Part shown: positions 1-64,000 of the stretch, piece by piece
Layout of the letters: every line of letters begins with the position of its first letter
Numbering within the stretch: position 1 is the first letter of the stretch
Assembly (NCBI GenBank): GCA_963720715.1
Contig: CAVRGM010000003.1
Coordinates: 45,427 to 109,426 of the forward strand
Origin: an uncultured Chloroflexia bacterium
GTDB taxonomy: Bacteria; Chloroflexota; Limnocylindria; Limnocylindrales; CSP1-4
Reading direction: 5' to 3'
Length of the DNA stretch: 64,000 nucleotides
Notes under the pieces: generated by a model
What the model saw: the letters and a program-made list of their open reading frames with translations, nothing else
Told to the model about the DNA's origin: nothing
Database searches by the model: none
Position numbers and translations under genes: made by a program

Positions 1-728
1 TGGGGTTCGCCTCGGCGTATGTCCGCGAGCGACTCTGGTACCTGTCGATGCTCTTCGTGCTGCCCGAGTTCCAGGGAGCCGGGCTCGGTCGCCGGCTGCT
101 CGCTCAGGTCGATGCCGTCGATCCCTCGATGACCCGGGCCGTCGCCACCGACAGCGCCCAGCCGATCTCGAACGCGCTGTACGCCAGTCTGGGTCTGGTC
201 CCGAGGATGCCGCTGTTCAACCTGACCGGCCTGCCACGCCAGCCAGAGATGTTCGGGGCACTGCCGTCGGGGGTGGTCCCGATCGCGTTCGCGGACATCG
301 CCACAGATGGGCCGGACGGCCAGGGCCACCGGATGCTCGCCGACGCCATCGACGAGCTGGATCGGATCTGTCTGGGCGTCGCGCATCCCATCGACCACCG
401 GTTGCTCCGCATGGAAGACCGGCACGGCTGGCTGTACCGCGGCCCGGACGGGACGCCGATCGGATACGGCTATGCCGGCGAGGCCGGACGGGTCGGCCCG
501 ATCGCCGCCGTCGACCCGTCGCTGGTCAGCGCGGTCATCGGTCATCTGACCACGGCGGTCATGCCACGTGGCGCGTTCGCCATGTGGATCGGTGGCGCGG
601 CCGACCATGCCTTGACGGCCGCCCTGCAGGCGGGCTTCCGGATCGACACGTTTCCGGTCCTGATGGCCTGGGATCGGCCGTTCGCCGACTTCGCGCGCTA
701 CATGCCGAGGTCGCCCGGGCTCCTCTGA
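1..728 (+). CDS. GNAT family N-acetyltransferase (5' end outside window)
   Basis: ORF 48..728 contains the acetyl-CoA binding motif context 'LFVLPEFQGAGLGRRLL' typical of GNAT fold. The reading frame is open to position 1, so the N-terminus lies upstream of the window. Confidence 0.55.
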   Translation, partial: GFASAYVRERLWYLSMLFVLPEFQGAGLGRRLLAQVDAVDPSMTRAVATDSAQPISNALYASLGLVPRMPLFNLTGLPRQPEMFGALPSGVVPIAFADIATDGPDGQGHRMLADAIDELDRICLGVAHPIDHRLLRMEDRHGWLYRGPDGTPIGYGYAGEAGRVGPIAAVDPSLVSAVIGHLTTAVMPRGAFAMWIGGAADHALTAALQAGFRIDTFPVLMAWDRPFADFARYMPRSPGLL

Positions 729-953
729 CCGCCATCGGGCCGACGAAGGTCCGGTGCGCCGATGCACCGGACGTCACGTTTGCCGGACCATGGTCCGGGT
801 GGTAGCCTCGACGCCGATGAGGCTCCCCTGTCGTGCCCGCGGACGGAGTCCACGACCGTCCAGACGCGGCACCGTCCGCCGCCAGCCTTGACCGCGGAGC
901 CGAATGTGACCGTTGCCCCTGCGCAGAGCGCATCGCGCTCGCTTCGTCATCGC

Positions 954-1682
954 GTGCTTGGCCGGACCCGCGACCAGGCCAAGCAGGAACGGGCCGTTCT
1001 CGTCCTCCACGACGTGACGAAGCAGTACCCGAACGGCAAGATCGCCCTGCGCGATGTCGACCTGGTGATCCCCGAAGGTGCGTTCGTCTTCCTCGTGGGG
1101 CCATCCGGCGCCGGCAAGTCGACGCTCATCAAGCTGCTCATCCGTGACGAGGTGGCCACCCGGGGTGCGGTCGTGCTCGATGGTCAGGACGTGGCCAAGC
1201 TCGGTCGTCGCCAGGTGCCCCGGATGCGGCGCAAGATCGGGATCATCTTCCAGGACTTCAAGCTGCTGCCGTCCAAGACCGTCTACGAGAATGTCGCGTT
1301 CGCGCTCGAGGTCACCGGCACGCCCCGTCGCCAGATCCGGCCCGCGGTCGAGCGCGTGCTTGCCCTCGTCGGCCTGACCGCGCAATCCGCGCAGCGACCG
1401 CACCAGCTGTCCGGCGGCGAGCAGCAGCGCACAGCGATCGCCCGGGCCCTCGTCCACGACCCGCGCCTGATCATCGCCGACGAGCCGACCGGCAACCTCG
1501 ATCCGCTCATCAGCTGGGAGATCCTCCAGCTGTTGCTCCGGATCAATGAATTGGGCGTGACGGTCATGATGGCGACCCACAACGCCGAGGTCGTGACCGC
1601 GCTGCGCAAGCGCGTCGTCGCCCTCGAAGAGGGTCGGATCATCCGCGACGAGGTCGGTGGCGCCTACCATCGCGAGGACTGA
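954..1682 (+). CDS. ftsE: cell-division ABC transporter ATP-binding protein FtsE
   Basis: Walker A 'GPSGAGKST', signature 'LSGGEQQR', Walker B '[12 protein letters not shown]'. It lies directly upstream of an FtsX-like permease. The ORF track starts at 762, but homology begins near '[11 protein letters not shown]'. A GTG at 954 is a plausible start (uncertain). Confidence 0.85.
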
Positions 1683-1685
1683 CCG

Positions 1686-2570
1686 GTGATCACCTTCGTC
1701 CTGTTCAGTCTCAGGCGTGCCTGGCAGGGGTTCTGGCGGAACGCCGTGATGAGCCTCGCCGCGACGGCCACGATGGTCCTGATGCTGCTGTTGCTGGCCG
1801 GCTTCTGGATCATCCAGACGGGTCTGCTGGCCGGCCTCCAATTCACCGAAGAAAAGGTCCAGGTCGAGGCTCGGCTGTATCCGAACACCACCGACACCCA
1901 GGTCCTGGCGCTCCAGGCGCAGATGCGGTCGATGCCGGAGGTCGCATCGGTCGTGTACATCAGCCGGGACGACGCACTCGCCCGGTTCCGGGCCTCCATG
2001 GCCGCCCAGGGTCGCGAGGACCTGACCCGCTACCTCGACTCCAACCCGCTGTACGCCAGCCTGGAGGTCAAGCTGGTCGATCCGACCCAGGTTCGGGTCG
2101 TCGAGGATGCACTCCGGGCCGATCCGAGCATCAAGAACGTCTACAACATCGAAGACCTGGTCGACCGGGTCCTGACCATCACCAGCGTCCTGCGCACGGC
2201 GGGCACCGCCGTCCTGGTCATCGTCGGGATCATCGCCCTGTTCATCATCATCAATACCATCAGACTGGCGGTCCTCGCGCGGGCCGAGGAGATCGAGGTC
2301 ATGCGCCTCGTCGGCGCATCGGATGCCTTCATCCGCTGGCCGTTCGTATTCGAGGGCGCCTTCGTCGGGCTCCTCGGATCGGTCCTGACCCTGGTCATCC
2401 TGGCGGCCGTGGCCGATCCACTGAGCGCGTTCATGGCCGACTTCTTCCGGGTGCTGCCGCTCCAGTTCGGATCGCTCACACGCGACCTCGTGACGCTGAT
2501 CATGGGCGCCGGGGTGGGCCTCGGCATCCTCGGGTCGTGGCTGTCAGTCCGGACCTATCTGATCCGCTGA
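1686..2570 (+). CDS. ftsX: cell-division permease FtsX
   Basis: 294 aa with an N-terminal TM segment, a large extracytoplasmic loop and a C-terminal triple-TM FtsX pattern ('RLVGASDAFIRWPFVFEG'). The start is 4 nt after the ftsE stop. Confidence 0.85.
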   Translation: MITFVLFSLRRAWQGFWRNAVMSLAATATMVLMLLLLAGFWIIQTGLLAGLQFTEEKVQVEARLYPNTTDTQVLALQAQMRSMPEVASVVYISRDDALARFRASMAAQGREDLTRYLDSNPLYASLEVKLVDPTQVRVVEDALRADPSIKNVYNIEDLVDRVLTITSVLRTAGTAVLVIVGIIALFIIINTIRLAVLARAEEIEVMRLVGASDAFIRWPFVFEGAFVGLLGSVLTLVILAAVADPLSAFMADFFRVLPLQFGSLTRDLVTLIMGAGVGLGILGSWLSVRTYLIR

Positions 2571-2649
2571 CGACCTCCGACCGCCCTGCTGCACGAGTCG
2601 TTGTACCCTAGGCGCCCCTCCCGGACGCCGAACGCAGGACGGACCAGCG

Positions 2650-4011
2650 ATGGTTGCCAACGACCCCGAACCCAGCACCGTCATCGAGCCCGGCCCGCAG
2701 GGATCGGGCGCCTCCCCGTCGACCGCCGGACCGACCGCGGGCGAAGTCGTGGAGCCTCGTCGGATCCCGCTTCTGGCGATCTCCATCGCGCTCGTCGCTG
2801 TCCTGGCCGGGGCGGCGCTGTTCGTGTCGGGCTACTCGACCGGTCGCCAGGCGGCATCGGACCCGGGCACACCGGTCTCGGATGCGGATGCGTTCCAGCC
2901 GTTCTGGGACACCTACCACATGATCAACGACCGCTATGCCGGTGGCGATGTCGACCGCGAGACCCTGGTCCAGGGCGCCATCCGGGGCATGATCGATTCG
3001 CTGGGTGACCCGTTCTCTGCCTACCTCACCTCGGAGGAGTACCGGCAGAGCCTGCAGGGGATCAGCGGCCAGTTCGAGGGGATCGGTGCGAGGATCGGGA
3101 CGCTGGCCGGCGATGGGACGGAAGGCTGTGCCCCGCTCGGGCCGACGTGTCGGCTGGTGGTCACCGAGCCGATCGGCGGCTCGCCGGCCGAGAAGGCCGG
3201 GATCCTGGCCGGTGACGTCATCGTCGCGGTCGATGGCGGATCGCTCGACGGCCTGACCGTTGACGATGCGGTCGGTCGGATCCGCGGACCGCAGGGCTCG
3301 AGCGTGACCCTGACCATCGAGCGCGCTGACGCCCCTGTCATGGACGTATCCATCACCCGCGATGTCGTCCAGCAGCAGGAAGTCGAATCTCGGGTGCTGG
3401 CGGATGGATCGGTCGGCTATCTGCGCGTTGCCGGCTTCTCGGATGCGGCGGCCGATCAGCTGGTCGCCGCGCTTGCCGATCACCTGGCGGCCGGCCGCAC
3501 CGATATCATCCTCGACCTGCGTGGCAATCTGGGTGGGTACGTCACGGCCGCTCGCAAGATCGCCAGCCAGTTCATCGCGTCCGGACCCATCTTCTGGGAG
3601 CAGGATTCCAGGGGCGTCCAGGTCGCCACGGACGCACTCGGTGACGGGATCGCGACACAATCGGCGGTCCATCTCGTGGTCTTGATCGACGGCAACAGCG
3701 CGTCAGCCAGCGAGATCGTGGCCGGCGCGCTTCAGGACACCGGTCGAGCGACCCTTGTGGGGCGGCAGTCGTATGGCAAGGGTACGGTCCAGCAATGGCA
3801 GGAGCTGAGCGGCGAGGGCGGCGCATTCAAGCTGACCATCGCCCGCTGGTTGACTCCCGACAAGCGCTGGATCCACGGGGTCGGACTCACCCCCGACGTG
3901 GTCGTGACTCTGCCGGACCCGGTGCCGGCCGGGACCGATCCGGACATCGACGCCGCGCTGGATGCGCTTGGGGTTCCGGTCGCGGCGGAGCTGGATCGTC
4001 TGGCGGCCTGA
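2650..4011 (+). CDS. ctpA: carboxyl-terminal processing protease (S41 peptidase with PDZ domain)
   Basis: N-terminal TM anchor, PDZ-like 'GGSPAEKAGILAGDVIVAVDG', and an S41 catalytic region 'LVVLIDGNSASASEIVAGALQD…GRQSYGKGTVQ'. The order ftsE-ftsX-protease is conserved. Confidence 0.8.
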   Translation: MVANDPEPSTVIEPGPQGSGASPSTAGPTAGEVVEPRRIPLLAISIALVAVLAGAALFVSGYSTGRQAASDPGTPVSDADAFQPFWDTYHMINDRYAGGDVDRETLVQGAIRGMIDSLGDPFSAYLTSEEYRQSLQGISGQFEGIGARIGTLAGDGTEGCAPLGPTCRLVVTEPIGGSPAEKAGILAGDVIVAVDGGSLDGLTVDDAVGRIRGPQGSSVTLTIERADAPVMDVSITRDVVQQQEVESRVLADGSVGYLRVAGFSDAAADQLVAALADHLAAGRTDIILDLRGNLGGYVTAARKIASQFIASGPIFWEQDSRGVQVATDALGDGIATQSAVHLVVLIDGNSASASEIVAGALQDTGRATLVGRQSYGKGTVQQWQELSGEGGAFKLTIARWLTPDKRWIHGVGLTPDVVVTLPDPVPAGTDPDIDAALDALGVPVAAELDRLAA

Positions 4012-4643
4012 GCCGCCTCGGTCCGTCCACCGCGGTGGCTGGCCAAGACATCGCCGGTACGAGACGGGTCCGGCCCCCAGGGAACGTCCCGCACCGCCCC
4101 GAAACCCGGGCGATGGTCGCCAGGCGAGCGCTTGTCACCACAGGACCGGCGAATGCTTCACCAGACGGTCGATCTGGCGATGACCCGACCGGCCATCGGG
4201 TCGAGAACCGGCAGATGCTCACCATACGGGCATCCGGCATGCAGGACGCTGTCAGGCGCTCGCCAGACGGGCATGTGTCATGGGACGGTGGGGCCGCCAC
4301 GCTCAGGCTTCGCATGATCGACGGCGTAACCGACTCCACGATCGCGACGTGCGCTCGCCTGACGGGCATCTGACACGAACCGTGGTGCCGCGGGACCCGT
4401 GGGACGGCGGACCGGGGCGGGGCCGATGCCTGGGCGGTTGCAACCTCTTGCACGGACCCCCGCCATCGAGTACGGTTTCCGGGAACGAAAGGAGGTGATG
4501 TGCAGTGATCGACAGTATGCCTAGCTGCACCACCTCGCAGGAGATGGCCGTTTAGTCGGACACCCTGTGGGTGGTACGCAACTCGGACGCCGGCCCACGA
4601 TCGGGCCGGCGTTCGTGCGCCCAGCCCGTGAAGGAGCCGTCTC

Positions 4644-5111
4644 ATGCGCGACGAGCAGACCGTCGCCCTCAATCGAAGAGCCCGCCACGATTTCACGATC
4701 GACGACACGTTCGAAGCCGGCCTCGTCCTGACCGGCACAGAGATCAAGTCGATCCGGGCCGGAAAGATCACGCTGTCCGACGCATACGCTCGAGTCGAGC
4801 GGGGGGAAGCGTGGCTGATCGGCGCGCACATCGCGCCGTTCGAAGGCGGCAACCGCTACAACCATGAGCCGAAGCGGACGCGCAAGCTGCTCCTCCATCG
4901 CTCGGAGATCGACGAGCTGCTCGGTCGTGCCAAGGCCAAGGGCCAGACCATCGTCCCACTCCGCCTGTATATCGACCCGAAGGGCCGGGCCAAGGTCGAG
5001 CTCGGGCTGGCCCGGGGCAAGCAACTCCACGACCGCCGACGCGATATCGCCGAGCGGGACGCGCGCCGCGACGTGGCTCGCGAGCTCGCCGATGCCCAGC
5101 GCGGCCGGTGA
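4644..5111 (+). CDS. smpB: SsrA-binding protein SmpB
   Basis: 155 aa, 'NRRARHDFTIDDTFEAGLVLTGTEIKSIRAGK…PKRTRKLLLH', full-length SmpB-like. RBS GAAGGAG lies 8 nt upstream of the ATG. Confidence 0.9.
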   Translation: MRDEQTVALNRRARHDFTIDDTFEAGLVLTGTEIKSIRAGKITLSDAYARVERGEAWLIGAHIAPFEGGNRYNHEPKRTRKLLLHRSEIDELLGRAKAKGQTIVPLRLYIDPKGRAKVELGLARGKQLHDRRRDIAERDARRDVARELADAQRGR

Positions 5112-6208
5112 CGACGGCCGGTGACGACGGCGTGACCGGGATCCCGGAACGGCTCCGGATCGGCGAGGTGGTCGAGGCCGTCGATGCGCATGCGGCCGGC
5201 GAGCCCGGGCGGGTCATCGTCGGTGGCGTGGATGTCGCACCGGGCACGACGATGTTCGAGGCGATGACCTGGCTCCAGTCGAACCGCGATGACGTCCGGT
5301 TGCGGATGCTGCGCGAGCCGCGTGGCTACCCGGCCGCGAACTGCAACCTGATCCTGCCGTCGGCTCATCCTGAGGCCGATGCCGGCTACGTGATCATGGA
5401 GCAGGTCGAATACCCCGGTATGTCCGGAACGAACACGATCTGCGTCGTCACCGTGTTGCTCGAGACCGGGATCCTGCCGATGACCGAGCCCGTCACCGAG
5501 CTGACCCTCGAATCGCCGGCGGGACTCATCCGGGTCCGGGCGGATTGTCGCGATGGGAAGGTGGAGGCGGTGACGTTCCGGAACGTACCTGCATTTGCGA
5601 CCCACCTGGACGTCCCGGTCGAGGTGCCGCACCTCGGGACCGTCGATGTCGACGTCGCCTATGGCGGGATGTTCTACGTCATCGCGGACGCGGAGCGATT
5701 CGGGCTTCGCCTGACACCGGACGAAGGTGCCGACATCGTCCGGATCACCGAGATGATCAAGGCCGCGGCAGCGGTCCAGCTGCCGGTCGTCCATCCCGAC
5801 CAACCTGGCTTCGCGGGCATCACCATCGGCCAGCTGTCCGGGCCGCCGCACGACCCCGCCAACAGCCGCCGGAACGCGGTGACCGTTTCGACGGGGACGC
5901 TCGACTGGGAGCGCCCGGCGACGTGGACCGGAGCCATCGATCGATCCCCGTGCGGGACCGGGACCTCGGCCAAGATGGCCACCCTCCATGCGCGGGGAAC
6001 GCTGCGGATCGGCGACACGTTTCGCCACGAGGGCGTCCTCGGCACGGTCTTCACCGGGCGGGTGGTCGAGGAAACGACGATCGGGGACTACCGGGCGATC
6101 GTTCCGACGATCACCGGCCAGGCCTGGATCACCGGCTTCGCCCGCTACGTCGTCGACCCGACCGACCCCTTCCCCGCCGGCTACACCGTCGGTGATATCT
6201 GGGCTTGA
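5108..6208 (+). CDS. proline racemase / 4-hydroxyproline epimerase family protein
   Basis: 366 aa with the two catalytic-site motifs of the family ('MSGTNTICV' and 'DRSPCGTGTSAKMA'). The GTG start overlaps the smpB stop (GTGA). Confidence 0.75.
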   Translation: MTTAGDDGVTGIPERLRIGEVVEAVDAHAAGEPGRVIVGGVDVAPGTTMFEAMTWLQSNRDDVRLRMLREPRGYPAANCNLILPSAHPEADAGYVIMEQVEYPGMSGTNTICVVTVLLETGILPMTEPVTELTLESPAGLIRVRADCRDGKVEAVTFRNVPAFATHLDVPVEVPHLGTVDVDVAYGGMFYVIADAERFGLRLTPDEGADIVRITEMIKAAAAVQLPVVHPDQPGFAGITIGQLSGPPHDPANSRRNAVTVSTGTLDWERPATWTGAIDRSPCGTGTSAKMATLHARGTLRIGDTFRHEGVLGTVFTGRVVEETTIGDYRAIVPTITGQAWITGFARYVVDPTDPFPAGYTVGDIWA

Positions 6209-6271
6209 CTGCCCGGGAGATCACCCAGCGGGCGCCGGACTGACGTTGCCGACCGGCATCCGCCGGACCGG

Positions 6272-7510
6272 TCAGGCAGGCTCCGGCGAAGCGAGCTCGA
6301 GGGGCAGACTGACAGCGGCCGTTGGCGCGGGGTCGAGCACACTCACACGCGCATACAGGATCACGCCGACGGCGGTGCACCCGGCACACAGCAGGAGGCC
6401 GCTGGTCACGTTCACGATGCCGAGCTGGAGCAGCACGCTCATCGCGAAGGCGGCGACGATGCCGCGCGCACCCGTGACGGCGTTCCAGCCGGCCATCGCC
6501 GCCGCACGTCCCTCGATCGTCGTGTGGTCGCTGACCGCGGCGGCGATCCCGACGTCGATGGAGGCGCTGCCCGCTCCGGCGCCGATCGCGGCGATCCACA
6601 GGATCCGGACATCCGGCGCGAGCGCATAGGCGATCAGGGCGATAAGCCCGAACGCGCTGCCGATCCGCATCGCGACCAGCGGCCCGCGGCGGTCCGCGAC
6701 TGCCCCCCAGACCAGGAAGAACAAGGTCGTCGCACCGGCCGTCAGGATGCCGATGACGCCGACGTCCGAGAGCGACAGGTCGAGCCGATCGACATTGACG
6801 ATGGCGTATAGGGGCACGGCCGCGATCAGCCCGCCGCCATAGAAGCCCTGCGCGAGGGCGATGCGACCGAGGATCGGGCGTTCCCGAAGCGTGCGGATCG
6901 AGTCCCGAGCGGAAAATGTCGGTTGGCGTGGGGCGGTCGGGGCACGCAATCCGAGGTAGGCGGATGCGCACACCAGACCGAACAGACCGGCCATCGCGAC
7001 CGCCACCAGGCCACCGAAGTGGTCGGCAGCGACGCCTCCGACCAGTGCCGCGACGGCCGCGGCAGCCGCTCGGGCCGATCCGACCACGCCGACCAGTCGC
7101 CCGCGGATCCGTGCCGGATACATCGACCCCCACAGCCCCAGGTAGTACGGGCTCGAAAGCGAGAGGCTGAGCCAGAACGCGAAGGTCGCCGCGATGAGGA
7201 TCGGCGGGATCGAGAACACGACGAGCAACAGGAGGGACCCGGCTCCGGCCGCCCGGATCAGGCCGAGCTGGCGAGCGGATCGGGGACCTACCCGACCCGC
7301 GAAGGCGCCAAGAAGGTTGGCCACGAACGGTGCGGCCGCCAGGGCGGCCAATCCGATGGGTTCCAGTCCGCCACGCCGGGCGATGGTCGGCAGCAGCGTC
7401 GTGATCAGCGCGGCGGTGACGCCGACGCCGACGGCGGCGATCAGGTCGAAGCCCAGGTTTCGCCAGACAGCGCGCTGTTGCACGGACGGATGGCGTGACG
7501 GCCGGAACAC
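6272..7510 (-). CDS. MFS transporter
   Basis: Minus-strand ORF 6272..7684 with about 12 predicted hydrophobic helices and Gly/Ala-rich TM segments. The N-terminal ~60 codons of the ORF look non-coding (Arg/Ser rich), so the start is placed near 7510 (uncertain). Confidence 0.55.
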   Translation of the reverse strand: MFRPSRHPSVQQRAVWRNLGFDLIAAVGVGVTAALITTLLPTIARRGGLEPIGLAALAAAPFVANLLGAFAGRVGPRSARQLGLIRAAGAGSLLLLVVFSIPPILIAATFAFWLSLSLSSPYYLGLWGSMYPARIRGRLVGVVGSARAAAAAVAALVGGVAADHFGGLVAVAMAGLFGLVCASAYLGLRAPTAPRQPTFSARDSIRTLRERPILGRIALAQGFYGGGLIAAVPLYAIVNVDRLDLSLSDVGVIGILTAGATTLFFLVWGAVADRRGPLVAMRIGSAFGLIALIAYALAPDVRILWIAAIGAGAGSASIDVGIAAAVSDHTTIEGRAAAMAGWNAVTGARGIVAAFAMSVLLQLGIVNVTSGLLLCAGCTAVGVILYARVSVLDPAPTAAVSLPLELASPEPA

Positions 7511-7726
7511 GACGTACCTCGAAGCAGCCCGTCCGGCCTGCGAGGTGAGCTGTCGGGCTCGGCGGTGGGATCGCCGTCGCGTCTTCGCGATTCGCCCCGA
7601 AGGATCTGGGTCCCCCGTCCTCCACGAGGAGGTTCGGCCACGGATAACGGTAGCAGTCTTGTCGTTCGTCGTCCGCTGACCCATTCGTCCGGCCTGAGAC
7701 AGGCGACCTTCGGCGCAAAGCGTGGT

Positions 7727-7732
7727 AGCATC
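7727..7732 (+). promoter_or_regulatory. candidate -10 element (TAGCAT) upstream of ssrA precursor
   Basis: A TAGCAT hexamer lies ~28 nt upstream of the mature tmRNA 5' end. tmRNA is processed from a precursor, so an upstream TSS is plausible. This is weak evidence. Confidence 0.25.
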
Positions 7733-7760
7733 CCCGGTCCGAGCCGGTTCTCGGACCTGT

Positions 7761-8135
7761 GGGGATGTGTGGTTTCGACAGGGCCTGGCTACCGGGGAAC
7801 GCGAGCCGAGGACGCCACTGGGCCTCGTTAATCACGTGGCAAAAAGAAGTACCTGGCAACCGCCAGTCGACTCTCGCCCTCGCTGCTTAGGCAGTAAGGT
7901 GAGCGTGGAAGCTGCCTCCGCCTCGCGGGTAGTGGAAGCGTCATGCAGCGAGGCTGCGATCCGGATGAGTGACGCGTAGTCCGGAGTCAAGCCCGATCTA
8001 GGGACACGTGACTGGACCGCCCGGCAGGGTGCCGATGTTCGTTCGGGCGGTCGACGACAAACCATCGGACACGCTCGTAGTGGTTTCCGGCGAAGGGTTC
8101 TGGACGGGGAGTTCGACTCTCCCCCATCTCCACCA
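7761..8135 (+). ncRNA. ssrA: tmRNA (SsrA), encoded CCA
   Basis: The 5' end 'GGGGATGTGTGGTTTCGACAGGG' matches the conserved tmRNA 5' acceptor/TLD. The 3' end 'GGACGGGGAGTTCGACTCTCCCCCATCTCCACCA' is the T-arm plus acceptor stem pairing with the 5' GGGGATG. An internal reading frame ends '…AAC CGC CAG TCG ACT CTC GCC CTC GCT GCT TAG' (…NRQSTLALAA-stop) at 7855-7890, the hallmark ALAA degradation-tag ending. Confidence 0.85.
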
Positions 8136-8321
8136 ATTCCAAATCTTTTGGCGCCGGGCGGCCGCCGGCTTTCGTGGGCTTGAGGCATTGCGCGGACTGT
8201 CTACTGACCCGCAGTCAGGACATGACCTCCCGACGCTGATCACCGCTGAAGGCCATCTGGACCTTGTGGAAGCGACCCCTGGCACCCTGGCAACGGTCGT
8301 CGCCCGTGGTTTGATGAGGTC

Positions 8322-9693
8322 ATGTACAGGCGAGTGACCAGACCATCTGTCGGGGTCCTGATGATCGCTCTCGCATTCGGGCTCGGATGGGCTCCGACGC
8401 CAGTCCTCGCGGCCGACCCGGTCATGGTCGGCGCCGGTGACATCGCCGGTTGCGGTACGACCAAGGACAGCGCGACGGCCGACCTGCTCGCGTCGATCGA
8501 TGGCACCGTGTTCACGCTCGGCGACAACGTCTACACCTCGGGCACGGCCGCCGAGTTTCGTCAGTGCTATGACCCGACCTGGGGCCGGTACAGGGATCGG
8601 ACGATGCCGGCGGCCGGCAACCACGACTACAAGACGACCGGTGCGAAGGGCTACTTCGCCTACTTCGGCGCGGCCGCCGGCGAGCCGGGCAAGGGCTACT
8701 ACAGCTATGACGTCGGGACCTGGCACATCGTCGTCCTGAATTCGAACTGCAGCGACGTGGGCTGCGGCGCGGCCTCGCCACAGGGACAGCTGGCTGCGGG
8801 CCGACCTCGCTGCCAACGACGGCAAGGACGTCCTTGCCTATTGGCATCACCCGCGCTTCAGCTCGGGCTTCCACGGTGGGTCGACGAGTGCGAAGGCCTT
8901 CTGGAAGATCCTGTACGACGCGGGAGCCGACGTCGTCCTGAATGGGCACGACCACGACTTCGAGCGCTTCGCCCCACAGGACCCTGACGGCCGTCGCGAT
9001 GCCGACCATGGGCTGCGCGAGTTCGTCGTCGGCACGGGCGGAACGGAGTTGCGCCCTCGCGCGACCCATGCTGCCAACAGCCAGGTCTTCTCGACGACCT
9101 ACGGCGTCCTGCGTCTGACCCTGCACCCGGGCCGCTACGACTGGACATTCGAGCCGATCGCCGGGAGCTCATTCACGGATTCAGGCAGTGCCGCGACCCA
9201 TGGACCGCCACCGCCCCGGACGACATTCGCCGTGTCGGGCGATGCCGACGTGGACCAGGCGCGACCGTTGGCCAACTCCGGCGGGTCGAGCAAGCTTCGA
9301 GTCGACGGTGATACCGGCCACGGTCTCGATCGCGAAACGTATCTGAAGGTCCGGGTAGCCGGCCTGCCCGGGTCCGTGGACCGAGCCGTCCTGCGCGTCT
9401 GGGTGAGGAACGGCACGACCGACGGACCGCAGGCGTATCCGACGAGCACCGATTGGAAGGCGAAGACGATCCGCTGGCGCGGCCGACCGGCAGCCACCGG
9501 TCCGCCTGTCTCCGATGCGGGAACGATCGCGGGCGGGACCTGGTTCGATATCGATGTGACCGGGATCGTCGACGGGAATGGCACCTTCGGCATCCTGCTC
9601 CGACCGACATCGGGCGACGGCCTCGCGTTCGACTCCAACCAGGGCGCTCACCCGCCGACGCTCATCGTCGAGACCGTCCCGAGCGGCGGCTGA
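8322..9693 (+). pseudogene. calcineurin-like metallophosphoesterase, reading frame interrupted near 8790 (frameshift or sequencing error)
   Basis: The N-terminal part (ORF 8322..) has a signal peptide and the 'GDNVY…GNHDY' phosphoesterase motifs. The C-terminal part ('WLRADLAANDGKDVLAYWHHP…LNGHDHDFERF…GTGG') continues in the +1 frame from ~8791 and joins ORF 9049..9693. A single nucleotide around 'cagggacag c tggctg' (8787-8793) separates the frames. Confidence 0.6.
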
Positions 9694-9738
9694 GCCATCC
9701 GACACTTGACGCGGCCTTGGCCGCGGAGGCCCCGACGG

Positions 9739-10770
9739 TCAGTGGTCGCCGAACGCCTCGAATGTCAACTCCTGGCGCGCTTGCCGGATCGACGCGGCCG
9801 ATCCGGCCTCCGAGATCCGCCCGGAGCGGGCCATGGCGTCGAGACCCAGAAGTGCTGCCCCGAGCACCGGCGGGGCGTCCAGACGCCGGAACCGAGCGCG
9901 AGACGCGACCGACCGGATCCCGGCCCCGATCCGACCCTCGAAAGACGGATCGGCGGCGCGCGACACGCCACCAGCCAGCGACACCTCGACATCGAGCCGG
10001 GTCATCCCGAGGCGACGGATGATGGCCAACGCCATGGTCGCCAGCTCGTCGGCCATGTGGTCGATGATCTCGACGGACACGGGGTCACCGGCCTGCGCGG
10101 CCCGGAACACGACCGGCGAGAGTGCACGCAGGCGATCCTGAGGTAGCCGTCCGCCTTCGATGGCCATCGTCAGATCGATCGGACGTCGGAAGCCGAAGAA
10201 CGCGGGCACAGAGCGCTCGAGCGACGTCCGCCGACCTCGGCCGTCACGTCCCCGGACGGCCGCGCCGAGCGCTGCCAGCCCGATATCGCCGCCACCGCCC
10301 CAGTCACCCGAGATGGCGCCGTACGCCGCGAACCGTGCCGTGCGGCCGTCGGGCGCGACCCCGGCACCGTTGACACCCGCGCCGCAGATCAGGCCGACGC
10401 CCCAACCCCGCTCGGACCCGGCTCGAACCGGGGCGAACGCGTCGTTGACCACGAGCACGTCGTCGGCCAGCCCGGCTCGTTCGATCGCCGCGCGGAGGTG
10501 CCGGGTGTCCGCTCGCGTATCGGCGCCCGCCACCGTGAACGATCCGACCGCGGCCGTGGCATCACCGATCCCTGCCTGTCGGGCAGCGCCATCGATGAGT
10601 CCCTGCAACGCTGCGGTCCCGGCGTCCAATCCGACCTGCTGGTGCGACGTCGTGGGTCCGCGGACGGCGCCAAGCAGCCGGCCGTCCCAGCCGACCAGGG
10701 CAAGGTCCGTCTTGGAATTGCCGCCGTCGACGGCGAGGACTGCGACTGTTCGCTCGGCTGGGTCGGTCAC
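9739..10770 (-). CDS. BadF/BadG/BcrA/BcrD-type ATPase (putative N-acetylglucosamine kinase)
   Basis: 343 aa. The N-terminal 'LAVDGGNSKTDLALV' and 'ICGAGVNGAGV' glycine loops are typical of the ASKHA-fold BadF/GlcNAc kinase family. Confidence 0.65.
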   Translation of the reverse strand: MTDPAERTVAVLAVDGGNSKTDLALVGWDGRLLGAVRGPTTSHQQVGLDAGTAALQGLIDGAARQAGIGDATAAVGSFTVAGADTRADTRHLRAAIERAGLADDVLVVNDAFAPVRAGSERGWGVGLICGAGVNGAGVAPDGRTARFAAYGAISGDWGGGGDIGLAALGAAVRGRDGRGRRTSLERSVPAFFGFRRPIDLTMAIEGGRLPQDRLRALSPVVFRAAQAGDPVSVEIIDHMADELATMALAIIRRLGMTRLDVEVSLAGGVSRAADPSFEGRIGAGIRSVASRARFRRLDAPPVLGAALLGLDAMARSGRISEAGSAASIRQARQELTFEAFGDH

Positions 10771-11399
10771 GCCCAGCTCGGTGTCGCCGGGATGCCGGGG
10801 AGCCGGTCGATCGTGACGAAGACTGCCCCATCGCCCCGGAGTCGCTCGATGATCGGTTCGATCGCCGCGGCCATCCCGTCGGTCCAGGCATGGAGGAGGA
10901 TGACCGACCCGTCGCCGTGGCCGGCGACCCCGGTCAGGATCTCCCGCGCGATCGTCGGACCGTCACGACCGTCGTCCCAGTCAAGACCGTCGATGTGCCA
11001 GCCGACGTGTCGATAGCCGGCCGCCTCGACCGCGCGGAGGAGGCGCGGGTCGGTCGCACCCGCCCCGAATGGACAGCGGAACCAGGGTCGCGGATCGACG
11101 CCGGTCGCCGCCTCGACGACGCGGCCCGCTTCGGCCAGGTCCTCGGCGATCCCGACGTCGGTGAGGAGCGGCATCCGGGCATGGTAGTGCGAGTGGCTGC
11201 CGACGACGTGGCCGGCGCTCGCGATCGAGCGGGCGACCGTCGGATACGCCTCCGCCCAGCGTCCCTGGATGAAGAAGGTCGCGGGGACACCACTGCGGTC
11301 GAGGATCTCCAGGAGTCGCTCCGTCGTCCCCGGCGTCGCCGGACGATCCGGATGCTCGGTGTCGAAGGTCAAGGCCACCCGACCGGGCGCGAGACTCAT
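10767..11399 (-). CDS. polysaccharide deacetylase (NodB/CE4 family)
   Basis: 210 aa. 'LTFDTEHPD', 'HSHYH' and 'LLHAW' correspond to conserved CE4 motifs (TFDDG, HSxxH, LxH). It overlaps its neighbours in an operon-like way. Confidence 0.7.
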   Translation of the reverse strand: MSLAPGRVALTFDTEHPDRPATPGTTERLLEILDRSGVPATFFIQGRWAEAYPTVARSIASAGHVVGSHSHYHARMPLLTDVGIAEDLAEAGRVVEAATGVDPRPWFRCPFGAGATDPRLLRAVEAAGYRHVGWHIDGLDWDDGRDGPTIAREILTGVAGHGDGSVILLHAWTDGMAAAIEPIIERLRGDGAVFVTIDRLPGIPATPSWA

Positions 11400-12514
11400 T
11401 TGTCGACGCCGGTGATGACGATCCCGCGAGTGAAGAACCGTTGGGTCAGCAGGAACGCGACGACCGGGATGACGAGGGTCATGAGCGTGCCGGCCTGGAT
11501 GAGCCCGGGGTCGCGATAGTGGACGCCGTTGAACCGCTGGAGCCCGATGGCAAGCGTCTGGAGCTCCGGCTTGGTGGACAGGTAGATCAAGGGCTCGAAG
11601 AAGTCGTTCCAGGCATAGACCAGATGGAAGATCGCGACCGCGACCACCACCGGGATCGATTGCGGCAGGACCACCGACCAGAGCGTCCGGAACGGACCGG
11701 CGCCGTCGATGGCAGCCGCCTCGTCAAGGTCGGTCGGGATCGTCAGGAAGTACTGACGCATGAGGAATACGTCGAACGCGTTCGCGAAGAACGCCGGCAC
11801 CAGGAGTGGCAGCCACGTCCCGACCCAGCCCAGCTTGACGAAGATCGTATAGGTCGGGATGACGGTCACGGCGCCGGGCAGGAAGATCGTGGCGATGAGC
11901 ACCGTGAACAGGATGTTCCGACCGGGAAACGAGAACCGCGCGAATCCGTAGGCCACGACGATGCACGACAGGAGCGTCCCGATCGTGGAGATGACCGCGA
12001 TGGCCAGCGTGTTGAACAGCAGGCGCGGATAGTCGATCAGATCCCAGACCTTGCCGAAATTCTCGAAGTGCGGCGCGAAGACGAACACTCGATCGAGCGT
12101 CCGCCATGCGCCGTCCCAGACGATCGGCTCGGCGTCCGGTGCCGCCGGGTCCACGAACGTGCTCTGCTGGCGACCCGCCTTGAGCAGGCCCAGTTGGCGG
12201 ACCGTGCCGTCGATCGGGACCTGGAAGAGTTCAAGGTCTTCACCCTGGTAGGAGAAGGTCGCAGGGTCCGCCGGATACAAGGGCGATCCCGAGAGCGACA
12301 GCTGGTCGTGGCTCTTGATGGCGACCGTCGCGGCGCGAAGCATCGGCGACAGGAAGGCCGCGATGGCGAGGACCGCGATCAGGGTCAGGACGAACGACCG
12401 GCGCCCGTCGCCGCGCTGGCGCGGCGGCCGACTGCCGGTCGCCATCTTCGGGCGACTTCGGAGCCGGGTCCAGACCGAAGGGCGAGCGACGGTCGTCGAG
12501 TCGGTGACGGCCAC
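11396..12514 (-). CDS. carbohydrate ABC transporter permease (UgpE/MalG-like)
   Basis: The C-terminus 'LIQAGTLMTLVIPVVAFLLTQRFFTRGIVITGVDK' and the EAA loop 'DEAAAIDGAGPFRTLWSVVLP' are typical. The start is set at 12514, 4 nt after the upstream permease stop. The N-terminal ~120 aa contain one TM segment plus a large loop. Confidence 0.75.
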   Translation of the reverse strand: MAVTDSTTVARPSVWTRLRSRPKMATGSRPPRQRGDGRRSFVLTLIAVLAIAAFLSPMLRAATVAIKSHDQLSLSGSPLYPADPATFSYQGEDLELFQVPIDGTVRQLGLLKAGRQQSTFVDPAAPDAEPIVWDGAWRTLDRVFVFAPHFENFGKVWDLIDYPRLLFNTLAIAVISTIGTLLSCIVVAYGFARFSFPGRNILFTVLIATIFLPGAVTVIPTYTIFVKLGWVGTWLPLLVPAFFANAFDVFLMRQYFLTIPTDLDEAAAIDGAGPFRTLWSVVLPQSIPVVVAVAIFHLVYAWNDFFEPLIYLSTKPELQTLAIGLQRFNGVHYRDPGLIQAGTLMTLVIPVVAFLLTQRFFTRGIVITGVDK

Positions 12515-12518
12515 GCCC

Positions 12519-13472
12519 CTACCGGACCTCGCCCGCGTAGTAGACCCAGCGGCGAGACAACCGGAACAGGATCAGGGTGATCGCGAGGGTGATCCCGAAC
12601 AGTAGCCAGGCGAGCGTCGCCCCGTAGGCCATGTTCTGGAAGGTGAAGAAGTTCTTGTAGATATACAGGTTGTAGAAGTAGGTCGACCCGCCCGGTTCGC
12701 CCGTCCCATTCTTCAGGACCAGTGGCACCAGGAAGTATTGAAGGACCTCGACGCAGGCCAGGATGAGCGTGTAGAAGATGACCGGCGAGATCATCGGGAT
12801 CGTGACGTAGCGGATCTGGGCGAATGCCCCGGCACCATCGATCCGGGCCGCGTCGTACAACTCACTCGGGATGCCCTTGAGCCCGGCGAGGTACACGATC
12901 ATCCCGGCTCCGATCCCCCAGATGCCCATGATCACCAGGCCGGAATAGATCCAGGTCGGATCCTGGAGCCAGTCCGGCGGATCGCCGATCCCGATCGCCC
13001 GCAGGCTGTCGTTGATCCAGCCCGACTCGTTCGACAGCATCCCGCCCCAGATGAGCACACCGGCGATGAACGGGACGACGTACGGCAGGTAGAACAGGAC
13101 CCGGAATGCGCCAGATCCCTTCAGATGGCGCGAATGGAGCGTCAGCGCGACGAGGAGCGGCAGGGCGACGGCGACCGGCAGGGCGAGGAGGGCGTACTTG
13201 AGCGTCACGACCAGGGAATCCCAGGTCTGTTTGTCGGCGATGAGTGTCTGCCAGTTCCTGAGCCCGACGAAGGTCAGCGGGTCGGACTGGTCGAGATTGA
13301 TGTTGGTGAAGGTGAACCCCAGGGTGGCCAGCATCGGGAACAGGGTGAACAGCAGGAACCCGACGATCCACGGGGCGATGAACACATACCCCCAACGCGC
13401 GCGCCGCCACGCCAGCCCCGATCGACGGGGCAGGGCCAGGCGGCGCGGTCGCGCGACGCTGGGGGCTGTCAT
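12519..13472 (-). CDS. carbohydrate ABC transporter permease (UgpA/MalF-like)
   Basis: 317 aa with six TM segments and the EAA motif 'YDAARIDGAGAFAQIRYVTIP'. Confidence 0.8.
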   Translation of the reverse strand: MTAPSVARPRRLALPRRSGLAWRRARWGYVFIAPWIVGFLLFTLFPMLATLGFTFTNINLDQSDPLTFVGLRNWQTLIADKQTWDSLVVTLKYALLALPVAVALPLLVALTLHSRHLKGSGAFRVLFYLPYVVPFIAGVLIWGGMLSNESGWINDSLRAIGIGDPPDWLQDPTWIYSGLVIMGIWGIGAGMIVYLAGLKGIPSELYDAARIDGAGAFAQIRYVTIPMISPVIFYTLILACVEVLQYFLVPLVLKNGTGEPGGSTYFYNLYIYKNFFTFQNMAYGATLAWLLFGITLAITLILFRLSRRWVYYAGEVR

Positions 13473-13479
13473 CCGGAGG

Positions 13480-14958
13480 TCAGCCGGCCTTGTCCCAGAT
13501 CGCCTGGAGCTGGGTCTTGAGGTCGTTGATCTCAGTGTCGAGATCCAGGCCTGGCGTCGCCTGCCACTTGGTCCCGAAGGTATTCAGGAGGTCGAGCGAC
13601 TCGTTGTAGGCCGGCATATATGACTCGAAGTTCGGGACGTCGGCGTGATCGACACCCTGCTTCGCGACATTCCAGTCGATGACCTGCGGGTAGAGCGGGT
13701 TGCCGTCGTCATCGGTCTGGCTCTGGAGCGTCTCGAAGAACGCATCCTGCTCCTCGGGGCGGGCGGGCATCCCGCCATAGGCGGTCAGGAGGTCGGCGGA
13801 GCCGTCACCCAACAGGTAGGTCAGGACCTTGAACGCCTCTTCCGGATGCTTGCTGTCCTTGAGGATCCGGAACGTGTCGGCATTGAATGCGGCCGTGGTC
13901 TGGCCGTTGTACGAAGGAGTGGCGGCGAGGTTCCAATCGTCACCGGCGTCGGCCACGCCATACGTCGACCACAGGTAGTTCTCGCTCATCGCCACGTTCC
14001 CGGTGAAGAACGGGTAGTCGCTGGGGTTGAGCTCCTGACTCTGGAACTGCGGCCCGGTCATCGACATATGGTCCTTCCAGATCCCGTCGTAGAACCAGTG
14101 CCAGGCAGCCGCCCAGGAGTCCGGGATCTGGACGGTCTTGCCGTCGTCGCCAGCGGCCAGCTGGCCGGCCGTCCAGTAGGCCCCGACCTGGCGCAGGTCG
14201 TCGCGCTGCGGTTCGAATCCCCACTGGACGATGTTGTCCGGGTCGAAGTCGGCTTCGGTGGCGTCATGGCCGTTCTTGTCCACCGTGAGCAGCAGGCCGA
14301 GCTTGCGCGCTGCGTCATAGTCCCAGGGCACGGTCGTGCCGTCGGGCATCGTGTAGGTACCGCCCCATTCGTGGGGTGGCTCGGCCAGGCCGGCTTCCTC
14401 GAACAGGCTGGCCTTGTAGAACAGCGCTGACGGGTACACCGCGAACGGGATCCCCACCTGGCCTTCACCGCCGACGTTGTAGAGCTCGACCGTCGATTCT
14501 GGGAACTGCGACATGTCGTAGCCGGAACTGTCGATGTTCGGCTGGAGGTCGAGCCACTGGCCGTGGAACGCCTCGGCGCCGCCGATCCCGACGGGGCCGA
14601 CGATGTCCGGGCCGTTGCCCGAGGCGATCTGTGTCGCCAGGGCATCGCGGGCCCCAGCGTAGGGGACCGCCTCGAAGGTCACGTGGATGCCTGGATTGGC
14701 CGCATTGAACGCTTCGGCGACCTGTTGCTCGACCGCGACCTGCTCGGGGGCATCGCCGCCGCCGAGGCAGCAGAACCAGCGGATCTCTACATCGCCGGCG
14801 GCGCCGGTCGAGACCGGCGACGTGACCGGGGCGGCCGGGTCGACCGACGCTTCCACACCCGTCGATGGGGCCGATGTGGTGGTACTCGATCCGCACGCGG
14901 AGGCGATCAGCGCGACCCCCGCAAGCAGGATCCCGAACTGGCCGATCTTCCGTTTCAT
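13480..14958 (-). CDS. ABC transporter extracellular solute-binding protein (family 1), lipoprotein
   Basis: The start is taken at 'MKRKIGQFGILLAGVALIASACGSS' (lipobox). An AGGAGG RBS lies ~9 nt upstream on the minus strand. The protein is ~490 aa and Trp/Tyr-rich, typical of a sugar-binding protein. Confidence 0.8.
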   Translation of the reverse strand: MKRKIGQFGILLAGVALIASACGSSTTTSAPSTGVEASVDPAAPVTSPVSTGAAGDVEIRWFCCLGGGDAPEQVAVEQQVAEAFNAANPGIHVTFEAVPYAGARDALATQIASGNGPDIVGPVGIGGAEAFHGQWLDLQPNIDSSGYDMSQFPESTVELYNVGGEGQVGIPFAVYPSALFYKASLFEEAGLAEPPHEWGGTYTMPDGTTVPWDYDAARKLGLLLTVDKNGHDATEADFDPDNIVQWGFEPQRDDLRQVGAYWTAGQLAAGDDGKTVQIPDSWAAAWHWFYDGIWKDHMSMTGPQFQSQELNPSDYPFFTGNVAMSENYLWSTYGVADAGDDWNLAATPSYNGQTTAAFNADTFRILKDSKHPEEAFKVLTYLLGDGSADLLTAYGGMPARPEEQDAFFETLQSQTDDDGNPLYPQVIDWNVAKQGVDHADVPNFESYMPAYNESLDLLNTFGTKWQATPGLDLDTEINDLKTQLQAIWDKAG

Positions 14959-14977
14959 GCTGTGCCTCCTTTCGAGA

Positions 14978-15787
14978 TCACCTGGCGACGAGACTCGGTG
15001 TGATGCCATCCGTTCTCTCCTCCTCCTGTGTCGCTTCTCCGCGATGCGGGCGCACGACGATCCGTTCCACGTAGTACCGGGTCCGATCCCCGCGGACGAA
15101 CGTCCGACCGAACTCGACCGGAGTCCCGTTCGCGGTGGATGCGATCCCCTCGATGAGCAACGCAGGCGATCCCGCCTTTCGATCGAGGAGCCGCGCCTCG
15201 CGACTCCGCAACAACACCGGCTCCAGGAACTCGCGGGCCGTGGCGACACGGACGCCGTAGCGCTCGGTCAACAGGTCGTACAGGGAGCCGTGTTCCAGGT
15301 CCGAGGCGAGGAGCCCCGGGAATCGTTCGGCCGGCAGATGGACCTGCTCGAGCAGCAACGGCTCCCCAGCGGCCAGGCGAAGGCGCTCGACATACAGGGT
15401 CGGCGCTCCGACTTCGAGGTCCAGGACACTCGCGACACGCTCGCCGGCCGACTCGCGACGGGCGTCGACCAGGCGAGTCTCCGGATCGAGGCCGCGCCGT
15501 TGCATCTCGTCGGTGAACGACAGTTCATCGGCGAAATCCCGATCGATGCGCGGGTGGAGGACATACGTTCCACGACCACGGGTCCGTTCGATGCGCTGCT
15601 CCCGTGCCAGCTCGCTGAGTGCCCGGCGGACGGTGATCAGGCTGCAGCCATACCGGTCGGCCAGGTCGCGTTCGGTCGGCAGACGGTCGCCCGGGCGCCA
15701 TTCCCCGAGATCCAGGGCGTTTTCAAGATCCAGGTAGACCTGGTGGTGGAGCGGGACGGGACCAAGCTCGAGTCGGAAGCGAGCCAT
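14978..15787 (-). CDS. GntR family transcriptional regulator (HutC/UTRA subfamily)
   Basis: N-terminal wHTH 'PTERDLADRYGCSLITVRRALSELAREQRIERTRGRGTYV' followed by a UTRA-like effector domain. It lies directly upstream of the ABC/sugar genes in the same orientation. Confidence 0.75.
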   Translation of the reverse strand: MARFRLELGPVPLHHQVYLDLENALDLGEWRPGDRLPTERDLADRYGCSLITVRRALSELAREQRIERTRGRGTYVLHPRIDRDFADELSFTDEMQRRGLDPETRLVDARRESAGERVASVLDLEVGAPTLYVERLRLAAGEPLLLEQVHLPAERFPGLLASDLEHGSLYDLLTERYGVRVATAREFLEPVLLRSREARLLDRKAGSPALLIEGIASTANGTPVEFGRTFVRGDRTRYYVERIVVRPHRGEATQEEERTDGITPSLVAR

Positions 15788-15905
15788 CTGTCGGACCGAA
15801 CCTCACTGGCGGGGCGGGGCGGAGAAGGGGCTTGTACCGTCGATGATTGCTGATAACGTTATAAGCAATGGTGTCAAGCCCGGTGGCTTGGATACTGGAG
15901 GGAGC

Positions 15906-17174
15906 ATGGGCGTCAAGATCACCGTCGTCGGTGGCGGGAGCACGTATACCCCGGAACTGATCGAAGGGTTCGAGGCGCGACGCGACCGCCTGCCGATCGA
16001 CGAGATCGTCCTGCTCGATGTGGATCCGGAGCGCCTGGCCATCGTCGGCGGACTCGCCCAGCGGATGCTCGATCGGCTGGATTGGACCGGGCGGCTGCTG
16101 TGCACGGAGGATCGCGATGCCGCCATCGATGGCGCGGATTTCGTCCTGATCCAGCTCAGGGTCGGTGGTCAATCGGCCCGGCTCGTAGATGAAACCTTGC
16201 CCCCGACGTTCGGCGTGATCGGCCAGGAAACGACCGGTGCCGGCGGGTTCGCCAAGGCCCTCCGGACGATCCCGCTGGTGCTCGACATCGCCGAGACGAC
16301 CGCCCGACGGGCCGCTCCGAACGCCTGGATCGTCGATTTCACCAACCCGGTCGGGATCGTCAGCCAGGCGCTTCTCGATGCCGGGCATCGGGCGATCGGG
16401 CTGTGCAATGTGGCCATCAATCTTCAGCGCGGGATGGCCGAACGGTTCGATGTCGCGCCGGAGCGCGTCCGGCTCGAGCACGTCGGGCTCAACCACCTGA
16501 GCTGGGAACGCGCGGTATTCGTCGATGGTGTCGATCGACTACCCGAGTTGCTCGCCACCGACGCAGATGGGCTCGGCGAACACGTCGGCCTGCCCGGCGA
16601 ACTCGTCCGAGCCGTGGGCGCGATCCCGTCCTACTACCTGCATTACTACTACCAGACCCGTGCCGTGGTCGAGGACCAACGCGCCGGCCATACGCGCGCC
16701 CAGGAGGTCATCGACATCGAGCACGAGCTGCTCGAGTTGTACAAGGACCAGGGCCTGGCCGAGAAGCCGGCGATGCTGGCCAGTCGGGGCGGTGCCTACT
16801 ACAGCGAGGCGGCCGCGCAACTCATCGCATCACTGCACGACGGTGCAGGCGACATCCAGGTCGTTGATACTCGCAATGCTGGCGCGCTGCCCGACCTGCC
16901 GGACGCTGACGTCGTCGAGATCCCGGCCCGGATCGATCGAGACGGTGCGCATCCCTTGCCGCTCGGACCGCTGTCGGCCGATCAGCGCGGACTGGTCCAG
17001 GCGGTCAAGGCCTACGAGCACCTGACCATCGCCGCCGCGCTGTCCGGTGATCGCGACGTCGCGTTGCGGGCGCTGATGGCCAACCCGCTGGTCGCCGACT
17101 TCGACGTGGCGGTGCCGCTCCTCGAGGCGCTCCTCGAGGCCAACCGGACGTACGTCCCTCGGTTCTTCGACTGA
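15906..17174 (+). CDS. glycoside hydrolase family 4 (6-phospho-beta-glucosidase/alpha-glycosidase-like, NAD+/Mn2+ dependent)
   Basis: 'MGVKITVVGGGSTYTPELIEG' Rossmann NAD-binding start and 'GLCNVAINLQRG' (the catalytic Cys region of GH4). The ATG at 15906 has a GGAGG RBS. The ORF track's upstream 21 codons are probably not translated. Confidence 0.75.
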   Translation: MGVKITVVGGGSTYTPELIEGFEARRDRLPIDEIVLLDVDPERLAIVGGLAQRMLDRLDWTGRLLCTEDRDAAIDGADFVLIQLRVGGQSARLVDETLPPTFGVIGQETTGAGGFAKALRTIPLVLDIAETTARRAAPNAWIVDFTNPVGIVSQALLDAGHRAIGLCNVAINLQRGMAERFDVAPERVRLEHVGLNHLSWERAVFVDGVDRLPELLATDADGLGEHVGLPGELVRAVGAIPSYYLHYYYQTRAVVEDQRAGHTRAQEVIDIEHELLELYKDQGLAEKPAMLASRGGAYYSEAAAQLIASLHDGAGDIQVVDTRNAGALPDLPDADVVEIPARIDRDGAHPLPLGPLSADQRGLVQAVKAYEHLTIAAALSGDRDVALRALMANPLVADFDVAVPLLEALLEANRTYVPRFFD

Positions 17175-17185
17175 TCCGGCCGGGA

Positions 17186-17698
17186 TCAGGGCGCGTCGGC
17201 GGGCGACTTCCGATCCATCGAGTCGAGCCACTCGCGAGCGCCTTCATCCATATCCGACTGGACCTGGAACCCGCCGGCTACAAGCAGCCCGACGATGGTG
17301 AGCGTCGGTGCGTCATCGGGCAGGTCCGAGGTATCGCGGACGTCCTGGAGGCCGCCGAGACCTCGCGTCGTGGCGATGACGCGCCACTCGGGCGGGACGA
17401 TGATCTGGCCGCCGCCGAAGATGGCCCGCACATCGAGCACGGCGCCGTCCGGGTGGAGCACCGCGTCGCGCAGGTCGAGGACGCCGCCGCCGTACCACAG
17501 TTCCAGGGTGCCGCCACGAAGCTGTTGCGACGTGCTGTGGTAGGCGAGCGGACCGAAGATCGCGGAGGCGGCGATGTCGTCAGCGCCTTCGTCCGAGTTC
17601 GGACCAAGACGTTGCTTGACCCGGAAGGCGGCGATCGCGCCACCGATCATGGTCGCCAGCCAGCCGATGACCAGCAGCTTGATGATCCCCTTGAACAT
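17186..17698 (-). CDS. hypothetical membrane protein (LiaF-like C-terminal domain, tentative)
   Basis: 170 aa with an N-terminal TM helix 'IIKLLVIGWLATMIGGAIAAF' and a Gly-rich beta-rich C-terminal domain. The resemblance to cell-wall stress LiaF-type domains rests on composition only. Confidence 0.35.
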   Translation of the reverse strand: MFKGIIKLLVIGWLATMIGGAIAAFRVKQRLGPNSDEGADDIAASAIFGPLAYHSTSQQLRGGTLELWYGGGVLDLRDAVLHPDGAVLDVRAIFGGGQIIVPPEWRVIATTRGLGGLQDVRDTSDLPDDAPTLTIVGLLVAGGFQVQSDMDEGAREWLDSMDRKSPADAP

Positions 17699-17763
17699 GG
17701 TCGTGTCCCCTTTTGCGAGTCGCTCGATCCTTTCAGGAAGTCCGTACCCTCGGGCGTCGTCGA

Positions 17764-18741
17764 TCAGGCCGGGTCGCGCGGCACCAGCACGACGCGTCGG
17801 TTCGGCTCCTCGCCGATCGATTGGGTCGCCACACTCGGGTTGTCCCGCAGAGACAAGTGGATCCAGCGTCGCTCGAGCGCGGACATGGGCTCGAGCTGGA
17901 GCATCTTGCCCGTCTCGACGACGCGCGCGGCGGCCCGATCGGCCAACTCGTGCAGCTGGCGTTCACGCCGACCGCGGTAATCCTCCACGTCGACCAGGAC
18001 CCGGGTCCACGCCCCCATCTTCTTCGAGAGCATCAGGTTGACCAGATGCTGGAGAGCGGAAAGGCGCTCACCCTTGCGCCCGATGAGCGCACCCAGGGAT
18101 TCCTTCTCCGCGTCGTCGGCGACCACATTCAGCCGACTGGTCTCGCCTGTCTCGACATCGACCCGGACGTCGAAACCGAGATGCTCCATCAGCCGTTCGA
18201 GGATCGCCTTGCCGGCGGCGAGCGCCTCTGGCGACGCTTCGGAGGCCTCGAGATCCGCGCGTTCAGCGGCGAGACTCCCGCGGGCGGCCGCGACTTCGGC
18301 CGCTTCGGAGGCCGAAAGACCCGCCGAGTCGGTTCGCGCCGGTGCGCGCTCCCGATCCTGGCGCGGTGGCCGGTCATCACGACGTGGCGGTCGGTCCGCC
18401 CGAGGTCGATCGTCACGAGGTCGGGCGTCGCGGCGCGGCGGGCGATCGTCGCGCGGGCGATCGTCACGAGGTCGGTCGTCGCGGGGGCGATCGTCGGTAT
18501 GTGCCGGCGGTGGCGGCAGCGGCGTGCTGGCGGCAGCCTCGCGGCGCGGGGTGGAGCCGCCCAGGGCAGCTCGCGGTGCGGCCACGATCCGTGCCGGCTC
18601 AGCGCCCATGCCAAGGACGCCCCGGCTGCCCGGGGTCAGGATCTCGAAATCGAGGTCATTGAGTTCCGCATCGAACGCCTCGCAGGCGAACTTGAGGGCC
18701 TCCTCGACGGACTTGCCGGTGAACTCCTGGTATTCGCTCAT
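17764..18741 (-). CDS. jag: Jag/KhpB (R3H-KH RNA-binding protein) with internal Arg/Asp/Pro-rich repeat
   Basis: The start is set at 'MSEYQEFTGKSVEEALKFACEAFD' (Jag_N). C-terminal KH/R3H motifs 'LIGRKGERLSALQHLVNL…ERRWIHLSL'. The conserved position is immediately downstream of yidC. An internal (RDDRP)n low-complexity insert is present. Confidence 0.75.
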   Translation of the reverse strand: MSEYQEFTGKSVEEALKFACEAFDAELNDLDFEILTPGSRGVLGMGAEPARIVAAPRAALGGSTPRREAAASTPLPPPPAHTDDRPRDDRPRDDRPRDDRPPRRDARPRDDRPRADRPPRRDDRPPRQDRERAPARTDSAGLSASEAAEVAAARGSLAAERADLEASEASPEALAAGKAILERLMEHLGFDVRVDVETGETSRLNVVADDAEKESLGALIGRKGERLSALQHLVNLMLSKKMGAWTRVLVDVEDYRGRRERQLHELADRAAARVVETGKMLQLEPMSALERRWIHLSLRDNPSVATQSIGEEPNRRVVLVPRDPA

Positions 18742-18742
18742 T

Positions 18743-19933
18743 TCAGCGTCGTCTCCCTCGTCGGCCCTGACGGCCCCGCTCACGGGGGCGGATCGTCGAA
18801 GCGGCCGTGGTCTTCTTCTCGGCGTCGGTCAGGATGGCCGCACGCTTGGATGGCTCGGGTGGGGGTGGCATGGTGACCGGGAATCTGGGGGTATGGCCGG
18901 TCGCGAAGGCCGGGGTTCGGCCGAAGAACGGGAACATCCCGCCCCAGCCGACGATGAGGTACTGCTGGGCGATCGAGAAGATCGTCGCGGTGATCCAGTA
19001 GATGAACAGGCCGGCCGGCAGAAACCCGCCGTAGAACACGGAGATGAGCGGCAGGAAGAGCATCGTCTGACGCTGGATCTTGGTATTCGGATCGTCGTCT
19101 TCCGGCTTGGTCTTGGGCAGCATCATCCGCGACTGGACGAGTTGCAGGCCGGCCGAGGCGATGGCCAGGATGCTGATACCCAGCACGAAGCCGCCGACCC
19201 CGACGGAGAAGATGGTCGACGGCTGGCTGACGTCGACGGTGATCCCGAAGACCGAGATGACGGTGTTGATGCAGGGACCCAGGGCGATATCGGGCATGCC
19301 GGTGGCCGGGTTGATGTTGTTGCAGTTCAGCGGCACGACCTGGTGGCCGAAGACCTCCAGCATCGCCGACGGGTTGACGTTGGTCAGGCCGTTCTGGATG
19401 ACCGAATACATGATGAACAGGAGGGGCATCTGGAGGAGGAGCGGCAGGCAACCGGCCAGGGGGCTGACGCCCCGCTCCTTCATCAACTCCTGCTGCGCCG
19501 CCCGCGACTTCATCGCGTCGCCCTTGTACCGACGCTGGATCTCCTTGATCTCCGGCTGCAACATCTGCGTCCGACGCTGCGACACGAGCTGGCGGCGATA
19601 CAGCGGGATGACCACGCCACGGACGACCAGGGTCAGGACCACGATGGCCCAGCCGATCGCGGCGATGGCGCCAAGACCGGTCAGGAAGTCGTAGACCGCG
19701 ACCAGGATGATGAACATGACCTTGAAGATCGGGGTGAACAGCCAGGCCAGGAAGCTGATCGGGTCGGCGCCGGGCTCGGCGGGCACCAACGGGACGGCCG
19801 CGTGCGACGGTGGCGGGGTGGCCGACGCGCCCGCCTCGGTGCCCGGGGCGGCGCAGGCGGCCAGGGCCACCACGACCAGGATCAACAGGGCGATCGAGCC
19901 GATCCGGTCCCAAGGGATCTGACGGCGTCTCAC
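18743..19933 (-). CDS. yidC: membrane protein insertase YidC
   Basis: 396 aa with a lipoprotein-like N-terminus and the conserved 'GCLPLLLQMPLLFIMY' and 'FLPAGLFIYWITATIFSIAQQYLI' YidC/Oxa1 core. It is flanked by yidD and jag. Confidence 0.85.
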   Translation of the reverse strand: MRRRQIPWDRIGSIALLILVVVALAACAAPGTEAGASATPPPSHAAVPLVPAEPGADPISFLAWLFTPIFKVMFIILVAVYDFLTGLGAIAAIGWAIVVLTLVVRGVVIPLYRRQLVSQRRTQMLQPEIKEIQRRYKGDAMKSRAAQQELMKERGVSPLAGCLPLLLQMPLLFIMYSVIQNGLTNVNPSAMLEVFGHQVVPLNCNNINPATGMPDIALGPCINTVISVFGITVDVSQPSTIFSVGVGGFVLGISILAIASAGLQLVQSRMMLPKTKPEDDDPNTKIQRQTMLFLPLISVFYGGFLPAGLFIYWITATIFSIAQQYLIVGWGGMFPFFGRTPAFATGHTPRFPVTMPPPPEPSKRAAILTDAEKKTTAASTIRPRERGRQGRRGRRR

Positions 19934-19948
19934 AGGTCTGGCGCCTCG

Positions 19949-20155
19949 CTAGCGGACCGGGTCATAGCCGCTCCCGCCCCATGGATGGCAGCGGGCGATC
20001 CGCCGGGCCCCCATCCAGGATCCCTTGAACAGGCCGTACTTGGCGATCGCCTGCTCCGTGTAGTACGAGCAGGTCGGCTCATACCGACAGCTCGACGGCA
20101 TCCACGCGAAGACGAGGCGGTAGAGCTTGATCGCCCCGATCCCGATTCGCTTCAC
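19949..20155 (-). CDS. yidD: membrane protein insertion efficiency factor YidD
   Basis: 68 aa, 'CRYEPTCSYYTEQAIAKYG…RCHPWGGSGYDPV', a canonical YidD. The GTG start overlaps the rnpA stop. Confidence 0.85.
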   Translation of the reverse strand: MKRIGIGAIKLYRLVFAWMPSSCRYEPTCSYYTEQAIAKYGLFKGSWMGARRIARCHPWGGSGYDPVR

Positions 20156-20484
20156 CCAGTGGATCCTCCGAGAGCGCCGCCCTTGATGAGCGTTCGACGC
20201 AGGACGCCGACCAACGTTTCCAGGTCGGCATCGACGATCGCCGGCCGGGCGATGATGAGAACGTCCCAGCCAGGCTGGAACGAAGGCGCCATCACCTTCA
20301 GCGCCTCGCGGAGCCGGCGACGGACTCGATTGCGAACCACCGCCCCGCCGAGCGCTCGGCCGGTCGACAGCCCGAAGCGGGTCGTCTCGAGATCGGTCCG
20401 CCGGAACCGGGCGATAAGGAAGGGGTGGGACCGAGTTGTCCCGCCCGCCTGGAACGCCGCGAAGTCCTGCGGTCGGGAGAGCAT
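20152..20484 (-). CDS. rnpA: ribonuclease P protein component
   Basis: ~110 aa, 'MLSRPQDFAAF…TRFGLSTGRALGGAVVRNRVRRRLREA', the RnpA signature. The ORF track's long N-terminal extension (to 21000) is not RnpA. Coordinates are ±2 nt. Confidence 0.8.
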   Translation of the reverse strand: MLSRPQDFAAFQAGGTTRSHPFLIARFRRTDLETTRFGLSTGRALGGAVVRNRVRRRLREALKVMAPSFQPGWDVLIIARPAIVDADLETLVGVLRRTLIKGGALGGSTG

Positions 20485-20520
20485 CACGAGCCGCGGCGGG
20501 TTGGGGCCGCGTCCGATGGT

Positions 20521-20654
20521 CAGGCTGTCAGCCGTTTTCGACCGCGAGCCCGACGTGTCGCCAGGATGCGACGGCCACCGGCCGACCTCATCCGGGCGCG
20601 GAAGCCGTGCTCCTTGGCGCGGTGGCGCTTCTTTGGCTGATAGGTCTGCTTCAT
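20521..20654 (-). CDS. rpmH: 50S ribosomal protein L34
   Basis: The minus-strand translation '[44 protein letters not shown]' is a textbook L34. It is not listed in the ORF track because it is too short. The stop position is approximate (±3 nt) and lies immediately before rnpA. Confidence 0.8.
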
Positions 20655-21509
20655 CGGGACTGTCCGGGATCCTCTCCATCCGGCCTCGGGGACGGTCTGT
20701 CACTACCCCCTGAAGGCACACGAACGCGCCTGGCACTCGAAAGCGCACGGCGCGTCGTCGTCGGGCGGATGATAGGCCGCCCCCGCGAGGAGTGTCAAAC
20801 GAAGCTGGGTGGGACCTCGGCGGCTGTTCAGCCCTGCGTGAGGCGGCCGACCGTGAACCCGAAGGCAACCGCGACCAGCAGGATCGATCCGCCAAGCAAG
20901 CGTTCGTCAACCGCAGGGATTCGGAAACGGACGGAGCGTCGACCCGGATGCGTGGGGCCGGCGATGCAGCTCCCGATGCAGCTCCCTGGTTTCCGGTCAT
21001 CTGCTCGTCACCCGAGCATCTGGCGGTGGGTTTCGTGACGATCGCCCATCAGACGCGCACCTGTCACCGCCTCCGCCGGCGACGGTCGCGGGCCACGCTT
21101 GGATCGCTCGGTGGTCGGGTGCCTGGCCGAACGGTTCGTGACCAACGCTCGCCGGATGAGCATTCGCCGGAAACCTGGGTCCGCGCCACAACCCGGGTCC
21201 GCGCCACAACCCATCGCGTGACGACTGGCACCGCCGGATCCGTCATCGCCAGTCCATTCGGTGATACTCCCTGGGAGTATCACGGGTCCGCCTTGCGGTG
21301 GCCCTTGGCGCGGTGCTATCCTCTCCGAGCCCTCGGCGCCGGAGACGTACAAGGGGCCCCCGAACCGCCCGAAAACGGCTCATCGGGCATAGCTTGACCG
21401 GTGCCGACGACGTCACGGACCCCACAGCGCGCGACCCCAGGCTCCGTCACCTATCCCTGGCCGACGCTACCCATCTACCGACGAACCTAACGCAGGATCC
21501 CATCGACGA

Positions 21510-22913
21510 ATGGACGCAAAGCAAGTCTGGCGAGCCGCCCTCGGAGAACTCCAGGTGTCGCTCTCCCCGGCCAATTTCGAGACCTGGCTGCGCGATACCC
21601 GACTGGTCGATGTCGACGACCAACGGTTCCGGATCTCAGTCCCGAATGGCTTCGCCAAGGACTGGCTCGAGTCGCGCTATCGGTCGCTGATCAGCCAGAC
21701 CCTGGCCCGCATCGTCGGCTACAGCGTCCAGGTCGAATTCATCGTCGGGAGCACCGAGGAAGCCGCTGGCGGCGACCCGGAGCCGGCCCCGGATGGCACG
21801 GATCCGTCGGTTGGCCGGCCGACGGCCATCGCTCCGGAACGACAGCACGTTCGGGTCGAGCCGGGTCGTGTCGGCGGCGAGGGCGGGACCACCTACATCA
21901 ATCCCCGCTACACCTTCAACAACTTCATCGTCGGATCTGCCAATCGGCTCGCTCACGCCGCCAGCCTGTCGGTCGCCGAACGACCGGGGCACGCCTATAA
22001 CCCACTCTTCCTGTACGGCGGGGTCGGCCTCGGCAAGACCCACCTGATGCATGCCATCGGGAATCAGGTCATCGCCAAGTTCCCACGCAAACGAGTCGTC
22101 TATGCGACGAGCGAGAAGTTCACCAACGAATTCATCGCCTCCATCCAGCAAGGCAAGATCGACGAGTTCCGGGCTCGCTACCGGCGGATCGATCTGCTCC
22201 TCATCGATGACATCCAGTTCATCGCCGACAAGGAGCGGACCCAGGAAGAGTTCTTCCATACGTTCAACGCGATCCACGAGGACGGCAAGCAGATCGTCCT
22301 GTCGAGCGACCGGCCACCCAAGGCCATCCTGACCCTCGAGGAGCGCCTCCGCAGTCGATTCGAGTGGGGTCTCATCGCGGACCTGACCGCACCGGATCTT
22401 GAGACCCGGATCGCCATCCTCCGGGCGAAGGCCGAGGAAGGCGCCGTCCCGATCACGTCGGACGTCATCGAATTCATCGCGCGCAAGGTCGTCAGCAACA
22501 TCCGTGAGCTGGAAGGCGCCCTCAACCGGATCGTCGCCTATGCCAGCATGGGTGCCATGCCGATCAGCATCGAACTGGCCCAGGCCGTGCTGTCGAATGT
22601 CCTGTACAACCCCAAGAAGCGCCAGGTCACGCCGGAACGGATCGCCCGGGTCGTGTCCGACTACTACTCCGTCCCGATGGACGTCCTGCAGGGCAAGAAG
22701 CGGGACAAGGCGATCGTCGTGCCGCGCCAGATCGCGATGTTCCTGATGCGCGAGGAGACCGACGTCTCGCTGCTGCGGATCGGCGCCGAACTCGGCGGCC
22801 GGGATCATTCGACCGTCCTCCACGCCTGCGACAAGATCAACCGCGAGGTCGCGGTCAATGACGAGCTCCGACGCGAGATCGCCGCGGTCAGGGAGCTCAT
22901 CTACGCCGACTGA
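21510..22913 (+). CDS. dnaA: chromosomal replication initiator DnaA
   Basis: 467 aa with domain I, a Pro/Gly-rich linker, AAA+ 'GGVGLGKTHLMHAIG', and the C-terminal DNA-binding 'LLRIGAELGGRDHSTVLHA'. Confidence 0.95.
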   Translation: MDAKQVWRAALGELQVSLSPANFETWLRDTRLVDVDDQRFRISVPNGFAKDWLESRYRSLISQTLARIVGYSVQVEFIVGSTEEAAGGDPEPAPDGTDPSVGRPTAIAPERQHVRVEPGRVGGEGGTTYINPRYTFNNFIVGSANRLAHAASLSVAERPGHAYNPLFLYGGVGLGKTHLMHAIGNQVIAKFPRKRVVYATSEKFTNEFIASIQQGKIDEFRARYRRIDLLLIDDIQFIADKERTQEEFFHTFNAIHEDGKQIVLSSDRPPKAILTLEERLRSRFEWGLIADLTAPDLETRIAILRAKAEEGAVPITSDVIEFIARKVVSNIRELEGALNRIVAYASMGAMPISIELAQAVLSNVLYNPKKRQVTPERIARVVSDYYSVPMDVLQGKKRDKAIVVPRQIAMFLMREETDVSLLRIGAELGGRDHSTVLHACDKINREVAVNDELRREIAAVRELIYAD

Positions 22914-23214
22914 ATCCGGTGGATATCCGGCCAGCCGGGCGTCGACGAGTGGCCGCTCGACGGTGGACGGCGGTTCCCGATCAGGCTCTGATCGTGGGCC
23001 GACATGCGAACTGTCCACCGTCCGTCAACCACCGGTCCCCGACCGCCGGCTAGATCGCCCACCGCCCGGGACGGCCTGTCCACCACCCGACCGCGCACGA
23101 CCACACGAGACGACCCACACTGTCCACACCATTACTACGGTGATGATGAGGTGAGAAGATAGGGAGAGATACCCACCTACCGACGGGCGCGTTCGCGCTC
23201 GGGAACGATGTGGA
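22914..23214 (+). promoter_or_regulatory. dnaA-dnaN intergenic region with three DnaA-box-like motifs (candidate oriC core)
   Basis: xTGTCCACx motifs lie at 23013-23019, 23077-23083 and 23121-23128 (the last is CTGTCCACA), all in the same orientation. They are followed by a more AT-rich stretch 'cattactacggtgatgatgaggtgagaagataggg' before dnaN. Actinobacterial oriC typically lies between dnaA and dnaN. Confidence 0.5.
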
Positions 23215-24345
23215 GTGCAGCCCAACGTGAAACTCTCGGTCATGCAAGAGAACCTGGCGCGCGGTCTATCGGTCGTGAGCCGCGCCGTGTCCAATCGCAG
23301 CACGTTGCCGGTCCTGGCCAACGTCCTGCTCAAGACGGAAGACGCCGGACTCAAACTGACCGCCACGAATCTCGAGATCGGCATCACCTACTGGGTCCCC
23401 GGCAAGATCGAGACCGACGGCGCGACGACCGTACCGGCGAAGCTGTTGACCGATCTGGTCGGTTCACTGCCGGCGGGCGACCGGGTCGATCTGGAATTGA
23501 ACGCCGGTGACACCCTGCACCTGCGTTGTGGACGGTTCGAGACCAACGTCAAGGGCATCGATGCCGACGAATTCCCGGCGATCGGGGCCGCCGGCGAGCG
23601 ACCGACGACCCGCATCTCGCAATCGATCCTGAAGCGAGCGCTGGCTGAGACCGCGTTCGCAGCGGCCACCGACGAAGCTCGGCCGATCCTGACCGGTGTC
23701 CTGGCCCGTTTCGAGGGCGACCAGTTGACATTGGCGGCCGCTGACAACTATCGGATCGCGGTCAAGACCATCCCGATCCTGGACGCGGTCCCCGAGACGA
23801 GCATCGTCATCCCGGCCAGGGCGCTCAATGAGCTGACCCGCATCCTGGCCGATGTCGACGACCCGATCGAGGTCGTCCTGACCGGTGGCCGGAACCAGAT
23901 CGTGTTCCACCTTGATGGGATCGACCTCGTCAGCCGACTCATCGACGGCCAGTTCCCCAACTACCAGCAGGTCGTACCCCAGAACCACACGACACGGGCC
24001 GAGCTCGATCGCGAGGAGCTGTTGCGAGCGGTCCGGCCTGCGGCCCTGATCGCCCACGAATCGGCGAACATCGTGAAGCTCCAGGTCAGCGCCGATGGGG
24101 AACCGGGGATCACGGTCAGTGCCAACGCGGAGGTCGGCGACCTCGTCGGCCAGGTCGAGGCCACGGTCGAGGGTGACGGGACCACGATCGCCTTCAACGC
24201 CCGCTATCTCGCGGACGTCCTGACCAACGTGGCTGCGGATCGGTTCGCTCTTGAATTGAACGGCCCGCTCTCGCCAGGCGTCTTCAAGCCGATCGGCGAT
24301 GACGGCTACATCCACGTCGTCATGCCGGTCCGGACCACCTCCTAA
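23215..24345 (+). CDS. dnaN: DNA polymerase III beta sliding clamp
   Basis: 376 aa with three-domain beta-clamp conservation. A GTG start at 23215 or 23227 ('VKLSVMQENL') is possible. Confidence 0.9.
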   Translation: MQPNVKLSVMQENLARGLSVVSRAVSNRSTLPVLANVLLKTEDAGLKLTATNLEIGITYWVPGKIETDGATTVPAKLLTDLVGSLPAGDRVDLELNAGDTLHLRCGRFETNVKGIDADEFPAIGAAGERPTTRISQSILKRALAETAFAAATDEARPILTGVLARFEGDQLTLAAADNYRIAVKTIPILDAVPETSIVIPARALNELTRILADVDDPIEVVLTGGRNQIVFHLDGIDLVSRLIDGQFPNYQQVVPQNHTTRAELDREELLRAVRPAALIAHESANIVKLQVSADGEPGITVSANAEVGDLVGQVEATVEGDGTTIAFNARYLADVLTNVAADRFALELNGPLSPGVFKPIGDDGYIHVVMPVRTTS

Positions 24346-24368
24346 GAGCGGCGGATCGGAAGGGACCC

Positions 24369-25508
24369 CTGCTCGAGTCGATCGACCTCCTCGATTTCCG
24401 TGGGTACGGGTCGCTCCATGTCGAGTTCGGAGCCGGTCCGCAGCTCATCTGGGGTCCGAACGCGACCGGCAAGACCAGCCTCCTCGAGGCGATGGTCCTG
24501 CTCGCCTGGGGTCACTCGCACCGAACCAGCGCGGACGGTGAACTGATCCGCTGGGGGACAGACCTGGCGAGGATCGAAGGCCTGACCGGCCGCGATACGA
24601 TCGAGGTCGCAGTCGTTCGATCGGGCGCCGGCGGAACGGCTGGTCGCAAGCGGATCCGGGTCAACGGCGTGGGCCGGCGGGTGGCTGGACTGGCCGGACT
24701 CCTCCGCATCGTCGTGTTCGCTCCCGAGGAGATGCTCCTCGTGGTCGGCTCCCCGACGCTCCGGCGAACGGTCATGGATCGCCTCGCGGCCGCCGGCTCA
24801 CCGGCCTATCTCGACAGCCTGACGACCTATGGCCGGGTCCTTCAGCAACGGAACAGCCTGTTGCGGGCGATCCGCGAGGAAGGTGCGCCAAGGGACGAGT
24901 TGCGGTTCTGGGACGGAGCCTTCCTCGACGCCGGCGCCGCGATCGTCGGCGAACGGCGGCGGCTCCTGGAGGCTCTGGCGGGACCCCTTGCGGCGGCGCA
25001 CGCCGAGATCGCCCCGGATGAGGCGTCGGTGAGTGCCCTCACGGTGCGCTACCAGACCAACGCTCCGCCACTCTCCGGGGAGTCGCCGCGGGACGCGCTC
25101 GCCCGCCGCCTGGCCGACACGGCCGACAAGGAAGTCTGGAATGGCTCGACCCTGGTCGGCCCACACCGCGACGACCTCGTCTTCGAACTGGCCGGTCGGG
25201 ACCTGACGACGTTCGCGTCGCGCGGCCAGCAGCGGACCGCCATCCTGGCCCTCAAGCTGGCGGAACTCGACCTCGTGACCGGGATCGACGGGCGCCCACC
25301 CTTGCTCTTGCTCGACGATGTCTTCTCCGAGCTCGACCCGGACCGTCGAGCCCACCTCGTCCGGCGCATCGCGGCCCTGCCCCAGGCGTTCGTGACCACG
25401 ACCACGCTCGATGACCTTGATCCGAGCCTTCGGGCGAATGCGACCAGCTGGGAAGTCAGGAGCGGGGCGGCGGGGGCCGGGCTGATCTCGTCGGACGGGA
25501 AACCGTGA
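24369..25508 (+). CDS. recF: DNA replication and repair protein RecF (start codon unresolved)
   Basis: RecF Walker A 'GPNATGKTSLLEA' lies upstream of the first ATG (24492) in the same frame, and the frame is open back to the dnaN stop. C-terminal signature 'LLLLDDVFSELD'. No ATG/GTG/TTG precedes the P-loop in frame, so a CTG at 24369 or another rare start is inferred. Confidence 0.8.
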   Translation: MLESIDLLDFRGYGSLHVEFGAGPQLIWGPNATGKTSLLEAMVLLAWGHSHRTSADGELIRWGTDLARIEGLTGRDTIEVAVVRSGAGGTAGRKRIRVNGVGRRVAGLAGLLRIVVFAPEEMLLVVGSPTLRRTVMDRLAAAGSPAYLDSLTTYGRVLQQRNSLLRAIREEGAPRDELRFWDGAFLDAGAAIVGERRRLLEALAGPLAAAHAEIAPDEASVSALTVRYQTNAPPLSGESPRDALARRLADTADKEVWNGSTLVGPHRDDLVFELAGRDLTTFASRGQQRTAILALKLAELDLVTGIDGRPPLLLLDDVFSELDPDRRAHLVRRIAALPQAFVTTTTLDDLDPSLRANATSWEVRSGAAGAGLISSDGKP

Positions 25509-25837
25509 GCCCGGCCAGGCGCCGACCGATGGTCAGGATCGGTGACCTCATCCCCGATGCGGCCCGATCCCTCGGGTTGGAGGACGAACTCCGGTCCTCG
25601 CGGGCGATGGCCACGTTCGAGGCGCTGGTCGCCGAGCGCGTCCCGGCCGCGACAGGCGCCTGCCGGGTGGTCCGCCTTGAAGGGTTCATCCTCGACGTCG
25701 AGGCTGATGCGCCGATCGTCGCGCAGGAACTGCGGCTTCGATCGACCGAGCTGCTGGCCGCCTTCGCGACCGCGCCAGGTGGCGTCGGCGTGCGCGAGAT
25801 GCGGGTCCACGTGCGGCCCGGAGGCGCCCGCGTATAA
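25505..25837 (+). CDS. DUF721 domain protein (DciA-like, recF-associated)
   Basis: 110 aa with a GTG start overlapping the recF stop. It sits in the recF-gyrB neighbourhood position typical of DUF721 proteins. The assignment rests on position, size and basic character. Confidence 0.55.
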   Translation: MSPARRRPMVRIGDLIPDAARSLGLEDELRSSRAMATFEALVAERVPAATGACRVVRLEGFILDVEADAPIVAQELRLRSTELLAAFATAPGGVGVREMRVHVRPGGARV

Positions 25838-25949
25838 TCCCGCCTACCTGCCAGCCAATTTCCGAGGCGGTCGATCCGAATGTGGATCCGGCCAGCCCGT
25901 TCGCCGCGAGCCCCGGATGATCGGGGACGCCTGATCACGAGAGGCCCGG

Positions 25950-28229
25950 ATGGCCGTACGGCTCAACATGACCCTCGGCGTCGTCGCCGAGCACGACCGA
26001 CTCGCCGACTCGCCGGACACGCTGACCGTGGTCGAGCCGAGTGTCGGCTCGGTCGCGCGCTCCAAGGGCAACCTGTACCTGCTGGTCACCTCGCGCCTCT
26101 CATCCCGCCACGCCCTGGAGGCCACCCGGCTGGCGGCCGAGACGATCCGGAACGAGTACTACTACGACGAGTCGGCGGGGATCCGGGTCTGCCTCCAGAA
26201 GTCGATCGCGACCGCCAACAAGCGACTCGCTCATCAGGCCGACCGGTTGGGTCTCAAGTCGGCCGATGGCAACGGCCCGATCGGGATCGGGGTCGCCGTC
26301 GTCCGCGGCACGGAGATGTACGTCGCCACGGTCGGTCCCGCTGAGGCCTACCTGATCCGTCAGGCTCGGCTATCGACCTTGCCCGATCCGAACCGGGACA
26401 GTGGCTTGCCGGCGGGGGCGCTCGAACCCGAAGTCTGGCGTGGCGAGATCGCGGTCGGCGATTCGCTCGTGCTGGTATCGCCCAACGTCATCGCCAAGCT
26501 GGGGGCCGATGAGCTGAAGGACGCCATGTTGACGCTCCATCCGCAATCGGCCATGGAGCACCTCCATCAGCGCTTCGTGAGCGCCGATGGGTCGGGCAGC
26601 GATGGCGCGATCGCCTTCGAGGCGACCGAGGTGTCTTCGACAAGCCGCGCCCGGACGCTCGTCCCGGTCCGTCCGGCCGAGCCGCTGGCCGGTGCCCCGG
26701 ATCGCTCGCCGATCCCCCTGGCCGACAATGTCCAGGCTGCCGGGGTCGCGGTCAGTGCCGCGGCCGGCAACGCGCGCGACGCCGCGGGCAACGCCGTCGA
26801 GCGGACCGTCGCCCGCGTTCAGGGCCTGATGCCGCGTCGCAAGCAGGCGTATCGACGAGTCACGCCGCTCGCCTCTCGACGCGAGACCCAGCGGCGGGCG
26901 GCTCTGGCCGTCCTCGTCCTGGCCATCGTGGTCGGCGGCCTCGGGCTGGCGGTCTATGCCTTGAGCGGCAACACCCCGCAGCAGGCGATCAGCTCGGTCA
27001 ACACCGGCCAGGCTGCGCTGGATCTCGCCCGGACCGACCTGGCCAAGGTCAGCGGTCCCGGGATCGACCTGATCACCGACGATCGCGCCCAGGCGCTGGA
27101 CCTGCTGACCGAGGCCTATGCCCAGCTCGACGTCGCGGCAAAGGCCAACGTCAGCGAATCGGTCATCGCCCCGCTGCGTGCCCAGACCGTGGCCGGCCTG
27201 GACCGCCTGTACGGCGTGGTGCCGGTAGCGTCGACGGACCTGTACACCTTCAAGCCGGAAGCAGACGCCGACCCCATCGACCTGTCGGCGATGGTCCGGG
27301 GACCCGACGGGATGCCCTACGTCATCGATCGCTCGACCAAGACCGTCTATCGCATCAACCTGAAGACCGGTGAGGCGACGACGGTCATCCGGCAAGGCAC
27401 CAAGGGCCCGGGCGGGACCGTCGCCAACCCGCGATTCCTTGCGGTGGGTGGACAGGATCTGTTGATCATGGATGCCAGGAACGTCCTGTGGCGCTGGCGC
27501 CCGGCGAACGATTCCGGCAAGGGCACCCTGACCCGGGTCACCGTCAACGGCTCGGCCTCTCTGGGCGACGACATCATGGGCATCAACACGTTCCTGCGTC
27601 CCGGTACGCGGGGGCTGTACAACTTGTACATCGTCGACCCATCCGAGCAGCAGATCCGGGCCTTCTCGCCGGCCGCTGACGGCGGCGGCTTCCCGGCCAA
27701 GGCCACCGACTGGTTGGCCACTGCGCGCGATGTGTCGAAGATGACCGCGACGTACGTCGACGGCGACCTCTATGCGACCGACGATGGCCAACTGGTGCGC
27801 TTCTACGGGGGCAAGAGCGAAGGCTGGAACCCGAAAGCCCCCGACGATCAATCGCTGCGGCCTGCTCCGGTCTACTCGCTCCTGGCGTCGGCCAGCGAAA
27901 CGAGGTCAGGCGTCATCTACGCCTTCGATGGACCGAATGACCGGGTCATCGCCCTGGCCAAGTCGGACGGCAGCTACCAGGCTCAATATCGACTGGCCGG
28001 CGGAGCCCAGGACTGGTCGGATCTGCGGGCGATGTACGTGGTTGCCGGCGAGGCGGACAAGCCGAATACGCTCGTCTGGATGTCGGGTGACGGCGTCCAC
28101 CAGGCGATCCTCGTCGCGGTCCCGGACGACGTCCCGGCCGCGACGCCCAGTCCGACCCCCACGCCCACGGCGGAGCCGACCAAGAAACCGCCCAAGAAGA
28201 AGAGTCCCAAGCCGACCAAGAAGCCCTGA
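25950..28229 (+). CDS. membrane-anchored protein with degenerate PP2C-like N-terminal domain, extracytoplasmic beta-rich domain and Pro/Lys-rich tail
   Basis: 759 aa. The N-terminal ~250 aa follow the PP2C fold pattern ('GNLYLLVTSRL…EMYVATVGPAEAYLIRQARL…GDSLVLVSPNV') but lack the canonical metal-binding Asp residues. A single TM 'AALAVLVLAIVVGGLGLAVYAL' sits at ~aa 300. The C-terminus 'PTPTPTAEPTKKPPKKKSPKPTKKP'. Confidence 0.55.
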   Translation: MAVRLNMTLGVVAEHDRLADSPDTLTVVEPSVGSVARSKGNLYLLVTSRLSSRHALEATRLAAETIRNEYYYDESAGIRVCLQKSIATANKRLAHQADRLGLKSADGNGPIGIGVAVVRGTEMYVATVGPAEAYLIRQARLSTLPDPNRDSGLPAGALEPEVWRGEIAVGDSLVLVSPNVIAKLGADELKDAMLTLHPQSAMEHLHQRFVSADGSGSDGAIAFEATEVSSTSRARTLVPVRPAEPLAGAPDRSPIPLADNVQAAGVAVSAAAGNARDAAGNAVERTVARVQGLMPRRKQAYRRVTPLASRRETQRRAALAVLVLAIVVGGLGLAVYALSGNTPQQAISSVNTGQAALDLARTDLAKVSGPGIDLITDDRAQALDLLTEAYAQLDVAAKANVSESVIAPLRAQTVAGLDRLYGVVPVASTDLYTFKPEADADPIDLSAMVRGPDGMPYVIDRSTKTVYRINLKTGEATTVIRQGTKGPGGTVANPRFLAVGGQDLLIMDARNVLWRWRPANDSGKGTLTRVTVNGSASLGDDIMGINTFLRPGTRGLYNLYIVDPSEQQIRAFSPAADGGGFPAKATDWLATARDVSKMTATYVDGDLYATDDGQLVRFYGGKSEGWNPKAPDDQSLRPAPVYSLLASASETRSGVIYAFDGPNDRVIALAKSDGSYQAQYRLAGGAQDWSDLRAMYVVAGEADKPNTLVWMSGDGVHQAILVAVPDDVPAATPSPTPTPTAEPTKKPPKKKSPKPTKKP

Positions 28230-28250
28230 CGAGCATGGGATAATCCGGCC

Positions 28251-28814
28251 ATGGACGACGGACTGGTCGAGATGGTCGTCGAGAGCGTCCGGGTCCACAT
28301 GCTCTCCAGCCGCCACGTGGTCATCCTCAAGGAGGCGGCCGCCGAACGCGAGCGCTACCTGCCCATCTGGATCGGCCCGTGGGAAGCGAGCGCCATCGCC
28401 ATGCGACTGCAGGGCCTGGCCCCGGAACGTCCGCTGACGCACGACCTGTTCGCGGCCACGCTCGAGGCGGTCGGTGCCCGGATCGAACGGGTCGTCATCA
28501 GCGACTTGGCCGACGAGACGTTCCACGCCCGCATCCTGCTCGATCGGGATGGCCGGTCGTCAGAGGTGGATGCCCGGCCGTCGGACGCGCTCGCCCTGGC
28601 GGTCAGGACAGGGTCGCCGATCTACTGCTCGGAGGCCGTCCTGGAACAGGCGGCACTCGGCCGGGACGGCGGCCTCGGCGATGACACCGATGACGAGGGC
28701 TCGACCCTTGAGACGACCGGCGAGCGGTTGGTCGATCCGCGCCTGGATGTCTTCCGTGACTTCGTCAACTCGCTGGAGGCAGACGCCGAGGGGGGCGAAG
28801 GGCGCTCGAGCTAG
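28251..28814 (+). CDS. bifunctional nuclease (BFN/DUF151 domain) protein
   Basis: 'LPIWIGPWEASAIAMRLQG…RPLTHDL…ETFHARILLDRDG…DARPSDALALAVRTGSPIY' matches the DNase-RNase BFN domain pattern. Confidence 0.7.
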   Translation: MDDGLVEMVVESVRVHMLSSRHVVILKEAAAERERYLPIWIGPWEASAIAMRLQGLAPERPLTHDLFAATLEAVGARIERVVISDLADETFHARILLDRDGRSSEVDARPSDALALAVRTGSPIYCSEAVLEQAALGRDGGLGDDTDDEGSTLETTGERLVDPRLDVFRDFVNSLEADAEGGEGRSS

Positions 28815-30337
28815 ATCGACGTCCGGCGACCGATGACCCGGCTGAGTTTCGAGGCATCGACGCCATCGATGTACTCGAGGTCGTAGCGCGCGGCCAGGGC
28901 GGTCACCTCGCGCGGATCGGTCCGGATGACGTAGACCGGCCGACGCCCGAGGTTGGCATCGATGACGTCATAGATCGAGCCGAGATCCTCGTCCAGCCGG
29001 GTCCGGTCGTCGACGATCTCGATGTCGGGACGCTCGCCCAGGACCCGTTGTCGATACCAGAGGGGTGTGGAGTAACTCCACCAGCTCACGATCACGGCGT
29101 CTGGTCCCATGATGGTCAACGCGTGGTCCACCCACTGCTCCGCCGAACGGTTCTGGCTGGCATCCACGGTGGGGTACCGCTTCGGGATCGCGCCGATCGT
29201 CGGCCACACCAGGGCGAGGGCCACGATGATCGGGACGACCCGGCGGATCGGCGCTGATCTCGGTGACGGTCTGCCGACAAGGCCGACCAGGGCGTCCACG
29301 ACCGTGCCAGCCAGGATCGCCAGCCAGGTCCAGGTCATGAGGACCGGACCGAGGTAGTAGCGCAGGATGTTGGCGTTGTCGTACGACGCCGCGAAGAAGC
29401 AGGTGATCGCGACAGTGAGTCCGGTCAGGAGCGCATAGCGTGGCTGACGGATCGCGGTCACCACGAAGGCGATCGGGATGGCCGCGGCCAGGATCCCGTA
29501 CTGGTCGATCGCGCGTTGGACCAGCGTCCCGAATTTGCCCGGCAAGTCGCCCAACGGATCGATCACACTGCCCGTGAATTGCTGGCCCAGGACGACGTAC
29601 AGAAAACCGCTCAGGGTCTCGGGCCGGCCGTACACGAGGGGGGCACGGAACGGTCCCGCCCGGAGCGGCAATTCGAGGTAGACGATCGCCAGAGTGACCG
29701 CCAGCGCGAGGACGCACATCGCCACCAGGCGTCGATCACGCCAGATCGTCTGGTCCACCGCCAGGACATACAAGCCGACCGGCAGGGCGAGAAGCAGGGT
29801 CAGCGAATGGTTGCCGACGGCCAGACCGAAGACGACCGCGGCAGCGATCAGGTAGCGGTCGTCACGGCCATCACGCTCAGGGTCGTCCCAGGCGACGAGC
29901 AGCCAGAGCAGGATGGCCACGAAGGCGAGATGGAGTGAATGGGCCTCGGCCCGCGTGGCGATGGCCCAGGCGATCGGGGTCAGCGCCAGCCCGATCCCGG
30001 CCGCCAATCCGATGGCCAGCCAGCCGGACAGGCGGCGCGCCAGGTCCACGGTCACGCCGGCTGCGACGGCGAGGCAGACCGCCGAGAACAGGTTCATCCG
30101 AAACGCCGGCTCGCCGAATCCCTGGAGCAGGATGGATGCGACCCAGCCGAGCAGGACATAGGTCGGGAACCCTGTCGGGTGGGCGGTCCCCAAGAGTGGT
30201 CCCACGGCCTGGAGCTCAGCCGTGTCCCAATAGCCAAGACCGGGCAGGAGAGCCAGCCAGCCCGCGATGAAGGCGACACCAGCGGCGAGAAAGACGGCGG
30301 CCAGCCTGACCCGGCGCGACGTGACGGCATCGTTCAT
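28811..30337 (-). CDS. DUF2723-type integral membrane protein (GT-C-like glycosyltransferase, TMEM260-like)
   Basis: 508 aa and polytopic. 'GYWDTAELQAVGPLLGTAHPTGFPTYVLLGW' resembles the conserved first-loop motif of DUF2723/PMT-like GT-C enzymes. It is divergent from the giant GT-C gene. Confidence 0.55.
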   Translation of the reverse strand: MNDAVTSRRVRLAAVFLAAGVAFIAGWLALLPGLGYWDTAELQAVGPLLGTAHPTGFPTYVLLGWVASILLQGFGEPAFRMNLFSAVCLAVAAGVTVDLARRLSGWLAIGLAAGIGLALTPIAWAIATRAEAHSLHLAFVAILLWLLVAWDDPERDGRDDRYLIAAAVVFGLAVGNHSLTLLLALPVGLYVLAVDQTIWRDRRLVAMCVLALAVTLAIVYLELPLRAGPFRAPLVYGRPETLSGFLYVVLGQQFTGSVIDPLGDLPGKFGTLVQRAIDQYGILAAAIPIAFVVTAIRQPRYALLTGLTVAITCFFAASYDNANILRYYLGPVLMTWTWLAILAGTVVDALVGLVGRPSPRSAPIRRVVPIIVALALVWPTIGAIPKRYPTVDASQNRSAEQWVDHALTIMGPDAVIVSWWSYSTPLWYRQRVLGERPDIEIVDDRTRLDEDLGSIYDVIDANLGRRPVYVIRTDPREVTALAARYDLEYIDGVDASKLSRVIGRRTSI

Positions 30338-30347
30338 CGGCGCAAGG

Positions 30348-33300
30348 ATGCCCTATCTGCGCCCTGTGCTACGCTCCCAGCCACCTTCCACGCTCGTGCA
30401 GGAGCCGTTCCCGGTGACTGGCCCCGAGACACACGGGATCGAGCGAGAGACACGAGCGCCGTCATTGGTGACCGGGACGCGGGGAGCCGTCGGCGCGATC
30501 CTCGTCGTCCTCGCGCTCGGCCTGGTCTTCCGTCTGATCCTCGCATATCGACTTCCAGGCTCCGGGTTCGAGGTCGACCTGGGCGCATTCCGGTACTGGG
30601 CGTCGAACCTCGCCTCCGAAGGGCCGTTCGGCTTCTACGACCGCGACTTCTTCCACGACTACACGCCTGGCTACCTGTACGTCCTGTGGCTCGTCGGCGT
30701 CGTCGGCAACGTCGTCGGTGGTGTTGGCGACCTGATCAAGATCCCGCCGATCCTGGCCGACCTGGCCATCGGCTGGCTCGTCTGGTCGATGGTCCGCGAG
30801 CTCGGCGGGCGGGACCGGCTGGCGCTGGCGGCGGGGCTCGTGGCCGTCCTGAACCCGATCACCTGGTTCGACAGCGTCGTCTGGGGCCAGGCCGATTCAG
30901 TCGGTGTCGTGTTCCTGTTGCTCGGGTTGCGCGAGCTGTGGCGCGACCGGCCCGAACGGGCGGCGATCTTCACGGTCGTCGCGGCGATCATCAAGCCGCA
31001 ACTCGGGATCCTCATCCCGATCGTCGCCGTGGTCACCATCCGGCGCGCACTCTGGCCAGCCGGCGGGCACGGCGACCCGACCCGGACCGGGCGACCGCTC
31101 AGGATCCTGACGACCGGTCTGGCCGGCTACCTGACCGCCGTGGTCATGTGCCTGCCGTTCGGCCTGACCGTCATCGGGTTGAGCGGCCAGCCGCCGTATC
31201 TGACGTCCGGGCTGCTGGAACAGGTCGCGGTCGCAGCCGGCGGCTATCCGTACCTGACGGTGAACGCCTACAACCCCTGGGCGCTGATGCCGTCCGATCT
31301 CGGCCAGAGTCTGGCCAACGCCGGGCAATGGGTCTGTGACTATGCCGGGACGGCCGCGGACTGTGGGGCCGGGTCGGCCACGTTCGGACCGATCCCTGCC
31401 GTAGTCGTCGGTACGACCCTGCTCCTGGCGGCGATCGCGCTGATCCTGGTGGTCGTCGCCCGGCGTCCCGACCGGCTGACCCTGCTCGTCGGCCTGGCCG
31501 TCCTGGCCCTGGCATTCTTCGTCCTTCCGACCCGGGTCCACGAGCGGTACGGCTTCCCGTTCTTCGCCATGGCCGTGATCCTGGCGGCGATCTCGTGGCG
31601 CTGGCGGATCGCCTACCTCGTCCTGTCCGTGGCGACGTTCGCCAACATGTACGTCGTCCTGACCACGCTCTATCCCGACAACCCGTCGATCGCGGATTGG
31701 CTGGGCCTCGGGCCGGCCATCCGCTCCGAGGCGGGAGTCATCGCCGTCTCCGTGCTGCATACGGCGGCCTTCGCCTGGGCGTTCCTGCAGCTCAGGTCGG
31801 GGACGCGCGCCCGGCTCGCCAACGAACTCGCGGCAGCGTCGGTGAAGGATCCGCCCGAGGCGGCAGCGGATCCCGGAGAACCCGTCGCGCCTCCCGTTCC
31901 CGCGCTGGGGACCGGCATTCGAACCCGTTCCGCAGGGGCCGCGGTCCGACCACCCGTGGTCGGACCGGCCGTGGCCGCGACCATGCCGACCTGGAAGGCT
32001 CGGCCCAGCTTCGAGGAGACCGGCATCGTCGGCTGGTTCCGGGCTCGCCTGGCTGACCCTCCCGTCCGGCCCGACCGGAGTGCCGTCCTTCGGTCGGAGG
32101 GCGGGGGGCGGCTGGACCGACTCGATCTGTGGTTGGTCATCGCCCTCGTCGTCGGCTCGATGTTGCTGCGCACGTATCGACTCGAACAGCCGTACCAGAT
32201 GCACTTCGACGAGGTGTACCACGCTCGGACCGCGGCCGAATTCCTCCAGGATTGGCGCTACGGCCTGTCCCACGACATCTACGAATGGACGCACCCACAC
32301 CTGGCCAAGTACGCGATGGCCGGCGGGCTCGTCCTGTGGGGCGGCGATCACGTCGGCGCGACGAGCGACCTCGGTGTGCCGGTCCGTGGCGTCGCGGTCG
32401 AGCCTCGGCGGCTCGACCAGTCGGCTCCCGGATCGCGGGCCGGTGAACGCCTCCACGTTGCCACTGGGTCCGAGGTCCGAACCTACGACCTGAACAGCCG
32501 AGCGCTGCTCTCAGTCGTCCCCTCTCCGGGCGCCACGAGCGTGGCCATCGATGACGCCCGAAACCAGCTGGTCGTCGGGGGTGAAGACGGCAGCCTGTCC
32601 ACTCTCGACCTCGCCTACCTCGACGCCGACGGGCAAGAGGCCGGGGTGGAGCCGCTTGCACTCGCGACCGTCGATCACCCGGTCGACCATCTGCTGGTCA
32701 GCCAGGACGGCGCAACGGTCATCGCGGCCTCCGGCGAGCGGCTGTCGGTGGTGGACCTTGACAGCGGCCAGGTGAAGGGCTCGATGGACCTGCCGGCCAT
32801 CGCCGATCTGGCGCCTGGGGGCAGTGGATCGTCGGTCGTGGCCGACATCGATGAAGTGACCGACCCGGCGGCTGTCGCCTCCGCCCTGGCGGCCATCCTC
32901 GATGCGGACGGGTCGTCCGGGTCCGAGGCCGACCTGGCCGCCGATTTCGAGGACCGCCTGGCATCTGGCGCGGCCGGCGGTTCGGTCACGCTCGGTGACC
33001 CGGGCAGCGGCGATACCCGAACGGCGCTCGACGACGCCATCGCCAGCGGGTCACTGCCGGGTGTCCGGGTCGACCAGGTCGACCGGATCGCGGTGGCGAC
33101 CGGCGACGGGGTCGCCTTCATCGATCCGGACCGGGTCTCGCTGATCACGACCGTCGTGCTCGAGGGTGGTGCCCACGGCCTCGCCATGGCGACCGGTCTG
33201 GATGACCCGAAGCTGTACGCGACAGCCGGTGACGCCAGCGCACCCGCCTACGAAGTGATCACCGTCGGCGGTGACTCGGCCAAGGGAGGACCGGTCGCCA

Positions 33301-35774
33301 GCGGGGACCACCCGCTCCCCGGGCTCGGGTCATCGGTCGCGTACGACCCGGCCAGCCAGATGATCCACATCCTCGGGCAGGCGCCGGCGCCGGATCAGGC
33401 CGACTGGACCGTCTACGTCGTCGAACCGCACGGCAACTCGGTCTTTGCCGACGCCCGCCTGCCCGAAGGGACGACACCGAGCGCCTGGGCGGCCGACTTC
33501 AACGCTGACTACCCGTCAGAGGATCGCCAGCAGTTGCTGGTGTTCGACGCGGACGGCCAGACCGCCGCCATCGACACCGGCTCGCACGCCTTTGCCTGGC
33601 GCCTGCCTGGCGTCATCGCCGGAGCTTTGACGGCCGGATTGCTCTTCCTGCTGACCCGGATCCTGTTCCGTCGACGCCTTGTGGCGGGCCTGGTGGGGCT
33701 CTTCGTCATCGCCGACGGGATGTTCTTCGTCCAGTCGCGGATCGGCATGAACGACGTCTATGTCGGGCTGTTCATCGTCGCCGCGTACACCCTGTTCGCG
33801 ACCATCTGGACCGGGTGGTGGCGTAGCCGAGGGGCGTTCTGGATCGCCATGCCGATCGTCGGGATCCTGCTTGGTCTGGCTCTCGCCAGCAAGTGGGTCG
33901 CCGCATATGCGATCGGGGCGCTGGTCCTGCTGATCCTCATCCGGAGCGCGCTGGGGCGCGTCCTGGCCATCCTCGGGTTGATCGGGATCACCACCGTCCT
34001 CGGCTACATGGCCATCTCCGTCGCGGCGGTCGAAGGCGGCCCGGACCCGGGTTTCGGCAACTTGACCTTCCTGCTGATCATGGTCGCCCTGACGCTGCTG
34101 GCGGTCGTGGTCGCGGTGCTGCATCCGATCGCCTGGACCGATGAAGAGATGCGCTTCGCGGTCGTCGCTCCATCGGTCCTCGGCGGGTTCGTGTTCTTCG
34201 GCGCACTGGCCCTGGGCAAGGTCGATCATCAGATCGCGCTCGGACCACTGGCCGTCACTCCGCTCCTCACGGCCATCGCCCTGGCCCTGGGTTCGCTCGT
34301 TGTGGTCGTCCTGTTCACGATCGGCGGGCGGCTGGGCTTCGGACCGCTGGCGGGGCCACCGGCGATGGACGATCCGATCCGACTGCTGGACCCGCCCGGG
34401 ACGCCGCCGGACGGCTGGCTGCGCCCGGGCTGGCTGGCCGGGATCCCGGTCGTCTGGGTCATCGTGAGCCTGACCGTCGTCCCGTTGGCGGTCTACGTCA
34501 TCAGCTACATCCCGTGGGCGATGATCGAGAACCACCAGATCATCGCGGGATGGCCCCCGGGTCACACCGGCCAGACGTTGCTTGACCTCACCGGTCAGAT
34601 GTACGGCTACCACAACGGCCTGACGTCCGCGCACCCCGCGTCCTCGCCGTGGTGGGCCTGGCCGATGAACCTCAAGCCCGTCTGGTTCTATCAGGAGGGT
34701 CTGGCCGCCGGTACGTCGGCGGCCCTGTACGACGCGGGCAGCCTGGTCATCTGGTGGATGAGCATCCCGGCAATGGCCTTCGTGTCATACATGGCGTACA
34801 AGCGACGCAGCCTGGCCCTGACCCTGATCGCCATCGGCTTCGCGGCCCAATGGATCCCCTGGGCGCGGATCGACCGGGCGGCATTCCAGTACCACTACTA
34901 CACGGCGCTGCCGTTCCTGGTCATGTCGCTGGCCTATTTCGCCGCCGAACTGTGGCACGGGGCATCGCGCCACACCTGGCTACTTGCCCGAGCCGCGGCC
35001 GCGATCGCGATCATGGGGCCAGCGATCCTGTGGCTGCTCGATCGGCCGCTGTGCGCGTTCGTCGGCGTCGACTCGGTCAACCCCGGATCCGCCGCCTGCC
35101 CCGCGGTCATCCCCGACTTCGTCCTGACCGCCCGAACGGCCGGGCTGGCGCTCGTTGCCGGCATCGGACTGGTTCTCATCGTGTGGCGCTTCCTCGCGTT
35201 CGAGTCTGACGAGGAGGTCGACGGCGAGGGTGGCCGGCTGACGTCAGCGCTCCGGTCCCTGGTCCTGACCGGGATCGTGGTCATCGTCGGGTTGATCGTC
35301 GTGGCGTTCCTGCCGGACACCCAGATCCTGGTCCTGACCAACGTCCCGGTCGAACCGATCGCGCTGGTCGTCGCGATCCCCCTCGGCTTCCTGGCGCTCC
35401 AGGTCTTCGCCTCACGCGACGCCCGCCGATTCGTGGTCGGTCTCGGGGTGGCGGTCGTGGCCTGGTTCGTCATCCTGTACCCGAACATCAGTGCGCTACC
35501 GCTCCCGTCGGCCGTCGTCGCCGCGTACCAGGGGATCCTGCCGACCTACCTGTATGCGTTCCAGTTCCCGGTCAGCACCGTCACTCGCGCCACCGACACG
35601 CCGATCCTGACCCCGATGCTCGCGATCCTCGGGATCGCCCTGACCGTGACCTGCCTGGTCGTCGCCTATTCGGCCTGGGTCTGGCGGCTGACGCTGGCCG
35701 ACGCGAAGGCGGCGTCCACTGAGTCAGCGACCGCGGACGGCCCCGAACCGATCGTGCGGACCGGGGGGACCTGA
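30348..35774 (+). CDS. giant (~1800 aa) membrane glycosyltransferase fusion: N-terminal GT-C domain (DUF2029/GT87-like) + beta-propeller-like repeats + PMT/GT39-like polyprenyl-phosphate-dependent glycosyltransferase
   Basis: The N-terminal polytopic domain has 'FRYWASNLASEGPFGFYDRDFFHDYTPGYLY'. The middle (~aa 700-1100) has repeated 'V(V)DLxSGxV…DG' strands. The C-terminal half carries the PMT signatures 'QMHFDEVYHARTAAEFL' and 'YEWTHPHLAKY', with a PMT-like TM core 'IADGMFFVQSRIGMNDVYVGLFIVAAY'. The start is set at the ATG at 30348 (a GTG at 30414 is an alternative). The ORF track's start at 30267 would overlap the divergent gene. Confidence 0.7.
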   Translation: MPYLRPVLRSQPPSTLVQEPFPVTGPETHGIERETRAPSLVTGTRGAVGAILVVLALGLVFRLILAYRLPGSGFEVDLGAFRYWASNLASEGPFGFYDRDFFHDYTPGYLYVLWLVGVVGNVVGGVGDLIKIPPILADLAIGWLVWSMVRELGGRDRLALAAGLVAVLNPITWFDSVVWGQADSVGVVFLLLGLRELWRDRPERAAIFTVVAAIIKPQLGILIPIVAVVTIRRALWPAGGHGDPTRTGRPLRILTTGLAGYLTAVVMCLPFGLTVIGLSGQPPYLTSGLLEQVAVAAGGYPYLTVNAYNPWALMPSDLGQSLANAGQWVCDYAGTAADCGAGSATFGPIPAVVVGTTLLLAAIALILVVVARRPDRLTLLVGLAVLALAFFVLPTRVHERYGFPFFAMAVILAAISWRWRIAYLVLSVATFANMYVVLTTLYPDNPSIADWLGLGPAIRSEAGVIAVSVLHTAAFAWAFLQLRSGTRARLANELAAASVKDPPEAAADPGEPVAPPVPALGTGIRTRSAGAAVRPPVVGPAVAATMPTWKARPSFEETGIVGWFRARLADPPVRPDRSAVLRSEGGGRLDRLDLWLVIALVVGSMLLRTYRLEQPYQMHFDEVYHARTAAEFLQDWRYGLSHDIYEWTHPHLAKYAMAGGLVLWGGDHVGATSDLGVPVRGVAVEPRRLDQSAPGSRAGERLHVATGSEVRTYDLNSRALLSVVPSPGATSVAIDDARNQLVVGGEDGSLSTLDLAYLDADGQEAGVEPLALATVDHPVDHLLVSQDGATVIAASGERLSVVDLDSGQVKGSMDLPAIADLAPGGSGSSVVADIDEVTDPAAVASALAAILDADGSSGSEADLAADFEDRLASGAAGGSVTLGDPGSGDTRTALDDAIASGSLPGVRVDQVDRIAVATGDGVAFIDPDRVSLITTVVLEGGAHGLAMATGLDDPKLYATAGDASAPAYEVITVGGDSAKGGPVASGDHPLPGLGSSVAYDPASQMIHILGQAPAPDQADWTVYVVEPHGNSVFADARLPEGTTPSAWAADFNADYPSEDRQQLLVFDADGQTAAIDTGSHAFAWRLPGVIAGALTAGLLFLLTRILFRRRLVAGLVGLFVIADGMFFVQSRIGMNDVYVGLFIVAAYTLFATIWTGWWRSRGAFWIAMPIVGILLGLALASKWVAAYAIGALVLLILIRSALGRVLAILGLIGITTVLGYMAISVAAVEGGPDPGFGNLTFLLIMVALTLLAVVVAVLHPIAWTDEEMRFAVVAPSVLGGFVFFGALALGKVDHQIALGPLAVTPLLTAIALALGSLVVVVLFTIGGRLGFGPLAGPPAMDDPIRLLDPPGTPPDGWLRPGWLAGIPVVWVIVSLTVVPLAVYVISYIPWAMIENHQIIAGWPPGHTGQTLLDLTGQMYGYHNGLTSAHPASSPWWAWPMNLKPVWFYQEGLAAGTSAALYDAGSLVIWWMSIPAMAFVSYMAYKRRSLALTLIAIGFAAQWIPWARIDRAAFQYHYYTALPFLVMSLAYFAAELWHGASRHTWLLARAAAAIAIMGPAILWLLDRPLCAFVGVDSVNPGSAACPAVIPDFVLTARTAGLALVAGIGLVLIVWRFLAFESDEEVDGEGGRLTSALRSLVLTGIVVIVGLIVVAFLPDTQILVLTNVPVEPIALVVAIPLGFLALQVFASRDARRFVVGLGVAVVAWFVILYPNISALPLPSAVVAAYQGILPTYLYAFQFPVSTVTRATDTPILTPMLAILGIALTVTCLVVAYSAWVWRLTLADAKAASTESATADGPEPIVRTGGT

Positions 35775-36925
35775 GGGACGGCCGAGCGGAAGTCGGGCGG
35801 CAACGCCCCGTTGGCCTCCAGGCGCCGGATCACGAACCCGTAGTAGTCCTCGACCTTGGCCGTGACACTCGGCCAGCTGAACGCCTCGGCGCGCGCCCGA
35901 CCGGCGCTGCCCATCTCGCGACGCAGGTCTGGGTCATCGAGCAGCCGAGCGATCGCGGCGGCCAGTTCATCCGGATCTCGTGGCGGGACGAGCAGGCCCT
36001 CGCGCCCGCGCCGGACGACGCCCTTGTAGCCGTGGATGTCCGAGGCCACGATCGGCGCCCCGGCGGCCATCGCCTCCAGCAGGACGATGCCGAATGACTC
36101 GCGTCCGGTCGCCGGAGCCACGTAGATGTCGGCGGTCCGGAACAGCTGGGCCTTCTCGGCATCGCTGACGCGCCCGAGGAACTCGACGGCCTGGAGACCG
36201 CGTGTCGCGACGTACCGTCGTGCTTCGCGCTCCTGCGGTCCGGACCCGACGACGAGCAGGCGCTCGTCGTAGCCCGACTTGCGCAGGATCCGATGTGCCT
36301 TGAGCAGGTCGAGGAGGCCCTTGCGTGGCTCATGCCGGCCGACGAAGAGGACGTTGGGCGTGCCGTCCTGCCAGCGCGCGATGGGGACGGCACCTTCGAA
36401 CCGAGGGATATCGACGCCGTTGGGGATGACCTTGTAGTCGCCGGGGAAGAACCGGTCGATGAAGTGGCGGGCGGCGGCGCTGACCGCGATCCGACCGTGG
36501 AGCTTCGCGGCATGGTCCTTCATCACCCGACTGCCGATCTCGTACGACGGCGAGAACCCCGCGTAGGCGTGGAAGGTCGCGATGTTGACACTGCGAGATT
36601 CACGCAGGAGGAAGAGCGACAGGAACGGCACGAATGGCTCGTGGAGGTGGAGGATGTCGAATCGCTCGCGGGCGAGCAGATCGCGGACCTGGCCGACATA
36701 GCGCGGCGAGAACGTCAGCGTCCCGATGGAGCCGTTGAGCGGCATGCTGAAGCCGACACCGATCCGCAGGATGTCGCCCTCCGACGAGCGCTGCGGTCCG
36801 TGGCTGGCGGTGATGATCCGGACGTCGTGCCCGCTCAGCCGAAGGTTCTCGTAGAGGTGACGGACGTGCTGGGCCACACCACCGGCTTCAGGGTAGATGT
36901 ACGGGCAGACCAGGCCGATCTTCAT
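35666..36925 (-). CDS. pimA: GT4 glycosyltransferase, PimA-like phosphatidylinositol mannosyltransferase
   Basis: 419 aa. The N-terminus 'MKIGLVCPYIYPEAGGVAQHV' and the C-terminal 'ESFGIVLLEAMAAGAPIVASDIHGY' EX7E region are typical of GT4/PimA. Its 3' end overlaps the convergent giant GT gene by ~108 nt. Confidence 0.8.
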   Translation of the reverse strand: MKIGLVCPYIYPEAGGVAQHVRHLYENLRLSGHDVRIITASHGPQRSSEGDILRIGVGFSMPLNGSIGTLTFSPRYVGQVRDLLARERFDILHLHEPFVPFLSLFLLRESRSVNIATFHAYAGFSPSYEIGSRVMKDHAAKLHGRIAVSAAARHFIDRFFPGDYKVIPNGVDIPRFEGAVPIARWQDGTPNVLFVGRHEPRKGLLDLLKAHRILRKSGYDERLLVVGSGPQEREARRYVATRGLQAVEFLGRVSDAEKAQLFRTADIYVAPATGRESFGIVLLEAMAAGAPIVASDIHGYKGVVRRGREGLLVPPRDPDELAAAIARLLDDPDLRREMGSAGRARAEAFSWPSVTAKVEDYYGFVIRRLEANGALPPDFRSAVPQVPPVRTIGSGPSAVADSVDAAFASASVSRQTQAE

Positions 36926-37752
36926 CGTGGGCCGCCGTCACCGAGTTTGCCGAGATCCGCGCCCTCGAACCGCGGGGGCCGTTGCCGACCGCCAGGGTAG
37001 CCGTGGTCGCGACCGGTGCCATCACGTCGGATCCGGCCGGCGACCTCGTCCCGTGCGTCGCGTCCACGCTTGCGCAACTGTTCGCCGAACGTGCCGAGCT
37101 GTCCGGCCGTGGCATGGAACGACCCCCCGTGTTCCGTCGTCCGGGCATCGATCGCCCGCCGCAGGTCGGCGGCATCCCGGCCAGGGAACGTCGTCCAGCC
37201 TGTTCCGATGGCGTCGACCGCGTGGGCGTCGCTGTTCCCGAGGTGGGCCAGACCGTGGTCGTCGGCGAAGCGGACGACCCTGCTGTGGAGCGGCCGACCC
37301 AGGCTCGTCGGATTGAACGTCTCGAGACCGTCGGGCCTGGCCCCCGGGTCGGCGTCGTCGAGGAGACGGCGCAGGGTCCAGGCCTGGGCACACAGCGGGT
37401 AGGGCACCAGGGGATGGGCCGGGATGGCCAATCCGCCGGCCTCGTGGACGGCGAGGATCGTCGTCCGCATCGACCGATAGGGTCGGATCGGGCCGTCGAT
37501 GAACAGGGCAAGCAGGTGACCGCCGAGCGTGGTGACCTCTTCGCCGACGACGACCTCGAAGGGCAGGGCTCGATCGATGGCCATCGTGCGGGCGGCCAGC
37601 GCGGCGTCGATCCGCTCGTGGTCCGTGATGGCGATGACATCCAGGTCACCCCGGTCGGCCACCGCAGCGAGGATCGTCTCGACCCCGGCGGTGCCGTCGC
37701 TGGCCAGGCTGTGGATATGCAGGTCGGCTCGCCCTGGCTCAGATGCCGTCAT
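36922..37752 (-). CDS. PHP-domain metal-dependent phosphoesterase
   Basis: 'ADLHIHSLASDG', 'AITDHE', and 'HLGNSDAHAV' form the PHP His/Asp metal-binding pattern. The start is at 'MTASEPGRADLHIHS'. Its stop overlaps the pimA-like start, indicating an operon. Confidence 0.7.
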   Translation of the reverse strand: MTASEPGRADLHIHSLASDGTAGVETILAAVADRGDLDVIAITDHERIDAALAARTMAIDRALPFEVVVGEEVTTLGGHLLALFIDGPIRPYRSMRTTILAVHEAGGLAIPAHPLVPYPLCAQAWTLRRLLDDADPGARPDGLETFNPTSLGRPLHSRVVRFADDHGLAHLGNSDAHAVDAIGTGWTTFPGRDAADLRRAIDARTTEHGGSFHATAGQLGTFGEQLRKRGRDARDEVAGRIRRDGTGRDHGYPGGRQRPPRFEGADLGKLGDGGPR

Positions 37753-38705
37753 GCGAGTGCCCCGGCCCCATCGTCGGGCGCGCCCACGGTCGCGTGCTCG
37801 AGATCCGGCCAGATCGGGAAGAAGATCGCCCACCACTGGTCGGGCGCATCGGCGATGAGTTCTTCGAACGCAGCGGACAGGCGGGTCATCGTGGCGGTCA
37901 CCCGCTCGCGACGAGTCCCATCGGTCGGGATGTCGATCGGGATCAGTCGGCCGCGATAGTGGCCCGCGGCGGTCCGCCGCACGGTCATGCCGTACACGGG
38001 CACGCCAGACTCGACGGCCAGCATGGCCGGGCCCATCGGCAGCCTGGCGGGTGCTCCGAACAACGGGATCGTCGCGCCGCCGCCGGTCAGGTCGCGATCG
38101 CCCACGAGACCGACCGGGATCCCGTCGCGAAGCGCGTCCATCAGCGCCCGCCGAGCTTCTCGAAGACCGACCAGACGGATCCCGTGGACACCCCGGGTCC
38201 GCTCGAAATAGGCCTGCAGGCCAGGGTCCTCGATGGTCTCCATCGGGGTGACCGTCGTCCCGACACGGAGCGCGAGATAGATCACGGCCAGCTCGAGCGA
38301 ACCGAAGTGCAGGCCGACGAACAGGACGGCCTTGCCTGGCACGACGGCTTCGGCGATCAACTCCGGGGTGTCAAGGCTCAGACGCTGGTCGACGTATTCG
38401 CGGGTCACCGCCGGCGTCCGGGCGACCTCCAGGTAGTAGCGAGCGGAATGCCGGAACGACGACCGGACGAGACGCTCCAGCGCGTTCGGGTCGGTCGCGG
38501 CTGCCTGGACCCGCGCGCTCCCCCGGCCCGACGCGGCGAGGGACCCGCAGACCCGCCGAAGGTTGCGTCGCGCCTGGTCGGCCCGTCCAGGGGCAAGCCG
38601 ATACCACAGGTCGCCGACGACCTCTGCGACGCGGAATGCCGGGCCCTCAGGAAGCCGGCAGGCAACCCACGACATGGCCAGGAGTAGGCGGCCACGGACC
38701 GTCAT
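37749..38705 (-). CDS. lysophospholipid/lipid A-type acyltransferase (LPLAT, PatA-like)
   Basis: The start is at '[20 protein letters not shown]'. The HtrB/PatA family shows in 'AVLFVGLHFGSLELA' (HX4D-type motif region) and 'VGLVGDRDLTGGG'. The ORF track's N-terminal extension to 39578 overlaps the next gene and is rejected. Confidence 0.7.
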   Translation of the reverse strand: MTVRGRLLLAMSWVACRLPEGPAFRVAEVVGDLWYRLAPGRADQARRNLRRVCGSLAASGRGSARVQAAATDPNALERLVRSSFRHSARYYLEVARTPAVTREYVDQRLSLDTPELIAEAVVPGKAVLFVGLHFGSLELAVIYLALRVGTTVTPMETIEDPGLQAYFERTRGVHGIRLVGLREARRALMDALRDGIPVGLVGDRDLTGGGATIPLFGAPARLPMGPAMLAVESGVPVYGMTVRRTAAGHYRGRLIPIDIPTDGTRRERVTATMTRLSAAFEELIADAPDQWWAIFFPIWPDLEHATVGAPDDGAGALA

Positions 38706-39754
38706 GTGGCGGAAACGGGTTCGGGCTCGGTCGCGGCCTGATCCGCGTCCCCGGTGGCCGGTCCGGGATCCGGGTCGCCGGCCTGCATGGCTCGCGCTCG
38801 TCGCTCCAGATCGGCCGCCTCGGCTGCGGTCGCCGGCCAGGTCGGCTTGAAGCTGTACCACTGTTCCGGGGCGGGACGGATCGACTCGGCAAGGACGTCG
38901 GCGATGGCCTGGGTCGCCCGTTGGAGCTCGGCTGGATCCGTCGAGGCGACGACGATCGGCTCGCCCAGGCTGAGATGCAGCCGCCGATCCGGGAGGCGCC
39001 TGGCCCGGACCGGCAGGATCCGTGACGATGTCTTGGCGGCCAGCGTGGCCGGACCAGCCGGCAGCGTCGTCCAGCCATCGAACAGCTTCACCGGGATCCC
39101 GTCGCTCCGATACCCCCAGTCCACGAGCAGGCCCAGGAGCTCGCGGCGCCGAAGCACCCCGAAGATCGCGCGCAGGTTGCGCCACGGGATGAGCGTCGTG
39201 CTCCAGGCCTCCCGCTGGCGCTGCAGGTGCTCGAACAATTCGGGAAAGGCCGAGTCGTCGGCGACGACGCTGAGCGGCAGGCCGAGGTGGGCGATCGCCG
39301 CACCGATGACGTCGTTGTTGCCGACGTGGCCGACCGTGATGATGAGACCGCCGTCGGGGGCAGCATCGCGGATCCGCTGGATCTCGGCCGGGTCGAGACC
39401 CTCGACGAGGTCGATGACCTCGGCCTGGGGCAGGTACGGGACCCGCATCAGCTCGACCAGATATCGACCGTATTCCCGGTACGCGCGGAGAGCCATCCGC
39501 CGGACGCGCGGGTCGTCGGGCGGCAGCCCCAGGACGTGCCCGAAGTTCTGGTTGGACCAGGTCCGCCTGGTCGGCCACAGGAGGTACGAGCCCTGGGCCG
39601 AAAGCCCGAGGATCGCCCCGGTCGGACCGGGCGGCAGCGTCCGTAGCAGCCAGGACACCGCGCGGTAGCCGATGACGGCCGAGCGCTCGACGATCCTGGG
39701 GCTGGACCCGCCGCGCCGGTGGGGCGCCTCGAGCCGTTTTTCGGCGTCGGTCAC
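38702..39754 (-). CDS. second LPLAT-family acyltransferase (PatA-like paralogue)
   Basis: 350 aa with '[21 protein letters not shown]' and '[13 protein letters not shown]', paralogous to the downstream acyltransferase. It ends with a Pro/Ala/Asp-rich tail. Confidence 0.7.
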
Positions 39755-40989
39755 TTCGCGGCGGTGGCCACCTTGGCCTTGGTCCCGGCCATCCGCTTGA
39801 CGGTCTTCTTGACCGGCGCTTCCGTGCCGACCAGGGTCTCGTTGTCGTCGCCGCGGATGAACGCCTCGACGCGGTTGAACGCGATGTCGTCGTGGATCTG
39901 GTGGGGCGGGCTCTTCATGAAGTAGCTGGACGGGGCCACGAGCGTGCCGGTCAGGCCGCGATCGAGTCCCAGCTTCAGACAGCGGATGGCATCGGTGATG
40001 ACGCCGGCGCTGTTGGGGCTGTCCCAGACTTCAAGTTTGAGCTCGGCGTTGAGCGGCACGTCGCCATAGGTCGTGCCCTCCATCCGGATGTAGCACCACT
40101 TGCGGTCGAGCAGCCACGGCACGTGATCGCTCGGCCCGACGTGGACATCGTCGGGATCCATCTCGTAGTCGAGCATCGACGTGACGGCGTTGGTCTTGCT
40201 GATCTTCTTGGACTCGAGCCGCTCCCGCTCCAGCATGTTGAGGAAGTCGGTATTGCCGCCGAAGTTGAGCTGGTAGGTCCGGTCGAGGCGGACGCCGCGA
40301 TCCATGAACAGGCGGGTCAGCACGCGATGGCTGATGGTCGCGCCGACCTGACTCTTGATGTCGTCTCCGATGACCGGCAGGCCGGCGGCCGCGAAACGGC
40401 GCTGCCAGTACGGCTCACGGCCGATGAACACGGGGATCGCGTTGACGAAGGCCACGCCCGCCTCGAGCGCCTGCTCGACGTACCACTTGGTCGCCTGTTC
40501 ACTGCCGACCGGCAGGTAGCTGACCATGACGTCGACTTCGCGTTCCTTGAGGATGCCGACGATGTCGGCGGTCGGGCCGGGGGCCTTCTCGATGACCTGG
40601 GACAGGTACTTGCCGAGGCCGTCGTGGGTCATCCCCCGCTCGACCGGCACGCCCATGGGCTGGACCTGCTGGAAGACATAGGTGTTGTTCGGCTTCGTGT
40701 AGATGGCTTCCGACAGATCCTTGCCGACCTTGTTCTTGTCGATGTCAAAGGCCGCCACGAACTCGATGTCCTTGACGTGGTATCCGCCAAGGTCGACGTG
40801 CATCAGCCCCGGCACAAAGTCGTCCTTCTTGGCGTTCTCGTAGTAGTAGCGACCCTGGACCAGGCTGCTGGCGCAGTTACCGACGCCGACGATGGCCACC
40901 CGGATCTTGCCGTCGCCGCGGCGACCGGCGCCCGCCCAGGTATTGGTCGGCTTGGAGCCGTTCTTGCCGTTCTTGCCGTTGGTTGCCAC
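39751..40989 (-). CDS. ino1: myo-inositol-1-phosphate synthase
   Basis: 412 aa with '[18 protein letters not shown]' NAD-binding, '[30 protein letters not shown]' and '[11 protein letters not shown]'. It is full-length Ino1 of the archaeal/actinobacterial type. Confidence 0.9.
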
Positions 40990-41006
40990 GTTGATCTCCG
41001 TTCTCC

Positions 41007-41645
41007 TTACTTGGTCGAGGTCTGGATGGCCGACTTGGCCTGGCTGCGGACATGGAGGATCCGCTGGATGACGGTGATGACGGCGCCGAGCGTGATGATC
41101 ACGAGGGCGATGGACAGGATGTCGAGGTTGCTCGTCGCCCCGGCGACGATGAGGCCGAGGCTGAGGATCACCAGCCGGATCTCGCGCGGCATGACCCCGA
41201 CGGCGGCCATCCCGGTACCGGCGGTGAAACCGAGCCCTTCTGACTTGGCCCGGGTGTAGCTGACCATGAACGCGGCACCGAGCGCCGCCGTGGCCAGGAT
41301 CGCGACCGGGTCAGATCCGGCCAGGACCCCGCCCCAGGCGATGCCGAGGTACACGATCGCCTCGCCCCAGCGATCGAACACGCTGTCCATGAAGGCGCCG
41401 AGGGTGCTGACCTTGCCGGTCGCCCGGGCGAGCGTGCCATCGAACATGTCGAAGACGCCGCCGATGAACACGACGATGCCCCCGACCAGCCAAAGCTGGG
41501 CGGCCAGCATGGCGGCCCCGATCGTGGTGATGCCGAAGCCGATGAGGGTCAGACCGTCAGGGGTCAGGCCCAGCCGGCCCATCCCGAGGGCGATCGGCTC
41601 GAAGACCTTCTTGATCCGGCCGCGGGACTCATTCGAGATCGTCAT
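41007..41645 (-). CDS. pgsA1: CDP-alcohol phosphatidyltransferase (phosphatidylinositol-phosphate synthase PgsA1-like)
   Basis: 212 aa with '[30 protein letters not shown]' = the D-x2-DG-x2-AR…G-x3-D-x3-D signature. It lies adjacent to ino1 and the acyltransferases, as in PI/PIM loci. Confidence 0.85.
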
Positions 41646-41653
41646 CGACGTGC

Positions 41654-42034
41654 TCAGCCTGCCACGCCAAGAACGGCGCGTTCGCGGGCGGCGAACTCGG
41701 AGAAGGCTTCCTCACGAAGGCGGCAGATCGTCTCGCGTCCGTTCCGACGCGTCTCGACGACGCCGGCTGCGCGGAGGCGACCGAGGTGCCACGACACCAG
41801 GGGTTGGCTCAGGCCGACATGGGCGATGAGTTCGGCGACCGTCGCGTCGCCCTCGGCCAGACGCCGGACGATACGCAACCGGTTCACGTCGGCCATCACC
41901 TTATGGAAGGCGCGCAGCTGGCGCAGCTCCTCGGGTTGGGCGACGGCCGCGGCGATGGTGCCGCGGACTCTGGCGGGTGACGGGGACAGGGCGGGACTCC
42001 GCTTTGGGGCGGTGCATCGTGGCACATCAACCAC
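41654..42034 (-). CDS. ArsR/SmtB family transcriptional regulator
   Basis: 'LRIVRRLAEGDATVAELIAHVGLSQPLVSWHLGRLRAAGVV' wHTH. The start is uncertain: internal Met at 41896, or upstream up to 42034. Confidence 0.6.
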   Translation of the reverse strand: MVDVPRCTAPKRSPALSPSPARVRGTIAAAVAQPEELRQLRAFHKVMADVNRLRIVRRLAEGDATVAELIAHVGLSQPLVSWHLGRLRAAGVVETRRNGRETICRLREEAFSEFAARERAVLGVAG

Positions 42035-42142
42035 GGTTTATATCAATCGCCGTTGATGCTAGGCCTCTGACCGGGCCGTGTCAACCTCCCTGAGGCGCGT
42101 TTCGCGGATCAGGAACGCCGCCGCGTGACCCTGCCTGGCAGG

Positions 42143-42556
42143 CTATCGGGCCGATCCGGATGAACCCGGTTGCTTCAATCTGCGCCAGCCTCCCGCCCGG
42201 TTGTTCGCGATGATCTGCTTGAACATCGCGAGCAACGCCTTCGATGGGACCGTCTCGCCCGCATAGACGGCGACAGTCCTGGCGGTCTTGTTGTCATGGC
42301 CCGCGGTGATGATCCTCTCAGGATCGGGGACGATCGCCCCGTCGTACAGAAAGACGTTCACGTGGTCCTTCGTCGCGAGCAGGGCACAGATGTTGCCCTC
42401 GAGAACGAAGTAGGGCCGGTCGGTCCGCTTGATCGTCTCGACCACGTCGGGGTCGGCAGCATGGACCAGCTCGCGTACCTCGCGGCAGATCGCCTGTTGC
42501 CAGGCCGGCAAGACATCGATGTACGCGTCGATGCGAGGATCTGCGCCGTGGCTCAT
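42143..42556 (-). CDS. DUF1801 domain protein (YdhG-like)
   Basis: 137 aa from 'MSHGADPRIDAYIDVLPAWQQAICREVRELV'. The upstream part of ORF 42143..43204 is Arg/Asp-rich low complexity and is rejected. Confidence 0.55.
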   Translation of the reverse strand: MSHGADPRIDAYIDVLPAWQQAICREVRELVHAADPDVVETIKRTDRPYFVLEGNICALLATKDHVNVFLYDGAIVPDPERIITAGHDNKTARTVAVYAGETVPSKALLAMFKQIIANNRAGGWRRLKQPGSSGSAR

Positions 42557-42625
42557 GGTCCGGATCACGATACGCCACAGGCCGGCATGGCGATCGGACG
42601 CCTCGAACCGGTCTAGCATCTGCTG

Positions 42626-44173
42626 GTGGATCGGTCGGCCCTCCCGGGGCGCCTCGTCAGACTCGCGATCGCGGTCGGGCTGGGTGTCGTCCTGTCGACC
42701 ATTGTCGTCGCGGTCCTCGAGCAGCGGCTGGGCGTCCCGAACGCCTCGAGCCTGTACGTCGTGGCCGTGGCGATCGTGGCCATCACGTTCGGGATCGCGG
42801 GAGCCGCCCTCACAGCGTTCATCTCCGTCGTCGTGTACGACTACCTGTTCACGGTGCCGGTCCATACCCTGACCGTGGCTGATCCGGGCGAGTGGCTCAA
42901 TCTCGTGCTCCTGCTGTTCGTGGCGGTCATCGTCGGGCAATTGGCGGCGGCCCAACGCCGACGCGCGGAGACGGCGATCGCCCGAGATGAGGAATCCCGA
43001 GCGCTCTTCCAGGTCTCGAGATCCCTCGCCACACGGGAGTCCCTCGCGTCGGCCCTTCCCGACGTGGTCAGCGCACTGACCCGGTCGGCACGCACGGATC
43101 CCGTCTGGATCGCCCTCGGCGAAGACGATGCCGCCGAGCGGGTCGCCGCCCAATCGGGGACTCGTGCGTTGGACCGGGCCGGTCGCGGCTATTACGTGCT
43201 CCACGCCGATCCGGATGCCGCGTCCCGGTGGACCCTGGTCCGTCCACCCAGCGTCGGCCGGAGTCAGGGCGCCGCATCATCGACCCTGCTCCGAGTCCGG
43301 ATCATCGACGCCGGGAAGCCAGCTGGATCCATCTGGGCCGAACGACGTCCCGACCAGGCAACACCGAGCACGCAGGAGACCGCCCTGCTCCTGGTGGCGA
43401 CCGACTTGCTCGGGCAAGCACTTGCCCACGACCGGCTGGCCGAGGAAACTCGCCAGGCCGAGATCGCGCGACAGGCGGATGCGGTCAAGACCGCCCTCCT
43501 CGAATCCGTCTCGCACAACCTGCGGACCCCGCTGGCCTCGATCCGAGCGTCGGCTGGCACGCTGATGGATCCCGATGTGCACCTCTCCGGAGCGGAGACG
43601 CGGGCGAGCGCGGAATCGATCGATCGTGCGGCACAACGTCTCAACCGCCTCGTCGGCAACCTGCTCGATCTCAGTCGGATCGAAGGCGGTGCCCTGCGTG
43701 CCGCGCAGGACGTGGTCGACCTCGACGAGATCGTCGCGCGGGTCGTCCGCGAGATCGAGCCTCGGATCGGCGCCCGTCAGCTGGACCTGGCCATCGCCCA
43801 GGAAGCCCCAGTCCTCGGAGACCCGGTCCTGCTCGAGGAGGCCGTCCTGAACGTGCTGGACAACGCGGTCGTCCACACACCCAGGGACGCGACGGTCCGT
43901 GTGTCGGCCGGCGAGTCGGTCGAACCGGATCACATCCGCCTGACGATCGAGGACTCCGGGTCGGGGGTCCCAGACAATTCACTCGACCACATCTTCGAAA
44001 AGTTCTATCGGTACGGGACGAGCCCGCGGTCGACGTCCGGGACCGGGATCGGTCTCGCGATCGTCAAGGGCTTCGTGGAGGCGACCGGCGGCACCGTGTC
44101 GGCCCGGCGAAGCGATCTGGGTGGGCTCGCCATCGACATCGAGCTCCGGGCAGCCCCGGCGGACGCGACGTAG
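42626..44173 (+). CDS. sensor histidine kinase, KdpD C-terminal type (DUF4118 membrane domain + GAF-like + HisKA + HATPase)
   Basis: Four N-terminal TM helices, H-box 'ESVSHNLRTPLASIRAS', N/G boxes 'VLDNAVVHT…EDSGSGVP…GTGIGLAIVKG'. GTG start. It lacks the N-terminal KdpD/Usp sensor modules. Confidence 0.8.
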   Translation: MDRSALPGRLVRLAIAVGLGVVLSTIVVAVLEQRLGVPNASSLYVVAVAIVAITFGIAGAALTAFISVVVYDYLFTVPVHTLTVADPGEWLNLVLLLFVAVIVGQLAAAQRRRAETAIARDEESRALFQVSRSLATRESLASALPDVVSALTRSARTDPVWIALGEDDAAERVAAQSGTRALDRAGRGYYVLHADPDAASRWTLVRPPSVGRSQGAASSTLLRVRIIDAGKPAGSIWAERRPDQATPSTQETALLLVATDLLGQALAHDRLAEETRQAEIARQADAVKTALLESVSHNLRTPLASIRASAGTLMDPDVHLSGAETRASAESIDRAAQRLNRLVGNLLDLSRIEGGALRAAQDVVDLDEIVARVVREIEPRIGARQLDLAIAQEAPVLGDPVLLEEAVLNVLDNAVVHTPRDATVRVSAGESVEPDHIRLTIEDSGSGVPDNSLDHIFEKFYRYGTSPRSTSGTGIGLAIVKGFVEATGGTVSARRSDLGGLAIDIELRAAPADAT

Positions 44174-44185
44174 GATCGAGGTTCC

Positions 44186-44959
44186 ATGGTGCGCGATCGA
44201 GCGGACGGGTCACTCGTGCTCCTCGTCGAGGACGACGAGGCGACCCGGGCCGCGCTGCGCCGTGATCTGGTCGCGCGAGGGTTCCAGGTGTCGGACGTGG
44301 CTGACGGGCAGACGGCGTTGGCGAGATGGGAGGCGCAGCGGCCCGATGTGATCCTGCTCGACCTCGGCCTGCCGGACATCGATGGATCGGTCGTCATCCG
44401 ACGCGTCCGACGCGATGCGCAGACCCCGATCATCGTCCTGTCGGCACGCGACGCGGAGGCGACCAAGGTCGAAGCCCTCGAGCTCGGCGCCGATGACTAC
44501 GTGACGAAGCCGTTCGGTATGGCCGAACTCCATGCCCGACTGCGGTCCGTGATCCGGCGCGCGGCCGGGCCGGCCGCCGATCCGACCGGCCGGGTCGTGG
44601 CCGGCGACCTCATCTTCGATGTATCGAGCCATCAGGTCAGCGTCAGCGGACAGTCGGTCGAGCTGACCCCACGGGAATTCGAGGTCCTGCGAGTCCTGCT
44701 CGCCAACCGCGGCAGGCTGGTCACCCGTGGTCGCCTGTTGCGTGCGGTCTGGGGTGAGGCGTATTCCGGCGAGGATCACTATGTCCATGTCTACGTCAGC
44801 CAGATCCGACGAAAACTGGCCGCGGCCGATCGCCGGGGGTCGCTCCGGGGACTCATCGAGACCGAGCCGGGTGTCGGGTATCGCGTCCGGGGCGACGGCC
44901 ACACCGATGAGCGAGGCGACGATGCGCCCGCACCGGGGCCTGACTTGAGCGGTTCTTGA
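44186..44959 (+). CDS. OmpR/KdpE-family response regulator
   Basis: Receiver 'LLVEDDEATR…VILLDLGLPDIDG…DDYVTKPF' plus a winged-helix output 'LTPREFEVLRVLLANRGRLVTRGRLLRAVWG'. Confidence 0.85.
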   Translation: MVRDRADGSLVLLVEDDEATRAALRRDLVARGFQVSDVADGQTALARWEAQRPDVILLDLGLPDIDGSVVIRRVRRDAQTPIIVLSARDAEATKVEALELGADDYVTKPFGMAELHARLRSVIRRAAGPAADPTGRVVAGDLIFDVSSHQVSVSGQSVELTPREFEVLRVLLANRGRLVTRGRLLRAVWGEAYSGEDHYVHVYVSQIRRKLAAADRRGSLRGLIETEPGVGYRVRGDGHTDERGDDAPAPGPDLSGS

Positions 44960-45268
44960 GCCCTGGCCCGCCCGACCGACCGGTCCGCCTCTTGGGTCGT
45001 GGACCTACGTTGGAGGCATGCCACTCGTCCCGTTCCTGCACCTGCCCACGAGGCTTACACCGGATCCCGATGAGACCCTCGCGGAACTGACCGCTGCGAT
45101 CGACCTGGTCGCGGCCGGCCTGGCGGCACGAGTGGTCCTGACCAATCTGGGCGGCATCGAATCGGTCACGCCAGCCGCACTCGCTCGGGCGAAGGCCGCC
45201 GATGTCGCGTTCACCGTCGACCCTGGACTGGAAGGTCGGCTCCGGGTGGTGATCGGACCGCGCGCCGG

Positions 45269-47350
45269 GTGATCGGCGGCAGGCGGCCACTGCAGGGGCA
45301 CAAGCGAGGGGATCGGCGAGTCCGGATCGAGCGCCCCCACGCGACGTTCTTCCGCTACGCGGGACCGAACCAGCTGGTCGCACGCGAGGCAGCGTCCCGT
45401 CCTCGATCGCGGCTGGGGCGACTGGCGGCCCGGACACGCTCGACCGTCCTCGGACGGCCGCTCTCCAACCACGAGGAGATGGAGGAGCGCCTGCCCAAAC
45501 GCAAGGCCCTGGCGATCTTCAGCTCCGATCCGATCAGCTCGTCGGCCTATGCGACCGAGGAGATCCTGCGGGTGCTCGTCCTCGCCGGGACCGGTGCACT
45601 GCTCCTGAGTCTGCCGATCGCCGCCGCCATCGCCCTGCTGCTCGCGGTCGTCTCGACCAGTTACCGCCAGATCGGCTACGCCTATCCATCGGGCGGCGGC
45701 GCGTACGCAGTCGCGACCGCGAATCTCGGTCGTGAGGCCGCCCTCATCGCGGCCGGCGCCCTCCTGGTCGACTACGTCATGACCGTCGCGGTGTCGACGT
45801 CCTCGGCGGTCGAACAGATCACTTCGGCGATCCCGGGACTGTTCGACGAGCGCGTCCTGATCGGCGTCATGGCGATCTTGCTGATCACGGTCGGCAACCT
45901 TCGGGGATTGCGCGAATCAGGCAATATCTTCGCGTTGCCGACCTACCTATTCGTGGGATCGGCACTCCTGATGATCGTCGTCGGCTCGTTCCGGATCATC
46001 GTTCTCGGTGAGGGTGGGGCGCCACCCGACCCGCTGCCCGGCGCCCCGGATCCGCTCCAGGCCGTTGGCCTTCTGCTCATCCTGCGGGCGTTTGCCTCCG
46101 GCTCGGTCGCGTTGACCGGGACGGAAGCGATCGCCAACGGCGTGCCGGCGTTCAAGCCGCCGGAGCCGGTCAATGCCGCGAAGACGTTGACCGCCGTGGC
46201 CATCCTCCTGGCCGTTCTGTTCCTGGGCATCACGTTCGTCGCCGACAGCTTCGGGATCGTCCCGATCGACCAGCCCGAGAACAAGACGGTCATCAGCCAG
46301 GTGGCCGGCGTCGTGTTCGGGCAAGCATCGATCGGCTTCTACCTGTTCCAGACCTTCACCGCACTCATCCTCTTCCTCGCGGCGAACACCTCGTACAACG
46401 CGTTCCCGCGTCTCGCGGCGATCCTGGCCACTGACGGGTTCATGCCCCGCCAGTTCGCGTTCAAGGGCGATCGCCTCGCGTTCACGACCGGAGTCCTTAT
46501 GCTCTCGGCCGTGGCGATCGGGCTCCTGGTCGCTTCGGGCGGTGACACCCACGTCCTGATCCCGCTCTATTCCGTCGGGGTATTCGTGTCCTTCACGATC
46601 AGCCAGACTGGGATGGTCCGGCATTGGCGGCGGATGCGCAGTGCCGGCTGGCGTCGGCGGATGGCGATCAACGGGGCTGGGGCCGTGCTGACCGGTGTCG
46701 TCGCGGTGATCGTGACCGCGGCAAAGGCGCCCGAGTCGTTCCTGGTCGCCGTCGTCATCCCCATCCTGGTCGGGATCATGTTGTTCATCCACCGGCAATA
46801 TGCGAGGTCGCGCCGGTTGCTGGCCGTCCCGGAGACGGGTCGGTTGCCGGCGCCTCGTCGGGAGGAGCGTGTGGTCGTCCCGGTACCCGGGATCAGCCGA
46901 GCGGTGGTTCATGCGATCAACGTCGGGCGATCGATCACCGGCGACGTCCGGGCTGTCCTGGTGTCCGATGATCCGGCAGAAGCGAAGCGCGTGCAGAAGC
47001 GCTGGTCCAAGCAGATCCCGGACGTCCCGCTCGTTGTGGTCGAGTCCCCGTACCGAGCGTTGGTCGGGCCTCTGCTCGCGTACCTCGACGTCCTCGACGC
47101 AGCGTGGCCCCCCGAACGGGAGGCGCCGATCACGTTCGTCGTCATCCCCGAATACGTCGCTCGACGCTGGTGGGAGCGAGTCCTGTTCAACCAGTCGGCG
47201 AAACGGCTCCGTTCCGCGCTCCTGGGCCGGAAACACACCGTCGTCGTGAATGTCCCGTATCGACCGGATGACCTCGACCAGGAAGCACGGTCCATCGTGT
47301 CGTTGTCTGAACCCGAAGCATCCGCGATCATCGGACAGACGTCGCCCTAG
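45269..47350 (+). CDS. APC-superfamily permease with ~200-aa C-terminal cytoplasmic domain
   Basis: 12 TM core ('LPKRKALAIFSSDPISSSAYATEEIL…') followed by a soluble C-terminal region. GTG start at 45269. Confidence 0.65.
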   Translation: MIGGRRPLQGHKRGDRRVRIERPHATFFRYAGPNQLVAREAASRPRSRLGRLAARTRSTVLGRPLSNHEEMEERLPKRKALAIFSSDPISSSAYATEEILRVLVLAGTGALLLSLPIAAAIALLLAVVSTSYRQIGYAYPSGGGAYAVATANLGREAALIAAGALLVDYVMTVAVSTSSAVEQITSAIPGLFDERVLIGVMAILLITVGNLRGLRESGNIFALPTYLFVGSALLMIVVGSFRIIVLGEGGAPPDPLPGAPDPLQAVGLLLILRAFASGSVALTGTEAIANGVPAFKPPEPVNAAKTLTAVAILLAVLFLGITFVADSFGIVPIDQPENKTVISQVAGVVFGQASIGFYLFQTFTALILFLAANTSYNAFPRLAAILATDGFMPRQFAFKGDRLAFTTGVLMLSAVAIGLLVASGGDTHVLIPLYSVGVFVSFTISQTGMVRHWRRMRSAGWRRRMAINGAGAVLTGVVAVIVTAAKAPESFLVAVVIPILVGIMLFIHRQYARSRRLLAVPETGRLPAPRREERVVVPVPGISRAVVHAINVGRSITGDVRAVLVSDDPAEAKRVQKRWSKQIPDVPLVVVESPYRALVGPLLAYLDVLDAAWPPEREAPITFVVIPEYVARRWWERVLFNQSAKRLRSALLGRKHTVVVNVPYRPDDLDQEARSIVSLSEPEASAIIGQTSP

Positions 47351-47399
47351 GGATCGGCGGCTCCCGAGGGTCGGTGCGGATGGCCACTACACTCGGGCG

Positions 47400-49046
47400 A
47401 TGAACCAAGGCTCGAGGCTGGTGCTGCTCGCCGTCATCGGGCTTGGGGTGTTCCTCGCCGGGCTCGAGCTCATGGTCACGGCGGTGGCCCTGCCTTCGAT
47501 CCTGGCCGATCTGGCCGATCCAAGCGGTGGCAGCGCCTGGGTCGAGTTGCGCAAGGCCAGCTGGATCATCAACGGCTACCTCCTGGTCTACATCCTGACC
47601 ATGCCGATGGCCGGGCGGCTGGCCGACCTGTGGGGTGCCCGACGTCTGTTCATGGGTGCCCTGGTCGTGTTCACCGTGGGGTCGGCCCTGGCCGGTGCGT
47701 CGCAGACGCTCGACCAGCTCATCGCCGCCAGGGTCGTCCAGGCCGTCGGCGGCGGCGTGCTGGTGCCGGTCGGGACTGCCGTCGCGGCGGCGCTCTTCGG
47801 CGGCTCATCGCGGCCGCGGGCCCTGGGAGTGGTCGGGGCACTCACCTTCCTGGGGATGGCCGCGGGTCCGGTCGTGGGCGCCGCCATCCTCGCCACGGTC
47901 CACCCCGAAGGCGCGATCCTCGCGGCCGACCTGACCGGGACGTTCGCGGCCGATTTGCTGGCACCGGCCTGGCGCTGGGTCTTCTACCTCAACATCCCGA
48001 TCGGGATCATCGCGCTGACCCTGGCCTGGGCCGCCCCGACCGACTGGGCGATGCCCAGACGTGACGGGCGAGTGGATCTTGTCGGCGCGCTCCTCTTCGG
48101 GCTCGCCCTGGTCGCCGGACTCATCGGCCTGACCCTCCTCGGCTCGAGCGACATCGCCGGTACGGAGATCCCGGCGACGGCCGTCACGATCGTCCTGTTC
48201 GCTGTCGCGGCGCTGGCCACGATCGTGGCCGTCGTGCGTGGCCTGCGCGTCAGCGACCCGTTCCTCGATCCGCGACTGTTCAAGAGTGTGTCGTTCAGTT
48301 CGTCTGCGCTCGTCTCGTTGCTGACCGGCTATGCGTTTGCGACCGCGATCATCGGTGGCGCGGTGTTCGTCGACCGTGTCCTGTACGGCGGCCCGGATCA
48401 GCAGCGACTGGCGCTCGGTTCGCTGGCCGGCGCGACCGCGGTCGGGGCCCTGGCGTCCGGCTTCCTCGTCCGGGTCATCCCGCTCCGGGTCGTGGCGGTC
48501 GGCGGGATCGCCCTGAGCGTCGGCGGCCTCCTGGCGATGTCGACATGGACACCCGAGACCAGCCTGCAGACGGTCGCCATCGCGCTCGGCGTGTTCGGGT
48601 TCGGTTTCGGCTTGACGGTCACGCCGCGATCCACGGCAGCGGTCGAGGCGGCCGGTCGACGCGCCTTCGGCACGGCCTCTGCGGTGGTGACGGTGGCGCG
48701 GATGCTCGGCATGGCGGTCGGTCTTGCCATCCTTACGGCGTATGGGTCGACAACGATCGATCGCCTCTACGACGAGGTCTATGCATCGGCTGATGCGTAC
48801 CTCCAGTACATCCCGGAAGCGCTGCGTGATCGTCCCTTGCGCGATCCGTTGGTGGTCGGCGCGCTCGAGGGATGGGCATCGCGTGAGGCCGCCTCGATCA
48901 TGGTCGGGCTGTTCGTCGCGGCCGCCGGGGTGACGGCGGTGGCCGTCATCCCCAGCCTCGCCCTGGGTGGGACCGGGGCCGCGCGACGGACGCGTATGCT
49001 GGACCTCGATGGCCTCGACACCGCCGAACCCGGGCTCACGCTCTGA
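47400..49046 (+). CDS. MFS transporter, DHA2 (14-TMS) drug:H+ antiporter-like
   Basis: The start is at 'MNQGSRLVLLAVIGLGVFLAGLELMVTAVALPSI'. The MFS motif A is 'GRLADLWGARRL', and there are 14 hydrophobic segments. Confidence 0.75.
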   Translation: MNQGSRLVLLAVIGLGVFLAGLELMVTAVALPSILADLADPSGGSAWVELRKASWIINGYLLVYILTMPMAGRLADLWGARRLFMGALVVFTVGSALAGASQTLDQLIAARVVQAVGGGVLVPVGTAVAAALFGGSSRPRALGVVGALTFLGMAAGPVVGAAILATVHPEGAILAADLTGTFAADLLAPAWRWVFYLNIPIGIIALTLAWAAPTDWAMPRRDGRVDLVGALLFGLALVAGLIGLTLLGSSDIAGTEIPATAVTIVLFAVAALATIVAVVRGLRVSDPFLDPRLFKSVSFSSSALVSLLTGYAFATAIIGGAVFVDRVLYGGPDQQRLALGSLAGATAVGALASGFLVRVIPLRVVAVGGIALSVGGLLAMSTWTPETSLQTVAIALGVFGFGFGLTVTPRSTAAVEAAGRRAFGTASAVVTVARMLGMAVGLAILTAYGSTTIDRLYDEVYASADAYLQYIPEALRDRPLRDPLVVGALEGWASREAASIMVGLFVAAAGVTAVAVIPSLALGGTGAARRTRMLDLDGLDTAEPGLTL

Positions 49047-49047
49047 A

Positions 49048-50085
49048 GTGGATGCCTCGATCCCGCTCGACGCGCGAGTCCGGAGAACGGGGGCGATCGC
49101 TGCGGTCGGGCAGCCGGGCAGCGTTCGGGTCACGGCCATGGATGGCGACACGGCCCGGGATCTCGAGGTCGCTACCGCGCTCAGGGAGCTGCCGGACCTG
49201 TTGCGCCGGCAGGATGCCGCGATCTGGATCGACCTGACCGCTCCGTCGCCTGCCCAGGTCAAGCAGGTCGGGGAGATCCTGGGTCTGCACCCGCTCATCG
49301 TCGAGGACATCCGCGAGGGCAACCAGCGCGCCAAGATCGAGTCGACCGACGGTCTCGTCCACGTCGTCCTGTTCCACCTCACCTACGGCGATGACGTCGT
49401 CGCCTCCGAGCTGGACATCGTCCTCGGCCCGGGCTACCTGCTGACCGTCCACAACGTGGACTGGGATCCGCGATCCGGACACCATCTCGCATCGGGTGTC
49501 GGCCCGGTCCTCCGCCACGGCCCGGATCACCTGCTGTGGGCCATCGCGGACGATCTCGTCGATGGCTACTTCCCGTTCACCGACCGGATCGGCGATGCCA
49601 TCGATGACGTCCAGGACGACGTCGTCAGGGCGGCGACCCCGGACACCCTCGAGCGGCTGTTCAAGCTGAAGCGCGAACTGATCGCCGTACGCCGGGCGAT
49701 CAGTCCCGTCCGCGAGGTCTTCAACCAGCTGACCAACCGCGACGAGACGTTGATCGACGCCGATGAGCTGGTCTACTTCCGGGACATCTATGACCATGTC
49801 ATCCGGCTGACCGACGAGCTCGACAACTACCGGGAGTTGGCATCGGCGACGCTGGACGTCTACCTGACCCAGGTCAATAACAACCTGTCGGTCATCATGA
49901 AACGGTTGACCGGAGTCACGGTCATCCTGGCCGGGATCGCGGCGGTCGCCGGGATCTTCGGGATGAGCGAGGCCGGGGTCGCGTTGCGGGGTGGCGAGGG
50001 CGGCGGTTTCTGGGTGGTCACGGGGTTCGTCGTCGTCCTGGCCGTCATCGCCGCTGCCGTGCTGCGCAAGATCGACTGGATCTGA
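49048..50085 (+). CDS. corA: CorA-like (MIT family) divalent cation transporter
   Basis: A cytoplasmic alpha/beta domain and two C-terminal TMs with 'TVILAGIAAVAGIFGMSEAG', a variant of the Y/FGMN motif. Start at GTG 49048 or ATG 49138. Confidence 0.75.
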   Translation: MDASIPLDARVRRTGAIAAVGQPGSVRVTAMDGDTARDLEVATALRELPDLLRRQDAAIWIDLTAPSPAQVKQVGEILGLHPLIVEDIREGNQRAKIESTDGLVHVVLFHLTYGDDVVASELDIVLGPGYLLTVHNVDWDPRSGHHLASGVGPVLRHGPDHLLWAIADDLVDGYFPFTDRIGDAIDDVQDDVVRAATPDTLERLFKLKRELIAVRRAISPVREVFNQLTNRDETLIDADELVYFRDIYDHVIRLTDELDNYRELASATLDVYLTQVNNNLSVIMKRLTGVTVILAGIAAVAGIFGMSEAGVALRGGEGGGFWVVTGFVVVLAVIAAAVLRKIDWI

Positions 50086-50105
50086 CCATGGCAGTGTGGG
50101 AACTG

Positions 50106-50120
50106 CCCGCGGTGCGCGGG
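50106..50120 (+). terminator. GC hairpin (CCCGCG-gtg-CGCGGG) 20 nt downstream of corA stop
   Basis: A perfect 6-bp stem with a 3-nt loop. There is no U-tract (common in high-GC genomes). Weak evidence. Confidence 0.25.
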
Positions 50121-50130
50121 TGAGACCCGC

Positions 50131-50640
50131 GGCGGCCAACCTGGCGCGGCAACCTGGCGCGCGTGACGTGGCGCGGCAACCTGGCGCGTGCCGAAACGTG
50201 GCGCGGCAACCTGGCGCGTGCCGCAACCTGGCGCGTGCCGCAACCTGGCGCGTGTGTAGGACGCGGGTCTGGCACGAACACGCCTGGTGATGGCCGAGTA
50301 TCGACAATATCGGCACAAAGTCGACGTCGATCACGCCTGTTCATCCCGAACGCGCGTCTATGACACGCGGCCACGGACACGCGGCCGCCACGGTCACCGG
50401 CGCGTGGGACGTGGCGCGGCAACCTGGGACGTGGCGCGGCAACCTGGCGCGTGCCGCAACCTGGCGCGTGTGTAGGACGCGGGTCTGGCACGAACACGCC
50501 TGGTGATGGCCGAGTATCGACAATATCGGCACAAAGTCGACGTCGATCACGCCTGTTCATCCCGAACGCGCGTCTATGACACGCGGCCACGGACACGCGG
50601 CCGGCCACGGTCACCGACCGGCCACGGTCACCGGCCGGCC
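50131..50640. repeat. complex non-coding repeat: ~216-bp unit tandemly duplicated (≈50199-50414 and ≈50415-50630) containing internal 16-17-bp sub-repeats GCGGCAACCTGGCGCG(TGCC) (≥7 copies) and CCACGGTCACCG(G/A)CCGG (3 copies)
   Basis: A direct read shows identical ~165-bp cores ('tgtgtaggacgcgggtctggcacgaacacgcctggtgatggccgagtatcgacaatatcggcacaaagtcgacgtcgatcacgcctgttcatcccgaacgcgcgtctatgacacgcggccacggacacgcggccg') at 50253-50387 and 50469-50603. Each is preceded by tandem GCAACCTGGCGCG units. The region lies between the convergent corA and otsB-like genes. Confidence 0.75.
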
Positions 50641-50654
50641 ACGTCGAGTCCTCG

Positions 50655-51530
50655 TCAGCTCCCGACGTCTTGTTCGAGGGCACGGGCCAGCGCGGACAGG
50701 GCCTGGGCCGCATCCCATGGCGCCGCGAGGACCAGGTCGGACGCGGCCCGGACCTCGTCGGTCATCCCGTGCGGCCCGACGACCCCCACGGCGAGGCCCT
50801 GCACGCGACCCGCTTCCCGTGCGGCCCGCAACACGCCGAACCCGTCCGCGTCGCTCGAGTCGTCGCCGAAGGCGACCGCCACGGTCGGTGCGAACTCATG
50901 AAGCAGGTCCTCGAATGTCTCGCGTTTGCCGTCGGCGTCGCGGGGCCGGAGGTCGACCACGAGTCGACCGCGATAGTGAGCCAGGTCATGCGCCGGGATG
51001 TCGCGGCCGACGGTCACGATGGCCGCTTCGACCGCGGCTCGAGCGGCCACGCGGTCATCGGCCTGCCGAACGTGGAATGCGACGGACGGACCCTTGCGCT
51101 CCACGAACAGCCAGGCTGGCGCGCCGAGGACATCTGGCACTCTCGACGCCAGCAGCTCGGCCGCGCTCGCCGACCCCTCATACCCAGCCTGGTATTCGGT
51201 CGTGATCCGGGCCGGATCGCCGCCCCGCGGGAACGAGCCGCGCTGCAGGCCATGGTCGCCCAGGTACACGACGCCACCGACCCGGACCCGCGCCGCCACG
51301 TCGGCCACCGTCCGGCCGGTCAGGATCGCGACGGTCGCCCGCCCGGGACGCTGGATGCCGGCCCGCACCAGTCGCCGCAGGGCACGCTGCGCCAGAGGCA
51401 CGATCCGGGCCGCCGCCGGGTCGCGTGAGCCTTCGGCCAGGGTGCCGTCGAAGTCGGCCACGACCAGGAGTCGACCGCCGATCGCGGCGAGCTCCGCGAT
51501 CGCGTTGCTCAAGACGTGACGTCGACCCAC
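50655..51530 (-). CDS. otsB: trehalose-6-phosphate phosphatase-like HAD-IIB hydrolase
   Basis: 'LLVVADFDGTLA' (HAD motif I), 'VAILTGR' (motif II), and the C-terminal 'AFGDDSSDADGF' (motif IV). The start is uncertain (ORF open to 51587; a GTG near 51530 avoids overlap). Confidence 0.65.
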   Translation of the reverse strand: MGRRHVLSNAIAELAAIGGRLLVVADFDGTLAEGSRDPAAARIVPLAQRALRRLVRAGIQRPGRATVAILTGRTVADVAARVRVGGVVYLGDHGLQRGSFPRGGDPARITTEYQAGYEGSASAAELLASRVPDVLGAPAWLFVERKGPSVAFHVRQADDRVAARAAVEAAIVTVGRDIPAHDLAHYRGRLVVDLRPRDADGKRETFEDLLHEFAPTVAVAFGDDSSDADGFGVLRAAREAGRVQGLAVGVVGPHGMTDEVRAASDLVLAAPWDAAQALSALARALEQDVGS

Positions 51531-51558
51531 GGGAGGGTCGAGCGCATTCCCTCGGCGA

Positions 51559-51987
51559 TCACGTCCGGACCGATCCGCCGAGCGCACCGCGCCGGACGAT
51601 CTCGTCGACGCCGATCCAGCCGTTGCGTGCGGTCAGGTCGATCGTCCTCGGGAACGCTGCGTCCGCGGCGCTCGGGCTCGCGCTCGGGCTCACGACAATG
51701 CTCGCGCTCGCGCTGGGGCTGGGGCTCACGACAACGCTCGGCCCGGGGCTGGGGCTCACGACAACGCTCGGACTGGGGCTGGCGGCGGGGCTGGCTTCGG
51801 TCGACGGGCTCGGCGCGATCGACGCGCTGGGCGACGGCGACGAGCTGGGGGTGGCGGTCGGCGCGGTGGGTTGGGCCGACGGCAAGACCGCATCGTCGGG
51901 GGTGAGGGCGTAGATCCCGCCCAGCAAAAGCGCGGCCACGGCGATCCCGGCGACGAGACCGATGACGATAGAAAGGCGGGCCATCAT
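51559..51987 (-). CDS. hypothetical membrane-anchored Ser/Pro-rich repeat protein
   Basis: An N-terminal TM 'LSIVIGLVAGIAVAALLLGGIYAL', then 'SPSVVVSPSPGPSVVVSPSPSASASIVVSPSA' encoded by ~30-nt tandem DNA repeats (51690-51790). Low-complexity coding status is uncertain. Confidence 0.35.
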   Translation of the reverse strand: MMARLSIVIGLVAGIAVAALLLGGIYALTPDDAVLPSAQPTAPTATPSSSPSPSASIAPSPSTEASPAASPSPSVVVSPSPGPSVVVSPSPSASASIVVSPSASPSAADAAFPRTIDLTARNGWIGVDEIVRRGALGGSVRT

Positions 51988-52058
51988 GTCGTGGCGGAGG
52001 GTACCAGTACGAGCGGTTCGGGGCGGCTGCGACGACTCACTGCTAGGATGCCGGTCCC

Positions 52059-52784
52059 ATGAGTCGCTACGCGGACTGGCTCCGTCTCCGGGTGATCCCG
52101 GCCATCATCGTCGCGCTCGGGGTGACGTTCCTGGCGGCGGGGATGCTGTCGTTCACCAACCCGGCGGCCGCCGATCCCATCGCGGTCGCGACCCCGACAC
52201 CGACGCCCGGCCAGGCCTCCCCGCCCAGCCCGACCGCCAGTCCGCTGATCACCCTGCCGCCGATCGATCCGGGCGATCCGACGCCGACCCCATCGGTCGA
52301 TCCCGCGGATCGCCTCGCCACCCGCGTCCGGGTCGCTGCCCTCAAGATCGATCTGCCGGTCATCGCCCCGAAGGGCGGCTATCCGCCGTGCAACGTGGCG
52401 CTCTACTACGGCGATGATCGGCTCGGCCAGCCGGGCCAGGGCAAGGCCACCTACCTCTATTCCCATGCCCGGACCGGGATGTTCCTGCCGATCCTCGAGG
52501 CATCCAAGGTCAACAACGGAAAGAAGATGATCGGGATGGTCGCCGAGGTCTGGACCAGCGACGACCAGCGATTCCTGTATGTCATCACCAAGGTCCTTCG
52601 TCACGTGCCGTACGACCAGGTCTTCAACAAGCCCTTCGCGGCGAAGGGTGAGCAGCTCTGGTTGCAGACGTCGGAAGGGGTCGGGACGCAACCGAAGCTG
52701 CAGATCGTCGCCGAGCCGCTCTCGACCGAAGCGGCCGACCACGCCGAGGCGAACCCCGTGCCGAAACCGATCGACTGCGGCTAG
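52059..52784 (+). CDS. hypothetical secreted/membrane-anchored protein (Pro/Thr-rich linker + globular domain)
   Basis: An N-terminal TM 'VIPAIIVALGVTFLAAGMLSF', a Pro/Thr/Ala-rich spacer, and a C-terminal ~150-aa domain with a sortase-like spacing of 'H…' but no catalytic Cys. No confident family assignment. Confidence 0.45.
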   Translation: MSRYADWLRLRVIPAIIVALGVTFLAAGMLSFTNPAAADPIAVATPTPTPGQASPPSPTASPLITLPPIDPGDPTPTPSVDPADRLATRVRVAALKIDLPVIAPKGGYPPCNVALYYGDDRLGQPGQGKATYLYSHARTGMFLPILEASKVNNGKKMIGMVAEVWTSDDQRFLYVITKVLRHVPYDQVFNKPFAAKGEQLWLQTSEGVGTQPKLQIVAEPLSTEAADHAEANPVPKPIDCG

Positions 52785-54280
52785 GTCGGCAGCTGGGCCA
52801 CCAGCGACTGGGCCGCGTCACCCGCGGCATCGAGGAGCCCGGTCGGGAACAGACCGAGCAGGATGGTCAGCGCCGTCGCAGCCGCCAGCCCGCCCCACAT
52901 CAGGCCGCCATGACGAGGCGCCGGCGCCTCGCTCGTGCTGTCGCGCATGAACATGTAGACGACGACGCGCAGGTAGTAGAACGCGGCCACGGCGGCGTTG
53001 AGCACCGTGATGACGGCCAGGACCGTCAACGGCCCACCGGCCTGCACGGCGGCCAGGATGATGTTCGCCTTGGCGAAGAACCCGGCCGTCGGTGGGATCC
53101 CGATCAACGACAGGAGGAAGAGGGTCATCAGGACACCAAGCAGCGGCTCGCGCCGACCCAACCCGGCGAACGTCCCGAGACTCGAAGTGACCCCGCTCCG
53201 CTTCTGGAGCGCGGCGATGACCGCGAAGGCACCGAGGTTCATGAACGCGTAGGCCACCATGTAGAACAGAAGCGCCGAGATCCCGGCACCGCCCGGGTCC
53301 TGCGCCCAGGCGGCCAGGCCGACGAGCATGTACCCGGTGTGCGCGATGGAGCTGTAGCCCAGCATCCGCTTGACGTTGTCCTGGGTCAGGGCGACCAGGT
53401 TGCCCAGGGTCATCGTGATCGTGGCGAGGACGATGACGACCGGCAGCCACCAGTCGGCCAGCGGCCCGAGTGCTTCGACGAACAGGCGCAGGATCAACGC
53501 GAAGGCGCCGACCTTCGGTCCGACCGACAGGTAGCCGGTGATGGGTGTCGGCGAGCCCTGGTAGGCGTCCGGAGTCCAGTAGTGGAACGGGACGGCCGCG
53601 ATCTTGAACGCGACCCCGGTCGTCAGGAAGGCCAGACCCATCGCCAATCCGGGTGACAGCGTGCTGGAGCCGGCGACGATCGCCGCCAGCTGGTCGGCGA
53701 TGACGTCGAGGCGCATCGATCCGGTCACTCCCCAGACGAACGCCAGCCCGAACAGGAAGATCGCCGAGCTGAACGACCCGAGCAGGAAATACTTGATCGC
53801 GCCCTCGGTCGAGTAACCGTCGGCCTTGTGGAAGCCGGCCAGGAGATAGCCGGGCAGGACCATGAGCTCGAGGCCGATGAACAGCAGCAGCAGATCGGCC
53901 GAGGCGGAGATGAGCATCGCGCCGGTCATCGCGAAGACGAGGATGGCCGCGAACTCCGCCACCGGCAGCCCCCGCGGGACCAGATAGTCCGGTCCGAACA
54001 GGATGGTCATGGCGATGACCGCCACGAACAGGACATCCAGGAAGGTCGTCAACGCGTCCACCTGGTACGAGCCGCCGAACGCGGTCCCAGGCGTATCCCC
54101 GGCTACCACGGATGACCCGATGGCGACGGTCAACGCCGCCGTGATCGCCAGGCCGAGCAGCGCGGTGAAGACGGCGACCGACGGTCGTCCGGGTCGGATC
54201 AGGTCGACGAGCAGGATCGCGGCTGCGGTCAGGATCCCGACGACGAGCGGGCTGATCGTGACGAAGTCATCGCCACTCAA
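52781..54280 (-). CDS. nuoN: NADH-quinone oxidoreductase subunit N
   Basis: 499 aa, polytopic, NuoN/ND2 family (antiporter-like fold). It is last in the nuoJKLMN series. Confidence 0.9.
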   Translation of the reverse strand: MSGDDFVTISPLVVGILTAAAILLVDLIRPGRPSVAVFTALLGLAITAALTVAIGSSVVAGDTPGTAFGGSYQVDALTTFLDVLFVAVIAMTILFGPDYLVPRGLPVAEFAAILVFAMTGAMLISASADLLLLFIGLELMVLPGYLLAGFHKADGYSTEGAIKYFLLGSFSSAIFLFGLAFVWGVTGSMRLDVIADQLAAIVAGSSTLSPGLAMGLAFLTTGVAFKIAAVPFHYWTPDAYQGSPTPITGYLSVGPKVGAFALILRLFVEALGPLADWWLPVVIVLATITMTLGNLVALTQDNVKRMLGYSSIAHTGYMLVGLAAWAQDPGGAGISALLFYMVAYAFMNLGAFAVIAALQKRSGVTSSLGTFAGLGRREPLLGVLMTLFLLSLIGIPPTAGFFAKANIILAAVQAGGPLTVLAVITVLNAAVAAFYYLRVVVYMFMRDSTSEAPAPRHGGLMWGGLAAATALTILLGLFPTGLLDAAGDAAQSLVAQLPT

Positions 54281-55929
54281 TGTGCGACCCCGCCTTCAGG
54301 TTCAAGGCGCGCTGGACGTGGCCGGGTCAGCGCCCAGCCGATGCGGGCGACGATGAGCACGACGACCAGCGCCAGCAGCCCGCCGGCGACCTCGATCGGG
54401 ATCGCGATGGCGGTCGCCGGCTCGACGGCCGCGAGGGTGGATGTCACGGTCCCGGAGAAGAGGTCGAGCAGCAACCCGGGTTGAAGGCCGAATACGACGA
54501 CCAGCGTGCCCAGCGGGACCACGGTCAGGATCTCCACCGGGGTCATGTCGGTCAGGTGGTCGCCGAGCCCGGTCAGGAACTCGGATAGTTCGCCGAGTAC
54601 GACCCGACCGTACATGTACAGGAGGTAGCCGGCCGCCAGGATCATCACGAATGTCGCGACCGCGGCAGCGTACGGGTAGACCTCGAACGTTCCGACCAGG
54701 ACGAGGAACTCGCCCACGAACCCGGACAGGCCGGGCAGGCCCGCCGATGCGAACACGAAGAACCCGAAGACCGCGGCGTAGACCGGTGTCCGGCTCGACA
54801 GCCCACCCATCTTCGCGATGGTCCGATCGTGCGTCCGTTCGTAGATGACGCCGACCAGCAGGAACAGGGCGCCGGTGATCAGGCCGTGGTTGATCATCTG
54901 GAGGACGGCACCCTGCAGGCCCTGCTCGGTGAACACGAAGATGCCGAGCGTCACGAAGCCCATGTGACTGACCGATGAGTAGGCCACAAGCCGCTTCAGG
55001 TCGGGCTGTACGAGGGCCACGATCGCCCCGTAGATGATGGCGATGAGCGACAGCACGATGATCAGCGGCGCGAACGTTTCGGCCGCCGATGGATAGAGCG
55101 GCAGGGCGAACCGGATGAAGCCGTAGGCGCCCAACTTGAGCATGATCGCGGCCAGCATCACCGAGCCGGCGGTCGGCGCTTCCGTGTGCGCGTCGGGCAG
55201 CCAGGTATGGAACGGGAACATCGGGACCTTGATCGCAAAGGCCAGGAAGAAGGCCAGGAAGGCCAGGATCTGGAGACCGTCCGCGAAGCCGCCGGTCCCG
55301 GCGTAGTGCCGGAGCGCCTCGAAGTCGAACGCGCCCTGCCAGCCGGTCAGCGGGTGGCCGAGCTGGTAGGTATAGGCCGTGGCCAGGATCGCGACGAGCA
55401 TGAGCAGCGAACCGACGAGGGTGTACAGGACGAACTTGATCGTGGCGTAGATCCGGTTCGAGCCGCCCCAGATGCCGATGATCAGATACATCGGGACGAG
55501 GACGATCTCCCAGAAGATGTAGAAGAGGAACGTGTCCAGGGCGAGGAACACGCCGATCAGCCCGACCTCGAGGATGAGGAACGAGATCATGTATTCCTTG
55601 ATCCGAGTCTGGATCGGCTTGAAGCTGGCCAGGATCGCGATCCAGCTGAGCAGCGTGGTCAGGACGACCAATCCGACCGACAACCCGTCCGCGCCGATCT
55701 TGTACTGGATGCCGAAGGCCGGGATCCAGTCAACGCTTTCGACGAACTGGAAGCCCGGCCGACCGGGCAGGTAGCCGATCAGCAGGAACAACGAAACGAC
55801 GAACGTCAGCAGGGCGAAGGTCAACGCGATGCCCCGGGCTGCACTCGGCGGCGCGACGGCGACCACCAGGGCGCCGATGAGTGGCAGGAACGTGATGACG
55901 GTCAGGATCGGGATGTCGCCGATGTTCAT
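54277..55929 (-). CDS. nuoM: NADH-quinone oxidoreductase subunit M
   Basis: The start is at 'MNIGDIPILTVITFLPLIGALVV', with an ND4-type antiporter-like core. The ORF track's upstream Arg-rich extension is rejected. Confidence 0.9.
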   Translation of the reverse strand: MNIGDIPILTVITFLPLIGALVVAVAPPSAARGIALTFALLTFVVSLFLLIGYLPGRPGFQFVESVDWIPAFGIQYKIGADGLSVGLVVLTTLLSWIAILASFKPIQTRIKEYMISFLILEVGLIGVFLALDTFLFYIFWEIVLVPMYLIIGIWGGSNRIYATIKFVLYTLVGSLLMLVAILATAYTYQLGHPLTGWQGAFDFEALRHYAGTGGFADGLQILAFLAFFLAFAIKVPMFPFHTWLPDAHTEAPTAGSVMLAAIMLKLGAYGFIRFALPLYPSAAETFAPLIIVLSLIAIIYGAIVALVQPDLKRLVAYSSVSHMGFVTLGIFVFTEQGLQGAVLQMINHGLITGALFLLVGVIYERTHDRTIAKMGGLSSRTPVYAAVFGFFVFASAGLPGLSGFVGEFLVLVGTFEVYPYAAAVATFVMILAAGYLLYMYGRVVLGELSEFLTGLGDHLTDMTPVEILTVVPLGTLVVVFGLQPGLLLDLFSGTVTSTLAAVEPATAIAIPIEVAGGLLALVVVLIVARIGWALTRPRPARLEPEGGVAH

Positions 55930-57896
55930 CAGCGCGCCAAGAGCAGGTACGACCCGGCCATCACGATCAGCCCGATGGCGATGCCGAGAGCATAGTTCTG
56001 GACCCGACCGGTCTGGACCTGACCCAGGCCGCGACCGGCGTCGACCGTCGCGCCGCCGATGGCGTTGACCGTCCCGTCGACGACTTCGCGATCGAACCAC
56101 CAGAGAGCCGCGGCGAGCCGGCCGCCGATGACCATGAACAGGAAGTGATACAGGTCATCGAACCACCACTTGTTGAGGGACGCCCGATACAGGAAAGGTG
56201 CCCGGGCGGTCAACTCCCGGACGCGCTCAGGACGTGACGGCATGCGGAGTGGTCCCACGCGGACCCCGAACAGGCGCCACCCGATGACCATCCCGACGAC
56301 CGCGATGGTCACGCTGGCCAGGATCAGGACCCCGTCCAGGCCGAACAGCTCGTAGTTGGGCTCCGCTTCCGTATGCAGGATGTGCAAGCCCTCGGCGAAC
56401 ACCGGTTCGAGCCAGCCCGTGATCCGACTCGCACCCAGGGGCAGCCCCAGGTAGGCGCCCAGGAAGATGGTCGGGATGGCCAGCAGGATGAGCGGGATGG
56501 TCATGACCCGCGGCGACTCATGGATCTTGTCCCAGATCGCCTTGGGCCCGCGGAAGGTGCCCCAGAAGGTGAGGCCCATGAGCCGGAACATGTAGAACGC
56601 GGTCATGCCGGCGACCAGGAAGCCGATCGCCCAGACCCACAGGAATCCGAACTTGAACGCCTCGCCGAGGATCTCGTCCTTCGAGAAGAACGCTGCCAGT
56701 GGCGGGATCCCGGACAGGGCCAGCGAGCCGATGAACATCGTCCAGTACGTGATCGGGATCTTGGACGACAGGCCACCCATCTTGCGCATGTCCTGTTCCT
56801 CGTGGACGGCGTGGATGACCGAGCCCGAGTCGAGGAACAGCAGACCCTTGAAGAAACCATGGGTCATCAGGTGGAAGATCGCCGCCGTCCAGGCGCCCAC
56901 CCCGAACGCCGCGAACATGTAGCCGAGCTGGCTGAGGGTCGAATAGGCGAGGACCCGCTTGATGTCGGTCTGGGTCATCGCGATCGACGCCGCCAGGATG
57001 GCCGTGAAGATGCCGATCGCCGCGACGACCACGAGGACCGACGGCGCATAGGCGAAGATCGGGTTGGTCCTGGCCAGCAGGTAGACACCGGCATTGACCA
57101 TGGTCGCGGCATGGATGAGGGCGGAGACCGGGGTCGGGCCCTCCATCGCGTCCGGCAGCCAGACGTGGAGCGGGAACTGGGCGCTCTTGCCCATCGCCCC
57201 GGCGAAGATGAGCAGCGCGATGATCACGATCGTCGCGCTGTCGAGCTCGCCGATGCGGGCGATGACCTCACGGATGTCGAGCGTCCCGAGGCTGACGAAG
57301 ATGAGCATGATGCCCAGGGCGAAGCCGACGTCACCGACCCGGTTGACGATGAACGCCTTCTTGGCCGCCAGCGCCGCCGACCGCTTGCGATACCAGAACC
57401 CGATGAGCAGGTAGCTGCACAGCCCGACCAGTTCCCAGGCCACGAAGACGACCAGGAAGCTGCTGGCCAGGATGAGCAGGAGCATCGAGAACATGAACAG
57501 GTTGAGGTAGGCAAAGAACCGCCAGTAGCCCGGGTCGTGGCTCATGTAGCCGATCGAGTAGACGTGTACGAGCAGGCCGATCGTGGTCACCACGATGAGC
57601 AGGCAGGCGGTCAACGAATCGACGACGAAGCCGACTTCGACGTGGAAGCTGCCGGCCGGGATCCAGGTGAACGCCGTGACCGCATAGCCATGCGAGTCTT
57701 CCGAGCCGGGCAGGAGCGGGGCGCTGCCGCCGAGGACATCCACGACCAGAGCCATCGCGATGACCCACACCGCCAGGATGGCCAGGACCGGGATCCAGTG
57801 GGCCTGCTTGCCCAGCCGTCGCCCGACCAGCGCCGTCAGCCCGAACCCGGCGATGGGCAGCACGACCAGGGCCGGGATCAGGGCCTCGAGCGTCAC
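55929..57896 (-). CDS. nuoL: NADH-quinone oxidoreductase subunit L
   Basis: 655 aa, 'MTLEALIPALVVLPIAGFGL…', ND5-type with a long C-terminal extension (HL helix). Confidence 0.9.
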   Translation of the reverse strand: MTLEALIPALVVLPIAGFGLTALVGRRLGKQAHWIPVLAILAVWVIAMALVVDVLGGSAPLLPGSEDSHGYAVTAFTWIPAGSFHVEVGFVVDSLTACLLIVVTTIGLLVHVYSIGYMSHDPGYWRFFAYLNLFMFSMLLLILASSFLVVFVAWELVGLCSYLLIGFWYRKRSAALAAKKAFIVNRVGDVGFALGIMLIFVSLGTLDIREVIARIGELDSATIVIIALLIFAGAMGKSAQFPLHVWLPDAMEGPTPVSALIHAATMVNAGVYLLARTNPIFAYAPSVLVVVAAIGIFTAILAASIAMTQTDIKRVLAYSTLSQLGYMFAAFGVGAWTAAIFHLMTHGFFKGLLFLDSGSVIHAVHEEQDMRKMGGLSSKIPITYWTMFIGSLALSGIPPLAAFFSKDEILGEAFKFGFLWVWAIGFLVAGMTAFYMFRLMGLTFWGTFRGPKAIWDKIHESPRVMTIPLILLAIPTIFLGAYLGLPLGASRITGWLEPVFAEGLHILHTEAEPNYELFGLDGVLILASVTIAVVGMVIGWRLFGVRVGPLRMPSRPERVRELTARAPFLYRASLNKWWFDDLYHFLFMVIGGRLAAALWWFDREVVDGTVNAIGGATVDAGRGLGQVQTGRVQNYALGIAIGLIVMAGSYLLLAR

Positions 57897-58210
57897 TGCC
57901 GCATCGCGTCGTACTCGTCGACCAGCGGCGTCTTCTTGTTCCGGTAGATGGCGATCACGATGGCCAGCCCGGCCGTCGCTTCGGCGGCCGCGACGGCGAT
58001 GACCATGAGCGCAACGACCGAACCCTGGGCGGCCATCGCGGCGTCCGCTCCGAATGCCGCGAACGCGAGGATCGCCAGGTTGACCCCGTTGAGCATCAGT
58101 TCGATCGACATCAGCATGCTGATCGCATTACGGCGGGCGAGGAACCCGAAGGAGCCGATCGCGAAGAGCAGACCGGCCAGGACCAGGTAGGCGTCGAGCG
58201 ATCCACTCAT
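57893..58210 (-). CDS. nuoK: NADH-quinone oxidoreductase subunit K
   Basis: 105 aa, 'LVLAGLLFAIGSFGFLARRNAISMLMSIELMLNGVNLA', canonical NuoK/ND4L. Confidence 0.9.
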   Translation of the reverse strand: MSGSLDAYLVLAGLLFAIGSFGFLARRNAISMLMSIELMLNGVNLAILAFAAFGADAAMAAQGSVVALMVIAVAAAEATAGLAIVIAIYRNKKTPLVDEYDAMRQ

Positions 58211-58800
58211 GACGGCCCGCCCGGTTCGCGCTTGGCCAGGTACACGCCACCGATGACGGCGGCCAGCAGGAGCACGCTGATGATCTCGAACGGGAGGACG
58301 TAGTCGGCGAAGAGCACCCGCGACAGCGCAGCGGCGGTGACCTGGAACCGCTCCGTCGCCTCGCCCCAGTCGGTCGCGGCGATGGCCAGGGCGATGACGA
58401 CGGCGATGACGATCGACGCGATGGCCGCCGGCACCGCCTGGGTCTGGAATACGAGGCGGCTCGGTGCGTCCTTGGTCTGGGTCAGCATGATCGCGAACAG
58501 GATCAGGACGCTGATCGCCCCGATGTAAACGATCACCTGAGCGGCAGCGACGAGGGTCGCACCCAGGATGACGTAGATCCCGGCCAACGCCCCGAAGCAG
58601 ACGATCATCGCCAGGCCGCAGCGGATGATGTCGCGCATCGTCACGACGAGCAGGGCCGATCCGATCATCAGCGCGGCGAAGATCCAGAACAGGGCATCAG
58701 TCCAGTCCTGGCCGAGGAAGACGAGCATGATCGCGGCCACCGCCGTGACCAGGCCGAGGACGGCGAGGCCGAGGATGATCGGGACCAGACGATGCATCAC
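58207..58800 (-). CDS. nuoJ: NADH-quinone oxidoreductase subunit J
   Basis: 197 aa with the ND6-like five-TM pattern. It is immediately upstream of nuoK. Confidence 0.85.
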   Translation of the reverse strand: MMHRLVPIILGLAVLGLVTAVAAIMLVFLGQDWTDALFWIFAALMIGSALLVVTMRDIIRCGLAMIVCFGALAGIYVILGATLVAAAQVIVYIGAISVLILFAIMLTQTKDAPSRLVFQTQAVPAAIASIVIAVVIALAIAATDWGEATERFQVTAAALSRVLFADYVLPFEIISVLLLAAVIGGVYLAKREPGGPS

Positions 58801-58809
58801 GACCGTCGC

Positions 58810-61419
58810 CTACTCGTGGTGGCTTGGTGCGATGGCCGCCCCGTCATGACCGTTGCCGTGGTCATGGCCATGACCGTGACCGTTGCCGTTGGCGGTCACC
58901 CCGGTCACGGTCGGTGGCAGCATCGGCAGCATCCGGGCGGTATCGATGAGCCGGCCCTCGGCCGCCGCACGGCTGGCCCAGTCACGCTCGCGATGGATGT
59001 AGGTGACCTCGGTCTCGCGGTCGACCGCCGCGATGGCCATCAGGTCGATCATCGGATCGGCGCGGCTGGTGTGCGACAGTTCGATATCGGCACCATCGCG
59101 CAGGGCGTCGTACGGGCAGGCATCGACGCAGATCCCGCACAGGATGCAGCGACTCTCGTCGACCTCGTACTTCTCGAGGATGCGCGGTTTGGGCATCAAC
59201 GCGCCGGTCGGACACGTCTCCGCACAGCGGCCGCACGAGACGCACGGCGTGTCGTTCAGGCTCATGTCCAGGGGCGTCGTCACGAGCGTGTCGAAGCCGA
59301 TCCGCATGAAGTCGTAACAGGCCGCACCGACGACCTCCGAGCAGACCTGGGCGCAGCGGCCGCAGTCGATGCAGCGGGACGGCTCGCGCAGGATGAAGGC
59401 GTGCGAATCGTCGCGGATATAGTCGTGATTGACACCCGTGAACCGGTTCTCGGTGACGCTCCGGAAGCCGGCGCCGGCATGATGCTGGGGCTCCAGGGTC
59501 GGCAGGGTCGTGCCGTACTCGATACCCAGCCGACGCAGGTCGCAGAATCCGATGGCCTCGCAGGTGCACTGCAGGCAACGGGTCGATTCGGCCACCGCGT
59601 CCTCGCGGGTGTACGGCAGCTCGTATTCGATGTACGACCGATTGCGTTCCTCGGCCTCGAGCGCGGTCAGGCGGTACCGGGGCGTCTTGGTCTCGGCCGT
59701 GAACGGCACGATGGACAGGAATTCGGGTTGCGGCTCGGCCAGCGTCTGGCGGGTCCGGATGGCGGCCAGATCCATCCCGCGCAGGTACGCGTCGACGGCA
59801 TACGCCGAGCGCCGGCCCTCCGCGATGGCTTCGACGACGGTGGCCGCGCCGATCCGAACGTCACCGCTTCCGAACACGCCCGGCCGGTCGGTGGCGAACG
59901 TGACCGCGTCGGCCTTGAGCCGGCGTTGCTTGGTCGCCTCGATACCGCCCGAGCCGGGCCCGATCCAGGTCAGGTCCGGGCCCTGGCCGATGGCAAGCAG
60001 GACCCGGTCGCAGGGGATCGTGAACTCCGTGCCGGGCGCCGGTTCCGGACGGCGCCGACCTGAGGCATCGGGCGCACCCAGGGCCATCCTGATGAATTCG
60101 ACTCCGGTCACGTTGCCGCTCGGGTCGGTGATGACCCGCACCGGACCGGCCTGGAAGATCGCGGTGACGCCCTCTTCGATCGCCTCATGGACCTCGTTCG
60201 AGGCGGGCATGTCCTTCATGTCGCGGCGATAGACGAGGGTGACCTCCGCGGCGCCCTGGCGGACCGAGGTCCGCGAGCAGTCCATCGAGGTGAAGCCACC
60301 GCCGATGACCACGACCCGCTTGCCGACATGACCCGGGTAGGGCAGCCCGAGCGTCGCCGTCCGGAGATACTCGAGGCCGTCCAGGACCTCCGCTGCGTCC
60401 TCGCCCGGGATCCCGAGCTTGTTCGTGTCGTAGCAACCGATCGCGACGACCACCGCGTCGAAGCCCTGGAAGGTCAGGTCATCGAGCGTGAAGTCCGTGC
60501 CGAGGCCAGCGTTGCAGACCAGCTTGCCGCCCAGCCGGGTGATCGATTCGTATTCCGCTTCCAGGACTTCCACCTTGGGCAGGCGGTACTGGGGGATCCC
60601 ATAGCGCAGCATCCCGCCGGGCGCGGGGTCACGTTCGTAGACGGTCACGTCGTGGCCGGCGAGGAGCAGGTAGAACGCTGCGGCCATGCCGGCCGGGCCG
60701 GACCCGATGACAGCCGCCCGACGTCCGGTCGGAGCCTGGCGCTCGAACGGCAGCGGCGGATCGACGCCGTCGTCGAGCATCGCCTTCAGGACCTGGTCGC
60801 CGGCGTAGCGGTGGCTGTCCCGGATGGCGATAGCCTCGTCCACCTCGTCACGGCGGCAATGCTCCTCGCACGGCGCTGGACAGACGCGCCCGAGGACGCT
60901 CGGGAAAGGGATCGTGCGTTTGAAGATGCGGGCGCTCTCGCGCCAGTCCGCTTCCGCGTTGGCCTTCAGGAAGCCGGGGATGTCGATGTGGCTGGGGCAC
61001 TTGTTCTGGCAGGGCGGCAGGCAGTACGCGTTGTGATCGGAGAAGATCAGCTCGAGGTTGGTCCGGCGCAGCCGTCGCAGCTCGTCGGTCTGGGTCTGGA
61101 CCTTCATCTCGGGCTCGCACGTTCGTGAGCAGGAGATCGGCGGGTGCTCCTCGCCTTCGACCTCGACGACGCACATCCGGCAGGCCCCGAAGCCCGGCAG
61201 TTTGGGCTCGTAGCACAACGTCGGGATCTCGATCCCGTTGTCGCGGCAGACCTCCAGGATGGTCTGCCCCTCGAAGCCTTCGACGACCCGCCCATCGACC
61301 TCGATCCGGATCCGCGTCGTCGACTGGGGACGTTGCGGCGACTGCGTGTCAAGGAGGCGCTCGGCAAGCGATGACTCGATCTCGGGGCGGCTGTCTGGGC
61401 GCGTGATCAGGTCCGCCAT
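58810..61419 (-). CDS. multidomain Fe-S flavoprotein: NuoG-N-terminal-like [2Fe-2S]+[4Fe-4S] + GltD-like FAD/NAD(P)H oxidoreductase + 2x[4Fe-4S] ferredoxin + NuoI C-terminal half + His/Gly-rich tail
   Basis: Domains in order. (1) 'CRDNGIEIPTLCYEPKLPGFGACRMC' [2Fe-2S]. (2) 'HNAYCLPPCQNKCP'. (3) 'GRVCPAPCEEHC' then 'AAVIGSGPAGMAAAFYLLLAGHDVTVYERDPAPGGMLRYGIPQYRLPK' and 'GKRVVVIGGGFTSMDC' (GltD/SudA-type). (4) 'CIDCGRCAQVC…CVSCGRCAETCP'. (5) 'KYEVDESRCILCGICVDACPYDAL…MIDLMAI' matching the second half of NuoI. (6) A 'GNGHGHGHDHGNGHDG' tail. The start is set at 'MADLITRP' (61419), just after the nuoF stop. Confidence 0.7.
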   Translation of the reverse strand: MADLITRPDSRPEIESSLAERLLDTQSPQRPQSTTRIRIEVDGRVVEGFEGQTILEVCRDNGIEIPTLCYEPKLPGFGACRMCVVEVEGEEHPPISCSRTCEPEMKVQTQTDELRRLRRTNLELIFSDHNAYCLPPCQNKCPSHIDIPGFLKANAEADWRESARIFKRTIPFPSVLGRVCPAPCEEHCRRDEVDEAIAIRDSHRYAGDQVLKAMLDDGVDPPLPFERQAPTGRRAAVIGSGPAGMAAAFYLLLAGHDVTVYERDPAPGGMLRYGIPQYRLPKVEVLEAEYESITRLGGKLVCNAGLGTDFTLDDLTFQGFDAVVVAIGCYDTNKLGIPGEDAAEVLDGLEYLRTATLGLPYPGHVGKRVVVIGGGFTSMDCSRTSVRQGAAEVTLVYRRDMKDMPASNEVHEAIEEGVTAIFQAGPVRVITDPSGNVTGVEFIRMALGAPDASGRRRPEPAPGTEFTIPCDRVLLAIGQGPDLTWIGPGSGGIEATKQRRLKADAVTFATDRPGVFGSGDVRIGAATVVEAIAEGRRSAYAVDAYLRGMDLAAIRTRQTLAEPQPEFLSIVPFTAETKTPRYRLTALEAEERNRSYIEYELPYTREDAVAESTRCLQCTCEAIGFCDLRRLGIEYGTTLPTLEPQHHAGAGFRSVTENRFTGVNHDYIRDDSHAFILREPSRCIDCGRCAQVCSEVVGAACYDFMRIGFDTLVTTPLDMSLNDTPCVSCGRCAETCPTGALMPKPRILEKYEVDESRCILCGICVDACPYDALRDGADIELSHTSRADPMIDLMAIAAVDRETEVTYIHRERDWASRAAAEGRLIDTARMLPMLPPTVTGVTANGNGHGHGHDHGNGHDGAAIAPSHHE

Positions 61420-61426
61420 GGTCGCC

Positions 61427-62752
61427 TCATGAGATCGCACCAGCGGCCACCGCGATGGGATGGCAGACGCCGGCCGGGCAGGTGCTGCGCAGGATGTGGT
61501 CGTCGAGCTCGGAACTGAAGTATCGCATCCCGCTGGTCAGCGGAAGCGTCGTCAGACGCTCGTGATCGCAGAGGGCTGAGGCCACGATGTCCTCGGCCAG
61601 GTCGGTCAAAAGTTGCGGATCGGTCGGTCTGGGCCGGCCGTCGACGACGCGATCGGCGATCTCGGACAGTCGCCGCGTCCCGATCCGGCAGGGGATCGTC
61701 TTGCCGCAGGCCTCACCCGCGCAGAACCGGGTCAGCAACCTGGCCAGGTCGACGACGCACGTCCGGTCGTCGGCGACGACGATGGAGCCCGAACCGATAT
61801 GGGCGCCGACGGCTCGCAGGGGCTCGAACGCATACGCGGTGTCGAGCAGGTCAGGCGGCAGGATGCCGCCTGACGGTCCGCCCACGAGTACGGCCTTGAG
61901 CGACCGGCCCGTTGCCGGTTCGCCGCCAAGCTTGACGATGTCACCGAGGGGCGTTCCGAGCGGGACCTCGGCGATGCCCTCGTCGCCGGCGGTCCGGACC
62001 TGGACGAGGATCGTCCCGGGAGCGTCGGGCGCGCCGATCGCGGCGAAGGCCTCGGGACCGTTGCGGACGATCCAGGGCACGGCGGCCACGGTCTGGACGT
62101 TGTGGACGACGGTCGGCATGCCGTCGAGCCCGCGCTCGGCCGGATGCGGCGGACGCTGTTCGGGCTGGCCGCGCTTGCCTTCGAGCGCCTTCAGCAGGAC
62201 CGTCTCTTCGCCGAGCATGTAGGCGCCCTGGACCGGCCGGACCGTCACGTTGATGTCGTGGCCGGAGCCAAAGGCGTCGTAACCGACGTAGCCGGCCTCC
62301 TGGGCCGCTCCGATGGCCGCGGTCAGGGCCCTGATCGATGCGGTCGCGTCGGTCCGAACGGCCACGAACACATCCGCGGCGCCGATCGCGAACGCGGTGA
62401 TGGCCGCACCCTCGATGACCGCGAACGGATCTCGCTCGAGCAGATACCGGTCCGTGGCGCTGGCCGGGTCGGCGCCGTAGCCGTTGACCACGACGAACCG
62501 GCGCGGCGCATCGGTCGATGCAGCGGTCCGCCACTTGTCCGCGGCCGGGAACCCGCCTCCGCCACGCCCGCGCAGTCCGGCCTGACCGATCATCGCGGTC
62601 GTCGCGGTCGCCCCGAAGTTGCGGATGACCCGACGCATCGCATCGAAGGCCCCGGCTTTCGTCGCGGCATCGAGATCGGTCGGATCGGCCGCCCCGACCC
62701 GCTCGAGGAGGACGGTCGGCCAGGCGGCAGGTGTCGTCAGCAGTTCGACCAC
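61427..62752 (-). CDS. nuoF: NADH-quinone oxidoreductase subunit F (51-kDa, FMN/NADH-binding)
   Basis: 441 aa with 'GLRGRGGGGFP' FMN site, NADH-binding Gly-rich region, and the C-terminal 'CAGEACGKTIPCRIG' [4Fe-4S] N3 motif. Confidence 0.85.
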   Translation of the reverse strand: MVELLTTPAAWPTVLLERVGAADPTDLDAATKAGAFDAMRRVIRNFGATATTAMIGQAGLRGRGGGGFPAADKWRTAASTDAPRRFVVVNGYGADPASATDRYLLERDPFAVIEGAAITAFAIGAADVFVAVRTDATASIRALTAAIGAAQEAGYVGYDAFGSGHDINVTVRPVQGAYMLGEETVLLKALEGKRGQPEQRPPHPAERGLDGMPTVVHNVQTVAAVPWIVRNGPEAFAAIGAPDAPGTILVQVRTAGDEGIAEVPLGTPLGDIVKLGGEPATGRSLKAVLVGGPSGGILPPDLLDTAYAFEPLRAVGAHIGSGSIVVADDRTCVVDLARLLTRFCAGEACGKTIPCRIGTRRLSEIADRVVDGRPRPTDPQLLTDLAEDIVASALCDHERLTTLPLTSGMRYFSSELDDHILRSTCPAGVCHPIAVAAGAIS

Positions 62753-62757
62753 CGTCC

Positions 62758-63444
62758 TTACGCCCGCGCCGTCGCTTGGCCGTCGTCCGGTCCCGACGCC
62801 CCGCTGAGCGCGGCACCAAGTGCTGCGACGTAGTCCGCTTCGGCCGGTCGATGGGCCGCCATCGCGGCCGCCTGGGCGGTCGCGTCGACGGGCTCGAACC
62901 GAAGGTGGCTGTAGTACGTCGCGGTCCCGTAGATCATCGCGTACCAGGCACCGGTCTTCTGACTGATCCGCTTGAGCGTCGCGACGGGGAGGTAGCCATA
63001 GGCGGTCTGGGTCGCCTCCAGGATCTCGAGCATCCGGTCCGGATCGTGATCGTATTCCTCCAGGATGGCGTCGAGGGATGTCAGATCGACCGGCTCGAAC
63101 GGCCGATAGGCCGGATCAGGAACGGCCCGGCCGGAGCGCCGGAGGGCCAATTCCTCGCGCCGCTCGCCATAGGTCTCGGGCGCGCCCCAATGGACGTGGA
63201 AGCGGCCGCGCGTGTCGATCCCGCCCATGTCGATGCATTCGATCGGGCAGGCCTGGGCGCACTGGAAGCAGGTCTCGCACTTGAGCGTGCCCCATTCGTC
63301 GTACAGGAGCTGCAGTCGACCCCGGAACTTGGGCGGTGGGTCGCGCCGGTCCTCCGGGTACATGACCGTGACCTTGGGCTCGAAGAACCGGCGGAGGGTC
63401 AGGGCCATGCCCTTGGCGATCCCAAGGCCGGGTACGAAGCTCAT
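62758..63444 (-). CDS. fusion of NuoI N-terminal half (one CxxCxxCxxxCP motif) with NuoE-like N-terminal domain lacking Fe-S cysteines
   Basis: The start ATG overlaps the nuoH stop (ATGA). 'MSFVPGLGIAKGMALTLRRFFEPKVTVMYPEDRRDPPPKFRGRLQL…CETCFQCAQACP' = NuoI residues ~1-75. 'MLEILEATQTAYGYLPVATLKRISQKTGAWYAMIYGTATYYSHLRFEP' then follows as the NuoE N-domain, with no second ferredoxin motif and no NuoE [2Fe-2S] cysteines. The ORF track's N-terminal 140 codons upstream overlap nuoH and are rejected. Confidence 0.65.
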   Translation of the reverse strand: MSFVPGLGIAKGMALTLRRFFEPKVTVMYPEDRRDPPPKFRGRLQLLYDEWGTLKCETCFQCAQACPIECIDMGGIDTRGRFHVHWGAPETYGERREELALRRSGRAVPDPAYRPFEPVDLTSLDAILEEYDHDPDRMLEILEATQTAYGYLPVATLKRISQKTGAWYAMIYGTATYYSHLRFEPVDATAQAAAMAAHRPAEADYVAALGAALSGASGPDDGQATARA

Positions 63445-64000
63445 GAGGAACGGACCGACGTGAAGACGACGATGGCGGCAGCGGTCACGAACAGATTGAG
63501 CAGGGAGGCCGGCAGCATCCACTTCCAGGCGAAGTCCATCAGTTGGTCGATCCGGACTCGGGGCAGCGTCCCACGCATCCAGACGAAGGTGAACACGAAG
63601 ACGTACGTCTTGCCCATGAACCAGAGCAGGCCGGAAACCCATTCGATCCCCACGTAGGCCATCGCACCGATGACCGCGGCGATGAACAGGTTGGCCAGGA
63701 CGAAGCCGCCGATGAGCGCCTGCCAGCCCTTGATCCTGGCACTGGCCATCCAGATCGGGGCGGCGAAGGCGATGGTCAGGAGGACCGGCACGACCGAAAC
63801 GAGGATGAGCAGCTCGATGCCCAGGCCCCCGGGATCGAGTGACAGCGTGACGTCCCACGGCCATGGGATGGGGGCATTCCAGCCGCCGAAGAAGAGGGTC
63901 ACGGTCAGGGCGGAGATGATGAACACGTTGACGTACTCGGCGAAGAAGAAGAAGCCGAAGCGCATCCCCGAATACTCGGTTGCGAACCCGGCGACGATCT
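63441..64000 (-). CDS. nuoH: NADH-quinone oxidoreductase subunit H (C-terminal part; N-terminus beyond window)
   Basis: 'FFFAEYVNVFIISALTVTLFFGGWNAPIPW…WMRGTLPRVRIDQLMDFAWKWMLP' = conserved NuoH/ND1 C-terminus. The ORF is open to the window edge. Confidence 0.85.
   Translation of the reverse strand, partial: IVAGFATEYSGMRFGFFFFAEYVNVFIISALTVTLFFGGWNAPIPWPWDVTLSLDPGGLGIELLILVSVVPVLLTIAFAAPIWMASARIKGWQALIGGFVLANLFIAAVIGAMAYVGIEWVSGLLWFMGKTYVFVFTFVWMRGTLPRVRIDQLMDFAWKWMLPASLLNLFVTAAAIVVFTSVRSS

Follow-up and report, generated by a model that had tools for sequence, protein, structure and literature searches.

What kind of feature is the long repetitive spacer between corA and an otsB-like gene in this uncultured Chloroflexia bacterium, and does it serve a function? 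The two genes are convergent (tail-to-tail) and the spacer between them extends over 569 nt, at 50086-50654 of the window, by which we mean the whole stretch of 64,000 nt that was analysed. The orientations of both genes and the Pfam matches of their products (Table 1) agree with the placement in the original prediction, which had been made from the letters alone. The 358-aa form of the corA product corresponds to the public predicted protein P0241, and the otsB product is 100% identical to P0121 (291 aa). The answer that we favour, with a probability of roughly 55%, is that the spacer is a lineage-specific non-coding expansion, built up through slippage during replication and through unequal recombination, and that it most likely lacks a dedicated function.

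The unit of about 216 bp, originally read as present twice in tandem, was recovered by TRF at 50196-50616 as 2.0 copies of a 216-nt period, with 97% matches, 1% indels and a score of 794. A repeat search matched 168 nt of the two copies (50220-50387 and 50436-50603, 99% identical), and BLASTN a core of 134 nt which is 100% identical between 50254-50387 and 50470-50603. Each core is preceded by an array of short head-to-tail sub-units ending in TGGCGCG (the A array) and followed by an array of a second short unit (the B array). The corresponding short-period rows of TRF have periods of 13, 17, 20 and 30 nt at 50132-50254 and 50405-50470, and a period of 17 nt at 50584-50643. The number of upstream sub-units, given in the original prediction as two to four per copy, needs revision, as TGGCGCG occurs eight times in array 1, counted from 50131, and four times in array 2. 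The A arrays of the two units hold variants private to each copy and the B arrays differ in length: the 17-nt B unit GGCCACGGTCACCGGCC is found once after core copy 1 and about three times after copy 2, the B array of unit 1 being largely missing where this unit meets unit 2. In the 64-kb window the upstream unit GGCGCGGCAACCTGGCGCG has eight matches with up to three mismatches, all of them at this locus, against 0.2 expected (0/100 shuffles), while the downstream unit GGCCACGGTCACCGGCC has three, against 0.14 expected, and is likewise confined to the locus. Ahead of the first array two small stem-loops, GGCAGT-N6-ACTGCC (50090-50107) and CGCGGGT-GAG-ACCCGCG (50115-50131), occupy a stretch that for most of its length has no counterpart in L001, the closest relative (see below).

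Table 1. Features of the corA-otsB spacer and of the two genes bordering it (positions in the window).
Feature	Position	Strand	Basis or remark
corA, Mg2+ transporter, CorA family; upstream convergent gene	49009-50085 (ORF 48967-50085)	+	Pfam CorA 3.6e-49; stop codon 50083-50085
Two small GC-rich stem-loops right after the corA stop	50090-50131	+	No T-run behind either; both paired in the spacer folds
A array 1: eight head-to-tail sub-units ending TGGCGCG (GCAACCTGGCGCG, TGCCGCAACCTGGCGCG, xxACGTGGCGCG)	50131-50253	+	Periods 13, 14 and 17 nt
Core copy 1, 134 nt; AT-richer apex inside an inverted repeat	50254-50387		BLASTN, inverted-repeat search
B array 1, truncated: GACACGCGGCC twice, then one GCCACGGTCACCGGC unit	50362-50403	+	Repeat and motif positions
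Duplication junction: B-type (..GTCACCGGC) into A-type (GCGTGGGACGTGGCGCGG); GGC/GGCGCG microhomology	50399-50408		Read directly, against 50156-50176 and 50609-50640
A array 2: four TGGCGCG sub-units, including two 20-nt variants (GCAACCTGGGACGTGGCGCG) missing from array 1	50405-50469	+	TRF, motif positions
Unit 2 as a whole: imperfect palindrome of about 240 nt (A array and left arm against right arm and B array)	50405-50654		Arm alignment, folds
Core copy 2, 100% identical to copy 1	50470-50603		BLASTN
B array 2, full: GACACGCGGCC twice, then 17-nt GGCCACGGTCACCG(A/G)CC units, ending GCCACGTC	50578-50645	+	TRF, motif positions
otsB-like trehalose-phosphatase; downstream convergent gene	50655-51530 (ORF 50655-51587)	-	Pfam Trehalose_PPase 6.3e-20; stop codon 50655-50657

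A point absent from the original prediction is that the B unit, read in reverse complement, approximates the A unit. Each repeats with a period of 17 nt, the two arrays are about 70-75% reverse-complementary, and GGCAACC is the reverse complement of GGTCACC except for two transitions. As the core contains an imperfect inverted repeat of its own (38 nt, 50249-50286 and 50332-50369, 71% complementary), unit 2 constitutes one imperfect palindrome of about 240 nt, which ends 9 nt from the otsB stop codon. The AT-richer segment at 50300-50329, first described as palindromic, is not a palindrome itself and represents the apex of this far longer one. When the left half of unit 2 was aligned with the reverse complement of its right half, about 100 nt were aligned with a local score of 33, compared to 17.9 +/- 3.1 in dinucleotide shuffles, none of 500 shuffles reaching that score. 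The inverted ends of the unit are GACGTGGC at 50408 and its counterpart GCCACGTC at 50638-50645, with which B array 2 terminates. Folding of a single unit, proposed at the outset as a check, gave for unit 2 a single long hairpin, with z = -3.9 as minus-strand RNA, -3.0 as plus-strand RNA and -2.8 as DNA; the fold of unit 1 is less exceptional (z = -1.6). The whole spacer, folded as minus-strand RNA, has z = -4.3, and none of 100 shuffles was as stable.

The region was predicted to be non-coding, and its composition agrees with this. GC content at codon positions 1, 2 and 3 of the spacer remains flat (0.67-0.73) whichever of the six frames is read, while the flanking genes have a GC3 of 0.83-0.88 and a GC2 of 0.42-0.54 in a genome of about 68% GC. 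An ORF of 222 aa on the minus strand (50045-50713) spans the entire repeat region, extends into the 3' end of corA as well as that of otsB, and exists as the public predicted protein P0242. Searches of 5.8 billion clustered proteins and of 1.84 billion representatives returned no match other than the ORF itself. On account of the flat codon-position GC and the lack of homologues in these collections the ORF was rejected as a real gene, and P0242 is almost certainly a spurious gene call.

Ten predicted proteins encoded between about 44 and 58 kb were scanned. They are a response regulator, an amino-acid permease, an MFS transporter, CorA, OtsB, three complex I or antiporter-type subunits and two proteins without a Pfam match, of which one is the remnant of a redoxin and the other a conserved protein of 241 aa; no transposase, integrase or cas protein is found among them. 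In the relatives a HisKA sensor kinase is also present upstream. The conclusion that the repeats are not a CRISPR array stands, since the units measure only 13-20 nt and are contiguous, without spacers, in a housekeeping neighbourhood with no cas protein; CRISPR arrays consist of 23-55 nt repeats with unique spacers of similar length and usually accompany cas genes. A replication origin or a dif/terminus site was also rejected, as there is no GC-skew switch near 50 kb.

Some features of the surroundings deserve mention in their own right. The redoxin gene beside otsB, upstream of it (51559-51987, minus strand), is a 142-aa remnant of a membrane-anchored AhpC-TSA/redoxin protein which in relatives has 216-220 aa (L002, 3932-4594). 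The N-terminal anchor (MMARLSIVIGLV..) is kept, the thioredoxin core including the CxxC motif is deleted, and the S/P-rich linker is expanded by tandem repeats of 30/36 nt at 51668-51834. It is a second instance of repeat expansion and decay, less than 1 kb from the repeat spacer. The window's only Rfam matches at gathering score are a c-di-AMP (ydaO/yuaA) riboswitch (7520-7649, minus strand, 70 bits) and the tmRNA gene which it adjoins (7761-8135, plus strand, 118 bits). Finally, a 25-nt inverted repeat (4113-4137 and 4250-4274, 76% complementary, 112 nt between the arms) sits in a stretch of about 630 nt for which a crude gene caller made no gene call.

Comparison with relatives showed the spacer to be exceptional. 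In fourteen relatives with convergent corA and otsB genes (CorA 63-82% identical) the gap ranges from -68 to 258 nt, the two genes overlapping in four of them. By BLASTN and a shuffle test none of these spacers has significant similarity to the unit of the window, the best against the core being that of L003 (3/300 shuffles). A MAFFT alignment suggested short words common to the core and the spacers of relatives, but homology of the core to these spacers was not significant and was rejected. Nor is the folding of the relatives' spacers unusual. Being tiny, dissimilar and unstructured, these spacers identify the long spacer of the window as derived and dispensable. Three of the relatives have moderately long spacers of 172-258 nt (L127, 5078-5249; L129, 3216-3473; L141, 5102-5289), which are unrelated to one another and to that of the window and not unusually structured. 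The corA-otsB spacer seems to gain and lose sequence repeatedly within the order.

Only one relative is close, namely L001, a contig from a JGI soil metagenome (3300081966), in which CorA is 93% identical and the upstream gene order is the same. A homologous array of short repeats starts there 6 nt past the corA stop, with the unit GCGCGGCGGCCATCC..GGCGCG (GCGGCGGCCATCC..) and a higher-order period of 43 nt. The L001 unit differs little from GCGGCGGCCAACCTGGCGCG, the first unit of the array in the window. Clusters of TGGCGCG were found in the window and in L001 only, out of 1.43 Mb of fetched loci. This distribution and the homology of the units indicate that the A array is a resident, fast-evolving feature older than the split between the two lineages. 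The L001 array on its own folds worse than its shuffles (z = +2.2 to +3.2). The L001 contig, a short-read assembly, ends inside its own array 159 nt past corA (7078-7236), where a 38-aa 'gene' has been called; the array probably caused this break.

These observations can be arranged as follows. The ancestral corA-otsB spacer was tiny, as it is in the relatives, and the lineages of the window and of L001 have in common a short-repeat array just behind corA, which has diverged between them in unit sequence and period in the manner of a minisatellite. In the window the A array lies to the left of the 134-nt core and a mirror-image array of 17-nt units to its right, giving the quasi-palindrome of about 240 nt. 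About 216 nt, comprising part of A, the core and the start of B, occur twice, and the identity of the cores points to a very recent duplication. Slipped or unequal exchange between GC-rich short repeats, misaligned at the GGC/GGCGCG microhomology between B and A, would give the junction at 50399-50408. The mirror symmetry of A and B would most simply have arisen, or be maintained, by intrastrand template switching (quasi-palindrome correction), which would explain both the common 17-nt period and the partial reverse complementarity of the arrays. Template-switch mutation of quasi-palindromes is described in E. coli and phage systems; the present case resembles these in its long imperfect inverted repeat with mirrored changes in the arms. 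Of the candidates named in the original prediction, a recent tandem duplication is consequently the one favoured, given the identical cores, the junction within GC-rich short repeats and the repeat hotspot held in common with the 93% relative L001. The feature is probably a local, fast-evolving minisatellite and quasi-palindrome which has undergone a very recent tandem duplication and is neutral.

Among known systems, VNTR loci or minisatellites such as the mycobacterial MIRU-VNTR are similar in having short intergenic non-coding units arranged head to tail at one locus and changing through slippage or unequal recombination. The tandem arrangement of short units at a single locus is found here, as is variation of the unit among close genomes, the window and L001 differing in both unit and period. 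MIRU units measure 40-100 nt; the present ones are shorter and irregular (13-20 nt), and they form two distinct arrays in mirror orientation around a unique core, on which a 216-nt duplication is superimposed. The REP/BIME and ERIC/IRU elements of Enterobacteria are similar in being non-coding and palindromic, in their convergent-gene and probably transcribed 3' position and in their potential to form hairpins at mRNA 3' ends; a REP-like trait is the GTAG at the start of each core (50256 and 50472). REPs are 20-40 nt long and ERIC elements about 127 nt, and genomes carry either kind dispersed in tens to hundreds of copies. Here the palindrome measures about 240 nt, and the searches described below revealed no further locus; the short units repeat directly, palindromy appearing only at the scale of the whole unit and not in a short unit of REP size.

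It is less easy for the slippage reading to account for the 134-nt core, whose origin it leaves unexplained, since nothing similar to the core was detected in the relatives' spacers. The palindrome with its inverted termini and mirror-image sub-terminal repeats also has the look of a non-autonomous transposon. According to this alternative, which we regard as unlikely, the locus carries one full and one truncated adjacent copy of a MITE-like palindromic element moved in trans by a transposase encoded elsewhere, and possibly derived from a transposon whose ends bear several sub-terminal transposase-binding repeats. The anatomy agrees with that of MITEs such as Correia/NEMIS and RUP in size (100-600 nt), in the inverted termini, in the lack of an ORF and in the position within a spacer that is empty in relatives: unit 2 is small, non-coding and bounded by terminal inverted repeats, and the nearly empty spacer of the relatives makes it look like an insertion. 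Mirror-image 17-nt arrays on both sides of the core recall the multiple sub-terminal binding repeats of Tn7- or Mu-like ends, and fully identical cores are expected of recently active copies. Unlike in MITEs, no target-site duplication was detected, the flanks being GCGCGTGG and GAGTCCTC for unit 2 and GCGCGCGT and GAGTCCTC for the composite of both units, and there is no cognate transposase among the ten proteins scanned. Copy 1 is without a right terminus, which fits the junction of a tandem duplication. The L001 array, with its drifted unit and period at the same position, fits evolution in place better than independent insertion; the array adjacent to the core pre-dates the split from L001.

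Dispersal is the other property expected of such an element, and the original prediction had proposed a BLASTN search for it. There is no second copy of the core within the 64-kb window, and BLASTN of the 204 loci fetched (1.43 Mb) yielded no further copy. A covariance model of the core hairpin (R1) searched against 505 kb of Limnocylindrales loci returned only hits of the locus to itself, the best other hit having E = 0.22. The 22-mer of the core apex, TATCGACAATATCGGCACAAAG, has no exact match in the GTDB species representatives, the JGI metagenomes or IMG/VR, and an A-array 30-mer has none in the IMG/VR viral contigs. Sensitive BLASTN found no match in a phage collection and three chance-level hits in a plasmid collection (E = 0.5, about 20% query coverage), and an origin from a phage or plasmid was rejected. 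A scan of the JGI metagenomes with a degenerate A-unit pattern was uninformative, as it gave single chance matches among the matches listed and did not recover L001. Nothing relevant on a comparable element was found in the literature. The repeat is locus-restricted as far as this can be tested in the window, related loci and public collections. Thus the proposal of a REP- or MITE-like element holds for the anatomy, namely the long imperfect palindrome, the inverted termini and the lack of coding capacity; dispersal was not found in the sequences that could be searched, and there is no target-site duplication. The sequence is new, in that no relatives of it were found, and the kind of feature is familiar.

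A functional structured RNA, either a terminator or stabiliser in the 3' UTR of otsB or corA or a small RNA from the minus strand, appears distinctly unlikely. The position beyond the 3' ends of a convergent gene pair is one at which terminators and REP-like stabilisers act, and the RNA folds of unit 2 and of the whole spacer given above are unusually stable. The only ground for such an RNA is this fold stability, which is explained by the palindrome at the DNA level, evident from the arm alignment and the DNA fold. Transitions compatible with G.U pairing among the arm mismatches number five for the minus strand and two for the plus strand in a hand count; this difference is not significant, so that the palindrome is not assignable to one transcribed strand. 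The repeat region has no match in Rfam 15 at gathering score, and the two hits obtained at E up to 10 are at chance level (14.8 and 10 bits against gathering scores of 42.7 and 82), which led us to reject a known RNA family. Between 49900 and 50800 neither strand has a terminator-like site, an intrinsic terminator being a GC-rich stem-loop followed by a T/U run and the hairpins here having no U-tract; promoter-like sites were not found in the region. No homologues were found from which covariation evidence could come, and in the relatives an unstructured gap of -68 to 258 nt suffices. The small non-coding RNA among the original candidates therefore finds no positive support. The only likely consequence for the cell would be that the untranslated 3' ends of the corA and otsB transcripts run into very stable hairpins, which by analogy with REP/BIME could block read-through or 3' exonucleases; such an effect would be incidental and not selected. 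With no U-tract terminator, no promoter-like site and relatives that do without it, the element is probably neutral.

A wider claim, joining the two alternatives above, is that the palindrome of about 240 nt is the first copy seen of a new family in Limnocylindria-type Chloroflexota, either of non-autonomous mobile elements or of structured 3'-end RNAs. The mirror-image 17-nt sub-terminal arrays would then offer multiple putative binding sites to a transposase or an RNA-binding protein encoded elsewhere, and the tandem pair would reflect recent activity and not slippage. We give this claim as little credence as the structured RNA.

The two-copy state might also be an artefact of assembly or polishing in a long-read metagenome, the true genome having a single unit, and we consider this very unlikely. 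The flanking proteins assign the window to an uncultured lineage of Chloroflexota; the relatives are named 'Candidatus Limnocylindrales' or 'uncultured Chloroflexia' in their sources, and many are MFD MAGs from the Nanopore-based Microflora Danica study (PMC12313526). As the source contig, on which P0121, P0241 and P0242 are encoded, measures 791 kb (791,225 bp) and its closest database relatives are of this Nanopore-based kind, the source assembly is probably a long-read one. Suspicion is also raised by the complete identity of the cores and by the break of the sister organism's short-read contig at its array. An assembler stutter would not create the private variants of the A arrays or B arrays of unequal length, and the neighbouring nuoM ORF is intact and free of frameshifts, as are the other long ORFs examined.

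An iteron- or centromere-like array of protein-binding sites is highly improbable, for although twelve TGGCGCG direct repeats and mirror-image repeats beyond an AT-richer centre would suit it, and GGCGCGTGCC, read directly, is a near-palindromic 10-mer, the repeats are irregularly spaced (13, 14, 17 and 20 nt) and out of helical phase, the neighbourhood is one of housekeeping genes without partition or replication genes, the unit sequence drifts fast between sister lineages and the element is missing from all other relatives.

The biological weight of a neutral spacer expansion is small, and the locus adds another case of a dispensable spacer enlarged by short GC-rich repeats and quasi-palindromes. 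From the practical point of view the 222-aa prediction P0242, called in a repeat region without a genuine ORF, should not be trusted, and arrays of this type break short-read assemblies, as in the L001 contig. For strain typing in this uncultured lineage the locus would serve well as a VNTR marker. Should the source genome contain more copies, these would establish a new family of MITE-like elements in a soil phylum that has been little studied.

Follow-up and report, generated by a model that had tools for sequence, protein, structure and literature searches.

The 64,000-nucleotide stretch of DNA analyzed here (referred to as the window) carries a complex I operon in which flavoprotein genes lie between nuoH and nuoJ. 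This raises the question of what has become of nuoI, and what the genes found there could contribute to the enzyme. The window belongs to a soil Chloroflexota bacterium.

Gene order of the operon

Inspection of open reading frames and frames returned, on the minus strand, the order nuoH, P1, a NuoF-like gene, P3 and nuoJKLMN (Table 1), which is the order proposed in an earlier annotation from the letters alone (the sequence-only reading), where P1 was described as a NuoI-N/NuoE-like fusion and P3 as a second fusion. The start of P1 on the nuoH stop, also proposed therein, is visible in the sequence as an overlap of TGA and ATG (ATGA), and nuoH itself is 58-88% identical to nuoH of the related loci that carry this gene. 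The NuoF-like gene starts with GTG, 5 nt past the P1 stop. For P3, the true start is more likely ATG 61419, resulting in a protein of 869 aa, as GAGG lies 7 nt upstream and conservation begins there. Canonical nuoI, nuoE and nuoG were not found within the operon, nor within the operons of relatives. The region upstream of nuoH was analyzed in relatives with a complete upstream flank, and reads MTase-nuoABCDH in 42 of 43 loci. Once the insert is subtracted, the nuo genes read as the 11-subunit complex I order, nuoA-B-C-D-H-I-J-K-L-M-N.

Table 1. Features of the operon in the window, listed in the direction of transcription.
Feature	Coordinates	Strand	Support
nuoH, 3' part, running off the window end	63441..64000	-	PF00146 in relative L001
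P1, 228 aa, stop TAA	62758..63444	-	
NuoI N-half, P1 residues 1-88	63181..63444	-	TIGR01971, Cys conservation
NuoE/NfnC-like N-terminal domain, P1 residues 117-200	62845..63096	-	PF01257, PDB matches
NuoF-like gene, 441 aa	61427..62752	-	
P3, longest ORF, 876 aa from GTG 61440	58810..61440	-	
[2Fe-2S] domain of P3, A1/N1b type (C76, C87, C90, C104)	61087..61317	-	PF13510, E 2e-20
GltD/NfnL-like module of P3	59761..61035	-	PF14691, PF07992; TIGR01316/01318, E 1e-90
CxxCxCx5C motif of P3 (C622, C625, C627, C633), 3' of the GltD insert	59542..59577	-	Aligns with NfnA
2x[4Fe-4S] ferredoxin domain of P3, NuoG/HydA type	59197..59394	-	PF22117, PF12838
NuoI C-half, P3 residues 751-815	58996..59190	-	TIGR01971, NCBIfam, PDB profile
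His/Gly-rich C-terminal tail of P3 (GNGHGHGHDHGNGHDG...HHE)	58813..58893	-	
nuoJ, start 9 nt past the P3 stop	58207..58800	-	
nuoK	57893..58210	-	
nuoL	55929..57896	-	
nuoM, start taken as ATG 55929, overlapping the nuoL stop	54277..55929	-	
nuoN	52781..54280	-	

NuoI is encoded as two halves

We then focused on the pieces that had been read as halves of NuoI, the first of them in the initial ~75 aa of P1. Profile HMM searches, which had been suggested for verifying the domain boundaries, matched both pieces to NuoI. P1 residues 9-78 cover positions 1-62 of the 121 in TIGR01971 (50-53 bits), and P1 also matches the NuoI model NF004536 (E 1e-14); this half comprises an amphipathic N-terminus and the first CxxCxxCxxxCP motif (C56, C59, C62, C66). 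In turn, P3 residues 753-797 cover positions 71-115 or 71-116 of the same model, and each of the top six NCBIfam matches of the P3 tail is a NuoI family; here, the second CxxCxxCxxxCP motif (C765, C768, C771, C775) is followed by an F/I-E-L segment. On the NuoI model the halves are complementary and together hold eight cysteines, as in canonical NuoI, and the operon has NuoI only in this form. When re-joined, the halves match TIGR01971 as a single stretch with 98 bits, below the model cutoff of 113, and a profile of 27 re-joined pairs retrieved complex I NuoI/TYKY chains from the PDB, again as one stretch (E 1e-29 to 1e-23). Structure prediction of the re-joined halves, run from a single sequence only, gave a pLDDT of 32.

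The bisection of nuoI proposed earlier is therefore upheld, but not the ~3.4-kb in-frame insertion: the sequence between the halves spans ~4.0 kb (63180-59191) and consists of three cistrons with stop codons. The alignments show the 5' half of nuoI fused to the N-terminal anchoring domain of an NfnC/NuoE-like protein, and the 3' half replacing the vestigial formate-dehydrogenase-like domain that ends an NfnA-like protein.

The inserted genes resemble an Nfn-type operon

Beyond its NuoI half, P1 matches PF01257 (NuoE) over just model positions 2-65 of 145 (residues 125-188), and its top PDB matches are NfnC 9bov_C (E 2e-13) and Stn 8oh5_A. As its only cysteines are C56/59/62/66/70, the NuoE [2Fe-2S] site is absent, in agreement with the sequence-only reading; the cluster cysteines of the NuoI half are 100% conserved in 75 orthologues. 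In solved Nfn, the N-terminal domain of NfnC anchors this subunit to NfnB and NfnA (PMC11829005).

The gene described earlier as a complete nuoF does encode Complex1_51K and NADH_4Fe-4S domains, but judging from its sequence the product is NfnB/HydB-like, with a predicted FMN/NADH site and a B1(N3) [4Fe-4S] cluster. Its N3 motif is a non-canonical variant, CGK(T/S)IPC, with the second cysteine lost, which renders the ligation of that cluster uncertain. Moreover, it lacks both the N-terminal thioredoxin-like domain and the C-terminal 2x[4Fe-4S] domain of NfnB.

By homology, P3 is an NfnA/StnC-like Fe-S flavoprotein with the NuoI C-half in place of the formate-dehydrogenase-like domain: residues 44-775 align to residues 4-699 of 9bov_A (E 7e-162), and PRK12814 is matched with E 1e-162. 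Domain searches (Fer2_4, 42-118; Fer4_20, 140-218; Pyr_redox_2, 242-542; Fer4_Nqo3, 683-748) recovered the parts that had been recognized from the letters, namely the NuoG-type [2Fe-2S] N-terminus, the GltD-type oxidoreductase, the 2x[4Fe-4S] ferredoxin and the NuoI C-half. The His/Gly-rich tail behind them was seen in Limnocylindrales-type proteins only. For the His-ligated [4Fe-4S] of the sequence-only reading, the match was partial, covering positions 1-17 of 40 in PF10588 (E 4e-4). The GltD/NfnL-like module has two [4Fe-4S] sites (H136, C140, C144, C148, C187, C191, C195, H210), an FAD site (GSGPAG) and an NADPH site (GGGFTSMD...YRR), with YRR and both dinucleotide motifs invariant in the P3 family. 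All cluster cysteines are invariant in 87 P3-family proteins from three lineages, including those of the [2Fe-2S] domain, of the ferredoxin domain (C690/693/696/700 and C733/736/739/743) and of the CxxCxCx5C motif, a candidate A3/N5-type cluster.

The insert hence brings two flavin/nicotinamide sites, as had been noticed, one in the NuoF-like protein and one in the NuoG-N/GltD module. Chains C, B and A of 9bov, 8oh5 and 9n5u are among the best PDB matches of P1, the NuoF-like protein and P3. Since NfnABC/Stn complexes are the best match for all three, bearing out the suggested likeness to soluble bifurcating or NAD(P)H-linked modules, the insert is a trimmed Nfn-type operon (Bfu family), and NuoEFG was rejected as its source.

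Proposed function

These features make it fairly probable that the operon encodes a proton-pumping NAD(P)H:quinone complex I with an Nfn-type operon inside nuoI, a reassembled NuoI and two donors used without bifurcation. A three-gene NfnABC/Stn-type operon, in the order C-like, B-like, A-like, lies inside nuoI of a membrane-bound complex I, and the two halves would reassemble into one 2x[4Fe-4S] fold, with three ligands of each cluster contributed by one chain and the fourth cysteine by its partner. If the ligands correspond to those of the homologue Nqo9, N6a would be bound by P1 C56/59/62 and P3 C775, and N6b by P3 C765/768/771 and P1 C66. Two entry paths may converge on cluster A2, one from NADH through FMN, B1 and A1, and the other from NADPH through FAD, A7, A6 and A3. 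Electrons would leave A2 through A4 and the NuoI clusters to N2 in NuoB and quinone; in soluble Nfn, the A2-A4-A5 branch of the cofactor path is a dead end (PMC11829005). Homology is the sole basis for assigning NADH to FMN and NADPH to FAD, and likewise for the direction in which the electrons would run. Such a non-bifurcating dual-donor oxidoreductase could also exchange electrons between the NADH and NADPH pools.

According to domain searches, orthologues and PDB alignments, the window's lineage lacks the C1 [2Fe-2S] of NfnC and the B3, B4 and B5 domains of NfnB, and its enzyme should therefore work without bifurcation. C1 belongs to the minimal bifurcating site (PMC11829005), and B2-B5 are missing from non-bifurcating homologues (PMC9304861); by this comparison, the bifurcation-defining parts are lost in this lineage. 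The same absence weighs against a three-terminal, energy-coupling machine, as the Bfu literature treats these parts as required for bifurcation, and the FAD of StnC/NfnA is reported as non-bifurcating. Such a machine could be a quinone-driven transhydrogenase, in which the electrons from NADH oxidation are divided, some reducing NADP+ uphill and others reducing quinone downhill; alternatively, it could operate in the opposite direction and form NAD(P)H at the expense of proton-motive force and quinol. We consider it unlikely, even though the ancestor of the module is a true bifurcating transhydrogenase, one cluster junction joins three redox terminals, NADPH is physiologically more reducing than NADH (PMC10482914), and Thermoleophilia-labelled relatives with the same split NuoI have a complete Bfu core, that is, a full NuoE (C1) and a 620-650-aa BfuB with thioredoxin-like and 2xFer4 domains.

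Conservation of the arrangement

The split-nuoI operon is confirmed as real: hundreds of genomes, belonging to two phyla, keep the arrangement, and the search for the same synteny suggested by the sequence-only reading found it in 80 of 80 Limnocylindria loci (independent MAGs). P1 has 2933 homologues, P3 is generally the best conserved of the operon genes across the 80 loci, and all cluster cysteines are invariant in 61-75 orthologues. The core interpretation put forward earlier is likewise supported.

It could still be argued that a soluble Nfn-like oxidoreductase is merely sited in the nuo operon, its NuoI-like pieces being generic ferredoxin motifs and the NuoI of complex I being located elsewhere or missing. 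One MAG does have a second P1-NuoF pair not adjoining nuoH (L070), and nuoJKLMN is not adjacent in two distant lineages (L086, L088). However, P1 starts with a NuoI-specific segment extending beyond a mere cysteine motif, the NuoI-only matches of the P3 tail include the post-motif segment, and each protein holds an orphan half-motif in need of a partner. In addition, the genes stay between nuoH and nuoJ, ATGA overlap included, in all 80 Limnocylindria loci and also in Thermoleophilia-type loci, making this explanation rather improbable. Finally, although the translations of some homologues in the databases plainly contain frameshifts (e.g., P0152, P0196, P0243), an assembly artefact, frameshift or decaying pseudogene is effectively refuted by identical frames and stops in the 80 independent MAG loci and many metagenome contigs, by cluster ligands invariant between lineages just 47-49% identical, and by start and stop codons verified directly in the sequence.

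Comparison with known systems

Full-text literature searches returned no description of the split-NuoI/Nfn-type arrangement, in line with the sequence-only reading, which had not recognized it as a described complex I variant. One close counterpart is NfnABC/Stn (Bfu family; PDB 9bov/9bp5, 8oh5/8oh9, 9n5u), with the same three-gene order and homologous subunits: an A-type subunit with [2Fe-2S], a GltD/NfnL-like FAD-NADPH domain within a NuoG/HydA-like Fe-S domain and 2x[4Fe-4S], FMN and B1 in a NuoF-like subunit, and the N-terminal domain of a NuoE-like subunit. Nfn/Stn forms a soluble tetramer that depends on ferredoxin and is bifurcating, whereas the module here, as judged from the genes, is covalently tied to complex I. 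It lacks the C1 [2Fe-2S], B5 and B3/B4 domains, has half of NuoI in place of the pterin-like domain with A5, and shows His where the A7 ligand of StnC is Lys170, described as strictly conserved.

The membrane arm genes nuoH and nuoJ-N, present in the window, also belong to canonical 14-subunit complex I with its NuoEFG N-module, and so do nuoA and the Q-module genes nuoB, C and D, present in relatives; in L001, the N2 ligands of NuoB are intact, as are His and Tyr of NuoD. Further shared features are an N3-type cluster in an FMN/NADH flavoprotein, an N1b-type [2Fe-2S] and the eight NuoI cysteines. The locus differs in having NuoI as two polypeptides and not as a single chain, in lacking N1a and the NuoG C-terminal domain, in an extra FAD site with an NADPH motif, and in its flavoprotein genes, which lie between the nuoI halves and not between nuoD and nuoH; moreover, its link to NuoI is probably the A4 branch instead of N5.

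A Bfu-type module within complex I has been predicted before as Nuo-Bfu (Schut et al. 2022, PMC9304861), with BfuABC as NADH module in a mid-nuo cluster. This complex of 14 subunits, with BfuABC replacing NuoEFG, was assigned to Deferribacteres, Proteobacteria, Planctomycetes and Nitrospirae (PMC9304861). Thermoleophilia-type relatives resemble it in holding the full Bfu core, but the Nuo-Bfu prediction has neither the GltD/NADPH domain nor the split NuoI, both present here. The 11-subunit relatives that lack an N-module (cyanobacterial NDH-1, Fpo and NUO11 operons) share the gene order that remains when the insert is removed; in these, an intact NuoI takes electrons from ferredoxin, F420H2 or unknown donors, while here NuoI is split and has a flavoprotein module fused to it. 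Lastly, for mbx-like operons it has been reported that a gltD-related flavoprotein stands in for NuoI, the complex being of the Mbx type and related to hydrogenases (Degli Esposti 2015, PMC4758237). There, too, a membrane complex resembling complex I is associated with an NAD(P)-binding flavoprotein of the GltD type, but the present locus keeps both NuoI halves and has a NuoF-like FMN subunit and a quinone-type Q-module.

Organization of the operon and the two halves of NuoI

On the minus strand, a tightly packed operon runs from position 64000 downward, with stop codons and frames read directly in the sequence (see the table below). Between nuoH and nuoJ lie P1, a fusion of the N-terminal half of NuoI with a NuoE/NfnC-like N-terminal domain, a NuoF-like gene, and P3, a fusion of an NfnA/StnC-like iron-sulfur flavoprotein with the C-terminal half of NuoI. 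These are three cistrons, each with its own stop codon, and the material between the NuoI halves measures ~4.0 kb, which corrects the sequence-only reading of a single in-frame insertion of ~3.4 kb. The start of P3 is likely the ATG at 61419, since a GAGG lies 7 nt upstream and orthologue conservation begins there. By tblastn, P1, the NuoF-like gene and P3 are each single-copy in the window.

Genes of the complex I operon in the window
Gene	Position	Strand	Remarks
nuoH	63441 to beyond window end	-	TGA stop overlaps P1 ATG (ATGA)
P1, 228 aa	62758-63444	-	ATG shared with nuoH TGA
NuoF-like gene, 441 aa	61427-62752	-	GTG start 5 nt past P1 stop
P3, 876 aa as longest ORF	58810-61440	-	
nuoJ	starts 9 nt after P3	-	nuoK, nuoL, nuoM and nuoN follow, down to 52781

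That NuoI is present as two halves around a NuoE-like/NuoF/GltD module had been proposed from the sequence, and profile searches with Pfam and NCBIfam models, which also assigned the domain boundaries, confirmed it. Residues 9-78 of P1 match positions 1-62 of the 121 positions of TIGR01971 (NF004536, E 1e-14) and residues 753-797 of P3 match positions 71-115, so that the two matches are complementary on the model. Taken singly against TIGR01971, the P1 half reaches 50-53 bits and the P3 half 42-48 bits; joined in silico (P1 1-88 and P3 751-830), the two give a single NuoI match over positions 1-116 with 98.2 bits, a value that falls below the curated cutoff of 113 bits. The operon thus encodes no single polypeptide above 113 bits carrying two CxxCxxCxxxCP motifs, and the eight cysteines are present across two proteins. 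Moreover, a profile built from 27 re-joined pairs drawn from three lineages matched the solved NuoI/TYKY/NDUFS8 chains of complex I as one stretch (E 1e-29 to 1e-23), with the junction falling in the loop between the two cysteine motifs. AlphaFold2 run on the re-joined halves as a single sequence without an alignment returned a pLDDT of 32. The third cysteine motif of P3 was also considered as a remnant of NfnA cluster A5, and this was rejected because A5 is a CxxCxxxC motif in another domain and the six best NCBIfam matches of the P3 tail alone are all NuoI models (E 7e-11).

As for the remaining domains, PF01257 (NuoE) covers residues 125-188 of P1 with profile positions 2-65 of 145 only. 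The cysteines of P1 are restricted to positions 56, 59, 62, 66 and 70, with none after residue 70; the [2Fe-2S] site of NuoE is therefore absent, and the four-cysteine set of the C-terminal thioredoxin-like domain of NuoE (PF01257) is not found in P1. The NuoF-like protein has Complex1_51K and NADH_4Fe-4S domains and retains GRGGGGFP and GEET. P3 contains Fer2_4 (42-118), Fer4_20 (140-218), Pyr_redox_2 (242-542) and Fer4_Nqo3 (683-748), and its GltD/NfnL-type assignment follows from PF14691 (E 1.5e-17), PF07992 (E 1.5e-29) and TIGR01316 (E 1e-90); the GxGxxG, GGGxxxxD and NADPH-type YRR motifs are invariant among P3-family proteins. A His-ligated cluster had been ascribed to P3, and this was matched in part only. 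Among 61-75 orthologues, conservation of the cluster cysteines is 100%.

The C-terminus of P3 is rich in His and Gly (GNGHGHGHDHGNGHDG...HHE; window 58813-58893, minus strand). This tail is moderately conserved in Limnocylindrales-type proteins and missing in distant relatives, and it could be a putative metal binder.

Membership in complex I

Because the window ends within nuoH, the upstream genes (nuoABCD) are known from orthologous loci only and were read there, in answer to the question, raised by the sequence-only reading, of what precedes nuoH. In L001, a related locus, the order is a MidA/NDUFAF7-like methyltransferase followed by nuoA, nuoB, nuoC, nuoD and nuoH, as it is in 42 of the 43 loci with full flanks; together with nuoH and nuoJ-N in the window, these provide the core genes of the membrane arm and the Q module. 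Canonical nuoI, nuoE and nuoG were all absent from the operon, both in the window and in the related loci. The residues of cluster N2 and of the quinone site were read in L001, where P1, the NuoF-like protein and P3 are 85-93% identical to those of the window and whose NuoB and NuoD stand in for genes that lie outside it: NuoB carries the N2 ligands (CC...C...C-P), and NuoD the quinone-site His and Tyr (HPSTHG, LEY) and no NiFe cysteine pairs. The input module differs from the canonical NuoE-NuoF-NuoG set, with NuoE cut to its N-terminal domain, no C-terminal domain of NuoG, and a NuoF-like protein that matches NfnB/HydB at E 1e-96, compared with 3e-72 or weaker for NuoF of complex I.

Two further observations concern L001. 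The longest NuoB ORF (L001:6145-6846, plus strand) encodes 233 aa, of which ~95 residues precede the Oxidored_q6 domain (residues 99-209); this part would be a real extension only if the longest-ORF start is correct, and, if real, it might contact the peripheral module. The methyltransferase gene (PF02636, E 1e-42; L001:4348-5406, plus strand) lies directly upstream of nuoA. The eukaryotic homologue of this SAM-dependent enzyme methylates an arginine of NDUFS2 (NuoD) during complex I assembly, and its conservation as an operon neighbour in Chloroflexota was unexpected.

Conservation and distribution

A genome scan with P1 returned more than 349 loci. The best 80, at 73-87% identity, are nearly all from MAGs labelled Chloroflexota or Candidatus Limnocylindria/Limnocylindrales, and the order nuoH-P1-NuoF-P3-nuoJKLMN, the shared synteny that was to be sought among homologues, is kept in 80 of 80, to the extent of each contig and with another gene in the nuoH position in one of them (L070). 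Among these loci, P3 is generally the best-conserved gene of the operon (80-93% identity). This conservation rules out a pseudogene or an artefact.

The exceptional locus, L070 (contig JANOTJ010000375.1), comes from the same MAG as L021 and holds a second P1-like gene, 76% identical and including the NuoI N-half, together with a NuoF-like gene (L070:7046-11981, plus strand). Upstream of the pair, where nuoH would be expected, lies a gene for a GltD-like protein of 856 aa, which carries Fer4_20, Pyr_redox_2 and two Fer4 motifs and shares 33% identity with P3; the arrangement may represent a soluble paralogue or a misassembly. In addition, five database "homologues" of P1 (P0152, P0196, P0219, P0230 and P0243) are Arg-, Pro- and Ala-rich products of translation in a shifted frame, probably stemming from indel errors in high-GC assemblies; such entries would mislead automated domain counts.

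In a search of cluster representatives, full-length relatives of P1 reached down to ~29% identity. On the contigs of these distant relatives, nuoABCDH is followed by a NuoI-N/NuoE fusion, a NuoF-like gene and a P3-like gene, whose product is 47-49% identical to the window P3 and shares the C-terminal NuoI motif. In L086 and L088, two distant Chloroflexota relatives, the operon ends after the P3-like gene and nuoJKLMN is not adjacent; in L086, genes for a flavin reductase, a GYD protein and a 2-oxoacid:ferredoxin oxidoreductase come next. A metagenome scan with P0237, another P1 homologue, returned 80 loci, and the seven long ones inspected (L096, L114, L118, L128, L141, L142 and L157) carry a complete operon with larger flavoprotein genes. 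There, the first gene joins NuoI-N to a full NuoE including the [2Fe-2S] domain, and the second encodes a complete BfuB of 620-650 aa, which combines FMN and an N3-type cluster with a thioredoxin-like domain and, at the C-terminus, a 2xFer4 domain. NCBI labels the P3-like proteins of this lineage as Thermoleophilia or Actinobacteria bacterium. Two forms of the split-NuoI system can thus be distinguished, a full-Bfu form and a stripped form as in the window. As the split spans two phyla, going by the labels of the MAGs, and the Fe-S cysteines are all invariant in 87 P3-family proteins from three lineages, the split of NuoI is, judging from these sequences, old.

Origin of the insert

When P1, the NuoF-like protein and P3 were compared with all solved structures, P3 aligned over 732 residues with chain A of 9bov (E 7e-162), with 8oh5_C and 9n5u_A also matching. 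The NuoF-like protein matched 9bov_B, HydB chains, 9n5u_B and 8oh5_B (E 1e-96 to 1e-91), and the NuoE-like part of P1 matched 9bov_C and 8oh5_A at E ~1e-13, against ~0.007 for NuoE chains of complex I. These structures are of NfnABC/Stn transhydrogenases of the Bfu family (PMC11829005, PMC10482914, PMC12018979), and the order C-like, B-like, A-like is common to the window and to Nfn/Stn operons. With the best matches of all three proteins to NfnABC/Stn and this likeness in gene order, the insert is a trimmed Nfn-type operon. Descent from NuoEFG was discarded, as the Bfu subunits of Nfn and Hyd are the nearer relatives of all three proteins.

The trimming can be followed in each subunit. P3 is a BfuA-type subunit, with A1, A2-A4 and the NfnL-like FAD/NADPH part with A6 and A7, the corresponding cysteines being invariant; the formate-dehydrogenase-like domain of NfnA that holds A5 is replaced by the C-terminal half of NuoI. 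NfnC has a thioredoxin-like domain and cluster C1, whereas both are gone from P1. The NuoF-like protein aligns to residues 105-526 of the 584 of NfnB only, having lost the N-terminal (B5) and C-terminal (B3/B4) domains. The window therefore does not encode a full bifurcating BfuBC core (B1, FMN and C1 with the B3/B4 and B5 domains), while the Thermoleophilia-type relatives keep the C1, B3/B4 and B5 parts.

Ligand positions differ as well. His210 of P3 (window 60811-60813, minus strand), invariant in 87 of 87 proteins, aligns with Lys170 of StnC, which ligates the FAD-proximal [4Fe-4S] cluster (A7/C7) and is reported to be "strictly conserved" and sensitive to mutation (PMC10482914); the P3 family thus has His where StnC has Lys. 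In the NuoF-like protein, the B1/N3 motif (residues 344-397) varies by lineage (L082, L084, L086, L088 and the window). A canonical CxxCxxC is found in L081 and L086; the L088 type has lost the third Cys (CGRCIPG) and gained one near the fourth (LCGLC); and the window clade has CGK(T/S)IPC, with C344 97% conserved and D396 and H397 essentially invariant. The motif losses are apparently compensated by these nearby candidate ligands (C344, D396 and H397; the extra Cys in the L088 type). Residues aligned to the B2 zinc-site region of NfnB (H419, C425 and C430) are present in ~70% of orthologues.

Proposed mechanism and significance

In the NfnABC of Csac, electrons follow the path FAD-A7-A6-A3-A2-A1-B1-FMN, and A2-A4-A5 forms a dead-end branch seen as an evolutionary remnant (PMC11829005). 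The C-terminal half of NuoI in P3 starts 22 residues past the final cysteine of ferredoxin motif two, in the place of the A5/pterin-like domain. This placement suggests that the branch leading nowhere in soluble Nfn serves here as a working exit to quinone, probably running A2 to A4 to N6a/N6b to N2 to quinone. Electrons would enter from both NADH/FMN and NADPH/FAD and converge at A2. The N-terminal domain of NfnC anchors that subunit between NfnA and NfnB (PMC11829005); its retained counterpart in P1 may tether the NuoF-like subunit to the N-terminal half of NuoI. By homology with Nqo9, both polypeptides would contribute ligands to each NuoI cluster, in a 3+1 pattern. If true, a 2x[4Fe-4S] ferredoxin fold would here be spread over two chains that reciprocally share cluster ligands, something rarely found in nature.

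The bifurcating site of Bfu enzymes is B1-FMN-C1 (PMC11829005), and non-bifurcating homologues are noted to lack B2-B5 (PMC9304861). As C1, B3, B4 and B5 are missing, the enzyme of the window lineage is most simply read as a putative non-bifurcating, dual-donor NAD(P)H:quinone oxidoreductase. It is also conceivable, if improbable, that both forms make up a new class of complex I that connects three to four redox pools at a single Fe-S junction; in this reading, the Thermoleophilia-type enzyme, with its full Bfu core, would be a bifurcating or confurcating, proton-pumping NAD(P)H/ferredoxin:quinone oxidoreductase, and the Limnocylindria form, beyond accepting either donor, would couple NADH, NADPH and quinone energetically (e.g., in quinone-driven NADPH formation).

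To our knowledge, the prevailing view is that complex I uses NADH alone, at a single FMN, and that its 11-subunit forms depend on ferredoxin or F420. A second, NADPH-type flavin site on the same cluster chain, if true, would change the view of redox balance in Limnocylindria, which are uncultured soil and freshwater Chloroflexota according to the sample sources of the matching records, and it would also matter for the Thermoleophilia-labelled bacteria of sediments, bioreactors and other aquatic or soil samples. The arrangement also suggests a concrete evolutionary scenario, the insertion of an entire operon into a gene. The origin of the N-module of complex I from soluble Bfu-like enzymes has long been discussed; living lineages now offer a graded series, with a complete Bfu core at one end and a reduced input module resembling that of complex I at the other, in which this origin becomes testable.

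Comparison with known systems

Schut et al. described soluble Nfn-Bfu enzymes and also predicted complexes, termed "Nuo-Bfu", in which BfuABC substitutes for NuoEFG (PMC9304861). Degli Esposti reported mbx-like operons with a gltD-like flavoprotein instead of NuoI (PMC4758237). A full-text literature search, thin on subscription journals, returned no description of a split NuoI or of an Nfn/GltD module inside a nuo operon. Neither the account of the Nuo-Bfu complexes nor that of the mbx-like operons describes a split NuoI or an Nfn module within nuoI; the system of the window is a complex I in which the input module is new and the connecting subunit is split.
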